Under the pieces are notes generated by a model that worked only from the letters and a program-made list of their open reading frames with translations, searched no databases and had not been told where the DNA came from. The position numbers were made by a program, and so were the translations under genes. Shown here one piece after another: positions 1 through 64,000 of a stretch of DNA of 64,000 nucleotides (position 1 is its first letter; each line of letters starts with the position of its first letter). Source of the stretch: Alistipes sp. (GTDB lineage: Bacteria; Bacteroidota; Bacteroidia; Bacteroidales; Rikenellaceae); the NCBI GenBank assembly GCA_022767745.1, contig JALENN010000008.1, forward strand, positions 33,538 through 97,537. Reading direction: 5' to 3'.

Positions 1-204
1 GCCGAGGCCAACCTCGGGGTGCTGGAGCGCTGCCGGGAGTTGTCGGGAAGGCTAACGGTGCGCCGTTACGATGGGTTGAACCATCTTTTCCAGCATTGTG
101 TTACGGGCCTTTCGGACGAGTATTACAATATCGGGGAGACATTCTCGGAGGAGGCGCTCTCCGACATGGCCGCATGGATTGCGGCGCGGCACTCGGCGCT
201 GTAG
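1..204 (+). CDS. alpha/beta hydrolase, C-terminal fragment (5' end outside window)
   Basis: Open frame from base 1; ends YDGLNHLFQHC...ETFSEEALSDMAAWI, typical catalytic-His region of Bacteroidota alpha/beta hydrolases. Confidence 0.7.
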   Translation, partial: AEANLGVLERCRELSGRLTVRRYDGLNHLFQHCVTGLSDEYYNIGETFSEEALSDMAAWIAARHSAL

Positions 205-311
205 GCGCATATATAATAAAGTGTGCGGGCAATAAACAGGGTGAGTAATACGTAATGTATGTCCCGGCAGGTTGTTGTGGCCGTATGTGCGGGAACAAGA
301 TTGAGAGTGAT

Positions 312-605
312 ATGGAGAAGAAGCGATTACCGAGAGCCTGCCCCGCGTGTGGCGGCTTGTTGCGCGTACGGTCGATGTATTGCCACGGTTGCGATACGCA
401 GATCGTGGGAGATTATATGTTGCCGCCACTGATGCGGCTTTCGGAGGAGGACCAGCGTTTCGTTGCCGACTTTGTCATGTGCAGCGGTTCGCTGAAGGAG
501 ATGGCGGCGCGCATGGGGCTGAGTTATCCATCGGTGCGTAACCGTCTCGACGACATAATCGAGGCGCTGCGGCGCGTTGTTCCGGCCGATGTGCAGGAGC
601 CGTAG
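312..605 (+). CDS. DUF2089 family protein (Zn-ribbon + HTH)
   Basis: CPACGG...CHGC ribbon followed by SGSLKEMAARMGLSYPSVRNRLDDII; ATG at 312 preferred over 255. Confidence 0.85.
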   Translation: MEKKRLPRACPACGGLLRVRSMYCHGCDTQIVGDYMLPPLMRLSEEDQRFVADFVMCSGSLKEMAARMGLSYPSVRNRLDDIIEALRRVVPADVQEP

Positions 606-654
606 CGCGGTCGGGGAAGTGAATAATCAATAATATAAGGTATATGAAACGTTT

Positions 655-1203
655 TTGAATCCTTTCGAATATCTCTCCCTGCGCAAGACCTTCTGCTGGG
701 GCGTGGCGGCGTTGATACTGACGTCGATATTCGTATGGCAGACGGGGCTGCGTCTCTCGTCGCTGACGCAGGTTAATTTCGCGGGCGACATGCTGTGGGC
801 CGCAACGGCGCGTCAGGTGGCGGCGTGGCTGATCTTTGCCGTGCTGCTCTATGTGGCAGGGGTGTCGCTGTCGGGCTCGAAGATCCGTTTCCGCGATGTC
901 GTGGCCGACAACCTCTTTGCGCGCATACCGTTCGATGTGTCGCTGCTGGTCTTCGCCGTGCCGCGCTGGCGCGGTGTGCTGGGCCTGCTGTCGGACGGAA
1001 GCGTTGACACGGCCATGCAGTATGTCGGGTCGGTCGTGGTGATCGGGGTGTTGATGCTGGCCTTCTTCGTGTGGTATATCTACTGGAGCTACAAGGCTTT
1101 TGCCGTGGCGGCCAACGTGCGCGGCGGCCGTGGCGTGGCGGCGTTTGCGGTATGTTTTGTTGCGGCCTATGCGGCCTCGATATACCTTCTGCCGCTGATA
1201 TGA
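655..1203 (+). CDS. multi-pass membrane protein (YIP1-like), partner of DUF2089 gene
   Basis: About 5 hydrophobic segments, NPFEY start motif; TTG start at 655, or ATG at 644 if one T is missing from the T5 run. Confidence 0.65.
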   Translation: MNPFEYLSLRKTFCWGVAALILTSIFVWQTGLRLSSLTQVNFAGDMLWAATARQVAAWLIFAVLLYVAGVSLSGSKIRFRDVVADNLFARIPFDVSLLVFAVPRWRGVLGLLSDGSVDTAMQYVGSVVVIGVLMLAFFVWYIYWSYKAFAVAANVRGGRGVAAFAVCFVAAYAASIYLLPLI

Positions 1204-1228
1204 TACGGTAGGGGTGACTGAAGGAAAC

Positions 1229-1260
1229 AAAAAAGCCATCGCTGTAAAGCGGTGGCTTTC
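1229..1260. terminator. bidirectional intrinsic terminator
   Basis: AAAGCCATCGCT-gtaa-AGCGGTGGCTTT between convergent membrane-protein gene and tRNA-Pro pair; T-run on minus strand. Confidence 0.8.
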
Positions 1261-1268
1261 GTCATCTG

Positions 1269-1343
1269 TCGGGATAACAGGATTCGAACCTGTGACCCCC
1301 AACTCCCGAAGCTGGTGCGCTAAGCGGACTGCGCTACATCCCG
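1269..1343 (-). tRNA. tRNA-Pro(CGG)
   Basis: Cloverleaf CGGGATG...TATCCCG A, anticodon loop TTCGGGA, T-loop TTCGAAT; CCA not encoded. Confidence 0.97.
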
Positions 1344-1417
1344 ATGACCTTGATATATGACAACCTTTGCAGGTCGTTTTGCAGAACCTCGAAGCGCTTG
1401 TTTTCGTAGGCCCTCTT

Positions 1418-1495
1418 TGGTCGGGATAACAGGATTCGAACCTGTGACCCCCTGCTCCCAAAGCAGGTGCGCTAACCGGACTGCGCCACATCCCG
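1418..1495 (-). tRNA. tRNA-Pro(TGG)
   Basis: Cloverleaf with anticodon loop TTTGGGA; 3' CCA encoded. Confidence 0.97.
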
Positions 1496-1766
1496 TCGTC
1501 CTGACGCTGCCGAAGCAGGCGGTCAGGGAAATCCTTACCGATTTCGTGGTGCAAAGATATAGCCGATTTTTGGTTTTAGCAAAAAAAGTGGATACTTTTT
1601 TGCAATGTAATGGCATGATAGGGTTCGGTTTGTGGATTTTTAAGGTGTGTGTGCCTTTGCCGCAGTCGGATTTCGGGGCGGCGGCCCGGCTTGAGGGGTG
1701 TCTGTAACAGATCGGGGCGCACCCCGCTGTGGAGGTGCGCCCCGGCAGGCGGGTTCGTCGGGCGGG

Positions 1767-2582
1767 TTATTCGGCCATCGAGGCGACCCATTTCTCGAAG
1801 CGTACGTTGGCGACGATGGGGCGGTGGTCCGATGCCTTGTCGACGTCGGGCGACTCCGTCGGCTCGATCACATGGTGGTTCGAAACCTCGGCGGGCGCAT
1901 GGGGCTGCGTTGCGGTGTATTGGCAGATGTAGTCAATCTCGGTCGAGGGCTTGTCGGCGGGGAATGTTGCCGAAGGCTGCTTGGCGAAGACGGCGAAGTG
2001 CTGTGCCAGCAGCTGCATGGCCTCCTCCTGCGGCTCGGCGTTGAAGTCGCCCGCGATGAAGGCGGGCTTGTCGAGCTTCGACAGTTCGTCGATTATGATG
2101 AGTACGTCGGTGACGCGGTCCTCGGCATTGAGCGATAGGTGCGTGCAGCAGTAGTAGCAGTCCTGGAACTCGACGATGAGTAGCGATCGCGGCTCCGAGC
2201 GGCACGGCAGGGGCACGCGGCGGTGCGACAGCGGCTTCTCGCGCGAGAGCATGCCGATGCCGTATTTTCCGCCCGCGAAGTCGATCGAGGGGGCGAAGGT
2301 GGGGTACATGCCCGTCAGCGTGGCGAGGTTGCCCAGCACGTCCTGACCCGGGTTGCGGGTGGTCATGCTGTCGAGCTCCTGCACGGCGACTATGTCTGGT
2401 GCGGCGTCGTTGATTATGCGTGCCACGCGCTCGAAGGATACCGAGTCGTCGAGGCCGCGGCAGTTGCGGACGTTGTAGCTCATAAGCCGCAGTTCGGCCT
2501 TCGAGCCGCTCTGGCACGAGGGCGTGACGAGGACGGCCGTTGCGGCCGCCAGCAGGATGATTGTACGCAGAAGATGTTTCAT
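1767..2582 (-). CDS. endonuclease/exonuclease/phosphatase family lipoprotein
   Basis: MSYNVR, VQELD, CTHLS, AGDFN, IDYI, SDHRP motifs; lipobox VTPS-C; start MKHLL at 2582. Confidence 0.9.
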   Translation of the reverse strand: MKHLLRTIILLAAATAVLVTPSCQSGSKAELRLMSYNVRNCRGLDDSVSFERVARIINDAAPDIVAVQELDSMTTRNPGQDVLGNLATLTGMYPTFAPSIDFAGGKYGIGMLSREKPLSHRRVPLPCRSEPRSLLIVEFQDCYYCCTHLSLNAEDRVTDVLIIIDELSKLDKPAFIAGDFNAEPQEEAMQLLAQHFAVFAKQPSATFPADKPSTEIDYICQYTATQPHAPAEVSNHHVIEPTESPDVDKASDHRPIVANVRFEKWVASMAE

Positions 2583-2695
2583 GGCACAGGTTTGGATGAA
2601 TTGGATGTTGTCGTAATTTGTGGATGTAAATATAGCTATTTTTCGGCATGATGCCATTGCCGGGAGTGCGCTCGGCCAAGAAAAATGTGTGAAAA

Positions 2696-2747
2696 TTTGG
2701 TAAGGTGAAATTTATTTTTATATCTTTGTGATATCAAAATAATATCA
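2696..2747 (+). promoter_or_regulatory. Bacteroidota sigma-A promoter with adjacent inverted-repeat operator
   Basis: TTTG 2696-2699, TATCTTTG 2721-2728 (21-nt spacing), then TGATAT-N7-ATATCA 2729-2747. Confidence 0.65.
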
Positions 2748-2764
2748 ACTAAATCTAACTAGCT

Positions 2765-3712
2765 ATGGAGAACAAGAATTACGAATACAACGGATGGAGT
2801 GCCAACGGTTTCGTGGCGTTGGCGCTTGTATTGCTCGGCATGGCGGCGTCGGTGGCGCTGATCATATACGGGGCCAATCAGGAGGCGCCCGCGGCCGGAT
2901 GGATCGTGACGGCGGGAGTGTTGCTGCTGCTCTTCTTCTTTATTGCCTGCAAGGGATTCATGCTGCTGGAGCCCAACGAGGCGCGCGTGTTGACCTTCTT
3001 CGGCGAGTATCGCGGTTCGTTCTACAAGACGGGTTTCTGGTGGATCAATTTCTTCATGACGAAGAAGGAATTGTCGCTGCGCGCCCGCAACCTCAATGCC
3101 GAGCCTATCAAGGTGAACGACAAGACGGGTAATCCGATAATGATCGGCCTGGTATTGGTATGGCGCCTGAAGGCCGACGAGATCTACCGCGCCGTGTTCG
3201 ACATCGACGTGGCGGCCAACGCCCAGGGACAGGTGTCGCAGGGTGCCCGCATGCGTATGCTGGAGAACTTCGTGGCCGTGCAGAGCGACGCCGCGCTGCG
3301 TCAGGTGGCGGGACTCTATGCCTACGACGACAACGGCGCCGACTCGGGCGAGGTTACGCTGCGCAGCAACAGCGACGAGATAAACGTGGTGCTGGAGCAG
3401 CGTCTGGGCGAGCGTCTGGCCATAGCGGGCATCGAGGTTGTGGAGGCGAGGATCAACTACCTGGCCTATGCCCCCGAGATTGCGGCCGTGATGCTGCGCC
3501 GCCAGCAGGCCGATGCCATCATATCGGCGCGCGAAAAGATTGTCGAGGGAGCCGTGTCGATGGTGAAGATGGCTCTGGACCGCCTCTCGGAGGATGAGGT
3601 GGTGGAGCTCGACGAGGAGCGCAAGGCGGCCATGGTGACCAACCTGCTGGTAGTGTTGTGCGGCGACGAGTCGGCACAGCCCGTCGTGAACGCAGGTACG
3701 CTGCATCATTAA
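2765..3712 (+). CDS. SPFH (band 7/stomatin-like) domain membrane protein
   Basis: Two N-terminal TM helices, [40 protein letters not shown]. Confidence 0.92.
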
Positions 3713-3742
3713 TGAATTGGGTGAGTAGGAAAACCGTCTGCA

Positions 3743-3985
3743 ATGGCCAAGGGTGGAGGAAATAAGAGTTTCGTGTTGAGGGTCGATGCCGCCACGATGG
3801 AGGCGCTCGAGCAGTGGGCCGACGATGAGTTCCGCAGCATAAACGGACAGCTGCAGTGGATCATCGCCGATGCCCTGCGCCGCAGCGGCCGCCTGAAAAG
3901 GCCGGCGGCAGCGGCTGCAACGGCCGGGGCTGACGCGGATAAGGATACGCCATCGGTCGTGGACGAAACTGCGGCGAAAGAGTAA
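3743..3985 (+). CDS. Arc-like ribbon-helix-helix DNA-binding protein
   Basis: KSFVLRVD...WADDEFRSINGQLQWII..AL pattern, directly after SPFH gene. Confidence 0.85.
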   Translation: MAKGGGNKSFVLRVDAATMEALEQWADDEFRSINGQLQWIIADALRRSGRLKRPAAAAATAGADADKDTPSVVDETAAKE

Positions 3986-3998
3986 AAGCATTTTGCAT

Positions 3999-4406
3999 AT
4001 GGAGGAATGGAAGAAGTGGCTCGGCCGCTGGTGGCTTACGATGTGTCTTATCGCCTTTGCGGTGAACCGTTTTATAAGGTGGTCGGATTCTGCGCTGGCG
4101 CAGAGTGCAGCCATGAAGACTCTGGACAATACGTTGATGGTGATAATGTTGCCGCTGACCGTGGCGCTGATTGTAGTGCGTAATGTGGAGGTCTATCGTC
4201 ATAGCGAGCGTCTGTGGTGGCGTCGCTGCCGCAGGTGGTGCTGGCAGTTGGGGGGGTGCATGCTGATAATCCCTACGGCCATGTTTGCATACAAGGACAA
4301 ATGGGACGATCTGCCTTTGACGTTGTCCATTGCTGCCGTATCTCTTGCCATTGCTGCCGTTGCGCATCTGCGCCTGCGGTATTGGAAAGGCTCAAATGTG
4401 CAGTGA
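3999..4406 (+). CDS. hypothetical membrane protein
   Basis: About 4 hydrophobic segments; lies between the Arc gene and the operon terminator. Confidence 0.55.
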   Translation: MEEWKKWLGRWWLTMCLIAFAVNRFIRWSDSALAQSAAMKTLDNTLMVIMLPLTVALIVVRNVEVYRHSERLWWRRCRRWCWQLGGCMLIIPTAMFAYKDKWDDLPLTLSIAAVSLAIAAVAHLRLRYWKGSNVQ

Positions 4407-4441
4407 CAGGAGCTGCCGTCCGAAATGTTGTGTTACGAATG

Positions 4442-4476
4442 TCTCCGGTTGCAGGTTGCGACCGGAGATTTTTTTT
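4442..4476 (+). terminator. intrinsic terminator of SPFH-Arc operon
   Basis: TCTCCGGTTGC-aggtt-GCGACCGGAGA followed by T8. Confidence 0.8.
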
Positions 4477-4545
4477 GTGCCGCGGCGGTTGCTATCGGCG
4501 GGCGTTTTGCGTATTTTTGTAGGTAGTATGAAAACATTGCCTGAT

Positions 4546-5244
4546 ATGAAGAAGATCGTGGTATTTACTGGTGCGGGGGTGAGTGCCGACAGCGGCCTGG
4601 CTACCTTCCGCGATGCCGACGGGTTGTGGGCGAACTATCGCATAGAGGATGTATGTACGCCCGAGGCTCTGGCGCGAAACCGCGCCCTTGTGATAGAGTT
4701 CTACAACAAGCGCCGCCGTGAACTGGAGCGTGTCGAGCCCAATGCGGCGCACCGTGCCATAGCCGAGCTGGAGCGGTGTTACGATGTGGATGTGGTGACG
4801 CAGAATGTCGACGACCTGCACGAGCGTGCCGGTTCGAGCCGCGTGACGCACCTGCATGGCGAGTTGCGCAAACTGCGCAGTGAGCGCAATCCCGACGTGA
4901 TTGTCCCAATAGAGGGCTGGGAACAGCATCTCGACGACCGTGGCCCTGACGGGGCGCTGCTGCGTCCGCATATAGTCTTCTTCGGCGAGTCGGTGCCGAT
5001 GTTCGACAAGGCGGCGCGTATTGCCGCTACGGCCGACCTGCTGATCGTTGTAGGCACGTCGCTGGCCGTCTATCCCGCCGCGTCGCTGGTGCACTATGTG
5101 CGTCGCGACGTGCCCATATGGCTGGTCGATCCCGGATCGCCCGATACTGGCCTTATACGCAACCCGCTGACGCATATCAGGAAGCGTGCGGCCGAGGGTA
5201 TGCCCGAACTGGTGCGCCAATTGGAGGCGGAGGCCGCGTTATGA
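4546..5244 (+). CDS. cobB: NAD-dependent protein deacylase (sirtuin, class III-like)
   Basis: GAGVSADSGLATFR, TQNVDDLHERAG, HLHGE, RPHIVFFGE, VGTSLAVYPAA. Confidence 0.93.
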   Translation: MKKIVVFTGAGVSADSGLATFRDADGLWANYRIEDVCTPEALARNRALVIEFYNKRRRELERVEPNAAHRAIAELERCYDVDVVTQNVDDLHERAGSSRVTHLHGELRKLRSERNPDVIVPIEGWEQHLDDRGPDGALLRPHIVFFGESVPMFDKAARIAATADLLIVVGTSLAVYPAASLVHYVRRDVPIWLVDPGSPDTGLIRNPLTHIRKRAAEGMPELVRQLEAEAAL

Positions 5245-5759
5245 TCGGCTCGTCGTTTGCGGGCCATGCGGCTGAGCTGCTGGAATTCTGCCGCGAGAGG
5301 GGGTATAACGACCGTGTGGCGCTGCTGTGGGATCTCTCGCGCCACTCGGGGCGGCGGAGGTTTGCCGTGTGGAATTTCCGCGAGGGGCGGGCGGAGCATC
5401 TCTTTGTGGCAAGTCACGGGAGCGGGAGCGCGGAGTCGCATGTGCGCAGCGCCCGTGCGCGGGTGTCGGACGCGGACGGTTCGCACCTGAGCTCCGAGGG
5501 CCGTGCCCTTGTGGCGGAACGTTACGAGGGGCGTTACGGGGTGGCATACCGTCTCGACGGCCTCGATGCGACGAATGCCTCGCTGCGGCGGCGCTGTGTC
5601 GTGCTGCATGGGTGGCGGTATACGACCCCGTTCCCGATATGGCCCGTGGCGACGGTGGGCAGCTGGGGATGTCCCGTGCTGTCGGTGCGCGACATGGCGA
5701 CGCTGGATGCCATACTGCAACGCGAGCGGCAGGTGGTGCTGTGGGCCTACAGACATTAA
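5241..5759 (+). CDS. murein L,D-transpeptidase catalytic-domain family protein (YkuD-like)
   Basis: SHGSG, YRLDGLDATN, VVLHGW (His), GSWGCPVLS (Cys); ATG overlaps cobB stop. Confidence 0.8.
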   Translation: MIGSSFAGHAAELLEFCRERGYNDRVALLWDLSRHSGRRRFAVWNFREGRAEHLFVASHGSGSAESHVRSARARVSDADGSHLSSEGRALVAERYEGRYGVAYRLDGLDATNASLRRRCVVLHGWRYTTPFPIWPVATVGSWGCPVLSVRDMATLDAILQRERQVVLWAYRH

Positions 5760-5873
5760 TTTCGGCCGATGGTTGTGTCGGAACGCATAATTTTCATATC
5801 TTTATCTTCTGAACAACAACTAACCTGCCGACGGGCGGGCCGCGGCCTGTCCCGAAGCTGAAAACCGACCCTT

Positions 5874-6972
5874 ATGACCGCTCAAACCCAATCCGAAAAG
5901 GGGCGTCTGGCCTCGCTCGACATCCTGCGCGGATTCGACCTCTTCCTTCTGGTATTCTTCCAACCCGTATTCATGTCGCTGGCGCGCACGCTCGATGTGC
6001 CGTGGCTCGGGGGCGTAATGCGTCAGTTCGAGCATGTGGCGTGGGAGGGTTTCCGCGTGTGGGACATCATCATGCCGCTGTTCATGTTCATGGCGGGGGC
6101 GTCGATGCCCTTCTCGATGGCGAAGTACGGCGGCGACAAACGAGCGGCATATCTGCGCATCGCACGTCGCGTGGTGCTGCTCTTCATCCTGGGCATGGTG
6201 GTGCAGGGCAACCTGCTGGGGCTCGATCCGCACCGCATATATCTCTACTCAAACACGCTGCAGGCCATAGCGGCGGGTTATCTCATCGCTTCGGTGGCGA
6301 TGCTCCACCTGTCGTTGCGCGGGCAGATAGCCGTGGCGGTGCTGCTGTTGGCGGCATACTGGGCGCCGATGACATTCCTCGGCGACTTCACCCCCGACGG
6401 CAACTTTGCCGAGGCGGTCGACCGCGCCGTGCTGGGCCGCTTCCGCGACGGCGTATATTGGGACGAGACGGGGTGGCATTTTGCCGACTACTACCACTAT
6501 ACGTGGATCCTCAGCAGCCTCACGTTCGGCGTTACCGTGCTGCTGGGCAGCTTCGCCGGGCGCATCGCACGCGAGGGCCGTAAAACGGCTGTTGGGCGTG
6601 GGCGTTGCGCTGGTGGCGGCGGGTCTGTTGTGGAGCCTGCAGATGCCCATCATCAAGACTATCTGGAGCTGCAGCATGACGCTCTTTGCGGGCGGCATAT
6701 GCTTCATCCTGCTCGGTATATTCTACTACTGGATCGACTACAGAGGGCACACCCGCGGGCTGGGGTGGCTGAAGGTATACGGCATGAACTCCATCACGGC
6801 CTACGTGTTGGCGCAGGTGGTCAATTTCCGCTGCATAGCCTCGTCGCTGACCTACGGGCTGGAGCAGTATATGGGCGACTACTACGGCGTATGGCTCAAC
6901 TTTGCCAACTATCTGATCATATTCCTGATACTTGTCGTTATGTATCGCCGCCGCATATTCCTGCGCCTGTAA
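5874..6972 (+). pseudogene. DUF5009/HGSNAT-like membrane acyltransferase, frameshifted near 6576-6590
   Basis: RLASLDILRGFD N-terminus in one frame; PIIKTIWSCS and GMNSITAY C-terminus in another; joined length about 365 codons matches intact paralog at 42046. Confidence 0.8.
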
Positions 6973-6998
6973 TGTCGCGATACAATGCCGTAACCAGC

Positions 6999-7039
6999 AA
7001 AAAAATCCGCATCGGACACTCCGATGCGGATTTTTGTTT
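6999..7039. terminator. bidirectional intrinsic terminator
   Basis: AAAAATCCGCATCGGA-cac-TCCGATGCGGATTTTT between convergent genes. Confidence 0.85.
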
Positions 7040-7062
7040 GCGATGTCTTCCTCGCAGTGGGA

Positions 7063-8190
7063 TCAGTTGCCGCGGCGCTTGTCGTCGAAGTATATGTCGA
7101 GCAGCTCCTTGGCCGCGATGAATGAGCTGAGCTTGGCGTCGAGGACGCGCTGCTCGACCTGAGCCAGGTGTTCGGCAACGGCGGGGTCGCGGTAGAAGCT
7201 GTCCTTGAGGGCGTCGTTGATGCTCTCGTACATCCAGTATTTGTTCTGGCGGTTGCGGTTCGACTGGAAGTAGCCGTTGCCCTGCGTGTGGTCGAGGAAC
7301 TCCTCTACGCCCTTCCATACCTCCTCGAGGCCCGTCTGCGCGACGGCCGAGCAGGTGAAGACCTTGGGGCGCCATCCCGATTCGGGCATGGGGAAGAGGT
7401 GCAGCGCACTCTGGAACTGTGCCCGTGCCAGTTCCGCCTTGTGCAGGTTCTCGCCGTCGGCCTTGGTGATGACCATCATGTCGGCCATCTCCATGATGCC
7501 GCGCTTGATGCCCTGCAGCTCGTCGCCGGCGCCCGATATCTGCAGCAGCATGAACATGTCGACCATTGAGTGTACGGCCGTCTCGGACTGTCCCACGCCT
7601 ACCGTCTCGATGAAGATGACGTCGAAGCCGGCGGCCTCGCACAGCACGATCGTCTCGCGTGTCTTGCGGGCCACGCCGCCGAGCGATCCGGCTGACGGCG
7701 AGGGGCGTATGAAGATGTCGGGATTCGACGAGATACTCTCCATACGGGTCTTGTCGCCGAGGATCGAGCCGCCGCTGCGCTCCGAGCTGGGGTCGATGGC
7801 CAGCACCGCCAGGCGGTGGTGCAGCGATACGACCATGTTGCCCACGGCCTCGATGAAGGTCGACTTGCCGGCGCCCGGGACGCCCGTGATGCCGATGCGC
7901 ACCGAGTTGCCCGAGTAGGGTAGGCACTTCTCGATTATCTGCTGTGCCTGGTCGTAGTGCTCGGGCTTGTTGCTCTCGATGAGGGTGATGGCCTGCGAGA
8001 GTATGGTTATGTCGCCGCGCAGGATGCCCTCGACATACTCGTCGGTGGTGTATGTGCGGCGGCGCTTGCGCACGAAGTGGGGGTTTACGATGGGTTGGTC
8101 GGCAACCCCTTCGCTGACGTTGAGGGCCGTCCCGTGGTGGGTGTCGGCATACTCTTTCTCGTAGTGCTCTATCTTTGAATAGGATGTCAT
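7063..8190 (-). CDS. meaB: methylmalonyl-CoA mutase-associated GTPase
   Basis: GITGVPGAGKST, AIDPSS..SGGSILGDKTRM, IETVGVGQSE, GDELQGIKRGIME. Confidence 0.95.
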   Translation of the reverse strand: MTSYSKIEHYEKEYADTHHGTALNVSEGVADQPIVNPHFVRKRRRTYTTDEYVEGILRGDITILSQAITLIESNKPEHYDQAQQIIEKCLPYSGNSVRIGITGVPGAGKSTFIEAVGNMVVSLHHRLAVLAIDPSSERSGGSILGDKTRMESISSNPDIFIRPSPSAGSLGGVARKTRETIVLCEAAGFDVIFIETVGVGQSETAVHSMVDMFMLLQISGAGDELQGIKRGIMEMADMMVITKADGENLHKAELARAQFQSALHLFPMPESGWRPKVFTCSAVAQTGLEEVWKGVEEFLDHTQGNGYFQSNRNRQNKYWMYESINDALKDSFYRDPAVAEHLAQVEQRVLDAKLSSFIAAKELLDIYFDDKRRGN

Positions 8191-8212
8191 GGCTGTTCCG
8201 TTTTATTTGTGG

Positions 8213-8734
8213 TTATCTGTTCTTGTCGTTTCGTTTCTTGTCCTTGTCCTTGAGACGGAATTTCACCTTCGAGGCGTCGAAGAGCCGCTGCAGCTGTTTC
8301 TCGTCCATCGAGGCTGCGTTGCCGCACCATACGGCGCGGTGCTTGCGGTCGCAGATGACGCAGAAGGGTATGTAGGTGACCTGGAAATAGCGGAAGGTGC
8401 GGCAGTCTTCGTCGAAGGCCACGCCTATGTGGTCGTCGAGGTGCTCGGTGAGGGTGACACCTGCGGCGTCGTAGTCCTCCTTGGTGATGATCACGGCGTT
8501 CATGCCCCCGTCGAAGTGGTCCACGATGCGTTTGATCCTGGGCAGCGCCTCGCGGCATAGCGGGCTTTCGGAGTGGTAGAATACGATGCACGTGTATTCG
8601 GCCGGATCGGGACGGAAGTCCATCAGCCACTGGCGTATGTGCACCTTCGGCACGGGCTCGCCGATGACGATGTTCTCGGCCCGCAGCGTCGTGGCGGCTA
8701 TCAGCGCGAGGAATATGACGAGTGTATGTTTCAT
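8213..8734 (-). CDS. TlpA/redoxin-like thioredoxin-fold exported protein
   Basis: Signal peptide, IGEPVP, YIPFCVICDRKHRAVWCG; CxxC site reads SPLC. Confidence 0.65.
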   Translation of the reverse strand: MKHTLVIFLALIAATTLRAENIVIGEPVPKVHIRQWLMDFRPDPAEYTCIVFYHSESPLCREALPRIKRIVDHFDGGMNAVIITKEDYDAAGVTLTEHLDDHIGVAFDEDCRTFRYFQVTYIPFCVICDRKHRAVWCGNAASMDEKQLQRLFDASKVKFRLKDKDKKRNDKNR

Positions 8735-9021
8735 CGTGCGTAAAACGTATCGTTTGTTGGAGCGAATTTAGCAACTTTCGCTCAAAGATACAAACCTTCG
8801 GCGACAATCCGCCGCAAGGCGCGTCGGAGCCCCGCCGCGGCCGCTGCGCCGAGGGGTGGCAGGGACGGGCGGCACCCGTCCGGCGTGTATCCGTGCGGGG
8901 GTGGCGCCGCGTGCCGCAGAGGCCCGCCGCGGAGGTGGAAAAAAGGAGCCTCGAGGCATCAAAATGTATCCGAATCGGGCTAAAAGCGATTAAAAATATT
9001 TCATTATTCAGATATTACTTA

Positions 9022-9029
9022 TATCTTTG
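9022..9029 (+). promoter_or_regulatory. -7 promoter element for mce-mmd operon
   Basis: TATCTTTG about 75 nt upstream of mce, followed by an A-rich leader. Confidence 0.6.
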
Positions 9030-9103
9030 TACTGTTTTGTGCAAAAGGGAACGAACCGAAAAAACATAACGATAAAAACCAATAATCACTAAACTTTGCA
9101 ATT

Positions 9104-9517
9104 ATGAAAGTTTCACACATTGAGCATCTTGGCATCGCTGTAAAGAGCCTTGACGAAGCAATTCCCTATTGGGAGAATGTTCTGGGTCTGAAGTGTTATG
9201 CCATCGAGGAGGTGGCCGACCAGAAGGTAAGAACCGCTTTCTTCATGTTGGGTCAGACGAAGATCGAGCTTCTGGAGCCTACGTCGGAGGATTCGACCAT
9301 CGCCAAGTATATCGAGAACCGCGGCATCGGTATCCACCACATGGCACTCGCATGCGAGAACATCGAGGAGCAGCTGGCCGACGCCGAGGCCAAGGGCCTG
9401 CGCCTTATCGACAAGACCCCCCGCGCTGGAGCCGAGGGCATGACCATCGCATTCCTGCACCCGAAGTCGACGCAGGGCATCCTGACCGAGTTGTGCGAGA
9501 ACAAGAACAAGAAATAA
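9104..9517 (+). CDS. mce: methylmalonyl-CoA epimerase
   Basis: IEHLGIAV, TKIELLEP, GIHHMAL, AFLHPKST.GILTELC (VOC fold). Confidence 0.96.
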   Translation: MKVSHIEHLGIAVKSLDEAIPYWENVLGLKCYAIEEVADQKVRTAFFMLGQTKIELLEPTSEDSTIAKYIENRGIGIHHMALACENIEEQLADAEAKGLRLIDKTPRAGAEGMTIAFLHPKSTQGILTELCENKNKK

Positions 9518-9543
9518 TCAAATAAATAAGCGTAAACAGTTCT

Positions 9544-11109
9544 ATGAGCGAAATTCAAAAACAACAGGTAGCGAATCTGATCGAGAACCGCGAAGTTGCC
9601 CGCATGGGTGGCGGTGAGAAAGCTATCGAGAAACAACATGCGAAGGGCAAGTACACGGCCCGCGAGCGTATTCACATGCTTCTGGACGAGGGAAGCTTCG
9701 AGGAGTTCGACATGTTCGTCACGCACCGCTGCTATGATTTCGGTATGGAGAAGAAGCATACCTTCGGCGATGGCGTGGTGACCGGTTACGGAACCATCGA
9801 CGGCCGTCTGGTATATGTGTTTGCACAGGACTTCACCGTAACGGCCGGCTCGCTGTCGATCTCGATGGCCGAGAAGATCTGCAAGGTGATGGACATGGCA
9901 ATGCGCAACGGTGCTCCCTGCATCGGTCTGAATGACTCGGGCGGCGCCCGTATCCAGGAGGGTGTAAACGCTCTGGCCGGCTATGCCAACATCTTCATGC
10001 GCAACGTGATGGCGTCGGGTATGATCCCGCAGATCTCGGCTATCTTCGGCCCCTGCGCCGGCGGTGCCGTATATTCGCCTGCACTGACCGACTTCATCAT
10101 CATGCGCCGCGAGACCTCGTACATGTTCCTCACTGGCCCGAAGGTCGTGAAGACCGTAACGGGCGAGGACGTTACGCAGGAGCAGCTGGGCGGTGCCACG
10201 ATGCACACCACCAAGAGCGGTGTGGCTCAGTTCGCCGTCGATACCGAGGAGGAGGGTATAGCCCTGATCCGCGACCTGCTGTCGTATATGCCTCAGAACA
10301 ACCTTGAGGCCGCTCCCGTCGTTCCCTGCACCGACGATATCGCCCGCAAGGAGGACATGCTCAACGAGATCATCCCCGATCACCCGAACAAGCCCTACGA
10401 CATGTATGACGTTATCCGCGGCATCGTGGACAACGGCGAGTATCTCGAGAGCGCCGCTTCGTTCGCCAAGAACATCATCACCTGCTTCGCCCGCTTCAAC
10501 GGCCAGAGCGTGGGTATCATCGCCAACCAGCCCAACTTCATGGCCGGTGTGCTCGATATCAACGCCAGCCGCAAGGCCGCACGTTTCGTGCGTTTCTGCG
10601 ACGCATTCAACATCCCCATCGTAACGCTGGTGGACGTTCCGGGCTTCCTGCCGGGTACGGGTCAGGAGTACGGCGGCGTGATCACGCACGGTGCCAAGCT
10701 GCTCTTCGCCTACTGCGAGGCTACGGTGCCCAAGGTTACGGTTACGCTGCGCAAGGCTTACGGCGGTGCATACATCGTCATGTCGTCGAAGCACATCCGC
10801 GGCGATATCAACTACGCATGGCCTACGGCCGAGATCGCCGTTATGGGTGCCAGCGGTGCTGTTGAGGTGCTCCACGCCAAGGAGCTGGCCGCCATCACCG
10901 ATCCCGAGGAGAAGGCGCAGTTCGTTGCAAAGCTCGAGCAGGAGTACAAGGACAAGTTCTCGAACCCCTACAACGCTGCCCGCTACGGTTACATCGACGA
11001 CGTCATCGAGCCGCGCAACACGCGTTTCCGCGTGATCCGCGCCCTGGAGTCGCTGCGTAACAAGCGTACGCACAATCCCAATAAGAAACACTGCAACATT
11101 CCGTTGTAA
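9544..11109 (+). CDS. mmdA: methylmalonyl-CoA decarboxylase carboxyltransferase (alpha) subunit
   Basis: [51 protein letters not shown]. Confidence 0.93.
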
Positions 11110-11126
11110 TTTAACAGATTCCGATT

Positions 11127-11444
11127 ATGACAATGTTAGCGATAAACTGGGGAAACGCCCTGATCATCACGGTGATCGGTTTCTCGTTGGTGTTCGTTGT
11201 GCTGATGCTGCTCATCGGCGTGATCGTGGCCTTCGGCAAGATCTTCGCCCGCAAGTCGGCTCAGCCTCAGGTGGCGGCAGCGCCTGCCCCCGTTGCGGAT
11301 ACGCGCGACGAGGAGATGGCCGCCGTGGCTTTCGCCCTGCACCTGTACTACGACGTACACGACGAGGAGAGCGACGTGCTTACGTTCAGGCACGAGGATT
11401 CTCCCTATTGGCCCCTCAGCCAGGAAAATAATGTATCATTTTAA
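11127..11444 (+). CDS. mmdD: OadG-family decarboxylase gamma/delta subunit
   Basis: Single N-terminal TM helix, Ala/Pro linker, AAVAFALHLY..HDEES. Confidence 0.85.
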   Translation: MTMLAINWGNALIITVIGFSLVFVVLMLLIGVIVAFGKIFARKSAQPQVAAAPAPVADTRDEEMAAVAFALHLYYDVHDEESDVLTFRHEDSPYWPLSQENNVSF

Positions 11445-11455
11445 TTGAAACCAAG

Positions 11456-11887
11456 ATGCAAAAACTTAAATTCAGCATAAACGGAACCAAGTACGAGGCT
11501 ACGGTAGCGGAGAAGGAGCACAATGTGGCCGAAGTGGAACTCAACGGCAAGAAGTATGTCGTGGAGGTAGAGCGCGCCGAGAGCGTTGCCATGCCTCACC
11601 TGCCGACGCCCAAGCACGCTCCGGCAGCAGCTCCCGCGGCTGCGCCAGCAGCGGCTCCCAAGGCTGCGGTTTCGGCCAACTCGATCACCGCACCCCTGCC
11701 GGGCAGCATTATCTCTGTCAACGTCAAGGCCGGTGACGCCGTTAAGGCTGGCCAGACGCTTCTGATCATCGAGGCCATGAAGATGGAGAACGAAGTGATG
11801 GCTCCGACCGACGGTACGGTTAAGGCCGTGCATGTATCGGCAGGTCAGGCCGTACAGCAGGGCGATGCTCTGGTTGATTTGGCTTAA
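11456..11887 (+). CDS. mmdC: biotin carboxyl carrier subunit
   Basis: Pro/Ala linker, APLPG, EAMKMENE biotinylation site. Confidence 0.95.
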   Translation: MQKLKFSINGTKYEATVAEKEHNVAEVELNGKKYVVEVERAESVAMPHLPTPKHAPAAAPAAAPAAAPKAAVSANSITAPLPGSIISVNVKAGDAVKAGQTLLIIEAMKMENEVMAPTDGTVKAVHVSAGQAVQQGDALVDLA

Positions 11888-11906
11888 TCCGTAAACCTCG
11901 CTACAG

Positions 11907-13226
11907 ATGAAGAACATTAAGAAATACCTGTTTATGTTGCTGGCTGTGGCGGCAGTCGGACTTACCGTGCAGGCGTGGGGCTCGGCCTCGGTGCAGACGG
12001 ACGGTACGGTCGCTGTGACGCCGGCCACGGAACAGACGGCCGCCGATGCCGACATACAGATCGGCGAATCGCTGATGAACTTTGTGCAGAGCATGGGTTT
12101 TGTGGGCCTGATACAGGACTGGCGTTTCATCGTCATGCTTGTGATCGCCTGCGTGCTGGTCTATCTTGCCATAGTAAAGCAGTATGAGCCCCTGTTGCTG
12201 TTGCCCATAGCGTTCGGTATGATACTTACGAACCTGCCCGGTGCAGGCATGTACCACTCGGAGCTCTTTGCCGGCGGTCACGTGCACTGGCAGGGCTTCG
12301 ACTCTCTGGCCGGACTTGTGGACTACCTCTATCTGGGTGTCAAGCTCGGAATATACCCCTGCCTGATCTTCGTGGGTGTGGGTGCCATGACCGACTTCGG
12401 TCCCCTGATCGCCAACCCCAAGAGCCTCCTGCTCGGTGCGGCTGCGCAGCTGGGTATCTTCGCCACCTATCTTGGTGCCACGGCTCTGGGCTTCACGCCT
12501 GCCGAGGCTGCCTCGACGGGTATCATCGGCGGTGCCGACGGTCCCACGGCCATCTACCTCACCTCGAAGCTGGCTCCCCACCTTCTCGGCCCCATCGCCG
12601 TTGCCGCTTACTCGTACATGGCACTGGTGCCGGTGATCCAGCCTCCCATCATGAAGGCCCTCACCACGAAGGAGGAGCGTAAGATCGTGATGAAGCAGCT
12701 GCGTCCCGTGTCGAAGACCGAGAAGATACTCTTCCCGATCGTGCTTACGATTATCATCTCGCTGCTGCTGCCTTCGGCTGCGCCTCTGATCGGCTGCCTC
12801 ATGCTGGGTAACCTGATGAAGGAGTGCGGTGTGGTTGAGCGTCTGAGCAAGACCGTTCAGAACGAGCTGATGAACATCGTTACCATCTTCCTCGGTATCT
12901 CGGTAGGTGCTACGGCTACGGCCGATGCATTCCTTAACTGGCAGACGCTGGGTATCCTCGTGCTGGGTGTTACGGCATTCTGCCTCGGTACCGCAGGCGG
13001 TGTGATCCTGGCCAAGATAATCAACCTCTTCAGCAAGGAGAAGATCAACCCGCTGATCGGTTCTGCAGGCGTGTCGGCCGTGCCTATGGCTGCGCGCGTA
13101 TCGCAGAAGGTCGGTCAGTCGGAGAACCCTGCAAACTTCCTGCTCATGCACGCCATGGGTCCGAATGTGGCCGGTGTGATCGGTTCGGCTGTTGCTGCCG
13201 GTATCCTGCTGTCGTTCCTCGGATAG
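11907..13226 (+). CDS. mmdB: Na+-translocating decarboxylase beta subunit
   Basis: [69 protein letters not shown]. Confidence 0.96.
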
Positions 13227-13245
13227 TGTGAACACTGCATATTGC

Positions 13246-13282
13246 GAAAGGCCCGACCTGTCAAGGTCGGGCCTTCGTTTTT
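13246..13282. terminator. intrinsic terminator shared by mmdB and the convergent lipoprotein gene
   Basis: AAGGCCCGACCT-gtca-AGGTCGGGCCTT then CGTTTTT. Confidence 0.85.
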
Positions 13283-13303
13283 GTGCGGCTGTGGTGCCGT
13301 GCG

Positions 13304-14077
13304 TTACTGCTGGGCGGTGTCGATGCTGCGGACGGTTATGTCGGTGGAGTCGATAACCGAACCTATGGCTTCGGCCACGTGGTGTGATATCGTGGCAGGC
13401 TCGGTGGAAGAGAACTTTACGAACGAGGCCGTGGCTGCGACCGTGCCGTCTTCGCCGGGGCTGTATGTGACCATGACGCTGTATGCGGCGCGGTAGGCAT
13501 ATAGATATATTACCGTGTGGCCGGGAGCGTTGCAGCGGAAGGTCTCGTCTACCTGCAGTATGGCCGCTGCGGAGAGCGTTTGCGCTCCGTCGAGGGCATT
13601 CAGCATCGAGGGTATTGAGCGTATTGCCTTCTCGCGGATATATCCGCGGACAAAGTCGGTGGTGTCGGCGGCGAATCCTGATCCGTCGATGACGAATATC
13701 TCCTCGGGCGAGGTGTAGTCTGCGGCGGCGATGAGTTCGATTTGGTCGAGTATGGGTTGTGACGAGGTCGCCGTGGAGATGTACTCATTGCTGCGTGCGA
13801 GGTTGTTCATTCGGGAGATAAGCTCAAGTCCCTTTGCGGCCAGCATCGTCTCTGCGTCGGGGGTGTCACTGCCGTCGGTTACATATATGGCTGTGGGGCC
13901 GTCTGCTCCGCCTATAATGCCTATATTGGCATCATTTTCATCCGATACGGTTATCTCCGTCGGGCCATCTGCCGACCCGATTGTCTGGGGTGCGTTCGCG
14001 TTGCCGCAGGCAGTAAGGACAGCCGTGCCGAAGGCCGTGGCGGCGAAGAGTGCCGCCGGAATGTGGTTCCGTTTCAT
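13304..14077 (-). CDS. hypothetical lipoprotein with two GGADGPT-like motifs
   Basis: Lipobox LTA-C24; IGSADGPTEI and [15 protein letters not shown] in the N-terminal region; about 185-aa unrecognised C-terminal domain. Confidence 0.8.
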   Translation of the reverse strand: MKRNHIPAALFAATAFGTAVLTACGNANAPQTIGSADGPTEITVSDENDANIGIIGGADGPTAIYVTDGSDTPDAETMLAAKGLELISRMNNLARSNEYISTATSSQPILDQIELIAAADYTSPEEIFVIDGSGFAADTTDFVRGYIREKAIRSIPSMLNALDGAQTLSAAAILQVDETFRCNAPGHTVIYLYAYRAAYSVMVTYSPGEDGTVAATASFVKFSSTEPATISHHVAEAIGSVIDSTDITVRSIDTAQQ

Positions 14078-14173
14078 GGTGCGGGTAGTTTAAGGGTTGT
14101 TCCGTTGTGGAATGCAAGGTACGAATAAATTGGTTGAAAAGCAACCGCGCCGTCGTGCAGCGGCAGATACAAT

Positions 14174-14202
14174 GGCGGCCTTACCATTTCGGTAAGGCCG
14201 CC
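14174..14202. terminator. 12-bp hairpin downstream of malic enzyme gene
   Basis: GGCGGCCTTACC-atttc-GGTAAGGCCGCC; weak U-tract on the minus strand. Confidence 0.5.
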
Positions 14203-14237
14203 TTGCTTGTCTTTATGTATGAAAGTTTTGTTTGGGC

Positions 14238-15467
14238 TTATTCCGCCTTGGGAGCCACGCCCGACTCGATTGCGGCCTTGGCTACGGCTGCGGGGATGAT
14301 TTCGCGCAGACGCGGGTCGAAAGGCGACGGGATGATGTAGTCGGGGCCGAAGGCCAGGTCGTCGCGGCCGAGGAGCTGGCGCACCTGCTGCGGAACCTCC
14401 TCGCGGGCGAGCTGTGCTATGGCGTGCGCTGCGGCGATCTTCATCTGGTCGTTTATGCGGCGCGCATGCGAGTCGAGTGCCCCGCGGAACATGTAGGGGA
14501 AGCAGAGCAGGTTGTTCACCTGGTTGGGTGTGTCGGAACGTCCCGATGCGTATATTACGTCGTTGCGTGCCGAGAGAGCCTCGTCGCGCGTGATCTCGGG
14601 GTCAGGGTTGGCCAGGGCGAGGATCACGGGGTTGGGTGCCATCGTGCGTATCATCTCGGCCGACAGTACGCCGGGCTTCGATACGCCGAGGAATACGTCG
14701 GCATCGACCATGGCGTCGGCCAGCGATGCGAGGTGGCGCGAGGTGGCGAACTCGCGTTTCTCGGCCGTGAGGTCCTGACGCTCGGCCGTGACGACGCCGC
14801 GGCTGTCGCAGAGGACGATGTTCTCGCGCTTGAGTCCCAGCTGCATGAACATGCGCACGGCGGCGATGGCTGCGGCTCCTGCACCGCTCACCACGACGCG
14901 CAGTTCGGTGAGCTCCTTGCCGGTGCATATTGCGGCGTTGATCATGGCGGCCGAAATTATGATGGCCGTGCCGTGCTGGTCGTCATGCATGACGGGTATG
15001 TCGAGGGCCTCGACCAGACGGCGCTCTATCTCGAAGCATTCGGGTGCCTTGATATCCTCGAGGTTGATGCCACCGAAGGTGGGGGCTATGCGCCGTACGC
15101 ACTCGACGAACTGGTCGGGCGTCGAGGCGTCAACCTCGATGTCGAAGGCGTCGATGCCGGCCATGGCCTTGAACAGGAGACATTTGCCCTCCATGACGGG
15201 CTTTGCGGCCAGGGGGCCGATGTTGCCCAGTCCGAGAACGGCCGTGCCGTTGCTGATTACGGCGACCAGGTTGCCGCGTCCCGTGTAGTCGTAGCTGCGG
15301 GCGGGGTCGGCGGCTATGGCGAGCGACGGCGCCGCTACGCCGGGCGAGTAGGCCAGCGACAGGTCGTATTGTGTTGCATGGGGTTTGGTGGGGCGTATCT
15401 CGATCTTCCCCGGGTGTCCCTCGGTGTGATACCGGAGAGCCTCGGCGTATAACTGTTCCTTGGTCAT
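14238..15467 (-). CDS. maeB: NAD(P)-dependent malic enzyme (MaeB-type domain, no PTA domain)
   Basis: DLSLAYSPGVA, KPVMEGK, GGINLEDIKAPECF, MHDDQHGTAII, GAGAAA, ALANPDPEI, NQVNN. Confidence 0.9.
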   Translation of the reverse strand: MTKEQLYAEALRYHTEGHPGKIEIRPTKPHATQYDLSLAYSPGVAAPSLAIAADPARSYDYTGRGNLVAVISNGTAVLGLGNIGPLAAKPVMEGKCLLFKAMAGIDAFDIEVDASTPDQFVECVRRIAPTFGGINLEDIKAPECFEIERRLVEALDIPVMHDDQHGTAIIISAAMINAAICTGKELTELRVVVSGAGAAAIAAVRMFMQLGLKRENIVLCDSRGVVTAERQDLTAEKREFATSRHLASLADAMVDADVFLGVSKPGVLSAEMIRTMAPNPVILALANPDPEITRDEALSARNDVIYASGRSDTPNQVNNLLCFPYMFRGALDSHARRINDQMKIAAAHAIAQLAREEVPQQVRQLLGRDDLAFGPDYIIPSPFDPRLREIIPAAVAKAAIESGVAPKAE

Positions 15468-16197
15468 GATACTTTGTCGTTAATGGTTAGCTCTTATCGT
15501 CGTTTGTCAGGTACAAAGTTAGTGAAATTTCTTAATAATGTGCATTTATATACCGCTAATTTGGCATTTTTGTGCATAAAAATTATAGTTTGCATTTCTC
15601 GCCAACACTCTGCGCCGCCGATGCGGCTTGTCGGAAGCGGGTAGCGCAGCCTCGGTGATGATAGCGATGCCGATATATGGTGGCCCATGTGTTGGTCGGG
15701 TTGGTGCATTGGAGTATGATAGGGGCGGCGTTATAAATATTTTGCCCGTATGCGGTTTTTTGTATTTGTCGCGCCCGTTCTGCCGCTTGCGTCCGGGCGG
15801 CGGCTGTCGCTGTTCCCGTAATGAGTGTGCCTTGATTCGACAGTATGTTTAGGGAGTCAGGGTGTGACGGATTGTAAATGCAAGGTTAAATTAGTGTGAA
15901 TTTTTATGCGTGAAGGACGTTTTGCCCCCACAGGCGTGTGCAATGTGCATATATGGGTTAAGGATTGTCGCCACCGGCCCGCGAGATGGGGCCGAATGTT
16001 GGCGTCGGAAGACTCCGTGCGGGGCTGTGTGACGCACACGCGGGGTGTGGCAACGGTAGAACGGTCGGTTGCGGGAAGTATGCTTATATATTATAAGTAA
16101 TGCGGGGAGAAAATGACGGCTTGAGGTCTCTGTTTTGATTTTGTAGATACATAAAACGGCGTTTTGTGCGGTTTTGTGGCGGTTTTTGGCTCGATTG

Positions 16198-16229
16198 TTT
16201 GGTGGTTAAAGATTTTTATCATATACTTG
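16198..16229 (+). promoter_or_regulatory. promoter for thr leader/thrBC
   Basis: TTTG 16198-16201 and TATACTTG 16222-16229 (one mismatch to TAnnTTTG), 20-nt spacing. Confidence 0.5.
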
Positions 16230-16249
16230 CATTCGCAAAAGCAAACCAA

Positions 16250-16423
16250 ATGCGACAGCATGTAATTATGGGTTTTTGGAATGACATAACGAACGGCCGC
16301 TGCGCGACGATTATGGTCGCCGCTGCCGTCGTTGTCATTTCTACGATTACCATTATTGCTGTCGGTACGGGTATCGGTACCGGTACCACCCCTGTGGGGG
16401 TACGAGTTCATATTTGCCGATAG
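16250..16423 (+). CDS. candidate Thr/Ile/Val-rich leader peptide (57 aa)
   Basis: MRQHVIMGFWNDITNGRCATIMVAAAVVVISTITIIAVGTGIGTGTTPVGVRVHICR; 8 Thr, 9 Ile, 9 Val; directly upstream of thrBC. Confidence 0.55.
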   Translation: MRQHVIMGFWNDITNGRCATIMVAAAVVVISTITIIAVGTGIGTGTTPVGVRVHICR

Positions 16424-16576
16424 AGGCGCGTCGAGTCTGCGCCGTTCCGCCCAGGTTGCGGAGAGTCGGATCTTCGGTTTCACAAAATCACAATTTACAA
16501 ATCACGCCCGCCGCATGCCGTATGGTGTTGCCGTATGCGTGCGGCGCGGCAAAAAACGAATGATGCAATGAATGCA

Positions 16577-17518
16577 ATGAAAGAGATACGAGTATTCGCT
16601 CCCGCCTCGGTGGCCAATATGGGATGCGGATTCGACATAATGGGAATGACGCTCGATGCCGTGGGCGATGTGTTGAAGGTGGAGGCTGTGGCCGGCGACG
16701 GTGTCGAGGACGGCATACGGATCGAGAACCGCAGTGCGGCCGACCTGCCCGAGGACCCCGAGCGCAATGTCATTACGCCCGCCCTGCGGGCCTTTATGGC
16801 GCTCTACGGCGTACCCATGTCGGTGAAGGTGACCGTCGAGCACAAGATCACGCCGGGCAGCGGCATAGGTTCGAGTGCTGCCTCGTCGGCTGCGGCGGTC
16901 TACGGGCTTAACGAGTTGCTGGGCCGTCCCTTCTCGGACGAGCAACTGGTGAAGTTTGCCATGGAGGGCGAAAAACTCATCAGCGGCGGCACGCCCCATG
17001 CCGACAACGTCGGCCCTTCGCTGCTGGGCGGCGTTGTGCTGCTGCGCGGGTATGAGCCGCTGGATGTGGTGCGGCTGCCCGTGCCGGAGCGGTTCTGCTG
17101 TACGGTGGCGCACCCGGGAATAGTCGTCAGCACGCGCGAGGCGCGGGCGGTACTGCCGCACGAGATACCGCTGCGCAGCGCCGTCAGCCAGTGGGGTAAT
17201 GTGGGCGGTCTGGTCGCGGGCCTCATGTCGGGCGACGTCGAGCTTGTGGGGCGCTCGATGCGCGACGTGGTGGCGGAGCCACACCGCAAGCGATTCATTC
17301 CGGGCTTCGACGAGTTGCGCGATGCCGTAATTGCGGCCGGGGCGTTGGCCATGAACATATCGGGTGCCGGGCCTTCGGTCTTTGCCCTCTCGTCGGACAT
17401 GGAGACGGCGGCACGCGTTGGCGAGGTGATGAAGAGCCACTTTGCCGGGCGGGGAATCTCGTCGGACATATATGTTTCGAAGGTGTCGAACCGCGGAGCC
17501 CGTGTGTTGAACGATTAA
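16577..17518 (+). CDS. thrB: homoserine kinase
   Basis: APASVANMGCGFD, PGSGIGSSAASS, HADNVGPS, ISGAGPS. Confidence 0.95.
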   Translation: MKEIRVFAPASVANMGCGFDIMGMTLDAVGDVLKVEAVAGDGVEDGIRIENRSAADLPEDPERNVITPALRAFMALYGVPMSVKVTVEHKITPGSGIGSSAASSAAAVYGLNELLGRPFSDEQLVKFAMEGEKLISGGTPHADNVGPSLLGGVVLLRGYEPLDVVRLPVPERFCCTVAHPGIVVSTREARAVLPHEIPLRSAVSQWGNVGGLVAGLMSGDVELVGRSMRDVVAEPHRKRFIPGFDELRDAVIAAGALAMNISGAGPSVFALSSDMETAARVGEVMKSHFAGRGISSDIYVSKVSNRGARVLND

Positions 17519-17534
17519 TGAGGAGGACTGAACT

Positions 17535-18824
17535 ATGAAATATTACAGCACAAGAGATACCGGCCGCCGCAGCCCCTGCGGGTTGGACGAGGCGGCATTC
17601 ATGGGGCTGGCGCCCGACGGTGGCCTGTTTGTACCCGAGCGTATCCCGCAGGTGGATATGGAGCGGGTGGCGCAGCTGGCGGAGCGTTCCTATGCAGATA
17701 TGGCGGCTTATGTGGCGGCTGCGATTATGGACGACATGGATCCCGACATGCTGCGTGGCGCCGTGCATGCGGCCTATGACTTCCCGATCAGCCTGCACGA
17801 GGTGGGTGACGGCCTCTATACGTTGGAGCTTTTCCACGGGCCGACCTTCGCCTTCAAGGATTTCGGGGCGCGGTTCATGGGACGCGTGGCGGGTCTGCTC
17901 AACGGCGGGCGGCAGCTTACCGTGCTGGCGGCAACATCGGGCGACACGGGCAGCGCCGTGGCGCACGGCTTCAGCGGCGTCGAGGGCGTGCGCGTGGTGA
18001 TACTCTACCCCGAGGGCAAGGTGAGCCCGCTGCAGGAGGCGCAGATGACAACGCTCGGCGGCAATATCCACCCGTTGCGTGTCGACGGTACCTTCGACGA
18101 CTGCCAGCGGCTTGTGAAGGAGATGTTCCGTGACGAGGCGCTGCGCCGTCGGGTGCGGATCACGTCGGCCAACTCGATCAACCTGCTGCGGTGGCTGCCG
18201 CAGTCGTTCTACTACTTCTACGGGTGGGCGGCATGGCGCCGCGCGACGGGGTGCGACGAGCCCGACGTGGTGGTTCCGAGCGGCAATTACGGCAACCTGG
18301 CGGCGGGAATGCTGGCGCGGCGCATGGGGTTGCCCGTGCGGAGGTTCGTTGCCGCGTCGAATGCCAACGACGTGGTGCCCGAGTTCCTGCGTACGGGAGT
18401 CTACCGTCCGCGGCCGTCGGTGCGGACCGTGGCCAACGCCATGGATGTGGGCGCGCCGAGCAACTTCGAGCGCATGTTGTGGCTCTGCGGCGGTGATCCG
18501 GAGGCTTTGCGGCGCGAGCTGTGCGGCTTCTCGTGCGGTGACGACGATATATTGTCGCTGATGGGGGAGATGCATGCCCGCTACGGCTATCTCTCCGATC
18601 CGCACAGTGCCGTTGGCTACGGTGCGGCCAGGGCGCTGGGCGCGGACGGCTTCTGGCTCTCGACGGCGCATGCCGCAAAATTCGGCGATGCGGTACGCTG
18701 CGCAACGGGCGCCGAGGCTCCGCTGCCTCCCGCACTCGAAGCGATGATGCGCCGCGAACGCCACAGCCGTCCGATGGCGGCCGATGCCGTGGCGTTGAGG
18801 GAGTTCTTGATGTCGCTGGGGTGA
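17535..18824 (+). CDS. thrC: threonine synthase
   Basis: ELFHGPTFAFKDFG, ATSGDTGSA, SANSIN, VPSGNYGN, DPHSAVG. Confidence 0.95.
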   Translation: MKYYSTRDTGRRSPCGLDEAAFMGLAPDGGLFVPERIPQVDMERVAQLAERSYADMAAYVAAAIMDDMDPDMLRGAVHAAYDFPISLHEVGDGLYTLELFHGPTFAFKDFGARFMGRVAGLLNGGRQLTVLAATSGDTGSAVAHGFSGVEGVRVVILYPEGKVSPLQEAQMTTLGGNIHPLRVDGTFDDCQRLVKEMFRDEALRRRVRITSANSINLLRWLPQSFYYFYGWAAWRRATGCDEPDVVVPSGNYGNLAAGMLARRMGLPVRRFVAASNANDVVPEFLRTGVYRPRPSVRTVANAMDVGAPSNFERMLWLCGGDPEALRRELCGFSCGDDDILSLMGEMHARYGYLSDPHSAVGYGAARALGADGFWLSTAHAAKFGDAVRCATGAEAPLPPALEAMMRRERHSRPMAADAVALREFLMSLG

Positions 18825-18937
18825 TCCGCAGCGTCGCATGTCGGCCAACCGTACGCGCGGGTGCGTCATGGCGGGCGATTTATTCGCTTTATTTGCAATA
18901 TTTTTAGCAGATGGATGGTTGTGTGAAAAAATATTGC

Positions 18938-18945
18938 TATCTTTG
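18938..18945 (+). promoter_or_regulatory. -7 promoter element for rplM operon
   Basis: TATCTTTG 56 nt upstream of rplM ATG. Confidence 0.65.
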
Positions 18946-19001
18946 CGCACCCGTAAAGTGCGGGATGGATTACATAACAAGTATTAACTAAACGTAACAA
19001 G

Positions 19002-19457
19002 ATGGATTCAAGAAGTTACAAGACTATCTCGTTGAACGCAGGTACCGTTCAGAAGGAGTGGTACGTGATCGACGCGACCAACGAGGTACTGGGACGTCTT
19101 GCATCGCAGGTGGCTAAGATCCTCCGAGGCAAGAACAAGCCCGGCTACACCCCTCACGTCGATTGCGGTGACAACGTCATCGTTATCAACGCCGAGAAGG
19201 TGAAGCTCACGGGCAACAAGATGACCGACAAGGTCTACACGCGTCACACCGGATATCCGGGCGGACAGCGTTTCGCAACTCCGGCCGACTATCTGGCAAA
19301 GCGCCCCGAGTTCGTAATCGAGCACGCGGTGAAGGGTATGCTCCCCAAGACTCGTCTTGGCGAGGCCATACTCAAGAATTTGAAGGTTTATGCCGGCGCC
19401 GAGCATCCTCACGCCGCACAGAACCCCAAGGAAATTAAGTTAAACGAGATTAAGTAG
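19002..19457 (+). CDS. rplM: 50S ribosomal protein L13
   Basis: WYVIDA, LGRLASQVA..LRGKNKP.YTPHVDCGD, HTGYPGG. Confidence 0.99.
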   Translation: MDSRSYKTISLNAGTVQKEWYVIDATNEVLGRLASQVAKILRGKNKPGYTPHVDCGDNVIVINAEKVKLTGNKMTDKVYTRHTGYPGGQRFATPADYLAKRPEFVIEHAVKGMLPKTRLGEAILKNLKVYAGAEHPHAAQNPKEIKLNEIK

Positions 19458-19463
19458 CAGAGT

Positions 19464-19850
19464 ATGGAAGTTGTAAACACCGTAGGTCGCCGTAAGGCCG
19501 CTGTCGCTCGCGTATACGTGAAGCCGGGTAATGGTAAGATTACAATCAACCACAAGGAGCTCGAGGTCTATTTCCCCCTGAACATTCTCCAGTATGAGGT
19601 TAAGCAGCCGCTTATGGTAACCGACACGCTGGGCAGCTACGACGTTGAGATCAACCTCGACGGCGGTGGCATCAAGGGCCAGGCCGAGGCCGCTCGCATG
19701 GGTATCGCTCGCGCACTGTGCGAGATCGATGCAGAGTTCCGTTCGGTACTGAAGAAGAACGGATTCCTTACCCGTGATTCGCGTGAGGTTGAGCGTAAGA
19801 AGCCGGGTCAGCCGGGCGCACGTCGCAAGTTCCAGTTCAGTAAGCGTTAA
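19464..19850 (+). CDS. rpsI: 30S ribosomal protein S9
   Basis: GRRKAAVARV, GGGIKGQA, VERKKPG, QFSKR. Confidence 0.99.
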   Translation: MEVVNTVGRRKAAVARVYVKPGNGKITINHKELEVYFPLNILQYEVKQPLMVTDTLGSYDVEINLDGGGIKGQAEAARMGIARALCEIDAEFRSVLKKNGFLTRDSREVERKKPGQPGARRKFQFSKR

Positions 19851-20037
19851 ACCTTACCCGACCAGAACATTCGGCTAAGCACGATGCGGGTTTCAAATCT
19901 GTGGGACTGCCTGCAATATATAATAATAAGGTATTACCGACAGATTGCCCCTTCGCGGAAAACTTCCGGGATTGGCCTCGGGGTCTCTACCGCGGAAGTT
20001 GAAGTAAAGAGAATTCAAAATTAAAAACAGAACAAAA

Positions 20038-20901
20038 ATGTCACGTACAGATTTCAATACATTATTGGATGCAGGCGTTCACTTCGGTCACCTGAAGCGC
20101 AAGTGGAATCCTAAAATGGCTCCCTACATCTTCATGGAGAAGAACGGCATCCATATCATAGATCTCCACAAGACCGTGGTGAAGCTCGATGAGGCTGCTG
20201 CCGCATTGAAGCAGATCGCAAAGAGCGGTCGCCGTGTGCTCTTCGTTGCCACGAAGAAGCAGGCCAAAGAGATCGTAGCCGAAAAGGTGGCAACCGTCGG
20301 CATGCCCTACGTAACGGAGCGTTGGGCCGGCGGTATGCTTACAAACTTCCCCACGATACGTAAAGCCGTCAAGAAAATGGCCACCATCGACAAGATGCTG
20401 GGCGACGGCACTTTCGATAACTTCTCGAAGCGCGAGAAGCTCCAGATCGCACGTCAGCGTGCCAAGCTGGAGAAGAACCTCGGCTCTATTGCCGACCTGA
20501 CGCGTCTTCCGGCTGCCCTGTTCGTCATCGACGTGCAGAAGGAGGCCAACGCCGTAAAGGAGGCCAAGCGATTGAGCATCCCCGTATTTGCCATGGTTGA
20601 TACTTGTTGTGATCCGACAGACATTGATTACGTTATTCCGGCAAATGACGACGCTGCAAAATCTATCGCTACCATCCTCGACGTTGTGTGCGCAGCCATA
20701 GCTGAGGGCACCGAGGAGCGCAAGCTCGAGAAGGAGAAGGAGGCACAGGAGGCCGAGGCTGCAGCTCCCGCCAAGAAGGAGGGTAAGCCCCGTATCAAGA
20801 AGGCCGTGCGTGCCGCAGTTGATGCCGAGGAGGAGGTCGTAGCCGACGTAGTGGCTGCAACCGAGGCCGCTGCAGAGAAGAACGAGGCTTCGGCCGAGTA
20901 A
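20038..20901 (+). CDS. rpsB: 30S ribosomal protein S2
   Basis: AGVHFGH, WNPKMAPYI, RWAGGMLTN, IPANDDA. Confidence 0.99.
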   Translation: MSRTDFNTLLDAGVHFGHLKRKWNPKMAPYIFMEKNGIHIIDLHKTVVKLDEAAAALKQIAKSGRRVLFVATKKQAKEIVAEKVATVGMPYVTERWAGGMLTNFPTIRKAVKKMATIDKMLGDGTFDNFSKREKLQIARQRAKLEKNLGSIADLTRLPAALFVIDVQKEANAVKEAKRLSIPVFAMVDTCCDPTDIDYVIPANDDAAKSIATILDVVCAAIAEGTEERKLEKEKEAQEAEAAAPAKKEGKPRIKKAVRAAVDAEEEVVADVVAATEAAAEKNEASAE

Positions 20902-20953
20902 CGACTGGCATCGCCGAAGTTAGTTTTTAACCTTTTAACGAATCGAAAAGACT

Positions 20954-21784
20954 ATGGAAATAAAAGCAGCAGATGTAATGAAGCTCCGCAAGATGACGGG
21001 CGCAGGCATGATGGACTGCAAGAAGGCTCTCATCGAGGCCGAGGGCGATTACGAGCGCGCCAAGGATATCATCCGTGAGAAGGGTAAGCTTGTTGTCAGC
21101 AAGCGTGCTGACCGCAGCGCTACCGAGGGCGTTGTCGTAACGAAGATCGAGGGCGGTAAGGCATATCTTCTGTGCCTTGCATGCGAGACCGACTTCGTGG
21201 CTCAGAACAGCGAGTTCACGGCTTCGGCCAACGCCATCCTCGACATCGCCGTCAAGAACGACGCTGCCGATACGGCTGCTCTGCTCGCCATCAAGAACGA
21301 CGAGGGTCACACCGTTGAGGAGATGGTGACCGAGAAGTCGGGTCAGACGGGCGAGAAGGTCGAGCTGGCTTACTATGGCCGCATCGAGGCTCCCTACTGC
21401 CACGCATACGTTCACTTCAACAAGAAGCTCGGTACCATCCTCGGCTTCAACAAGGAGGTGTCGGACGAGGTTGCCCACACCGTTGCCATGCAGGCTACGG
21501 CCATGGCTCCCATCTCGATCGACGAGAACGACTGCCCCGCCGAGACGGTAGCTCACGAGAAGGCTATCGCTCTGGAGCAGATGAAGCAGGATCCCAAGAA
21601 CGCCAACAAGCCTGAGGCTATCCTTGAGAAGATCGCCGAGGGTAAGATGCGTAAGTTCTTCGAGGAGAACACGCTTCTGAACCAGACGCTGGTGGGCGAG
21701 AAGATCTCGATCCGCGAGTACATCAAGAACGCTGACAAGGAGGCTACTGTTGTTGCTTACAAGCGTTTCGCTCTGGAGGCATAA
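20954..21784 (+). CDS. tsf: elongation factor Ts
   Basis: LRKMTGAGMMDCKKAL, CETDFVA, KIAEGK. Confidence 0.99.
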   Translation: MEIKAADVMKLRKMTGAGMMDCKKALIEAEGDYERAKDIIREKGKLVVSKRADRSATEGVVVTKIEGGKAYLLCLACETDFVAQNSEFTASANAILDIAVKNDAADTAALLAIKNDEGHTVEEMVTEKSGQTGEKVELAYYGRIEAPYCHAYVHFNKKLGTILGFNKEVSDEVAHTVAMQATAMAPISIDENDCPAETVAHEKAIALEQMKQDPKNANKPEAILEKIAEGKMRKFFEENTLLNQTLVGEKISIREYIKNADKEATVVAYKRFALEA

Positions 21785-21807
21785 TCAGTTCCGAAAGTTA
21801 TACAGGG

Positions 21808-21845
21808 AAAAACCCTTGCGGCACGTTCGCAAGGGTTTTTTGTTT
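21808..21845 (+). terminator. intrinsic terminator after tsf
   Basis: AAAACCCTTGCG-gcacgtt-CGCAAGGGTTTT plus T-run. Confidence 0.9.
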
Positions 21846-22123
21846 GATCGGGCGGAGCGGCGCGTGGCGGAAAAGCATGATTACGGCATATTATGCCGTT
21901 TTTTTACGCATGTGCCGATTAAAATCGGCGCTGTCGGGTACAACCATGCGATGTTTTTGCTATCTTTATATTGGTTGTAGTGCTGCATTTTCTTGAAACG
22001 ACGCCTGCCGCAGCTGACTGTGGCTTCGGTAGAGACCGAGGCTTGGGACCGGGGGGCGGCGGTAAGCAGGGTAGCAGCCACTATTTGGGAATTAACCTTT
22101 GACACAATAAAACCGACCTGACC

Positions 22124-22264
22124 ATGAAAAAAATGAATGAAAACGGAGCATACGTTGCTCCCAGCTGCGAGATAGTCGCAATCAATGCCGAACGCGGACT
22201 CTGTCTTTCGGGTGGAGGAACTGCTACACATGAGGGCATGGAAGAAGAGGATTACGTATGGTAG
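22124..22264 (+). CDS. small 46-aa peptide (YxxP...C.S...acidic tail-W), below ORF-track cutoff
   Basis: MKKMNENGAYVAPSCEIVAINAERGLCLSGGGTATHEGMEEEDYVW*; A-rich initiation context. Confidence 0.65.
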   Translation: MKKMNENGAYVAPSCEIVAINAERGLCLSGGGTATHEGMEEEDYVW

Positions 22265-22683
22265 AGCATTCGTAGTTTATTCTTTTTAGGCTTCCGTATG
22301 TCGGGTGTGTGGGCAGCCTGTCGTTAAGATAGGCGTCGCCTGCCCGTGGAGGAGGCCGATTGCTGAAATGATCTTTTTCATGCGGCTTTTGCCGTATGCG
22401 GTGCCGTATCGTACCATTGCATGTATAGGACGCTTAGGATGGCGTCGGGCATGCAGGGGTGCGATACGGTTCTGTTTTCCCCGTGCAGCGGTGCTGTACG
22501 GGGTGTGATAGAGGCCGCGGCGGGCTGATAAGGCAGTGGCGTCGGCAGAAGTTGCCCGCTCGGATGGCGGTTCGGGCGTTTTGCGCGGCCAATTATACGC
22601 TACCGGGGGTTGGTTATCCGGGGGAGATTTTGTAACTTTGTTTTTGACATGTAATAATTCTTTAGCCTAAAATAAATATCGAT

Positions 22684-24141
22684 ATGACCCTGAAAGATCT
22701 GGAACCCCGTCGGGTGTGGATGGAGTTTGATGCCATCACCCGTGTGCCGCGCCCCTCGAAGCGCGAAGGCTTGATCATAGAGTATCTGATTGACTTTGCC
22801 CGCCGCCATGCCCTCGAATGGGAGCGCGACGATGCGGGCAATGTGGTGATGCGCATACCCGCCACGGCGGGATACGAGGCGGTGCCTACGGTGACGCTGC
22901 AGTCGCACATGGACATGGTGTGCGAGAAGCGTGGCGACGTGGAGTTCGACTTCGACCGTGACCCTATATGCACGCGTGTCGAGGATGGCTGGGTACGTGC
23001 CGAGGGTACGACGCTGGGCGCCGACTGCGGCATAGGCATGGCCGCGGCGCTGGCGTTGCTGCTCGACCCGCCGACGGAGCACGGGCCTCTCGAGGCGTTG
23101 TTCACCGTCGACGAGGAGACGGGCCTCACGGGCGCCTTCAACCTCGGCGAGGGTATGATCGGCGGCAAGTACCTGATAAACCTCGACTCGGAGGACGAGG
23201 GCGAGATCTTCATCGGTTGCGCAGGCGGTGTCGACACCGTTGCTACGCTGCAGTGCGCGCGCGAGGCTGCGCCTGCAGGATATGTATTCTATCGTTTCGA
23301 GGCCGCCGACATGCTTGGCGGACACTCGGGCGACGATATTGACAAGGGACGTGCCAACTCGGTGAAGGTGGCGGCGCGTTTCATTGCGGCGGCAGCGGCA
23401 CGTTGCGGTGCCCGTCTGGCTGCTGTCGAGGGCGGCAACCTGCGTAATGCCATCCCGCGCGAGTCGTACGCCGTTGTGGGCGTTGCGGCCGATCGTAAGG
23501 AGGCCCTGAAGGAGTTGTTCGATAGTTTTTCGGCCGAGGTAAAGGCCGAATACCACGCTACGGAGCCGCGCATGCGCCTGGAGCTTAAATCGGAGGCAGT
23601 TCCCGCTACGGTGTTCGGCACGGCGTCGCAGCAGGCGTTGACCGACGCGCTGATGGGCGTCGCGTGCGGCGTTATAGCCATGTCGCAGACGGTGAAGGGA
23701 CTGGTCGAGACCTCGACCAACCTGGCTTCGGTGAAGGAGCCCGAGGCGGGGCGTGTGGTGATAACCACGTCGCAGCGTTCGTCGGTGGACAGCGCCAAGG
23801 TGTATGCCATGCAGATGGTGGAGTCGGTGTTCCGTCTCGCGGGGGCCGAGGTGGCGCATTCGGACGGATATCCCGGCTGGACGCCCAATCCCGATTCGGC
23901 GCTGTTGCGCCGTACGGTGGAGAGCTACCGCACGCTGTTCGGCAGCGAGCCGAAGGTTAAGGCCATACATGCGGGTCTGGAGTGCGGCCTCTTCCTCGAG
24001 AAATATCCCCATCTGGAGATGGTGTCGTTCGGCCCGACGATGCGCGGAGTGCACTCGCCCGACGAGAGGCTGGAGATAGCTTCGGTGGATAAGTTCTGGC
24101 GCCTGCTGCGCGAGGTCGTGGCAGCCGTGGCGCGGGAGTAG
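22684..24141 (+). CDS. pepD: aminoacyl-histidine dipeptidase (M20C)
   Basis: LQSHMDMVCEK, TTLGADCGIG, TVDEETGL, NLDSED, GGHSG, IHAGLECG, HSPDE; TAACTTTG at 22633-22640. Confidence 0.95.
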   Translation: MTLKDLEPRRVWMEFDAITRVPRPSKREGLIIEYLIDFARRHALEWERDDAGNVVMRIPATAGYEAVPTVTLQSHMDMVCEKRGDVEFDFDRDPICTRVEDGWVRAEGTTLGADCGIGMAAALALLLDPPTEHGPLEALFTVDEETGLTGAFNLGEGMIGGKYLINLDSEDEGEIFIGCAGGVDTVATLQCAREAAPAGYVFYRFEAADMLGGHSGDDIDKGRANSVKVAARFIAAAAARCGARLAAVEGGNLRNAIPRESYAVVGVAADRKEALKELFDSFSAEVKAEYHATEPRMRLELKSEAVPATVFGTASQQALTDALMGVACGVIAMSQTVKGLVETSTNLASVKEPEAGRVVITTSQRSSVDSAKVYAMQMVESVFRLAGAEVAHSDGYPGWTPNPDSALLRRTVESYRTLFGSEPKVKAIHAGLECGLFLEKYPHLEMVSFGPTMRGVHSPDERLEIASVDKFWRLLREVVAAVARE

Positions 24142-24172
24142 ATATTGTTAACGACTGAAAAACGATTACGGT

Positions 24173-26899
24173 ATGAATATTGAAGTTGCAGCTGCGGCCT
24201 CTGCCGTGGCGCGTCTGTGCCGCCGTGCGGCGCTTGCAGCCGTTGCGGTGTCGGCGCTGTCGCTGACGGCGTGCGGAGGCGATGACGAACGTGTGTCGAT
24301 TGTGGGGCTGCGGTGCGAGTATGCCGAGGAGCCGCTCGCGATCGACGGCGACAGCGTGCGTTTCACCTGGCGCTACGAGAGCGACGAGCCCGTGGCGTCG
24401 TTCCGCCAGCATAAGGTCGAGGTGCGTATCGCTGCCGACGAGGCCTCGCTGGCCGACGATGAGACGTGTGTGGTGACGAGCGGGCGTGTGCGCGGCGGCC
24501 AGATGGTGGTGCTGCCGACGGACAGCCTCAAGGCCGAGAGCCGCTACTGCTGGCAGGTGCGCGGTTACAATGCGCTGGGCGTGGAGACCATGGTCTCGCC
24601 CGTGGCATGGTTCTCGACGGCGAAACTGCACGGCGCGGAGTGGAGCGCAAAGTGGATAACCGACTCCTTCGACAAGGACTACGAGCCGGCGCCGATGTTC
24701 CGCAAGCGCTTCCGCCTGAGCGGCGATGTGGCGCGCGCGTCGCTCTATATCAGCGCGGCGGGTTACTACGATGCCGCGATAAACGGCAGCCGCGTATCGG
24801 ACGACTGGCTCTCGCCCGGATATACGCACTACGACAAGCGCAACCTCTACATGGTGTACGACGTGACCGAACTGCTGCGCAAGGGCGACAACGTGATTAC
24901 GGCGACGCTGGGCAACGGTTTCTACAACGAGTATTCGGGCATGGCCGTGTGGCAGTTCGAGTCGGCGCGCTGGCGCAACCGCCCGCGCATGATATGCGAG
25001 CTGCACATACTCTACAACGACGGCCGCACGCAGAAGGTGCTGTCGAACGGTACATGGCGTACGACGACGGGCGAGGTGCGCGGCAATGTGATCTACGCGG
25101 GCGATATAATAGATGCCCGCTGTGCGGTGGAGGGTTGGAACGACCCCGCGATGGACGACAGCGCCTATCCCTCGGCCGTGGTGTGCGAGGCTCCCTCGCC
25201 GCTGCTGGTGGCACAGCAGATGCCGCCCATACGCGAGAGCGAGACGTGCGAACCGGTGTCGGTGCGCCGTATCTCGGACAAGGAGTACGTCTTCAGCTTT
25301 GCGCGCAACATGACGGGCGTATGTACGCTGCGCGTGCGCGGCGAGAAGGGTACGCGCATTACGATGGAGCACGGCGAACTGCTGCGCGACGACGGTACGG
25401 TGGAGATGCACAACATCGACTTCCACTCTCACGCCGTGCGTGACTACTCGCTGCAGCGCGACATATTCTACCTCAGCGGCGACGGCACGATGGAGAGCTT
25501 CACGCCGCGGTTCCACTATAACGGATTCCAGTATGTGACGGTTACGGCCGACCGCCCCGTGGAGCTCGACCGCAGCAGCCTCACGGCGCATTTCCTGCAT
25601 ACGGACGTGCCGTCGGTGGGTGACTTCCGCTCGTCGAACGAGCTGCTCAACAGCCTGTGGCAGGCGGTTCGCCGTTCGTATCTGTGCAACCTGCAGGGCA
25701 TACCTACCGACTGCCCGCACCGCGAGAAGAACGGCTGGACGGCCGACGCCCACGTGAGCATCGACATCGGTCTTACCAACTACGATGCCATCACCGTATA
25801 CGAGAAGTGGATCGACGACATGGTGGACAACCAGCGCGACAACGGCTCGATATCGGGTATCATCCCGAGTGCGGGGTGGGGCTACGACGACTGGATCGGT
25901 CCCGTGTGGGATGCCGCCATGTTCATCATACCCGATGCACTGTACAACTATTATGGCGACGCGCGCGCCATCGAGAAGATATATCCCGTGGCGGAGCGCT
26001 ACCTCGAGTATCTTGCCGCGCGCGAGAACGAGGAGGGTACGGTGACCTACGGCCTGGGCGACTGGTGTTTCTACAAGACGCAGACGCCGTCGGATTTCAC
26101 CACCACATGCTTCTACTACTACGACCAGAAGCTCATGGCGCGCTTCGCGGCCCTGACGGGACGCGACGGCTCGAAGTACGAGGCCAAGGCGGCCGCCCTG
26201 CGCGAGCTGATCAATACGAAGTATCTCGATGCCGAGACCGGTGTCTACTCGATAGGCCGCGTTACGGCGCAGGCTGTGCCCCTGGCGTTGGGCATCGTGC
26301 CCGACGGCCTGGAGGCGAAGGTGGCGGCGCGGCTGAACGACGTCGTAGTGGAGGATGGATATACGTGCGACTTCGGACTCCTGGGCAGCCGCTATGCGCT
26401 GCGCATGCTGGTTAAATACGGCTATGTCGAGACGGCATACCGTCTGGCTACGCAGACGCGCCGCCCGTCGTGGGGCAACTGGATAGTCGAGGGCTTCACC
26501 ACGCCGCTCGAGACGTGGGCCCTGCGCGAGAACTTCGCCGACTCGTCGGCCAACCATGTCTTCTTCGGCGACATTGCGGCCTGGATGCAGAGCGACATTG
26601 CCGGCATAAACTACGACACGGAGAAACCCGGCTTTGAGAATATCATCATCCGTCCGCACTTCCCCGCCGAGATGGACTGGGCCGAGGCGTCGTACCACTC
26701 GGTGCGCGGCGTGGTGCGTTCGGCATGGCACCGCAGCCGTAACCATATAATTCTCGAGGTGACGATCCCCCTCAATACCACGGCCACGATCTACACCGAT
26801 GGTGTATACAAGATCAAGGGCAACGGCTCGACCTACCGCTTTGTGGTCAACGAGCGTGCGGCCGCAAAGTCGGCGCGCAGCGAGGGCGAGCGCCGGTAG
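24173..26899 (+). CDS. alpha-L-rhamnosidase (GH78) lipoprotein
   Basis: Lipobox LTA-C; PTDCPHREKNGWTAD, LGDW, TPLETW, SANH.FFG motifs. Confidence 0.88.
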   Translation: MNIEVAAAASAVARLCRRAALAAVAVSALSLTACGGDDERVSIVGLRCEYAEEPLAIDGDSVRFTWRYESDEPVASFRQHKVEVRIAADEASLADDETCVVTSGRVRGGQMVVLPTDSLKAESRYCWQVRGYNALGVETMVSPVAWFSTAKLHGAEWSAKWITDSFDKDYEPAPMFRKRFRLSGDVARASLYISAAGYYDAAINGSRVSDDWLSPGYTHYDKRNLYMVYDVTELLRKGDNVITATLGNGFYNEYSGMAVWQFESARWRNRPRMICELHILYNDGRTQKVLSNGTWRTTTGEVRGNVIYAGDIIDARCAVEGWNDPAMDDSAYPSAVVCEAPSPLLVAQQMPPIRESETCEPVSVRRISDKEYVFSFARNMTGVCTLRVRGEKGTRITMEHGELLRDDGTVEMHNIDFHSHAVRDYSLQRDIFYLSGDGTMESFTPRFHYNGFQYVTVTADRPVELDRSSLTAHFLHTDVPSVGDFRSSNELLNSLWQAVRRSYLCNLQGIPTDCPHREKNGWTADAHVSIDIGLTNYDAITVYEKWIDDMVDNQRDNGSISGIIPSAGWGYDDWIGPVWDAAMFIIPDALYNYYGDARAIEKIYPVAERYLEYLAARENEEGTVTYGLGDWCFYKTQTPSDFTTTCFYYYDQKLMARFAALTGRDGSKYEAKAAALRELINTKYLDAETGVYSIGRVTAQAVPLALGIVPDGLEAKVAARLNDVVVEDGYTCDFGLLGSRYALRMLVKYGYVETAYRLATQTRRPSWGNWIVEGFTTPLETWALRENFADSSANHVFFGDIAAWMQSDIAGINYDTEKPGFENIIIRPHFPAEMDWAEASYHSVRGVVRSAWHRSRNHIILEVTIPLNTTATIYTDGVYKIKGNGSTYRFVVNERAAAKSARSEGERR

Positions 26900-26952
26900 G
26901 GTGGCAGTCGCCAAAAGAGACATCTGAGCGCCGCGGTATGTGCGGCAGAAAT

Positions 26953-26997
26953 GAAAACATCCGGCCTTCCCGCGACGGGAAGGCCGGATGCCGTTTT
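26953..26997. terminator. bidirectional terminator
   Basis: CATCCGGCCTTCCCG-cga-CGGGAAGGCCGGATG between convergent genes. Confidence 0.8.
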
Positions 26998-27011
26998 GTG
27001 CGTCGGGAGTG

Positions 27012-29459
27012 TTAGGCCACGCGCAGCGTCAGGCTGCGGTTGTCGCTCAGGTCGACGGTGACGCTGCCGCCTGCACGGAGCTTGCCGTCGATGATAAGCG
27101 ACGCGATGGGATCCTCCACCTCGTCGAGCAGCGTGCGCCGCAGTGCCCGCGCCCCGTAACGTGTCTCGTATCCCATCTGTGCCAGCCGCTGGCGCGCCTC
27201 GGGGGTTATGGTCACGTCGTAGCCAAGGCGGCGGGTGCGCGAGAGCATACCCTCGAGCTGGAGGTCGACGATGCGCTCGACGTCGTCGATGGTGAGTGTG
27301 CGGAAATATATTATGTCGTCGATGCGGTTGAGGAACTCCGGTGCGAAGGTGCGCTCCAGAGCCTTGCGGTACTCGGCCTCGGGTGCGGCGGCTGCGCCGG
27401 TCTCCTTCGAAGTGGTGTTGTACCCGACGGGGTGCACGTTCTCCGTGGCGGCGCGCGAACCTACGTTCGAGGTCATTATTATCACCGTATTGCGGAAATC
27501 GACCGTGCGGCCCGTGCCGTCGGTGAGGTGTCCCTCGTCGAAAACCTGCAGCATGGTGCTGAAGACGTCGGGGTGCGCCTTCTCGATCTCGTCGAGCAGC
27601 ACGACCGACTAGGGCTGGCGTCGTACGGCCTCGGTTAGCTGTCCGCCCTCGCCGTAGCCTACATATCCCGGGGGCGAGCCTATGAGGCGCGCCACGTTGT
27701 GTTTCTCGCCGTACTCCGACATGTCGATGCGGATAAGCCCGCGGCGGCCGTCGAAGAGCCATTTTGACAACTCCTTTGCCAGCAGCGTTTTGCCCACGCC
27801 CGTGGGTCCCACGAAGAGGAATATCCCGATCGGGCGGTCGGCCTCCTTCAGGCCGGCACGTGAGCGGCGCAGCGATCGTGCGACACGCTCGACGGCATCG
27901 CTCTGGCCGATGACGCGCTCCTGCAGGTGTTCCGACAACGAGCGCAGACGCTCCGCCTCGCCGTTCGAGATGCTTGCGGCGGGAATGCCAGTCATGGTGG
28001 TTATCACCTGCTCGATCTCGGCAGCGCCGACTGTTGCCGGGCCGCTCTGCAGGTTGCGGCGCCATTGGGCGCGCTGCTCGTTGAGGCGCGTCTTGAGCGA
28101 GAGCTCGCGGCGCCGTGCCGATGAGGCCTTGTCGTAGGTGAGGGCCGACACCGCCTCGCGCCGCTCGCGCGCCGCCTCGCTTATCTGCCGTTCGGTCTCG
28201 CGTATGGATTCGGGTTTCTGTGCCGCGAGTATGCGCATGCGGGCCCCGGCCTCGTCCAGGGCGTCGATGGCCTTGTCGGGAAAGTTGCGGTCGGGGATAT
28301 ACCGCTCGGTCAGCGTGACGCAGGCGCGCAGGGCCTCTTCGGTGTAGCGGACGTTGTGGTAACGCTCGTAGTGCGGGGCTATGTTGTGCAGTATGTCGAG
28401 CGTCTGTGCGGCCGTGGGCGGCTCGATGACCACCTTCTGGAAACGGCGCTCGAGTGCCGCGTCGCTCTCGATGTTCTCGCGGAACTCGTCGAGCGTCGTC
28501 GCCCCAATCACCTGCAGTTCGCCGCGTGCCAGCGCCGGCTTGAGTATGTTGGCCGTGTCGAGGCTGCCCTGCGTGGCACCGGCCCCGACGATGGTGTGTA
28601 TCTCGTCGATGAAGACGATGGTGTCGTTGCGGCGGCGCAGGTCGTCGAGCAGTTGCTGCATGCGCTCCTCGAACTCGCCGCGGAACTTCGTGCCGGCCAC
28701 TATCGACGGCACGTCGAGCGAGTATATCGTCTTGTCGCGTATGGTGCAGGGAACGTCGCCTTCGGCTATGCGCAGCGCCAGCCCCTCGACGATGGCGCTC
28801 TTGCCAACGCCCGCTTCGCCAATGAGGATGGGGTTGTTCTTCTTGCGGCGCGAGAGTATCTGTATGATGCGGTCGATCTCGGCTTCGCGACCTACGACGG
28901 GGTCGATGCGTCCATCGCGTGCCTGCTGCGTAAGGTCGAGGCCGAAGCGTTCGATAGAGTTGTCCGCGGCGGGTTTGTCGGGGATGTCGCCGAGGTCGGC
29001 AAAGGGCACGTGTGCGGCCGACGGCTCGGCTGCCGGCATCGTAAGTTCGGCGATGGCCTCCTCTACGGAGTGTGCCCCGACGCCGTATAGCGCGGCCGTC
29101 TGCGAGGTCGCTGTCCTGCGGTCGCGCAATATGTCGAGCAGCGCATGTGCGGTCGTTATGTTGCGCGCGTGGCCGTATGTCGCAAGCAGGTGCTCGCGGT
29201 AGTTCATGTAGAAGGTCTCGGGCGGGAGCTCCTCGGCGCGGGGATGGCTCTTGGTCAGGGTCTCGATGCGCTGCGTCAGCAGGCGCAGCTCCCAGTTGCG
29301 CAGATGCGAGGCCAGCGCACGGTAACCCATCGAGACCTCCTCGCGTAGTATCTCCAGCGCGAGCCGGTCCTTGTATGACTGCCGCACGTCGTTGCGGGTA
29401 GTGTCGAACACGACGCGCGAGATCATGGCATCCAGGGTCTTCGATATCCTTATATCCAT
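27012..29459 (-). pseudogene. clpC: ClpC-type AAA+ ATPase interrupted by an in-frame TAG (27609-27611)
   Basis: [23 protein letters not shown], then RRQP*SVVLLDEIEKAHPDV in one frame; 815 codons if read through. Confidence 0.85.
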
Positions 29460-29616
29460 CGTATGTGTGTTTTGTTGTTTTTCGGCTTTATAACGGAAAA
29501 ACGTATTGCGATATTATGTTAAATGCGCAGCGAAAATATATCTCTTTAATCCTCAGTATGGTTATGATAGCAAAATTTTCCGTCCCGGGCGGCCTTGTGG
29601 CCAATACGGACAAAGA

Positions 29617-29654
29617 GAATCGCCTGATGTCCGATTTGGGACATCAGGCGATTC
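29617..29654 (-). terminator. perfect 16-bp hairpin after flavodoxin-family gene
   Basis: GAATCGCCTGATGTCC-gatttg-GGACATCAGGCGATTC; TCTTTGT follows on the minus strand. Confidence 0.7.
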
Positions 29655-29694
29655 GGGTCTCTGTCTGTCGCCGGAGCGGGGCGGCCGCTGCGTG

Positions 29695-30231
29695 TTATAC
29701 GGCGGCGCCGGCCTCGTATGCCTCGCGCATGGCGGGGGTTGATTTCACCTCGCCGGGCTGCCATACCCCGAGGCCGTAGATTATGCCTCGCTGGACTGGG
29801 TTGTCGAGGCAGTCGAGGAATCCCTTGAGCATGGCCACCGTGGGCTGCATCGACTCGACGTCGTTCTCGGCGGCCGTCATGATGAGGTAGAACTCCTTGT
29901 TCGACATCTCGGTGTAGCGGGCGCAGCAGCGGTCGATAAGCGTCTTCAGCTGTGCGCTCATTGCGTAGAAGTAGACGGGAGTGCCCAGCACGATGACATC
30001 GGCGTCGAGCATTGCGGCTATGATCTCGGCGGCATCGTCCTTCTGCGGGCATGGCTTGCCCGTGGTGCAGATGCTGCAGCCGACGCAGTAGTTTACGTGT
30101 TTGTCGCGCAGGAAGATCTTCTGCACGGTGTGTCCGGCCTCTGTGGCTCCCTGCATGAACTGGTCGCACAGCGTGTCGGAGTTGCCACCGCGGCGCGGCG
30201 ACGATGAGATGATCAGAACTTTCTTAGCCAT
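29695..30231 (-). CDS. flavodoxin-family / iron-sulfur flavoprotein
   Basis: SSPRRGGNS, CVGCSIC....C, GTPVYFY.MSAQLKTLIDR; TACCTTTG element at 30254-30261. Confidence 0.88.
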   Translation of the reverse strand: MAKKVLIISSSPRRGGNSDTLCDQFMQGATEAGHTVQKIFLRDKHVNYCVGCSICTTGKPCPQKDDAAEIIAAMLDADVIVLGTPVYFYAMSAQLKTLIDRCCARYTEMSNKEFYLIMTAAENDVESMQPTVAMLKGFLDCLDNPVQRGIIYGLGVWQPGEVKSTPAMREAYEAGAAV

Positions 30232-30338
30232 GATATGTATGTTTTTTACATTGCAAAGGTAGCGTATGCGTGCCGTTGCGGCGTACACCCGTTACGGATA
30301 TTTTTACCATTTTCATCTTTCGGCACCGCTTGCGGCAT

Positions 30339-32336
30339 CTATCGTTTGGGTACGACGAGCACCGCGTCGGCGTAGAGCGTGCCCGACACCTCGCCTCGGT
30401 TGTCGAACTCGACATATCCCGGCGTGTCGGCGCGGAGGTCATACTCGCCGAGGCTGATCCATTCGCCCGCCGTCTGGCCGTGGATGGTGATGGCGTCGTA
30501 GTCGAGAGTCATGCGTTTGGCCGTATTGCCGTCGCTGACGGTGAGCTGCGAGAGCTTCGACATGCCGCCGCGCTTGCTGTAGTAGGTGTAGACGGTATAA
30601 CGTCCGTCGCGCTTGACGCTGAAGGGATAGCGCAGGGCCTCGGGGCGCGACGTCGGGTCGAGCCTGTAGAGCGAGGGGCCGTATCCGCCGTAGATGTTCA
30701 CGCGCTGCCATGCCGACCCTGCGGCCGGTTCGACGGCCGTGTCGTCGACCATTATGTCGGGGGCCGTGCCGTCGAGCAGCGGGTCTTCATCATACATGCG
30801 CTGTATCTGCCGCACGTCGACTTCCTGCACGTCCGTGCCGCCGTCGATGGCAAGGCATGCGGCCTTGGCGGCGCTCTGCCCCAGAACCATGAAGACGGGC
30901 TCCATGCGTATCGAGCCGTAGGCTATGTGGCTGGCCGAAAGGCACACCGGTACCAGCAGGTTGGTGCACTCCTCGCGCTTGGGCGTGATCGAGCGGTAGG
31001 ATACGGGGTAGGGCGATCCGATGCCGATCTGCACGTCGCCCTCGTTCTTGACCATGGTCTTGCCCTCCTTGCGGACGACGATGCGCTGGCAGTTGTGCGA
31101 GTCCATCGTATAGGCGGCCATGCCCACGCCGTCGTCGACCGTGGTGCGGTTCTCGCAGTCGTCCTGTGTGGCGACATATTCGCCCACCATGCGGCGGCTC
31201 TCGCGTACATAGAGCTGCGGCGTCCAGTGGCCGCTGTCGGTGTATTCGTCCTTGGGCAGTCCCCAGCGCAGCATTTCGGTGCGCATCTTCTCGGGCACGC
31301 GTGCGTCGTGGCCGAGGAAGTAGAGCAGTCCAAGCGTATAGCTCAGGTGGGCGTCGAAGATTCTCTCGCGCTCGCGGTACGATGCCTCGGGGTAGCTGTG
31401 GTTCATGCCGATCATGTCGGTCGAGAAGCCGCCGTTGTTGTTGATGTCGGTCTTGCGGTTGGGCATGGGGCTGAAGTGCATGTAGGCGCCGAGGTTGTGG
31501 TTGCCGCTGACGTTGATGAGGCGCAGCAGCAGTTCGTAGCGCGTCGAATCGTAGTCGGCGGGACGCTCGATGGGGAGACTGTTCTCGGGGACGTCGGTAA
31601 GGCAGATGCGGAAATTGTAGGCCTGCACCTTGTCGTCGCCGCTGCCTTCGGCCGCGAGCGTACCGTCGGATATGCCCCACAGCAGTCCGCTCGTGCTGTC
31701 ACCCTCGATGACGTAGGGGTCAACGCCGTCGGGGAACTGGTGCGTGGGGCGCATGTGTACGCCGTTCCATGTCTCGCTGTAGGTGGCGTTGTCCTCGCGC
31801 CCGACGACATACGATACGCCGGCACGCGCCATCAGGTCGCCCTCGTACGAGCAGTCGATGTACTGCTTGGCGCGCACGACGGTGCGGCCGAAATATTTGG
31901 AGGTGTTCTGCAGGCGTATCGACTCGATGCGCCGGCCCTGCTTGTCGGCGCGCACTATGCGGTGGCCGTAGAGCATGTCGATGCCTCCGCGCTCGATGTA
32001 GTCGTTGAAGATGTCGAGTGCGACGCTCGGCTCGAAGATCCACTTCTCGAGTTCGCCGTAGTGCTGGCCCACGCGGCGGTAGAAGTCCAGCGAGAGGCCC
32101 TCGACGGCCTGTTTGTTGCCGATGTCGGTCTGTCCGAGTCCGCCCGACGAGAGCCCGCCGGCGCGGTATCCGGGTTCCACCACGACGACCGTCTTGCCCT
32201 GCATGGCGGCCGAGTAGGCGGCGATGACGCCGGCCGACGAGCCGCCGTAGACGCAGATGTCGTATTCGAGGGTGCGTGTGCAGCCGCCTGCAGCAAGCAG
32301 GGGCGCGAGTGTCAGAAGAAGTATGATTTTTCTCAT
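30339..32336 (-). CDS. FAD-dependent oxidoreductase lipoprotein with C-terminal golvesin/CBM-like domain
   Basis: Lipobox-like AAGG-C; YGGSSAG, IDCSYEGDLMA, YVRESRRM, YGSIRMEP; beta-rich C-terminus ending ADAVLVV. Confidence 0.8.
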   Translation of the reverse strand: MRKIILLLTLAPLLAAGGCTRTLEYDICVYGGSSAGVIAAYSAAMQGKTVVVVEPGYRAGGLSSGGLGQTDIGNKQAVEGLSLDFYRRVGQHYGELEKWIFEPSVALDIFNDYIERGGIDMLYGHRIVRADKQGRRIESIRLQNTSKYFGRTVVRAKQYIDCSYEGDLMARAGVSYVVGREDNATYSETWNGVHMRPTHQFPDGVDPYVIEGDSTSGLLWGISDGTLAAEGSGDDKVQAYNFRICLTDVPENSLPIERPADYDSTRYELLLRLINVSGNHNLGAYMHFSPMPNRKTDINNNGGFSTDMIGMNHSYPEASYRERERIFDAHLSYTLGLLYFLGHDARVPEKMRTEMLRWGLPKDEYTDSGHWTPQLYVRESRRMVGEYVATQDDCENRTTVDDGVGMAAYTMDSHNCQRIVVRKEGKTMVKNEGDVQIGIGSPYPVSYRSITPKREECTNLLVPVCLSASHIAYGSIRMEPVFMVLGQSAAKAACLAIDGGTDVQEVDVRQIQRMYDEDPLLDGTAPDIMVDDTAVEPAAGSAWQRVNIYGGYGPSLYRLDPTSRPEALRYPFSVKRDGRYTVYTYYSKRGGMSKLSQLTVSDGNTAKRMTLDYDAITIHGQTAGEWISLGEYDLRADTPGYVEFDNRGEVSGTLYADAVLVVPKR

Positions 32337-32531
32337 AAGGATAGTGGTTTGTACAAATTTACTGAAAAAATTTCGCTTTCGGGCAACGTCGCGGCGCGCG
32401 GTGCGAATAAAAATGACTGCTGCCGGTGCGATTTTGCCGCCCCGGAAATAATGCGTATCTTTGCCTTCACACGGCGGCGGTTGCAACGGCGGCAGGCCGC
32501 GGCCCGCCGCTGTTGCCGAAAACATTTGGAT

Positions 32532-33812
32532 ATGAACACTATGCCATTGGCCGAGCGGCTTCGTCCGCGGACCATCGAAGAGTATATCGGGCAGACGCAC
32601 CTTGTGGGGCCCGACGGCGTTTTCCGCAAGTTCCTCGAGACGGGGAACGTGCCGTCGTTCATACTGTGGGGGCCTCCGGGCGTGGGCAAGACCACGCTGG
32701 CCAAGCTGGTGGCCAACCATCTGAAGCGGCCTTTCTACACGCTCTCGGCCGTGACGTCGGGCGTGAAGGAGGTGCGCGAGGTGATAGAGTCGGCGCGCAA
32801 ACAGAGCCTATTCAACCAGAAGGCGGCGTTCCTGTTCATCGACGAGATCCACCGTTTCAACAAGAGTCAGCAGGACTCGCTACTGGGGGCGGTCGAGCAG
32901 GGTATAGTGACGCTTATCGGCGCCACGACCGAGAACCCGTCGTTTGAGGTCATATCGCCTCTGCTGAGCCGCTGTCAGGTATATATCCTCAAGCCGATGA
33001 CCGACGAGGAGTTGTCGACGCTGCTCAACCGGGCCATCACCGTCGACGAGGAGCTCCGCAGCCGCAATGTCAAGGTGACCGAGACCGAGGCGCTGTTCCG
33101 CTTCGCTGGAGGCGACGCGCGCAAGCTGCTCAACATACTCGACATCGTGGCGGGCGCCACGTCGGGCGACATTGAGATCACCGACAGCTACGTCACCTCG
33201 TGCCTGCAGCAGAACATCGCCCTCTACGACAAGAACGGCGAGCAGCACTACGACGTCATTTCGGCCTTCATAAAATCGGTGCGCGGCAGCGACCCCAATG
33301 CGGCGATATACTATCTGGCGCGTATGCTGGCCGGGGGCGAGGAGCCTCGGTTCATAGCGCGGCGTCTGGTTATACTCGCGTCGGAGGATGTGGGCTTGGC
33401 CAACCCCAACGCCCTGCTGCTGGCCAACGCCTGTTTCGACACGGTGCACAAGATCGGTATGCCAGAGGCGCGCATCACGCTGGCCGAGACAACCATATAC
33501 CTTGCAACGAGCCCCAAGAGCAACTCGGCCTATATGGCCATAAACGAGGCTCTGGCGTTCGTCTCGCACGACACGACAAACCGTCCCGTGCCGCTGCACC
33601 TGCGTAATGCTCCCACCAAGCTGATGGACGAGGCGGGCTACGGCAAGGGATACAAGTACGCCCACGACTTTGCGGGGAACTTCGTCGAGCAGGAGTTCCT
33701 GCCCGACTCCATCGCCGGAAAACAGTTCTACCGTCCCAACACGCAGAACGCATCGGAGGCGAAGATCGCCGAGCGTATCCGCACGCTGTGGGGCGACAAA
33801 TATTCGAAATAG
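32532..33812 (+). CDS. rarA: replication-associated recombination protein A
   Basis: PLAERLRP, WGPPGVGKTT, FIDEIHRFNKSQQD, SAFIKSVRGSDP, ASEDVGLA, YKYAHD. Confidence 0.96.
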   Translation: MNTMPLAERLRPRTIEEYIGQTHLVGPDGVFRKFLETGNVPSFILWGPPGVGKTTLAKLVANHLKRPFYTLSAVTSGVKEVREVIESARKQSLFNQKAAFLFIDEIHRFNKSQQDSLLGAVEQGIVTLIGATTENPSFEVISPLLSRCQVYILKPMTDEELSTLLNRAITVDEELRSRNVKVTETEALFRFAGGDARKLLNILDIVAGATSGDIEITDSYVTSCLQQNIALYDKNGEQHYDVISAFIKSVRGSDPNAAIYYLARMLAGGEEPRFIARRLVILASEDVGLANPNALLLANACFDTVHKIGMPEARITLAETTIYLATSPKSNSAYMAINEALAFVSHDTTNRPVPLHLRNAPTKLMDEAGYGKGYKYAHDFAGNFVEQEFLPDSIAGKQFYRPNTQNASEAKIAERIRTLWGDKYSK

Positions 33813-33879
33813 CCCCGGCCGCAGCGGTGCGGCGCGGGATGTTTCGCCCGATTTACCACGAAAATCTAATTGAAACGTT

Positions 33880-34821
33880 ATGAAAAGGACACTTTTATTG
33901 ATCGTATCGCTGCTGGCCGCGCTGCATGCCGTGGCCGCCACGGCCGCGAAGCAGACGCTGCTCTATGCCGTCAAGGATGCCGACTCGCTCTTTCTGGACC
34001 ACTATGTGGCCGATGTCGAGGGGCGGCGTCCCTGCATGATCTTCGTCTTCGGCGGAGGCTTTGCGGGCGGCGTGCGCGACAACAAACAGTATATTCCCTA
34101 CTTCGAGTTCCTGAACGACAACGGCTACGACGTGGTGTCGATAGACTACCGCCTGGGGCTTAAGGACGTCAAGGGCGCTACCGACATGTCGGTGCGCGAG
34201 ATGGTGACGCTCTTCAACCGTGCGGTGACGATGGCCGTCGAGGACCTCTTCAGCGCCACGCGCTTCGTGCTCGACAAGGCCGACGAGTGGAATGTCGACC
34301 CCGACATGATCGTATCGTGCGGTTCGTCGGCAGGTGCGATCACCGTGCTGCAGGCCGAGTACGCGCTCTGCAACCGCACCGAGGAGGCGGCCGTCATGCC
34401 CGAAACGTTCGACTACGCCGGCGTTGTGTCGTTTGCCGGGGCGGTATTCTCGGTTGACGGTGCGCCTGAGTGGGCTCGCAAGCCCGCGCCCGTGATGATG
34501 TTCCACGGCAGCGCCGACAACCAGGTGCCCTTCGAGAAGGCTTCGGTCTTCGGCGTGGGATTCTTCGGCTCGAAGTTCCTTGTCAAGCAGTTCGACAAGC
34601 AGGGCTGGCCCTACTGGTTCTATACGGTGGACTATCAGGACCACTCGATGGCCGTATCGCCCATGCGCGACAAGCATTACGAGATACTCGCCTTCCTCGA
34701 GCAGATGGTGCGCGACGGTCGCCCGATGCAGGCCACGACGGCGGTGCGCAGCGACGACTTTCCTCGCTGCAAGACCAAATTCAAGGTTATGGACTACGTG
34801 CGCGCCAACTACGCCGAGTGA
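33880..34821 (+). CDS. secreted alpha/beta hydrolase (carboxylesterase-like)
   Basis: Signal peptide, FGGGF oxyanion motif, SIDYRLG, GSSAG nucleophile, FHGSADNQVP. Confidence 0.85.
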   Translation: MKRTLLLIVSLLAALHAVAATAAKQTLLYAVKDADSLFLDHYVADVEGRRPCMIFVFGGGFAGGVRDNKQYIPYFEFLNDNGYDVVSIDYRLGLKDVKGATDMSVREMVTLFNRAVTMAVEDLFSATRFVLDKADEWNVDPDMIVSCGSSAGAITVLQAEYALCNRTEEAAVMPETFDYAGVVSFAGAVFSVDGAPEWARKPAPVMMFHGSADNQVPFEKASVFGVGFFGSKFLVKQFDKQGWPYWFYTVDYQDHSMAVSPMRDKHYEILAFLEQMVRDGRPMQATTAVRSDDFPRCKTKFKVMDYVRANYAE

Positions 34822-34851
34822 CGGGGCGTATGGCGGCTTAAATCTTGATTT

Positions 34852-35349
34852 ATGAAACGCATAGGCGTAATTTCGGATACTCACGGCACCTTCGACGACG
34901 TGTTGAAACACTTCCTCGACGGTGTCGACGAGATATGGCATGCGGGTGACTTCGGCTCGATGGAGACGGCTGACGCCATTGCGGCATTCAAGCCCCTGCG
35001 CGGGGTCTACGGCAATGTCGACGGCGGCCTGATGCGCCGTGTCTACCACAGCTCGGCCTTCTTCGAGTGTGAGCGGAAACGCGTGTTGATGACCCACATC
35101 GGAGGCTATCCGCGCCACTATTCGCCCGCTGCGCTGCAGCTGCTGCACGGCGCACGGCCCGATGTGTTCGTGGCGGGGCACTCGCACATACTCAAGGTGA
35201 TGTTCGATCCCGTATACCAGCTCCTCTATATCAATCCGGGCGCGGCGGGGGAGTACGGCTTCCACAAGGTGCGCACGGCGGTGCGGTTTACCATCGACGG
35301 CGACCAGATGCGCGACATGGAGATAGGCGAGTGGCCGCGGCGCGGGTAG
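34852..35349 (+). CDS. metallophosphoesterase (YfcE/MJ0936 family)
   Basis: ISDTHG, HAGD, GNVD, THIG, GHSH, NPG. Confidence 0.9.
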   Translation: MKRIGVISDTHGTFDDVLKHFLDGVDEIWHAGDFGSMETADAIAAFKPLRGVYGNVDGGLMRRVYHSSAFFECERKRVLMTHIGGYPRHYSPAALQLLHGARPDVFVAGHSHILKVMFDPVYQLLYINPGAAGEYGFHKVRTAVRFTIDGDQMRDMEIGEWPRRG

Positions 35350-35383
35350 GCGCTCATTGGCCGAAGCTGCGGCCGGCAGGTAT

Positions 35384-35431
35384 AAAAAAACGGGTGCGAC
35401 TCTAATGAAAAGAGTCGCACCCGTTCGTTTT
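35384..35431. terminator. bidirectional terminator
   Basis: AACGGGTGCGACTCT-7nt-AGAGTCGCACCCGTT with A-run and T-run flanks. Confidence 0.85.
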
Positions 35432-35444
35432 CGGTCGCTTCGGG

Positions 35445-37052
35445 CTATTTTACGATCAGCTCGCTGTATGCGCGGTCGGCAAGTGCCGTGAAGAGTGCGC
35501 GTACCGACTTCCATTCGGCAGGCGTAACGATTGTTTTGTTGATGCTGACGTTGCGCGTGACGGTGGCCTTGCTGCCGTCGACTTCGATGCGGAGCGTTAC
35601 CTCGCCGACCGGGTTGGCGATCTTCAGTTCGCGGCTCGGAGTAAGGATGCGGCCGTCGGTCTCGACGGTGAACGAGACTTCGTCGTTGCATACATACGGC
35701 ATCTCGGCATACTGGCTGCGCTCGGTGCCGAGGCGCGACATTCCCCACGACTCGGCAAACCCTACGGCGGGCAGCTGCACGAGGCGGTATCCCGAATTGT
35801 CGGCCACGGTTACGGCGGGCGTTGTCTGCTGCTGTTTCGATACGCCGCTGCGGTCGGTCACAACGTCGGCTGTTGCTGAGGCCTCGGCACCCTTCACCGT
35901 GATCTTAACATCGGCCTTGCAGCTGTTGCTGCAGGGGGCGAAGTCGATCTTCTCGCCGCTTGAGATCGAGTAGACCTCGTCGCGGTCGCTGCGCAGCTGC
36001 AGGTCGAGTGTCGTGCCTGCGGCCGAGTAGTATTCGGTGTGTCCGTCGTTCTGTACGCGCACGGCAAAGCGCTTGATGTCGCGCAGCATCTTGACGGCGT
36101 GGTAGGCGGGATATACCGCCACCATCTCGGCCTCGATACCCTCGGCCGAGAGCGAACGCGCCAGCAGCTTGCACTTCTCGAGTTCGGTGCCGTAGGCCGA
36201 GGCGAGAACCTCGGCGGCGGGGCGGGTGCGGTAGCCGGCCATGTAGGGGGTGACGTTGCTCGATGCCATATTCGATCCCATGTATGAGGCATAGGCGGCT
36301 ATGGTCTCGGCTTTGGAGTCGCGTGCCAGGCCCGGAATCTTGACGATGTCGCGCTCGGCGCGGGCAAGGCGGCGCAGGGCGTCGGCCGTCGACGGGAATG
36401 TCGTGGCGCAGAGCACGGGGCGGCCTTCGCCGTTCTGCGGCGTGTAGCCCTCGTCGTAGAATGCGGGCAGATTGCGGAACTGCCACGTGTAGGTGTCGCC
36501 CGAGCGGCGGGGCTTCATGGCCGGGTCGTAACGCAGCTCGGTGCCTGCGGGTACGGTGATCTCTATGCGGCGATCCTTGACTGATGCAGCTGATTCGGTA
36601 AGTACCTCACACACCTCCAGCGCGGGGTAGAAACCGGCCTTTGTGGTGAGCGTGTAGTCGAGGTGTATCGTTGCGCCGATCTCCAGTCCGGTGTGTGTTA
36701 TGACGGCCTCCAGCAGGCGGTTGTATGCCGGGGCGTTGGCTGCGGCGTGGGGCAGCGACTCGTTGATGGCGTTGTCGGGCAGTTCGATGACGGTGCCGTC
36801 GGCCTGCGTGGTGTAGGCTTCGTTGACGGTGAGCGTCTGGAACTCGGGATCGTACACCACGAACGTCTCGCCGAAAAGGTCGTTGAACGAGGCATGGGTT
36901 TCGAGCCTGAGGTCCATCACACGGCGGTACTGCTGCGAACCGTCGGCCGCAAGCGTGTAGCTGGTGTGTAGTTTTTCGTATGTGGCCTCGTCGCCGGCGT
37001 ATACCGCCGTGAAGGCCAGAAGGCACAGTATGGTTGTTATGTATCGTTTCAT
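35445..37052 (-). CDS. DUF3857 domain protein, transglutaminase-like domain lacking catalytic residues
   Basis: Signal peptide; ANAPAYNRLLEAVITHTGLEIGA; YGTELEK in place of G.C.DK. Confidence 0.8.
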   Translation of the reverse strand: MKRYITTILCLLAFTAVYAGDEATYEKLHTSYTLAADGSQQYRRVMDLRLETHASFNDLFGETFVVYDPEFQTLTVNEAYTTQADGTVIELPDNAINESLPHAAANAPAYNRLLEAVITHTGLEIGATIHLDYTLTTKAGFYPALEVCEVLTESAASVKDRRIEITVPAGTELRYDPAMKPRRSGDTYTWQFRNLPAFYDEGYTPQNGEGRPVLCATTFPSTADALRRLARAERDIVKIPGLARDSKAETIAAYASYMGSNMASSNVTPYMAGYRTRPAAEVLASAYGTELEKCKLLARSLSAEGIEAEMVAVYPAYHAVKMLRDIKRFAVRVQNDGHTEYYSAAGTTLDLQLRSDRDEVYSISSGEKIDFAPCSNSCKADVKITVKGAEASATADVVTDRSGVSKQQQTTPAVTVADNSGYRLVQLPAVGFAESWGMSRLGTERSQYAEMPYVCNDEVSFTVETDGRILTPSRELKIANPVGEVTLRIEVDGSKATVTRNVSINKTIVTPAEWKSVRALFTALADRAYSELIVK

Positions 37053-37058
37053 CTTACA

Positions 37059-39011
37059 CTATCTCTTTTCGAATACCAAATCCTTTATCCCGTTGAATCC
37101 CGTAACCGACTCGCGGAACTGCGTCCAGTCGGCCGCGTCGTAGACGCGCTTGCCGAGCGATATGCGCTGCTGCAGGTGCAGTGTCGGGCCCGACTGCGAG
37201 CAGCTGCCCTCGTAATTGACCGTTTCGCCTCCGGCCTCGGCCTCGTAGGGATCGTTTACGAGCGTGTAGCCTGCGGGCAGGGTTATTTGCTCGTCGAGTT
37301 CCACAAGGCGCGATGTCGAGTCCTTGAATGCGTAGCGGCGTGTCTCGGGCGAGAGATCCACGCGCAGGAACGAATATATCGAGTTGTAGAGCGCCGTCTT
37401 GACTATCGGGCGGCATATAATGACGCCGTCGCCCACGGCTGCATAGCCGGGAATCTCGAAACGCACGGTCATCGAGAGCGGGCCCTGCTGGTAGTCGGCG
37501 GGGGTCTTGCCCGCATCGTACGATATGAGGCGCGCCTGCGGCGATATGTTGAGCAGCTCGCGCTCGATGGCGGTGCGTACGCGGGCACGCATGCCCGTGG
37601 TGAAGGGACGGCGTGCCGATACGTCCGACAGTCCCTCGGCCTCGACTACGAAGCTGCCCTTGAGCGTACCGCGTGCATCGAGGGTCGACGTGGCGTGGAT
37701 GCGGAAGTAGTGGTTCTCGGGGGCCGATACGGGCGTCAGGCAGAGGTCTGAGCCCTCGGGTATGCCGGGCAGGTAGTTCTGCTGCTGCTCGGCGCTGCTC
37801 CACAGCTCGCGGCTGAATGGTACCCATGTCGGGTCGAGCGGCATGTAGGTGCCGTTGTCGAGCTTGACGACAGCGACGCAGTGGTTGAAGTGGTCGGCAG
37901 GGATGGCCTCGATGCGCGAGCCGGCCATCGTCATAGCGGGGTAGGCCTCGAAGCCTGCCATGCGGAGCATCGAGATCAGCAGCGCCGCCTTGTCCTTGCA
38001 GACGCCGCAGCGGTCGGTGAAGTTGGTGCGGGTGTTGTGCAGGGTGTAGCCCTCGCCCTTGCCCATCGAGATACCCGAGTAACGCATGTTGTCGGCTACC
38101 CAGTGGGTAAGTACGGCAATCTTGCGCATCGGGTCGCTGATGCCGCGCAGGAGCTGGTCGACCTTGGCCTGCGCCTCGGGTGTAGGCTCAAAGCTGCCGT
38201 AGTCCTCGTTTACGCCGTGGAACCACAGCGACTTGTCGCGCCACGAGTCGGTCGAAGAGAGCATCAGCTTGGGTGCCACGTCGTAGAGGTCGACCATGTT
38301 CGACTCGCGCTCGAAGGGACGGGCGTTCTCGACCGTGAACGACAGTATCTGCCGTCCGTCGGCGAAGCGTACCGAAGGCGAGCATACGCCCTGGTAGAAC
38401 CGGTACTGCACGCGCTTGCTGTCGGGAACCGATACCGTATAGTTCTTTACCATCGTGGGCTCCGACACCCAGAAGGGGACGATGTCGTAGAAGTGGCCGC
38501 GCATGGGCGGGATGAAACGCTCGTCATCCGACTGTCCGCCGTCGAGCAGGGCATAGGTGAAACCGTGCTTCTCGATCGAGTACTCGACAACGTCGCCGGC
38601 CTCGAGTGCGCCGACCTCGATCATGATCTGGCGAGCTCCCCAATATATGGCACGTGCCGGGGCCGCGTAGTCGAGCATGTCGGTGACGGGAATCTCGTCG
38701 ACGCTGCCGTCAGCGTGGTAGACCTTCACTGAGGTGAAGCGTGCGGCTGCCGTCAGGGGGTCATAGTCGTACTTCAGTACGCGGTTGGCCAGGGCACCCT
38801 GCGCGTTGCCGATGAGTACGGCGCGGTAGATGTCGAAGGCCCCCGATCCCGTCTCGGCAATCTCGACGGCCGTGCGGTCGATGAGGCACACGGTGGAACT
38901 CGACTTCAGTGTCGGGTCGGCTTCGGCCTGTGCCTTGAGCTGAAGCCACTCCTGTGCCGATGTGGCGTAACACAACGGCAGAAGGAGAATCAGTAACAGT
39001 AGTCTCTTCAT
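37059..39011 (-). CDS. DUF3857 + transglutaminase-like domain protein
   Basis: Signal peptide; GVCKDKAALL (Cys), FNHCV (His), PLDPT (Asp); TATATTTG element at 39077-39084. Confidence 0.88.
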   Translation of the reverse strand: MKRLLLLILLLPLCYATSAQEWLQLKAQAEADPTLKSSSTVCLIDRTAVEIAETGSGAFDIYRAVLIGNAQGALANRVLKYDYDPLTAAARFTSVKVYHADGSVDEIPVTDMLDYAAPARAIYWGARQIMIEVGALEAGDVVEYSIEKHGFTYALLDGGQSDDERFIPPMRGHFYDIVPFWVSEPTMVKNYTVSVPDSKRVQYRFYQGVCSPSVRFADGRQILSFTVENARPFERESNMVDLYDVAPKLMLSSTDSWRDKSLWFHGVNEDYGSFEPTPEAQAKVDQLLRGISDPMRKIAVLTHWVADNMRYSGISMGKGEGYTLHNTRTNFTDRCGVCKDKAALLISMLRMAGFEAYPAMTMAGSRIEAIPADHFNHCVAVVKLDNGTYMPLDPTWVPFSRELWSSAEQQQNYLPGIPEGSDLCLTPVSAPENHYFRIHATSTLDARGTLKGSFVVEAEGLSDVSARRPFTTGMRARVRTAIERELLNISPQARLISYDAGKTPADYQQGPLSMTVRFEIPGYAAVGDGVIICRPIVKTALYNSIYSFLRVDLSPETRRYAFKDSTSRLVELDEQITLPAGYTLVNDPYEAEAGGETVNYEGSCSQSGPTLHLQQRISLGKRVYDAADWTQFRESVTGFNGIKDLVFEKR

Positions 39012-39445
39012 ATGTTTGATTATTTGTATGTGTCGCATGTCGCGGCCGCTCTCCCTTTTCCGCGCGCCGCATAGTGCAAATATAGTGAAATGAGTGTGCC
39101 AAGACAAATTTAATTCAGAGGTTCTGTAACGCGCCGGCACTTCGCAGTCGAGGCCGATAGTGCGGTAGTTTTCTGATTGTTTATTCGGAATGAAGGGTCT
39201 TCTGACTGTAACTTTTTGGGTACTGTATGTTGTTTTTCCACTTTTCTGGTCCAGCCTTTGGTTCTTTTTATCAAACCGGAGAGTGGATTTGTTGCTTATG
39301 AGAAATTTTTCTATTTTTACTTTATGGTTTATAAGATAAACTTATTTATAATCATAAATGGCGCGTTTGATATCATTGTGCGGAGAAAAAGGATGCGAAG
39401 TAGGAATATGATAATTGAACTTTAAATCAAATAAATATAAGAATT

Positions 39446-40063
39446 ATGGAACGTGTATTGAATCGCAGGGCTTTTATGCTGTTGGCCGTAATATCGGTAT
39501 TCATGACTGTTTTTATCGTTATGTGGTCATGTCGTGATATTGCTGGGTTTGCCGATTATGTCGGTATAAATGAAACTATGCTGTGTATTCCGGTGGCATG
39601 GGTGGTCGCTCTATGTACGGCAGTCGGGTACGTGGCCTATACGGCTTGCATGGTGCCGTTGGTCAGGAGTAATATATTTGTTTTTAGAGGTTTGCTTAAA
39701 TGGATGGGCATTTACGCCGCCTTGTCGGGAGGATTGGTGGAGGAATTGGTCTTTAGGCGCATGTTAATGGATTGGCTTTATTGGGGCGAGTGCGGAATTG
39801 TGATTCAGATATTCGTTTCGGGTGTGGCATTTGGTTTGGTACATCTGTCGTGGTCCCTTTTCGGTGGAAGCTGGCGTGTCGGTATGGCTTCTTTTCTGTC
39901 GACAACGGTATTGGGATTACTACTGGCTGTGGTATATATAATTGCCGACCGTAATGTATTGCCGGCTGTCATGGCTCACATAATCATAAATATTTTTGTA
40001 GAACCGTGGCTCATAATGAATGCTGTAGAATCGCACGGGGTGTCAGACGAGGAAAGGAAATAA
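39446..40063 (+). CDS. CPBP (Abi/CAAX) intramembrane metalloprotease
   Basis: VEELVFRR, FGLVH, MAHIIIN motifs; AT-rich relative to neighbours. Confidence 0.88.
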   Translation: MERVLNRRAFMLLAVISVFMTVFIVMWSCRDIAGFADYVGINETMLCIPVAWVVALCTAVGYVAYTACMVPLVRSNIFVFRGLLKWMGIYAALSGGLVEELVFRRMLMDWLYWGECGIVIQIFVSGVAFGLVHLSWSLFGGSWRVGMASFLSTTVLGLLLAVVYIIADRNVLPAVMAHIIINIFVEPWLIMNAVESHGVSDEERK

Positions 40064-40070
40064 TGTAATA

Positions 40071-40108
40071 AAAACAAAAGGCTTGATCCGTAAAGAATCA
40101 AGCCTTTG
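40071..40108. terminator. bidirectional terminator between CPBP gene and tRNA-Phe
   Basis: AAAGGCTTGAT-9nt-ATCAAGCCTTT. Confidence 0.8.
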
Positions 40109-40110
40109 TG

Positions 40111-40183
40111 TGGTACCACCAGGAATCGAACCGGGGACACAAGGATTTTCAGTCCTTTGCTCTACCAACTGAGCTATGGCACC
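40111..40183 (-). tRNA. tRNA-Phe(GAA)
   Basis: GGTGCCA...TGGTACC A; anticodon loop CTGAAAA; CCA not encoded. Confidence 0.97.
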
Positions 40184-40704
40184 ATCATTTGCAGGCGGTC
40201 TTCGAGATATTCGTCGGCGTTTTCACTTTCGAAGTGTTCTACCCGAACCGTTGCGAGTGCAAAGGTAAACAAAAAATCTCAATCTCCAAATCATTTATCA
40301 ATTTTTTGCGTTTTTATTTTCCCTTATCTCGTCGTGCCGGTGTGCATGTTTACGTTTGTATAGACTATAAAGTGTTGTTTATTTGTGCTTTGTGGACATT
40401 GAAGTGATGGCGGTGAAAAAAGGCGTGGATGGAGCAGTGAAAAAGCATAATATCGATATTGCTTCCTTTAGTATGGCGCCCGGTGAGGTGTGGCGGCAGG
40501 GTAGTGGGGTGCCGGTCGGCCGAATAGTCAGTATTTGTGTCGAAATCGTGTACCCGCAAAAAAGGCTTTTGTGCGGGCTTTTTATTGCCGTATTTTGTAT
40601 ATTTGCCGCAGACGGGTCGAGAGGCGCTATTGGATGTGCCGTTCCCGCCGGAAGGAAAATGACCGAGCCGCACGGATTGCGGTAACATGAAATTTGATGT
40701 GGAT

Positions 40705-41154
40705 ATGAAGTCAGGATCAATAATGGTACGTCTGGTGATGTCGCTGATGTTCACCGTCGCGGCGGTCACGGTGTCGGCGCAGGAGTGGGGCCGTCTGCCC
40801 ATTCCGAAGGCCGACCGCGAGCTGATATACAATGTGGTTAGGATAATGAATATGCCCGAAGGCAAGCATTGCATCTATAACGGCAAGGGCAATACGATGT
40901 TCGACGTGGTGTATACGATCCGTTGCCGCAAGAACGAATGGGTGGTCTATGAGGGTGGCATGGAGAGCATGTTGGATGCCTTGTATACGATTACCTCCGA
41001 CGGCAAGGGTACATATACCATCTACAAGGGCGGCATGAAGAGTATGTTCGACATTCTGTACCGTATGGAGTACTCCGACCGCGGGATGAAGCTTTACAAG
41101 GGCGATTCGTTCAGTGTGAATCCGATATATACTTACGAGCGTGACGGGCGTTGA
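40705..41154 (+). CDS. hypothetical secreted protein with four ~25-aa repeats
   Basis: Signal peptide ending VSA-Q; repeats of type Y.G....MFD.LYTI. Confidence 0.75.
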   Translation: MKSGSIMVRLVMSLMFTVAAVTVSAQEWGRLPIPKADRELIYNVVRIMNMPEGKHCIYNGKGNTMFDVVYTIRCRKNEWVVYEGGMESMLDALYTITSDGKGTYTIYKGGMKSMFDILYRMEYSDRGMKLYKGDSFSVNPIYTYERDGR

Positions 41155-41174
41155 GGCCGGTTGTGGGCGATACT

Positions 41175-41216
41175 GAAAAAGCGATGCCGCGGAATCGGAT
41201 GATTCGCGGCATCGCT
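41175..41216 (-). terminator. intrinsic terminator (minus strand) closing the tRNA-Ser transcript; may also stop the plus-strand gene
   Basis: GCGATGCCGCG...CGCGGCATCGC stem followed by TTTTT on the minus strand. Confidence 0.8.
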
Positions 41217-41559
41217 GCAATACCCTTAATTAACCTCATGGCTTTGTCAAACCATTTCTTTCCGGAGGTGGACCGATTCTCAGTCGTTAACTAGCCTCCT
41301 TCTACAAGCCGTTGTGCTGCGGTGAAATCGTGACAAAACGGCGTACCTGCTGAACCCGGGTTTGTGACGACGCTTTGTTGATTTTTCTTGAGAGACTTTC
41401 CGCGGTGCCGGACCATGCGATCCGACATTGGGCCTTTCCGCACAACTTCGGGCTTTGTGATGCAACGGCCTGATACCTTGCCTGCCCTGCCTTTCCACTA
41501 CATCGCTGGCGGTTACTGTCGTAACGCCCGGCTTTTCTTTCGGCCCTGGCCTGTCGAAG
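41217..41559 (-). ncRNA. candidate structured RNA in tRNA-Ser 3' trailer
   Basis: At least 6 stems by eye, no credible ORF, no terminator between tRNA and 41216. Confidence 0.4.
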
Positions 41560-41648
41560 CGGAAGGAGGGGGATTCGAACCCCCGGTACCCAAATTCGAG
41601 TACGTCAGTTTAGCAAACTGGTGGTTTCAGCCACTCACCCATCCTTCC
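41560..41648 (-). tRNA. tRNA-Ser(GCT)
   Basis: GGAAGGA...TCCTTCC G; anticodon loop TTGCTAA; long variable arm; TACATTTG element at 41676-41683. Confidence 0.96.
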
Positions 41649-42045
41649 AAACCGATATTCTCTAAAAGAGTGGTGCAAATGTAGATAAAAAAAATAACTG
41701 TGCAAAAAAAATGGGCTAAAATTTGAATGTAATGTGTCTCTGCCGGCCGTTATGTGCGCCGGAAGGGGTTGCAGGAGGCTTTTGTATGTGTTGCCGGGGT
41801 GTGCCGGCGGGCGGCGGCGAAGGTTTCGTCTGTGGGGCGGCATGCGGCGGGTGGGGCTGTCGCTGAAAAATATGACGTTCGGGGGCGACATATCGTGCCG
41901 ATATGGCTCGCGTGTGGCGAAAAAAGGTTATATTTGTAGTCGGCCGTCGGTTGCGGCGATGTCGCGGCCGCGCGTGGCGGATGTGCGTACGGATATGCGG
42001 GGGAGTGCCACCATGGGTCTGGCAATTCAAAATTTACGGTATAAC

Positions 42046-43155
42046 ATGAAAAACGAACGTCTGATGTCGCTTGACGCACTGCGCGGATTCGACATGCTCT
42101 TCATCATGGGCCTTGCTTCGCTGGTTGTGGCCCTCTGTTCACTGTGGCCCTGCGGCGTGACCGATGCCATCGCCCGCTCGATGAGCCATGTCGACTGGAA
42201 CGGCCTGCGTCACCACGACACCATATTCCCGCTGTTCCTCTTCCTGGCGGGAGTGTCGTTCCCCTTTTCGCTCGCGAAACAGCGCGAGGCGGGCCGCACA
42301 CAGGGACAGATCTACGCCAAGATCATACGCCGCGGAGCGCTGCTGGTGCTCTTCGGTCTGATATATAACGGACTCTTTACGCTCGACTTCTCAAGCCTGC
42401 GCTGTGCCAGCGTGCTGGGCCGCATAGGTATCGCGTGGATGGTGGCTGCGCTGCTGTTCGTCAACTTCGGCGTACGTACGCGCGCCATAATCTCGGTTGT
42501 GATACTCGTAGGGTATGCCCTGCTGTCGAAGTATGTCGGTGCGCCCGACGTTCCGGGGGCTGACCCGCTGAGCCGCGAGGGCTGCCTTGTGGGCTATGTC
42601 GATCGCTGCCTGCTGCCCGGGCGTCTGATATATGACAACGGTCGTTTCGACCCCGAGGGTCTGCTTTCGGCGCTTCCCGCAGTGGTCACCGCGCTGCTCG
42701 GCATGTTCACGGGTGAGCTGATACGCCTGCCCGAGGAGCGCATGTCGGGAGGCCGCAAGACGCTGTGGATGGTGGCGGGTGCCGCCGTGCTGGCCGTGGT
42801 GGCCATCGTCGGCAACGGTTTCGTGCCCGTGAACAAGATGCTGTGGTCTAGCACCTTCGTGTGCGCCGTGGGAGCCTATTCGCTGGCCATGATGGCGTTG
42901 TTCTACTATGTGATCGACGTGCGCGGGCATAAGGGGTGGACGCTGTTCTTCCGCGTCGTCGGTATGAACTCCATCACGATATACATGGCACAGCGCATCG
43001 TCGGTTTTGGCGGTATCTCGGATTTCTTCTTCGGCGGCATTGCGGGCCTCTGCCCCGAGCCGGTCGGTGCCGTGATCACCTCGGCCGGATATGTGGCCGT
43101 GTGCTGGCTGTTCCTCTACTTCCTCTACCGCAAGCAGGTATTCCTGAAGATATGA
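42046..43155 (+). CDS. DUF5009/HGSNAT-like membrane acyltransferase (intact paralog)
   Basis: RLMSLDALRGFDM, IFPLFLFLAGVS, SVLGRIG, FDPEGLLS, PVNKMLWSS, GMNSITIY. Confidence 0.88.
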   Translation: MKNERLMSLDALRGFDMLFIMGLASLVVALCSLWPCGVTDAIARSMSHVDWNGLRHHDTIFPLFLFLAGVSFPFSLAKQREAGRTQGQIYAKIIRRGALLVLFGLIYNGLFTLDFSSLRCASVLGRIGIAWMVAALLFVNFGVRTRAIISVVILVGYALLSKYVGAPDVPGADPLSREGCLVGYVDRCLLPGRLIYDNGRFDPEGLLSALPAVVTALLGMFTGELIRLPEERMSGGRKTLWMVAGAAVLAVVAIVGNGFVPVNKMLWSSTFVCAVGAYSLAMMALFYYVIDVRGHKGWTLFFRVVGMNSITIYMAQRIVGFGGISDFFFGGIAGLCPEPVGAVITSAGYVAVCWLFLYFLYRKQVFLKI

Positions 43156-43217
43156 CGTCAGCCGCGGCGGGTGCCGATACGCGTTTCGTAAATTTTTTGT
43201 ATTTTTGCCGATCATAA

Positions 43218-44672
<1,455 letters not shown>

Positions 44673-44762
44673 CCTGGTCTCCGTACGTGCCGTCCGCATG
44701 GGCGGACAAAGGCGGAGGTAGGGGCGCGAATGTGAAAAATGTAAAAAATTGGCAAGAAAGAT

Positions 44763-45511
<749 letters not shown>

Positions 45512-45515
<4 letters not shown>

Positions 45516-46288
45516 AACTGCTCGAATACATAGCGCACGGCGCTGCGGGCGAGTCCGAGATTCTGGTGAACCCCACCCGTGAGGTGCGTCGCATCGGGGC
45601 GGGCGGACGTATGTCGCTGGTTGTGGTGCATGCCACGGCTGCGCCGTCGTCGCTGGAGGTGGAGCTGGGCGAGGGAGCGTCGCTGCACCTCGTGGAGGCC
45701 TTCTGCGGTGAGGCGATGGCTTCGTGCAGGGTGCGTCAGGCGGCGTCGAGCCGTTGCGAGATAACGTCGGTGGTGACGGGGTCGGCCGAGGCCGACTATG
45801 CCATCGATCTGGATGGCAGCGGCGCGGAGAACACCCTTCGCGGGGCGTTCATCGCGGGCGGTGCGGAGCGTGTACGCTTCGGGCTGCGGGTGTCGCACAA
45901 CAAGGGTTGCTGCACGAGCAATTCGGTGGTGAAAGGTGTGGCTGGAGGTACGGCCTCGTGCGAGTTCAACGGCCTGGTGTATGTCGCGCAGGACGCGCAG
46001 CAGACCGATGCACGGCAGACGAGCCGCAACATAGTGCTGGGCAACGATGCACGCATCGTAACGAAACCCCAGCTGGAGATATATGCCGACGACGTGAAGT
46101 GTTCGCACGGCGCCACGGTGGGTCAGCTGGACGACGAGGCTATCCTCTATATGCGCCAGCGCGGCCTCTCGGAGGCACAGGCGCGACGGCTGCAGATCGA
46201 GGGCTTCGTGCGCGACATAGTGTCACAGGCCGGCTCGTTGAGCGATGCGCTGGCCGAGGAGTTGACGGCAAAACTGGAGGAGTTGTAA
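45512..46288 (+). CDS. sufD: SufD family Fe-S assembly protein
   Basis: PQLEIYADDVKCSHGATVGQLD, YMRQRGL; position between sufC and sufS. Confidence 0.92.
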
Positions 46289-47505
46289 TGTTCGACGTAG
46301 AGAAGATACGCAAGGATTTCCCGATTCTCGACCGCGAGGTGAACGGCCGCCGGCTGGTATACCTCGACAGCGGCGCCACGGCCCAGAAACCCGAGTGCGT
46401 GCTGCGCTGTGTGGATGAGATGTACCGCACGCTCAATGCCAACATCCACCGTGGCGTGCACTTCATGGCCGAGCAGGCCACCGAGCGCTACGAGGAGGCG
46501 CGCGAGATGGTGCGGGCATTCATCGGGGCCTCGGCGCGCGAGGAGGTCATATTCACGGCCGGGGCGACGGCGTCGCTCAACACGGTGGCCTACGCCTGGG
46601 GCGAGCGGTTCCTGCGCGAGGGCGACAATATCGTGGTGAGCGAGATGGAGCACCACTCTAACCTTGTTCCGTGGCAGTTGATTGCCGGGCGCAAGGGCGC
46701 CACGCTGCGCATGCTGCCTTTCGACGACGAGGGGCGGCTGATGACCGAGCGTCTGGACGACATTATCGACTCGCGCACGCGTATGGTGGCCGTGACGCAG
46801 GCGTCGAATACGCTGGGAACGCGTCCCGATCTCAAACCGATAATAGAGCGCGCGCATGCCGCCGGGGCGCTGGTCACCGTCGACGGATGCCAGGGCATTG
46901 TGCATGGCGGCGTGAATGTAGGCGAATTGGGTTGCGATTTCTATGCCTTCTCGGGACATAAGCTATACGGGCCGACGGGTATCGGTGTACTGTATGGCCG
47001 CCGCGAACTGCTGGAGGCGATGCCTCCATTCCTCTGCGGTGGGGATATGGTCGACCGTGTATCGTTCGCGGGTACGACCTATGCGCCGCTGCCGCTGAAG
47101 TTCGAGGCCGGAACGGCCAACTTCGTCGGGGCCGTAGGTCTAGGCGAGGCCGTGAGATATGTGCAGTCGCTGGATGCGGCCGAGGTCGAGGCCCACGAGA
47201 ACGCGTTGACCGAGTATGCGGCCGCTGTTCTGGGCGAGATCGAGGGCCTGCGGATATACGGAACAACAAAGGGCAAGTCGTCGATCATATCGTTCAATGT
47301 CGAGGGAGTGCACCACTACGACATGGGTATGATTCTCGATAAGCTGGGTGTGGCCGTCCGCACGGGACACCACTGCGCCGAGCCTGTGATGGATCATTAT
47401 GGCGTGACGGGCATGTGCCGTGCCTCGCTGGCGATGTACAACACGCGCGAGGAGATCGACGCGCTGGCGGCCGGCGTGCGGCGTGCGGTGCGCATGCTGC
47501 GGTAG
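46288..47505 (+). CDS. sufS: cysteine desulfurase
   Basis: YLDSGATAQKP, EHHSN, FSGHKLYGPTG, RTGHHCA; ATG overlaps sufD stop. Confidence 0.95.
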   Translation: MFDVEKIRKDFPILDREVNGRRLVYLDSGATAQKPECVLRCVDEMYRTLNANIHRGVHFMAEQATERYEEAREMVRAFIGASAREEVIFTAGATASLNTVAYAWGERFLREGDNIVVSEMEHHSNLVPWQLIAGRKGATLRMLPFDDEGRLMTERLDDIIDSRTRMVAVTQASNTLGTRPDLKPIIERAHAAGALVTVDGCQGIVHGGVNVGELGCDFYAFSGHKLYGPTGIGVLYGRRELLEAMPPFLCGGDMVDRVSFAGTTYAPLPLKFEAGTANFVGAVGLGEAVRYVQSLDAAEVEAHENALTEYAAAVLGEIEGLRIYGTTKGKSSIISFNVEGVHHYDMGMILDKLGVAVRTGHHCAEPVMDHYGVTGMCRASLAMYNTREEIDALAAGVRRAVRMLR

Positions 47506-47661
47506 TGCGATAGAGGGTATGCCGTGAAGTAGTACATGACGCCCGTGCCGCTGAACGGCAATGGCGTGCGGTTGCGGCGTCGGATGCCGTCGTGTTGTCC
47601 GCGTCAGGTGCGGCAGTGCCGGATGCCGGGGGATTGTTAACAAAAGAAAAGAGGATATTTC

Positions 47662-48351
47662 ATGTTCATAGTGCTTGAGGGTGTGGACGGATCGGGCAAA
47701 TCCACACAGATAGAGAAGCTGCGCGCAATGTTTGCCGAGAGGGGCATCGAGAGCGAGTACATCCATTTCCCGCGTTTCGACTCGCCGTTTTTCGGCGAGC
47801 TGATCGCCCGCTTCCTGCGTGGCGAGCTGGGAGGTGTCGATCAGGTCGATCCCTACATCGTGGCCCTGCTCTATGCGTGCGACCGCCGCGATGCCGCCGC
47901 CCTGATACGCCGCTGGCTCGATACGGGCAAGGTGGTCATCGCCGACCGATATGTATATTCGAATGTAGGGTATCAGTGTGCCAAACTTGCCGACGAGGCG
48001 CAGCGCACGGCACTGCGGCGCTGGATCATGGATCTCGAGTACGAATATTTCAAGATACCGCGTCCTGATTTGTCGATCTTTCTCGACGTACCTTTCGCCT
48101 TCACCGAGCGCAAGCTGGCCGAGACGCGCGAGGGAGACGACCGCGAGTACCTGCACGGCGGCAAGGACATACACGAGTCGTCGCTCGACCTGCAGCGGTC
48201 GGTGCGCGACGTTTACATCGATGCCGTGCGTCACGACCACGACCTGCATGTCGTTGACTGCAGCGTCGCAGGCCGCGAGATGGCTTCGCCCGACGAAGTC
48301 TTCGCCCGCATACGCAGCATTGTTAACCGCTATGTCGACCGTGGGGAATGA
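47662..48351 (+). CDS. tmk: thymidylate kinase
   Basis: LEGVDGSGKSTQ, ADRYVYSN, RPDL. Confidence 0.92.
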   Translation: MFIVLEGVDGSGKSTQIEKLRAMFAERGIESEYIHFPRFDSPFFGELIARFLRGELGGVDQVDPYIVALLYACDRRDAAALIRRWLDTGKVVIADRYVYSNVGYQCAKLADEAQRTALRRWIMDLEYEYFKIPRPDLSIFLDVPFAFTERKLAETREGDDREYLHGGKDIHESSLDLQRSVRDVYIDAVRHDHDLHVVDCSVAGREMASPDEVFARIRSIVNRYVDRGE

Positions 48352-49466
48352 TGAGCCGCAAGTTTAAGATAGCATCGCACGTGTGCCGCACCCTGGTGGG
48401 CCTCATATTCGTCTTCTCGGGTTTCGTGAAGGCGGTTGATCCGTGGGGTACGGCGCTGAAGGTCAACGAGTACCTGTCGATCTACGGCATGGAGCATCTG
48501 AGCAGCGTCAGCATGGTCTTCTCGATATGGCTGTGCGGCTCCGAGCTGATGATGGGCCTTATGCTGCTCTTCAAGGTGCGTACGCGGCTGGTGTCGATCT
48601 TCGCGCTGGCGTCGATGATATTCTTCACGGTGTTGACCTTCCTCAGTGCCACGTGGATACCGGTAGAGGACTGCGGCTGCTTCGGCGACGCGCTGAAACT
48701 TACGCCGTGGGAGACCTTTGCCAAGAATGTGGTTATACTGCCCATGGTGTTCGTGGTGTGGTACCGCTACCGCGGGCGTCCCGTATGGGAGTTCAAGAAG
48801 ATCGAGATATTCCTCACGTCGCTGTTCTTCGTGCTGTCGATGGGGCTGGGCACATATTGTTACTTCACGCTGCCGCTGATCGACTTCCTGCCGTACAAGA
48901 AGGGCGCCAACATTCACGAGATGATCACGGCGCAGCACGACACGGGCGCCGAGACGATGTCGGAGGAGGAGTATGTGCTTGTCTACCGCAACATAGAGAC
49001 GGGCGAGCTGCACGAGTTCTCGATCGACGACGAGGAGTGGCGCGACGAGTCGCGCTGGGAGTGGGTCGAGACGCGTGTCGAGAACGAGTCGTCGGCGGTG
49101 CAGACGCTGGTGAGCGAGTTCTCGCTGTCGGATCCCGAGGGTAACGTGACCGACGACCTGCTCACACGCGCGGGCGAGGTGTACCTTATCTGTGTCACCG
49201 ATTTCGACGACATAGGCGACGGCTGCCGCCATCGTCTGCGCCGCGTCGTGGAGCATGCCCGCGGGCAGGGGGCGACGGTTGTGTGCATCACGCCCAAGCC
49301 GCTGCGCAGCGTCACCTATTACCGCTTCGACGGCAGCGACGAGGTGCGCTGCTACAATATCGACGCTACGGTGATGAAGACCGTGCTGCGTGCCCGCAAC
49401 GGCCTTGTGGTGCTGCGTGACGGTGTTATAGAGGCAAAATACAACTGCGGCAGCATCGATCTGTAA
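48348..49466 (+). CDS. DoxX/MauE-family membrane protein with periplasmic thioredoxin-like domain
   Basis: FSGFVKAVDP.GT..K..EY, DCGCFGDAL, IDFLPYKKG, TVLRARNGLVVLRDG. Confidence 0.8.
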   Translation: MMSRKFKIASHVCRTLVGLIFVFSGFVKAVDPWGTALKVNEYLSIYGMEHLSSVSMVFSIWLCGSELMMGLMLLFKVRTRLVSIFALASMIFFTVLTFLSATWIPVEDCGCFGDALKLTPWETFAKNVVILPMVFVVWYRYRGRPVWEFKKIEIFLTSLFFVLSMGLGTYCYFTLPLIDFLPYKKGANIHEMITAQHDTGAETMSEEEYVLVYRNIETGELHEFSIDDEEWRDESRWEWVETRVENESSAVQTLVSEFSLSDPEGNVTDDLLTRAGEVYLICVTDFDDIGDGCRHRLRRVVEHARGQGATVVCITPKPLRSVTYYRFDGSDEVRCYNIDATVMKTVLRARNGLVVLRDGVIEAKYNCGSIDL

Positions 49467-49505
49467 CGGGGCGGCAATGGCCTCCGGGCAATCGTCGTGA
49501 GACAG

Positions 49506-49536
49506 CAGACCTTCTGTGCGGAAGGTCTGTTTTTTT
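49506..49536 (+). terminator. intrinsic terminator
   Basis: CAGACCTTC-tgtgcg-GAAGGTCTG plus T7. Confidence 0.85.
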
Positions 49537-49698
49537 GTGTGCGCTCCGCCTGATGCCGCGCTTGCCGCCGCGAAGCGCGGGCATATGGGTGCCGAGGGGG
49601 TGTCCTGTTTGCCGTTACAATGGTAATAATCGTAGCTTTATTGCATAATTTATGGCAAAATAGTTATCTTTGCTCGTATATAATCCGAAGTGAATCGT

Positions 49699-52686
49699 AT
49701 GCAGAGAAGAGTATTGTTATTGGCCCTGTCGCTGCTGGCTGCCGGTACGTTCGGAGCCGCCGCACAGGCTCCGTCGATAGACGATGCCATAAAGCGAGGT
49801 GTCTCGTTGTACAACTTCGGTCATTGGGCCGAAGCGCGTACGGAGTTTAGGAATGCCCGCGAGCAGCTCTCGCCGGTGAAGGACCGTTTGCGTGTCGAGA
49901 AGATCGACTACTATCTTGCGCTGTGCGACATGGAGCTGCGCACGGCTGATGCCGAAAGCCGTATGAGGCGTTTCCTGGACTCGTACAACGGCTCGTCGTA
50001 TTCCAACGAGATACAGTTCTCGCTGGGCGCATATTACTGTATGCTGGACGACACGCAGCGCGCCGAGGAGGAGCTCTCGAAGGTGCGTTACGAGAGCCTT
50101 GCCCCCCAGTACAAGGACAAGTACGACCTTCGCATGGGCTACATGGCCTTCATGAAGGGCGACTACGACAATGCCGACCGCTATTTCGGCCGTATCGCTC
50201 CCTCGAGCGAATATGCCGACCATGCCGTCTACTATAAATCCTATATGGCCTATTCGCGCGGCGACTTCGATACGGCGCGCAACGGTTTCAACGCGCTGCT
50301 GAAGAGCCCGATATACCGCGACCTGATGCCTTTCTACCTCATGCAGATCGACTTCAAGAGCGGCGATTACCGCGCTGTGGCCGACAAGGGAGAGGAGCTG
50401 CTGTCTCACACCACGCAGGAGCAGGCCGTGCAGATACGCCGCATGATGGCCGAGTCGTGGTTCCAGCTTGGCGACTACGACAAGGCTGTGTCATACATGA
50501 ACACCTACCGTGAGGCCGGCGGCGAGATGAAGCGCGTCGAGAACTATATCCTTGGATACTCGCTCTACCGTCAGACTTTCTATTCCGATGCCGAGGAGTA
50601 CCTGCGCCAGGCGTGCGGTGCCGACGACATGCTCACGCAGAATGCGTCGTACAACCTTGCCGACTGCTATCTCCGTGCCGGCGACAAGGAGAACGCAATG
50701 CGTTCGTTCGCCATGGCCGCCTCGTCGGCCTACGACAAGGATATAGCCGAGGATGCGCTGTTCAACTACGGCAAGCTGCAGTACGAACTGGGCGGCGGCG
50801 TCTTCAACGAGGCGATCAACGTGCTGAGCCGCTATGTGGAGCTCTATCCTTCGTCGCCGCGCGTGATGGAGGCACGGCGCCTGCTCATCGCCGCGTACTA
50901 CAATTCGCACAACTATTCGGAGGCATACCACGCCATACGCAACTTCCCCAACCCCGATGCCGACGCCATGCAGGCACTGCAGAAGATAGCCTACTTCAAC
51001 GGCCTTGAGTCGTACGTGTCGGGCGATCTGTCCGAGGCCGAGAGCTCGCTGCAGGAGTCGCTGGAGGTGGGCCTTAATGCCAAGTACAACGCGCTGGCAT
51101 CGTTCTGGCTCGGCGAGATAGCCTATGCTTCGGGCGATACGGCCGAGGCGCTGCAGCGCTACCGCAACTATATGGCGCGCGCACCCCGCTCGGGCAACGA
51201 GTACGCCATGGCGCAGTACAATATCGGATACTGCTACTTCAACAAGGACGAGTATGCGGCCGCAGGCGAGGCCTTCGACAAGTTCCTATCGCTCTACCGC
51301 CAGCGCGACTCGTACCGTGCCGATGCGCTGAACCGTCTGGGCGACGTGCACTACGCCTCGCGCGAGTTCGACGAGGCCGTCAAGTGCTACGACGCAGCTG
51401 CGGCAATAGGTACGGCGGAGCGTTACTACTCGCAGTATCAGCGTGCCGTAACGCTCGGTGCGCAGAACAACGTCTCGCAGAAGATCGAGAGCCTGCAGCG
51501 TATCGTGCAGCAGGACCGCGGCGATTATGTCGATGCGGCGACCTATGAGCTGGGCCGCACCTATATCGGCGATGCGCAGTACGAGGCCGGCGTGAAGGTG
51601 CTGGAGCGTTTCGTGGGTCAGTATCCCAACTCGCGCTACCATACGCAGGCGCTGTCGGATCTGGGCCTGGCGTATATGAACCTCGGCCAGAGGGACAAGG
51701 CGCTCAAGTATTACGACATGGTGGTCAAGTCGGCACCGCAGTCGGCGCAGTCGAAGAGCGCCATGCAGGGCATCCGCGAGATATACATTGCGCAGGGCGA
51801 TGTCGATTCCTACTTCGACTATGCCAAGAAGACCGGTCTGGAGGGCAACATGAGCGAGATGACGCGCGATTCGCTCTCTTACACGGCGGCGCAGAAACTC
51901 TACCTCGACAACAAGACCACGGAGGCCGCAACGTCGTTTACCTCCTATCTGTCGAACTTCCCCAAGGGATACTATCGTAACGATGCACTCTTCTACCTGA
52001 GCGACTGCCATATACGCGACGGCCGCAACGACGAGGCCATGAAGTCTCTCTCGGAGCTGGCGGCGCAGGGACATACGCAGTATTCGGAGCGCGTGTTGGA
52101 CCGCCTCTCGTCGATGTATTACGAAGCGGGGCAGTTCGAGCAGGCTGCCGGTGCGTTCCGTTCGCTCTATGACGAGGCTTCGACGTCGGCCGCCAAGATA
52201 AATGCCGCTTCGGGTTATGTGGCCTCGACGTTGAAGTATGCCGACGACAACGGCATCATGGCCATGGCGGACGACGTGGCGTCGATGGCCGAGGTTAACG
52301 ATACGGCACGCCGCAAGGCACAGTTCGCCAAGGCGAAGGTGTTGCAGCGTCAGGGTAAGGGCGAGGATGCGATGGCCATATTCGAGAAACTGGCCACCGA
52401 GACCAAGAGCGCCGAGGGCGCCGAGTCGCGCTATCGCCTGATCGAGGCCCAGTTTGCGGCCAAGAACTACGACCGCGCCGAGAAGATGGTATATGAGTTC
52501 TCGGACAGCAACACGCCGCAGAACTACTGGCTGGCCAAGGCCTTCATCCTTCTGGGTGACATATACATGAGCCGCGGCGACAGCTTCCAGGCCCGTGCTA
52601 CATATCAGAGCGTTGTGGACGGCTACTCGCCTGCCGATGACGGCATAGTCGAGGAGGCCAAGTCGAAAATTGCTAAAATCAACTGA
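49699..52686 (+). CDS. large secreted tetratricopeptide-repeat protein
   Basis: Signal peptide, many TPR-like repeats (A.Y.LG..Y); TATCTTTG at 49665-49672. Confidence 0.9.
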   Translation: MQRRVLLLALSLLAAGTFGAAAQAPSIDDAIKRGVSLYNFGHWAEARTEFRNAREQLSPVKDRLRVEKIDYYLALCDMELRTADAESRMRRFLDSYNGSSYSNEIQFSLGAYYCMLDDTQRAEEELSKVRYESLAPQYKDKYDLRMGYMAFMKGDYDNADRYFGRIAPSSEYADHAVYYKSYMAYSRGDFDTARNGFNALLKSPIYRDLMPFYLMQIDFKSGDYRAVADKGEELLSHTTQEQAVQIRRMMAESWFQLGDYDKAVSYMNTYREAGGEMKRVENYILGYSLYRQTFYSDAEEYLRQACGADDMLTQNASYNLADCYLRAGDKENAMRSFAMAASSAYDKDIAEDALFNYGKLQYELGGGVFNEAINVLSRYVELYPSSPRVMEARRLLIAAYYNSHNYSEAYHAIRNFPNPDADAMQALQKIAYFNGLESYVSGDLSEAESSLQESLEVGLNAKYNALASFWLGEIAYASGDTAEALQRYRNYMARAPRSGNEYAMAQYNIGYCYFNKDEYAAAGEAFDKFLSLYRQRDSYRADALNRLGDVHYASREFDEAVKCYDAAAAIGTAERYYSQYQRAVTLGAQNNVSQKIESLQRIVQQDRGDYVDAATYELGRTYIGDAQYEAGVKVLERFVGQYPNSRYHTQALSDLGLAYMNLGQRDKALKYYDMVVKSAPQSAQSKSAMQGIREIYIAQGDVDSYFDYAKKTGLEGNMSEMTRDSLSYTAAQKLYLDNKTTEAATSFTSYLSNFPKGYYRNDALFYLSDCHIRDGRNDEAMKSLSELAAQGHTQYSERVLDRLSSMYYEAGQFEQAAGAFRSLYDEASTSAAKINAASGYVASTLKYADDNGIMAMADDVASMAEVNDTARRKAQFAKAKVLQRQGKGEDAMAIFEKLATETKSAEGAESRYRLIEAQFAAKNYDRAEKMVYEFSDSNTPQNYWLAKAFILLGDIYMSRGDSFQARATYQSVVDGYSPADDGIVEEAKSKIAKIN

Positions 52687-52688
52687 TT

Positions 52689-54344
52689 ATGAAGAGACTG
52701 TCATATATAGTGCTGATGCTGGCGCTGCCCGTGGTGGCGTCGGCGCAGGTGGCCAAGCAGGTGGAGGTGACGAAGGACTATGTGCCGATGGTCAAGTCGG
52801 CGCAGAAACTCTCGGTCATCCCCGACATGACCGATACGGTCACCATGCAGCCCGATATCGAGTATGAGATTACGCCGCGGTCGTACCAGACCTCGATGCT
52901 GGTCGAGAACTTCCGCCCGGCGACAATCACCTATTGGGATTTCAACCGTTCGCGCCCGTTCTATCTGCGCGGGGCGTTCGGAGTACCTCTTACGAGCGAG
53001 GCCGACCTCTATGTCTCGACCTATAACAAGGATCGCGGCTATGCCATGGCCTATGTGAACCATTGGGGCGACTACCGCAACCGCCACAACTATCTGGGCG
53101 ATAAGGTCACGTCCGACATCACCGAGATGAGCAACCGTGTCGGTGGCCGTGCAGGCCTTATCGTGCGGCGCCACATGCTGGAGGTTGACATCTATGGCGA
53201 CCAGCAACTGCGCCACCGTTATCCCGCACTGGGTGAGAAGATACTCTTCGGCAACGTAGCGGGCAAGATACGTTTCGGCGACGACTTTACCGACATGAGC
53301 CGCTGGAACTTCAATATCGAGATCGGAGGCAACATCTTCGGCGAGAACTATGTTCCCGAAGGTGTGCAGAAGCACAACCAGTCGCAGGCCAATGCCCGCT
53401 TCGAGCTGGGCAAGCTGCTGGGCGGACGCCATATATTCAAGGTGCATGCCGGATATACGGGAGTCTTCGGGTCGGCTGCGCTGAGCGAATATACCGACAA
53501 CACGGTCATGGCGGGCCTGCGTTACGGCATAAGCGGCCGCCGCATGGAGTTCCTTATCGGTGGCGACTACTACTATGACAAGTTGGACGGTTCTACCGAC
53601 AGCCCCCACAAGGTGTTCCCATACCTGAAGCTCACGTGGAAGAACACGTCGGAGAAGTTCGTTCCATATGTCGAGGTCGACGGTGGCATACGCCGTCACG
53701 ACTACGGGTCGCTGATCTACGAAAACCCCTATCTGCGTCTGCCCGAGGGTGGCGAGGAGGCGTTCCTCGCTATTCCCAACGAGTCGGTATATAACGGCCG
53801 CGTGGGTTTTGGCGGCAACTTCGGCGGCGGCGTCTTCGCCTATGACGTATCGGCCGAGCTGGCGTTGAACGACAACCACTTCTACTGGTACAGCTACAAC
53901 TATTCCGACTACAACGGTACGAATGCCTATCAGCAGAGCCTGCGCATTGACGGAAATCTGAAGTTCCGTCCCATCGGTCAGTTCGAGGCCGAGTTCCATG
54001 CCGGCGTCTATGCGTGGGAGAACTATGACGGCTTCTACAGCAGCCGTCCGAGCGCCGAGGTGGGCGGTGCGTTGCGATACATCGGCCGCAAGATCACGGC
54101 GGGCGTGACGCTCGACTACCGCAACCGTATCAAGTGGATGGACATGGATATGAACAGCAATACGATCGTCGAGTACCGTACGCCCTCGACGTTCTGCCTC
54201 AATCTCGATGCCGAGTGGCGCATAAACGACCGCTGGGCCGTCTTTGCCGAGGGCCGTAACCTTACGGGAAGCGCGGTGTATGACTGGGCATACTACTATT
54301 ACGATACGGCGCAGGGACTTCTGGGTGTGAAGTTCACCTTCTAA
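52689..54344 (+). CDS. outer-membrane beta-barrel protein (often labelled TonB-dependent receptor)
   Basis: Signal peptide, amphipathic beta-strand pattern, C-terminal GVKFTF. Confidence 0.75.
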   Translation: MKRLSYIVLMLALPVVASAQVAKQVEVTKDYVPMVKSAQKLSVIPDMTDTVTMQPDIEYEITPRSYQTSMLVENFRPATITYWDFNRSRPFYLRGAFGVPLTSEADLYVSTYNKDRGYAMAYVNHWGDYRNRHNYLGDKVTSDITEMSNRVGGRAGLIVRRHMLEVDIYGDQQLRHRYPALGEKILFGNVAGKIRFGDDFTDMSRWNFNIEIGGNIFGENYVPEGVQKHNQSQANARFELGKLLGGRHIFKVHAGYTGVFGSAALSEYTDNTVMAGLRYGISGRRMEFLIGGDYYYDKLDGSTDSPHKVFPYLKLTWKNTSEKFVPYVEVDGGIRRHDYGSLIYENPYLRLPEGGEEAFLAIPNESVYNGRVGFGGNFGGGVFAYDVSAELALNDNHFYWYSYNYSDYNGTNAYQQSLRIDGNLKFRPIGQFEAEFHAGVYAWENYDGFYSSRPSAEVGGALRYIGRKITAGVTLDYRNRIKWMDMDMNSNTIVEYRTPSTFCLNLDAEWRINDRWAVFAEGRNLTGSAVYDWAYYYYDTAQGLLGVKFTF

Positions 54345-54366
54345 GGGCCGATAGCCGAAATGCAAT

Positions 54367-54401
54367 AAGCGGAAGTCCGACAGGGCTTCCGCTTGTTTTT
54401 T
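54367..54401. terminator. intrinsic terminator
   Basis: AAGCGGAAGTCC-gaca-GGGCTTCCGCTT plus GTTTTTT. Confidence 0.85.
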
Positions 54402-54421
54402 GCAGCACGGCTTACGGGGCC

Positions 54422-55747
54422 TTATTTGCTGTCGGGCCCGGCCTGCACGAACACCTTTGTAAGGCGATGCGACATGAGGAATTCGAATATTCCGCGCAGC
54501 AGCATGAACGAGGTGAACGCCAGCCACAGGGCGTTGTTGCCTATCAGCGGGTGCGTGGCGTAGAATATGCCGAAGTAGGCCGCTGTGGCGAGCAGCATCG
54601 AGTCGCGCATGATGCGTGACTGCGTGGCGCCGACCATGATGCCGTCCATGACGAAGGGCATGGCCGCTACGAGCGGTATTGCGATGATCCAGCCGATGTA
54701 GTTGCCGGCATAGTCGACGATGAGCTGTGCGTCGGCCGTGGCGTCGTCGATGAACAGGTGCAGCAGCTGTTGCCACCATCCAATGTAGATGCCGACGTAG
54801 GTTATTGCCACCACCATGCACCACGCCATGCAGCGGCGTACGCAGCGCCGCAGCGAGTGGGGGTCGCGTGCGCCGATGAAGCGGCCGGTGAGGGCCTCGG
54901 CGGCGTATGCGAACCCGTCGTTCATGTACGAGAACAGGGTGAACAGCTGCAGCAGGATGGTGTTCACGGCCAGCAGTATGGGGTCGTCCATGCGGGCCGA
55001 GGCGGCGGTGAAGAAGGTGTAGGCGGCCACGATGCAGAGCGTGCGTATGATGATGTCGCGGTTGATGACGAAGAACTCGCGCATGGCCGAGAGGTCCATT
55101 ACCTCGTGCCACGTTATGGCGACGAAGCGGCGGCGGTAGTGCAGCCACGTTATGACGAGCGTCGCTGCCACACCCGTCCACTGGGCCACGACCGAGGCGT
55201 AGGCTATGCCGACGATGCCCATGTCGAAGCCGAAGGCGAACCATACGCTGCAGGCGATGTGTATGACGTTGACGGCGATGGCCACTATCATCGGTATTAT
55301 GGCGTTCTGCATGCCCGTGAGCCAGCCGTTGAGGCCGAAGAGCATGACTCCGGCCGGTACGGCCCATATGCGGGCGAAGAAGTAGTCGGCCACCATCGTG
55401 TCGCCGTGCATGATGCGTATGGCGGCCAGTCCTATGGGGCGCTGTAGTATGAGCACGCCGAATCCTACGACGAAGGATACGAAGGCGGCGCGGGCGAGCA
55501 TCAGGGTCGTTGTGTGCATGTCGCCGGCACCGAATGCCTGTGCCGTAAGGCCGCTTGTGCCCATGCGTATAAAGCTGCAGTTCCAGTATATGAAGTTGAA
55601 AATCGACACGCCGATGGCCAGTGCGCCTATCGTCGAGGCCGACCCTCCCCATTGTCCGGCGATGACGGTGCCGGCGATTCCCATGATGGGGACGGTGATG
55701 TTCGAGATGATGTTGGGTAGCGCTATGCGCAGTATTTCGCGGTTCAT
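54422..55747 (-). CDS. MATE family transporter (DinF-like)
   Basis: ALPNIISNITVP, FIRMGTSGLTAQAFGA, DGFAYAAEALTG; TATCTTTG element at 55777-55784. Confidence 0.92.
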   Translation of the reverse strand: MNREILRIALPNIISNITVPIMGIAGTVIAGQWGGSASTIGALAIGVSIFNFIYWNCSFIRMGTSGLTAQAFGAGDMHTTTLMLARAAFVSFVVGFGVLILQRPIGLAAIRIMHGDTMVADYFFARIWAVPAGVMLFGLNGWLTGMQNAIIPMIVAIAVNVIHIACSVWFAFGFDMGIVGIAYASVVAQWTGVAATLVITWLHYRRRFVAITWHEVMDLSAMREFFVINRDIIIRTLCIVAAYTFFTAASARMDDPILLAVNTILLQLFTLFSYMNDGFAYAAEALTGRFIGARDPHSLRRCVRRCMAWCMVVAITYVGIYIGWWQQLLHLFIDDATADAQLIVDYAGNYIGWIIAIPLVAAMPFVMDGIMVGATQSRIMRDSMLLATAAYFGIFYATHPLIGNNALWLAFTSFMLLRGIFEFLMSHRLTKVFVQAGPDSK

Positions 55748-55899
55748 GCCCATATACGTATGCTGTAAGTTCGGGACAAAGATACAACATTCCCGCATAT
55801 GGAGGCCGTTCGCGCGGCGGCGAGTGCTTTTTTGGCCGGTTATTCGGTGCGGCAGTGCCCCACGTAAGGAAATTTGATTACCTTTGCCGCATAAATCTT

Positions 55900-57294
55900 A
55901 TGTCTATCGTTATGAGAAGCAACAAACAGGATTCGACCTCTGCCGTATCGCGCTTCGGCCGCGACAAACGCGTCCGCACAGCCTCGGCCGAGCATGTCGA
56001 CCGCAACCCTCGTCCACGGCGTGAAGTCGACGGCGACGGGTATCCGCAGCGCGGCGGAGAACGCCAGCATGCAGGCAAACGCGCATCGTTCAACCCCAAT
56101 TTCTCGGCCGACAACCGCCTGCGTGAGGGAGGCGAATACGGTCGCGATGCAGTGCGCGGCGAGCGACAGGGCTCGTTCCGCGACGAACGCGGCGAGCGTC
56201 CGACACGCCAGTCGCGTCCGCAGCATTTCCGCTCGGAGCGTGGCGATCATGCGCCGCATGGAGAACGCCCTTCGTACGGTGATCGTACGGCGCGCGGAGA
56301 GCGTCCTTCGTTCGGAGGCCGTCAGCACCGCGACGGCGACAATGGCGGTTTCGAAAGCCGCGAGTTCCGTTCACGCGGCGGCCGTAGCTTTGAGCGCGGC
56401 GGCTCGGATTCGGAGCAGGGCCGCAAGTCCTATCGCGACGGAGCCTCGTCGCGATTCAATCGTAACGATGGAGGCCGTCCGGCAGGCCGTGGCAGCCGTC
56501 CGGAGCAGAACGGCAAGCGTTCGTACCGTGCCGGCGACAAGCCCGACCACTATCCCAAGTACGCGCCGTCGAAGATGCCGACCGAGATGCGTCTGAACCG
56601 TTTTCTGGCGCAGTCGGGTCTCTGCTCGCGCCGCGAGGCCGACGACTACATACAGGCCGGTCTGGTTACCGTAAACGGCGTTATCGTATCGGAGCTGGGT
56701 ACGAAGGTGAAGCCTACCGACGACGTGCGTTTCAACGACGAGCGCATCCAGGGCGAGAAGAAAGTCTACCTTGTGCTTAACAAGCCCAAGGGCTATGTCA
56801 CCTCGATGGAGGATCCCCATGCCGACAAGACGGTGATGGATCTGGTGAAGAACGCCTGCACGGAGCGTATCTATCCCGTGGGTCGTCTCGACAAGAACAG
56901 CCTCGGCCTGCTGCTCTTCACCAACGACGGCGACGTTGCCAGCCAGCTTACGCACCCCTCGCTCGAGAAGAAGAAGATCTATCAGGTGACGCTCGACAAG
57001 GCCCTTACGCGTGCCGACATGGAGCGTATAGCCGAGGGCATCACGCTCGAGGACGGCGAGGTATATGCCGACGAGATTGCTTATACGAGCGACAACAAGA
57101 AGGAGGTGGGCATCGAGATACACTCGGGCCGCAACCGTATCGTGCGACGCATATTCGAGCATCTGGGCTATGCTGTGCAGAAGCTCGACCGCGTATATTA
57201 TGCCGGTATCACCAAGAAGAACCTCAAGCGCGGTGCATGGCGATTCCTTACGCGCGAAGAGGTGGAGCGCCTCAAGAGCGGACGTTACGAGTAA
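55900..57294 (+). CDS. rluB: rRNA pseudouridine synthase (RluB/RsuA family) with long disordered N-terminus
   Basis: MRLNRFLAQSG.CSRREAD (S4), LNKPKGY, YPVGRLDKNS.GLLL.TNDG, GRNRIVRR. Confidence 0.85.
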   Translation: MSIVMRSNKQDSTSAVSRFGRDKRVRTASAEHVDRNPRPRREVDGDGYPQRGGERQHAGKRASFNPNFSADNRLREGGEYGRDAVRGERQGSFRDERGERPTRQSRPQHFRSERGDHAPHGERPSYGDRTARGERPSFGGRQHRDGDNGGFESREFRSRGGRSFERGGSDSEQGRKSYRDGASSRFNRNDGGRPAGRGSRPEQNGKRSYRAGDKPDHYPKYAPSKMPTEMRLNRFLAQSGLCSRREADDYIQAGLVTVNGVIVSELGTKVKPTDDVRFNDERIQGEKKVYLVLNKPKGYVTSMEDPHADKTVMDLVKNACTERIYPVGRLDKNSLGLLLFTNDGDVASQLTHPSLEKKKIYQVTLDKALTRADMERIAEGITLEDGEVYADEIAYTSDNKKEVGIEIHSGRNRIVRRIFEHLGYAVQKLDRVYYAGITKKNLKRGAWRFLTREEVERLKSGRYE

Positions 57295-57323
57295 CGTAAC
57301 CGCGGGGCGAATCCCGATAAATG

Positions 57324-57365
57324 AAAAATGGCGGAAACTCCATACGGGTTTCCGCCATTTTTGTT
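57324..57365. terminator. bidirectional terminator
   Basis: AAAATGGCGGAAAC-loop-GTTTCCGCCATTTT. Confidence 0.85.
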
Positions 57366-57384
57366 GTATGAACTGGAGTCGTTG

Positions 57385-58602
57385 TTAATGCGTCGCCTTG
57401 TACCACGGAGTGAGAGTATATTCGTAGCGATAGACCTCGGCTGGGGCCGATGTGCTCAGGCCCGAATAGGTGTTGATGGGGTACGATCCCGCAACGCCGT
57501 AGTTCGACCAGAACGACGAGAGCGTATATTTATATGGTACGCACCGCTCCAGCTGCTCGGCAAACGAAGCCTTGAGGGCAGCGTCGCCGCACGCCTTGTC
57601 GACGTAGTCGCCCAGGTCGTAGAATATGTGCTGCCACTGTCCCTCGTAGGACTGCAGCTTAGACAGGACGGGCTGTGTCGTGGCATCCGAGGCGTTTATC
57701 TGTTTCATCACCGAGGCCAGGCCCTCTATCTGCGAGCAGTCGATTGCGGCAACCGAGCCCGAATAGCCGTATATCGAGGCGTAGTAGTCGTGGAATGCAC
57801 GGCATGTGCCGTCGATGTCGGGCGTGAGGCCGTTGCCCGCGAGCAGTTGCGGCAGCACGTCGCTGTAGGGGAATCCGTCGCCGATGACCTCGCACGGTGC
57901 GCCGATGATGTACTCGGCCGTATTGCGCAGCATGTAGGCCGACTCGATGTTGGCCATGAAGCAGGCGTCGAAGAGCAGGTAACGGAACTTCTCGCCCGTG
58001 GCGGCCAAGGCGTCGGCTATGGTGGCTATCTCGAAGTGGTTCGAGGCGTCGGCAGAGTATATCTCGCCGAAGAAACGCGTGACGACATCGCTCGGGGCCT
58101 TGCGCCAGTAGTCGGCCGTAGCAGCGCCGGGATGTGTTGCTGCGGTCGTGGTCGAGGGCATCACGGCGGGTATCCATGCCGTGGCGTGGCCCGCCATTAC
58201 CAAACCGTAGCTCTCGGCCGGGGCCAGGCGCATCATCTCCGAGAGGAAGAATGACATGTCCTCGCCGTCGGCTATGGGCGGCATCTCGTATGTGGCGAGG
58301 GTCTGTTCGATGCACTTGCCGTTCTGGTTCGACAGCTCTATTATGCGGCCGCTGTTGCGGTTGCTGCCCTGATAGAAGCATACTACGCGGCAGTTGCCGG
58401 CCGCGCCGCGAGCTATGGCCTCGGCGGCGGCATCGATGTTGCGGGCGAAGTAGTACGACAGCTGCGTCCCCGTGAAGTAGAACATCAGCGTTTGCGGCGT
58501 GGGGCCGTCCTCCCTGGGGGCTTTGCTCTTGCCGCACGACGTGGCGAGCAGCGTTGCCGCCGCCGTGAGCATCAGGACGATATGTCGCAGTGTATGGCGC
58601 AT
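57385..58602 (-). CDS. clostripain-family (C11) cysteine peptidase lipoprotein
   Basis: Lipobox ATS-C; YGLVMAGHATAW (His), LFDACFMANIE (Cys), APCEV.G.GFPY. Confidence 0.88.
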   Translation of the reverse strand: MRHTLRHIVLMLTAAATLLATSCGKSKAPREDGPTPQTLMFYFTGTQLSYYFARNIDAAAEAIARGAAGNCRVVCFYQGSNRNSGRIIELSNQNGKCIEQTLATYEMPPIADGEDMSFFLSEMMRLAPAESYGLVMAGHATAWIPAVMPSTTTAATHPGAATADYWRKAPSDVVTRFFGEIYSADASNHFEIATIADALAATGEKFRYLLFDACFMANIESAYMLRNTAEYIIGAPCEVIGDGFPYSDVLPQLLAGNGLTPDIDGTCRAFHDYYASIYGYSGSVAAIDCSQIEGLASVMKQINASDATTQPVLSKLQSYEGQWQHIFYDLGDYVDKACGDAALKASFAEQLERCVPYKYTLSSFWSNYGVAGSYPINTYSGLSTSAPAEVYRYEYTLTPWYKATH

Positions 58603-58613
58603 GGGCGTTGTTT

Positions 58614-59357
58614 TTATTTGTACTCGCGCGGCTTGAGGTTGTTGAACTGCCACGTGCGTTTTTTCTTGAATGTCACGTCGTCGGGCTTGTTACGGTAGAT
58701 GCGGCTGTAGTCGAAGTAGAAGCCGCGTATCTTCTTGCCGTCGGGGGCCTTGACGGGAGCTATGAGCGGTATGTACTCCACCTCGCGGCTGATGATCTCG
58801 GCGCGCTTGCCCGTGAGGTCCATCGACGCCACCACGTCCACCGCGTGCGAAAACATGAGTATGTGCATCGGGTACTTCTCGCTGCGGCCGTCGCCCGAGG
58901 CCTTGATCGTCTCCAGCACGCCGTTCAGATGGCGGAAGTAGGCCTCCTCCTTCGGCTTGTCGCCGAGGGCACCGTATGCGAATACGAGCATGTTCAGCAC
59001 CGTGGGGTTGAAGGGGTCTACCTTCATCGCCTCGCCGCAGATGGAGATCACCTGCCGCATCTCCTCGTCGGTGACGGCATCGGGATCGAGTCCAATGAGC
59101 GACTCGTAGAGCATGTCGACGGCATGGTTCGTGGCCAGCGGCTTGTAACTCTCCTGATAGGCGTAGCCGTAATAGAGGTAGTGGTAGTCCTCCTCCGTGA
59201 GGGTGTCGAGGTTGTTGTACCGCATCATCAGCGACGGGTAGTAGTAGGGCGATGACGAATCGAGCGTGCGGTCGAGGATATCGTCCTCGTCGGGGATCTT
59301 CGACCACGACAGCGACGGTATCATCAGCAGCGCCAGAAGCATGTATAGCAGTCTCAT
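58614..59357 (-). CDS. DUF4919 domain protein
   Basis: Signal peptide; YYYP.L..RY, YLYYGY, SGDG, HILMFSH. Confidence 0.7.
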   Translation of the reverse strand: MRLLYMLLALLMIPSLSWSKIPDEDDILDRTLDSSSPYYYPSLMMRYNNLDTLTEEDYHYLYYGYAYQESYKPLATNHAVDMLYESLIGLDPDAVTDEEMRQVISICGEAMKVDPFNPTVLNMLVFAYGALGDKPKEEAYFRHLNGVLETIKASGDGRSEKYPMHILMFSHAVDVVASMDLTGKRAEIISREVEYIPLIAPVKAPDGKKIRGFYFDYSRIYRNKPDDVTFKKKRTWQFNNLKPREYK

Positions 59358-59387
59358 ACGTTACGGTTTTGTTGTTATAACGTATTT

Positions 59388-60278
59388 CTACCGCAAATCG
59401 TATTCCGCAATGAGTGTTTCGAGTCTCTTCATCAGGGGTTCGGTCGCGGGCACCAGAGGCAGTCGCAGCACGTTCTGCACGCGGCCCATAACCGCAAGGG
59501 CAGCCTTTATGCCCGTGGGGTTGCCCTGCTCGAAGAGGGCGGCTATGGCGTCGCGCAGGCGGCTCATGATACGGTCGGCGGCGTCGAAGTCGCCCGCTGC
59601 GGCCAGGTTGACCATCTGCGACACCAACTGCGGGAAGGCATTGGCCGCAACCGATATCACGCCGTCGCCGCCGCGGCGCATGACCTCGACCGTGAGGCTG
59701 TCGTCGCCCGAGATGACGCGGAATCCGTCGCGACGGTTGCGTATGATCTGCTCGATCTGGGCGATGTTGCCCGACGCCTCCTTGACGGCGATGATGTTGG
59801 GCTCGTCGGCAGCCAGACGGCATGTGGTCTCGGCCGTCATGTTCACGCCCGTGCGGCCCGGTATGTTGTACAGTATGACGGGCACGGGCGAAGCTTCGGC
59901 TATGGCGCGGAAGTGGCGGTAGAGACCCTCCTGCGACGGCTTGTTGTAGTAGGGCGTGACGCTCAGTATGGCATCTATGCCGCCGAGGTCGGTGTGCTCG
60001 ACATACTCCACGACCTCGGCCGTGCAGTTGCCTCCGAGCCCTGCCACGAGGGGCACGCGTCCGTTGACGCGCTGTTTTATGACGTTGAGTATGTGGCCGC
60101 GCTCCGTGGGTTTAATCGTGGGGGTCTCGGCCGTGGTGCCGAGGGCAACGATGTAGTTGGTCCCGCCGTCGATGATGTAGTCGATAAGGCTCTCCAGGGC
60201 CTCGATGTCGTATGAGAGGTCCTGCTTGAAAGGTGTTATAAGGGCGGCGCCTGTGCCGCGGAATCTGCTTGTATCCAT
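59388..60278 (-). CDS. dapA: 4-hydroxy-tetrahydrodipicolinate synthase
   Basis: ALITPF, LGTTAE, TPYYNKP, LYNIPGRTG, AVKEASG, SGDD. Confidence 0.95.
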   Translation of the reverse strand: MDTSRFRGTGAALITPFKQDLSYDIEALESLIDYIIDGGTNYIVALGTTAETPTIKPTERGHILNVIKQRVNGRVPLVAGLGGNCTAEVVEYVEHTDLGGIDAILSVTPYYNKPSQEGLYRHFRAIAEASPVPVILYNIPGRTGVNMTAETTCRLAADEPNIIAVKEASGNIAQIEQIIRNRRDGFRVISGDDSLTVEVMRRGGDGVISVAANAFPQLVSQMVNLAAAGDFDAADRIMSRLRDAIAALFEQGNPTGIKAALAVMGRVQNVLRLPLVPATEPLMKRLETLIAEYDLR

Positions 60279-60314
60279 ATATGTCGTTGTCGTTGTTTAC
60301 AGTTGATTTGCGGG

Positions 60315-62432
60315 TTAAAATAGGGTTCCCTGTTGCGGTTGCCCGCTGTTCTCCTCGGCCGGGTTCTTCGTCGAGTCGGTTGTGGTATCTGGGATGAGTC
60401 CCGTATCTTCTGCCTCGTCCGATGGGTTGCCGCCTACCATCCTGTCGGCGATCATACGCTCGAAATCATCCTCCGAGATGATGGCTATACCCAGCTTCTG
60501 CGCCTTCTGCAGTTTGGCGGGGCCGATCTTGTCGCCCGCAAGCAGGTATGACGTGTTGGCCGACACGGCGGCCAGGTTCTTGCCTCCGTGGGCCTCGATC
60601 ATGGCCTTCAGTTCGTCGCGCGAGTGGTTGTGGAACGTGCCCGAGATGACGAACGTAAGGCCCTGCAGAGCCTCCGAGGCGGGAGTCTGCTGCCGTGCCT
60701 CGAACTGCAGGCCTGCCGAGCGCAGGCGCTCGATGATGGCGCGGTTCTGCTCGTCGGCGAAGTAGTCGAGTATCGAGTCGGCAATCTTGTCGCCCACCTC
60801 CTCGGCCTCGATCAGCTGCTCGCGTGAGGCGGCCATCATGGCGTCGAGCGAACGGAAGTGCGCGGCGAGGTATTTCGCCGTAGTCTCGCCCACGAATCGT
60901 ATTCCCAGCGCAAAGAGTACGCGGTGGAACGGCACCTCGGTTGAGCGGCGGATGCTGCCGATGATGTTCTCGGCCGATTTCTCGCCCAGACGCGGCAGCG
61001 GCGCCAGCTGTTCGGCCCTGAGGTCGTAGAGGTCGGCTATGCAGCCCACCAGACCGTTCTCGAAAAGCAGCTCTACGGTCTCCTCGCCCAGGCTGTCGAT
61101 GTTCATCGCCTTGCGGCGGATGAAGTGTATGATGCGACCCAGTATCTGCGGGCGGCAGTGGCTCTGGTTGGGGCAGTAGTGTTTCGCCTCGCCTTCGTAG
61201 CGTACCAGCTTCGAGTGGCATACGGGGCACTCGGTGATGTACTCCAGCGGGCGGCTGTAGGCGGGGCGCTGCGAGAGGTCGACACCCGTGATCTTGGGTA
61301 TGATCTCGCCTCCCTTCTCGACATATACCATGTCGCCCTCCCTCAGGTCGAGGGCGGCGATCTGGTCGGCATTGTGCAGCGTGGCGCGCTTGACGACGGT
61401 GCCGGCCAGCAGCACCGGTTCGAGGTTGGCAACGGGGGTTATGGCGCCCGTGCGTCCTACCTGGTATGTCACCTTGAGAAGTCGCGTAAGAGCCTGCTCG
61501 GCCTTGAACTTGTAGGCTACGGCCCACTTCGGGGCCTTGGCCGTCGATCCCAGCGCGCGGCGGTCGGCAAAGCGGTTGACCTTGATCACCACGCCGTCGG
61601 TGGGGAAGGGCAGGGCCTTGCGGGCCGTGTCCCAATGGTTTATATAGGCATCTATCTCTTCCGTGTTGCGGCAGATGGCCTTGTTGTCGGATATCCTGAA
61701 GCCCCACTTGCGTGCCGCCTCGAGGCTACCCCAGTGCGAGTCGTAGGGCAGGTTGTCGCCGGCCAGCTGGTAGAGCGTGCAGTCGAGGCCGCGCCGCGCC
61801 ACCACCTGCGACGACTGCTGCTTGAGCGTGCCGGCCGCGGCATTTCGCGGGTTGGCGAATGGCGGCTCGCCGTTTGCCTCGCGCTCGGCATTCAGGCGGT
61901 CGAACGAGGCGTAGGGCATGAATACCTCGCCGCGTATCTCGAAGAAGTCGGGGTAGTCGTTGCCCGTGAGCGTAAGGGGTACGCTGCGTATGGTGCGTAT
62001 GTTCTCCGTGACGTCGTCGCCGCGCGTGCCGTCGCCGCGGGTGACGGCGCGGAGCAGTGCCCCGTGCCGGTAGGTGAGCGATATGGCCGTGCCGTCGAAC
62101 TTGAGCTCGCAGACGAACTCCGACTCGCCGATCTCCTTCTGCACGCGGTCGATCCACTCGTGCAGCTCGTCGAGCGAGTAGGTGTTGCTGAGCGAGAGCA
62201 TGGGAAAGGTATGCTCGATGCTGCGGAATTCGTTGGTCACGTCGCTGCCGACACGGGCCGTGGGGGAGTTGGGGTCGGCCATCTCGGGATGTGCGGCCTC
62301 AAGGTCCTGCAGCTCACGCAGCATGGTATCGAACTCGTAGTCGGATACTATGGGGGCGTTCTCGATATAATAGCAGTAGTTGCAGTAGTTGAGGTGCGCC
62401 CTGAGCTCCTTTATGCGTTGTTCTTCTGTCAT
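60315..62432 (-). CDS. ligA: NAD-dependent DNA ligase
   Basis: ELKFDG, TRGDG..G.DVT, DGVVIKVN, C-terminal Zn finger and BRCT; TACCTTTG at 62454-62461 supports the 62432 start. Confidence 0.97.
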   Translation of the reverse strand: MTEEQRIKELRAHLNYCNYCYYIENAPIVSDYEFDTMLRELQDLEAAHPEMADPNSPTARVGSDVTNEFRSIEHTFPMLSLSNTYSLDELHEWIDRVQKEIGESEFVCELKFDGTAISLTYRHGALLRAVTRGDGTRGDDVTENIRTIRSVPLTLTGNDYPDFFEIRGEVFMPYASFDRLNAEREANGEPPFANPRNAAAGTLKQQSSQVVARRGLDCTLYQLAGDNLPYDSHWGSLEAARKWGFRISDNKAICRNTEEIDAYINHWDTARKALPFPTDGVVIKVNRFADRRALGSTAKAPKWAVAYKFKAEQALTRLLKVTYQVGRTGAITPVANLEPVLLAGTVVKRATLHNADQIAALDLREGDMVYVEKGGEIIPKITGVDLSQRPAYSRPLEYITECPVCHSKLVRYEGEAKHYCPNQSHCRPQILGRIIHFIRRKAMNIDSLGEETVELLFENGLVGCIADLYDLRAEQLAPLPRLGEKSAENIIGSIRRSTEVPFHRVLFALGIRFVGETTAKYLAAHFRSLDAMMAASREQLIEAEEVGDKIADSILDYFADEQNRAIIERLRSAGLQFEARQQTPASEALQGLTFVISGTFHNHSRDELKAMIEAHGGKNLAAVSANTSYLLAGDKIGPAKLQKAQKLGIAIISEDDFERMIADRMVGGNPSDEAEDTGLIPDTTTDSTKNPAEENSGQPQQGTLF

Positions 62433-62568
62433 AACGGGATTGTAACAACTTGTCAAAGGTACGCAATTTGTTTGGTTCATGGCAGCGAAATAAAAAAAAC
62501 AGAAAAAAAATATACATAAATAACGACGTATGTAATTTTTGCTTATACTTACAGAAAATTTTGGAAAT

Positions 62569-62898
62569 ATGACGCCAAATAGCACGAAAAAACGTTTAGT
62601 GACCAACATGCATAACCTTACGGCCGAGCAGCAGGAAGATCTGAAAGCCCTTTATCCTAAGGGCTTTTCGGATGTAATGATGCGCATCGACAAGCCCAAC
62701 GGCGACTTCTTCTACGCAGTTCCGTATGAGACGGCCGACACCTGTTATCTGGTCAAGATCGACGTCAAGATCGACGATTCGGCCGCGGATGTTGCCGAGG
62801 ATGACTACTACGACGACGATGAGATAAAGGGTGCCGACGAGATTTCGGACGATGCCGGTGCCATGGGTGACGGCGATGACGACGACATGGACGATTAG
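62569..62898 (+). CDS. small hypothetical protein with very acidic C-terminal tail
   Basis: Folded-looking N-terminal ~70 aa, Asp-rich tail; own terminator at 62920-62954. Confidence 0.75.
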   Translation: MTPNSTKKRLVTNMHNLTAEQQEDLKALYPKGFSDVMMRIDKPNGDFFYAVPYETADTCYLVKIDVKIDDSAADVAEDDYYDDDEIKGADEISDDAGAMGDGDDDDMDD

Positions 62899-62919
62899 CC
62901 GCAGGTTATGCCAATGTAC

Positions 62920-62954
62920 GGGAGAGGACTCTGAAGTTTCTCTCCCTTTTTTTT
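62920..62954 (+). terminator. intrinsic terminator
   Basis: GGGAGAGGAC-loop-GTTTCTCTCCC plus T8. Confidence 0.75.
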
Positions 62955-63116
62955 GCCCGCGGCCGGGCCGCGCGCTGCGGGATGAGGAGTAGCGGCCGCC
63001 GCGGTGCACGGGTGAGAATATGTTGACAAAATATTGCGCGACAGGGACGCAAGGTTCGGAAATAATGCTTATCTTTGAAAGCAAAAAACGTCTTTTGCAT
63101 ATAATTACAAGGTATA

Positions 63117-64000
63117 ATGAAAAAAGTAGACGTAGTTCTCGGATTACAGTGGGGCGACGAAGGCAAGGGTAAGGTAGTCGATGTACTGACTCCTTCATAT
63201 AAGGTTATCGCCCGTTTTCAGGGTGGTCCCAATGCCGGACATTCACTCCATTTCGGCGATACGAGTTTCGTTTTGCACACCGTTCCGTCGGGTATCTTCC
63301 GCGACGGTTCGGTCAATATCATCGGTAACGGCGTGGTGGTCGACCCGGTCATTCTGGCCAAGGAGATTGCCGACATCGAGGCACAGGGTGTCGATGTGAA
63401 GAGTCGCCTGCTCATATCGAAGAAGGCACACATCATCCTGCCCACGCACCGCATCCTCGATGCTGCGAGCGAGGCCGCCAAGGGCAAGTCGAAGATCGGA
63501 TCGACGCTCAAGGGCATCGGTCCCACCTATATGGACAAGACGGGCCGCAACGGTCTGCGCTTCGGCGACGTGCTGGCTCCCGACTTCATGGCCCGCTACG
63601 AGAAGCTCAAGAACAAGCACGTGGAGATGCTGCGCCAGTATGATTTCCAGTACGACATCGCCGAGTACGAGAAGACCTGGATGGAGGGCATAGAGTTCCT
63701 GCGCGGCTACCGTTTCATCGACAGCGAGCAGACGGTCAACGACTACATCGCCTCGGGCGAGGGCATCCTGGCAGAGGGCGCCCAGGGTTCGATGCTCGAC
63801 GTCGACTTCGGAACGTACCCCTTCGTTACGTCGTCGAACACGGTATGTGCCGGCGTCTGCACGGGTCTGGGTGTCGCTCCGACGAAGATCGGCGACGTCT
63901 ACGGTATCTTCAAGGCATACTGCACGCGCGTCGGAAGCGGTCCGTTCCCCACGGAGCTCTTCGACGAGGTGGGCGAGACGCTGCGTCAGGTGGGCCACGA
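63117..64000 (+). CDS. purA: adenylosuccinate synthetase (runs off the window end; absent from ORF track)
   Basis: MKKVDVVLGLQWGDEGKGK, RFQGGPNAGH, STLKGIGPTY, EGAQG..LDVDFGTYPFVTSS; TATCTTTG at 63070-63077. Confidence 0.98.
   Translation, partial: MKKVDVVLGLQWGDEGKGKVVDVLTPSYKVIARFQGGPNAGHSLHFGDTSFVLHTVPSGIFRDGSVNIIGNGVVVDPVILAKEIADIEAQGVDVKSRLLISKKAHIILPTHRILDAASEAAKGKSKIGSTLKGIGPTYMDKTGRNGLRFGDVLAPDFMARYEKLKNKHVEMLRQYDFQYDIAEYEKTWMEGIEFLRGYRFIDSEQTVNDYIASGEGILAEGAQGSMLDVDFGTYPFVTSSNTVCAGVCTGLGVAPTKIGDVYGIFKAYCTRVGSGPFPTELFDEVGETLRQVGH

Follow-up and report, generated by a model that had tools for sequence, protein, structure and literature searches.

Why a bacterial tRNA gene should be separated from its terminator by several hundred nucleotides, and whether such a trailer yields an RNA of its own, was the question raised by the tRNA-Ser(GCT) locus of an Alistipes genome. 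Alistipes is a common and little studied gut genus, and no small RNAs (sRNAs) of Alistipes were described in the literature that we searched. We analysed the locus within a 64,000-nt stretch of contig JALENN010000008.1 (hereafter, the window). A previous sequence-only reading had suggested that the ~345 nt behind the tRNA formed one structured RNA released by tRNA 3' processing, with the GOLLD and ROOL classes of large non-coding RNA as a precedent.

The tRNA-Ser(GCT) unit and its long trailer

The components of the locus are collected in Table 1. The promoter element that the sequence-only reading had placed upstream of the tRNA was indeed a match to TAnnTTTG, the consensus of the Bacteroidota -7 box (PMC7366714), and the region flanking it was alignable with relatives at 92-93% identity. 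The tRNA gene was followed by TTCGAC. Counting from its 3' end, the trailer ran for 342 nt without a terminator, and the terminator hairpin started at +343, in agreement with the long terminator-free stretch noticed before. The hairpin was overlooked by a simple terminator scan because its stem was bulged. Including the terminator, the full trailer comprised 385 nt, of which the conserved module described below made up ~125 nt (41176-41299). The neighbours were a tRNA-Phe gene and, upstream, sufB and a divergent gene for a DUF5009 protein.

Table 1. Features of the tRNA-Ser(GCT) locus, in positions of the window
Feature	Position	Strand	Evidence or remark
-7 promoter box TACATTTG, matching Bacteroidota TAnnTTTG	41676-41683	-	pattern scan
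tRNA-Ser(GCT), CCA not encoded	41559-41648	-	ARAGORN; Rfam RF00005, 54.5 bits
Spacer, species-specific, purine-rich, 56% GC	41301-41558	-	unconserved, not significantly structured
P1: GGAGG (41295-41299) pairing with CCTCC (41264-41268) around the hairpin GACUGA-gaa-UCGGUC (41271-41285)	41264-41299	-	MFE fold
A-rich single-stranded linker GGAAAGAA	41256-41263	-	A-rich in 4 of 4 clade-1 species
P2: hairpin AUGGUUU-GACA-AAGCCAU	41238-41255	-	fold and alignment
Conserved AT-rich single strand GAGGUUAAUUAAGGGUAUU, 19 nt	41219-41237	-	unpaired in all folds
Intrinsic terminator with UUUUU behind a 16-bp stem (one bulge, loop AUCC)	41176-41216	-	fold; module z = -4.4
Convergent ORF, 155 aa	40687-41154	+	sub-threshold Bflower_3 match
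tRNA-Phe	40110-40183	-	

The length of this trailer was unusual in the genome, since almost all other tRNA operons ended 3-46 nt past their last tRNA, as judged from the start of the terminator hairpin behind the operon-final tRNAs among 47 ARAGORN calls. The sequence-only reading had already set this trailer apart from those of other tRNAs, and the comparison bore it out. In most Alistipes, the terminator of tRNA-Ser(GCT) was located within 10-110 nt. A few ARAGORN calls in the genome were over-long. Namely, a 91-nt tRNA-Lys(ctt) in the window (21239-21329, minus strand) was unreported by the Rfam tRNA model at its gathering threshold and was probably false or degenerate, and further calls comprised a tRNA-Ser(gct) of 95 nt (C10:32765-32859) and a tRNA-Asp of 96 nt (C10:292314-292409).

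The 3' CCA was missing from all 47 predicted tRNA genes. Moreover, the genome encoded an RNase Z homologue (C10:114461-115351) that scored 266 bits over profile positions 2-300 of 302, below the TIGR02651 cut-off of 293; it was situated within a 560-aa open frame. Since the tRNA genes were CCA-less and an RNase Z homologue was present, endonucleolytic release of the whole trailer would be expected on the basis of known tRNA maturation. A pattern scan of the trailer (41217-41558) revealed no TAnnTTTG box, and thus no internal promoter was found. The trailer accordingly lacked the TAnnTTTG -7 box that belongs to the transcription start of a canonical Bacteroidota sRNA.

The cmscan search against Rfam that had been proposed for this locus produced no known family, returning tRNAs alone at gathering thresholds and only noise at E <= 10 on 41000-41800 (Ms_IGR-8 with E = 0.62 and STnc70 with E = 6.6). 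Several other identities of the trailer were considered and rejected. An interpretation of P2 as a tRNA-like element or anticodon-arm mimic did not agree with its loop, which in most species measured 4 or 8 nt, and no tRNA-like domain was called in 41170-41558 by ARAGORN or RF00005. A coding trailer was dismissed because the MRLIKGI and MALSNH frames were broken in relatives and the trailer ORFs had no Pfam match. The module itself was not coding either, since a 1-nt indel in one relative (G365) removed the ATG and no frame was kept on either strand. Finally, a mobile-element origin of the spacer was rejected: it had no plasmid or phage match and no second genomic copy, and the 3' end of the tRNA was not duplicated.

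The sequence-only reading had listed six stems and four copies of GGAAAG, and all of them could be read from the sequence at the positions given for them; the spacer contained stems one to four and all but one of the GGAAAG copies. It had also held that G-U pairs favoured the minus strand, with which the U.G pairs of P2 and of the hairpin inside P1 agreed. A structured RNA of ~345 nt, on the other hand, was not supported by folding. The minimum free energy of 41217-41558 on the minus strand was -100.9 kcal/mol; dinucleotide shuffles averaged -100.2 +/- 5.1, which corresponds to z = -0.13, and 41 of 100 shuffles folded as well. The z-score was +0.26 for the plus strand of the same interval and -0.69 for the spacer by itself. 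Sliding windows of 80 and 120 nt gave values from -1.0 to +2.4, with the exception of those containing the terminator (-4.3 and -3.2). The module together with its terminator reached z = -3.4 to -5.1 against shuffles, mostly due to the terminator. As to the repeats, four copies of GGAAAG occurred in 0 of 5000 shuffles, and some hexamer was present four times in 6.7% of shuffles. The spacer of the window contained no tandem repeat.

Conservation of the trailer in Alistipes

When the tRNA and trailer were compared with 60 relatives by BLAST, the tRNA alone was matched, and the same was observed at a word size of 7. A scan with only the trailer over 376 Alistipes species produced matches in three genomes, namely G337, G365 and G076 (Candidatus Alistipes merdipullorum with related metagenome contigs), which together with the window made up clade 1. 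The matches were confined to window positions 41174-41267 and were all located behind the orthologous tRNA-Ser(GCT). As to further strains of the window species, a pattern scan of metagenomes matched G076-type contigs alone, and the contigs recovered through exact protein matches were short and ended ahead of the trailer. No homologue of the first ~258 nt of the trailer was found among the 376 species. The gap between the tRNA and the module was ~300 nt in G076, as in the window, and ~30 nt in G337 and G365. Thus, the long spacer was dispensable, since two species had the tRNA and the module in close proximity. Moreover, the long spacers of the window and G076 had no similarity to each other (P = 0.41). 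As judged from these comparisons, the first ~258 nt are a lineage-specific, fast-evolving filler. In every case the module had the same strand as the tRNA and was located 25-345 nt behind it, with or without the convergent gene.

That convergent gene was a 155-aa ORF with its own box (TATATTTG, 40598-40605), a signal-peptide-like N-terminus and internal repeats; it was confined to the window genome and the G076 lineage, and G337 and G365 lacked it at this site. The G076-type spacer (L057 2649-2784; also L056 and L060-L067) was a degenerate 32-nt tandem repeat of 4.4 copies with a fold z-score of -0.94, and each 32-nt unit could form a CCUUC-loop-GAAGG hairpin. Among metagenome contigs, trailers of this type differed by one 29-nt unit (357/358 vs 328/329 nt). 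One of them (L056, CABRIW010000025.1) belonged to a MAG labelled 'uncultured Barnesiella sp. MGYG-HGUT-01604' and carried a G076-type trailer with near-identical core, terminator and repeat spacer. The Barnesiella label or the binning of this contig looks wrong.

The module contained a 37-nt core consisting of P2 and the single strand, in which the window, G337 and the G076 type agreed at 37 of 37 positions. The identity of the same genomes at four-fold degenerate sites of sufB was 64-70% (0.65^37 ~ 1e-7), and the DNA on either side of the module was unalignable. Because the core was fully identical in spite of such divergence at the sufB sites and in the flanks, it is under purifying selection. 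Thus, by this comparison a part of the trailer is under selection, and the alignments indicate that only its last ~125 nt form the selected element.

Within clade 1, P2 varied in G365 alone, where its U.G pair was replaced by C-G; the other three members shared one sequence. The GGAG/CUCC helix of P1 was present in G337 and G076 and imperfect in G365, and the support for the P1 helix was weak. Of the six stems noticed earlier, GGAGG/CCTCC and ATGGTTT-gaca-AAGCCAT were conserved in other species; the other four were not. The stem of the terminator varied in sequence among species, with compensatory changes at 9 of 14 pairs. The single strand, 100% identical in three species, had a GC content of 32% compared with 59.3% for the genome, and the block formed by the linker, P2 and the single strand had 36% compared with 59%.

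A second group, clade 2, consisted of five species (G002, G006, G028, G110 and G318) whose tRNA-Ser(GCT) was 98% identical. Here the tRNA was followed by a 9-bp hairpin and by a GGUUG-loop-CAACC hairpin corresponding to P2, behind which came AAAGGUUUAUUUUAGGGUAAAAGG as the single strand and then a terminator; across the clade-2 trailers, the two hairpins were succeeded by AAAGGUUUAUUUUAGGGUA and then the terminator. The first hairpin started 1 nt past the tRNA, which left no space for a promoter. The core GGUU.AUU..AGGGUA and the layout were common to both clades, with clade 2 being much more AT-rich, and the sequence similarity between the clades was marginal (Smith-Waterman P = 0.035). A covariance model trained on clade 1 alone (R1) gave full-length matches on 5 of 5 clade-2 trailers with scores of 17-28 bits, which fell short of significance when whole genomes were searched. 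As judged from these sequences, the two clades are only probably homologous. In the model-fitted alignment, 89% of the cells paired (80% for P1 and 90.5% for P2) compared with 40-50% for slid partners, and three pairs of P2 were changed on both sides (U-A/C-G, U.G/C-G/U-A and U-A/G-C); since the alignment was fitted to the model and the covariation of P1 and P2 came from few lineages, these counts were supportive and not decisive.

A model built from both clades (R2) was run across the genus and was strong in nine species only (85-118 bits). All other matches had 42 bits or less, were terminator-like and were located away from tRNA-Ser. The distribution of the module was thus narrow (9 of 376 Alistipes species). 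In the rest of the genus as well as across 30 other sampled Rikenellaceae genera, R1 found no homologue and produced weak terminator-like matches without a nearby tRNA.

Two further observations were made in the course of these comparisons. At three clade-2 loci (L102, L111 and L112), GGAAGGA, the 5'-terminal heptanucleotide of the tRNA, occurred a second time 7 nt upstream (ttGGAAGGAgttgtttGGAAGGATGGG), and because of this duplication ARAGORN called a tRNA of 93 nt there. In addition, a number of other Alistipes (L081, L083-L087, L092, L098, L100) had multi-copy intergenic elements, with six copies in G014 and four in G036. These elements consisted of 11-nt-periodic direct repeats (GGTTATTAAGG / TTAAGGGTA) followed by an inverted array of these units, formed long imperfect palindromes and had a recurrent flank CTCGTTGCGCCTTGACCAC..TCGGAGTT. 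None of them was found in the window genome.

A candidate RNA from the tRNA 3' spacer and its alternatives

We tentatively favoured, with somewhat less than even confidence, the reading that the conserved module is a candidate sRNA from the 3' external transcribed spacer (3'ETS) of tRNA-Ser(GCT). The module was located where such an RNA would be looked for, in the stretch that separates the last tRNA from the operon terminator, on the tRNA strand and without a promoter of its own. It also possessed the 3' intrinsic terminator and the AT-rich single strand by which sRNAs of Bacteroidota are recognised. The 3'ETS origin was preferred because the tRNA genes were CCA-less with an RNase Z homologue in the genome, no internal promoter was found, the layout was sRNA-like and a precedent existed in 3'ETS-leuZ of Escherichia coli. 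Co-transcription with the tRNA was the economical reading, since the trailer had no TAnnTTTG box and clade 2 left no room for one.

According to the proposed mechanism, the TAnnTTTG promoter of tRNA-Ser(GCT) would drive transcription through the 3'ETS to the terminator, RNase P and RNase Z would free the CCA-less tRNA, and the trailer would come off with a 5' monophosphate. Subsequently, the unstructured 5' part of the trailer might be degraded, or a cut might be made in the A-rich linker, which is a possible endonuclease entry site. This would leave an RNA of ~80-125 nt shielded by P2 and the terminator. Its conserved single strand, a candidate seed or binding site, could pair with an mRNA or an sRNA in a sponge-like manner or bind a protein, and the supply of the RNA would be coupled to tRNA-Ser transcription. 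Here we infer the co-transcription, the excision and the stability of the module as well as any action in trans. In the sequence-only reading, release by tRNA 3' processing was a sensible inference with respect to the strand, the absence of an own box, the terminator, the CCA-less tRNAs and the RNase Z homologue; the ~345-nt structured RNA attached to it was the part that did not hold.

A search for targets of the single strand over 6571 candidate start regions gave a best duplex of -24.9 kcal/mol, compared with -22.5 to -28.1 kcal/mol for shuffled seeds. No exact-complement 11-mer was located at a real gene start, and the best exact-complement site (C11:4275) preceded just a 14-codon ORF. We counted against a 3'ETS-derived sRNA that its distribution was narrow, that no target emerged and that the homology between the clades was only probable. 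Moreover, a conserved element with a terminator immediately behind it could have a cis role instead. An extended version of the same idea, which we considered very improbable, would make the trailer a tRNA-coupled regulatory RNA platform of a few Alistipes lineages, whose 3' effector part bears the GGUU.AUU..AGGGUA single strand, whose 5' side accommodates and may make use of expansions of ~300 nt, and which works as a sponge dosed by tRNA transcription. The lineage-specific expansions, such as the 32-nt hairpin repeat, could in that case be arrays of protein or sRNA binding sites.

The main rival to the 3'ETS-derived sRNA was a role in cis at the terminator, although we regarded it as rather unlikely. 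The hairpin and the single strand would then aid termination, precursor stability or 3' maturation of the tRNA-Ser unit, for example as a dock for a ribonuclease or another protein, and would do nothing after processing. This could account for the position of the module directly upstream of the same tRNA's terminator in all nine species, for a distance to the tRNA that varied freely and for the lack of a trans target among the start regions searched. However, ~35 other tRNA operons of the genome ended with a plain hairpin at 3-46 nt and had no such element, and most tRNA-Ser(GCT) genes of Alistipes did without the module. A sequence-specific single strand of 19 nt is also unneeded for intrinsic termination, and it is difficult to see how a maturation signal could work from a variable distance of 60-345 nt to the RNase Z site. 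It was more improbable still that the conserved sequence functions as DNA, in which case GGTTAATTAAGGGTA would be a single copy of the TTAAGGGTA-type 11-nt repeats, maintained as a protein-binding site or inherited as a remnant. The motif GGTT.ATT..AGGGTA did match the multi-copy arrays of 11-nt-periodic direct and inverted repeats in many other Alistipes, and the core contained the palindrome TTAATTAA. Yet there was exactly one copy and no array in the window genome, and the palindrome was broken in G365, where the remainder was kept. The fixed orientation and position relative to the tRNA and the terminator, as well as the U.G pairs and RNA-type compensatory changes of the adjoining hairpin, also argued against a DNA element, and simple inheritance did not explain 37 of 37 identical positions at 64-70% neutral identity.

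If the trailer had no function, its 3' part included, it would represent read-through with conservation by chance or mutational coldness. The narrow distribution and the missing target would fit, but three lineages shared the identical core at the sufB divergence given above, the DNA on both sides of it was unalignable, and the motif was kept in a second and much more AT-rich clade. We therefore judged the absence of any function to be very unlikely. The least credible reading took the entire ~345 nt behind the tRNA as a single large structured ncRNA that is released from it and represents a new class, and this was largely refuted. What spoke for it was the trailer length, which was unusual for the genome and recurred in the G076 lineage (328-358 nt), and the fourfold GGAAAG. 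The folding results of both the trailer and the spacer contradicted it, with the terminator as the sole structured window, and the spacer had no homologue in 376 Alistipes species, plasmids or phages. In addition, the long spacers of the window and G076 were unrelated, G337 and G365 had no such spacer, and the one in G076-type trailers was a 32-nt tandem repeat with polymorphic copy number and no better fold than z = -0.94. The sequence-only reading had itself named a lack of conservation and a folding energy like that of shuffled controls as grounds for giving it up; both were found for three quarters of the interval, and the last quarter was different.

The module can thus be described as a lineage-restricted conserved element at the 3' end of the trailer and a reasonable candidate for a tRNA-trailer-derived sRNA. 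Lineage-specific sRNA candidates of comparable quality are common. If the module gives a stable RNA, the supply of a regulator would be hard-wired to tRNA transcription, in a phylum reported to be without obvious Hfq or ProQ. It would then be, to our knowledge, the first case in Bacteroidota of a candidate regulatory RNA that stems from a tRNA 3'ETS. The initial guess of 345 nt was narrowed to a 125-nt element with a 19-nt candidate functional site, and the covariance model R2 and nine species are available for testing it.

Comparison with known RNAs

Some members of GOLLD and ROOL adjoin tRNA genes. Unlike them, three quarters of the present trailer was unconserved and folded like shuffled sequence, and it had neither an Rfam covariance-model match nor the large multi-helix fold conserved over the whole length that characterises these and other large ncRNAs. 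In eukaryotes, the tRF-1 (3'U-tRF) fragments are pre-tRNA 3' trailers of ~15-30 nt that are freed by RNase Z/ELAC2 and end at the Pol III U-run. Similar to tRF-1, the module would be freed by an RNase Z cut after the discriminator of a CCA-less precursor, whereas its trailer is bacterial, exceeds 100 nt and has hairpins and an intrinsic terminator.

Closer parallels can be drawn with bacterial sRNAs. Bacteroides are reported to have no obvious Hfq or ProQ, and their sRNAs (such as GibS) contain a hairpin, an extended AT-rich single strand and an intrinsic terminator and tend to have long AT-rich seeds (PMC7366714). The module resembled the intergenic sRNAs of Bacteroides in its layout, relatively low GC content and narrow phylogenetic range. 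On the other hand, those sRNAs have a TSS and promoter of their own, unlike the module, which had no TAnnTTTG box and was placed on a tRNA transcript. Nor was the module related, by sequence or through Rfam, to a Bacteroidales RNA described so far.

The nearest counterpart was 3'ETS-leuZ of E. coli, which PMC8166272 describes, after Lalaouna et al. (2015), as an excised tRNA 3'ETS with the role of an sRNA sponge. The E. coli RNA is 53 nt long, Hfq-dependent and released by RNase E. There was no sequence relationship between the two, and the module was ~125 nt within a 385-nt trailer rather than 53 nt. Furthermore, RNase Z instead of RNase E would release the module. Like 3'ETS-leuZ, however, the module was situated in a tRNA 3'ETS on the tRNA strand, had no promoter of its own and ended at the operon terminator, and in both cases the RNA would be freed by tRNA 3' processing and act via a short single strand.
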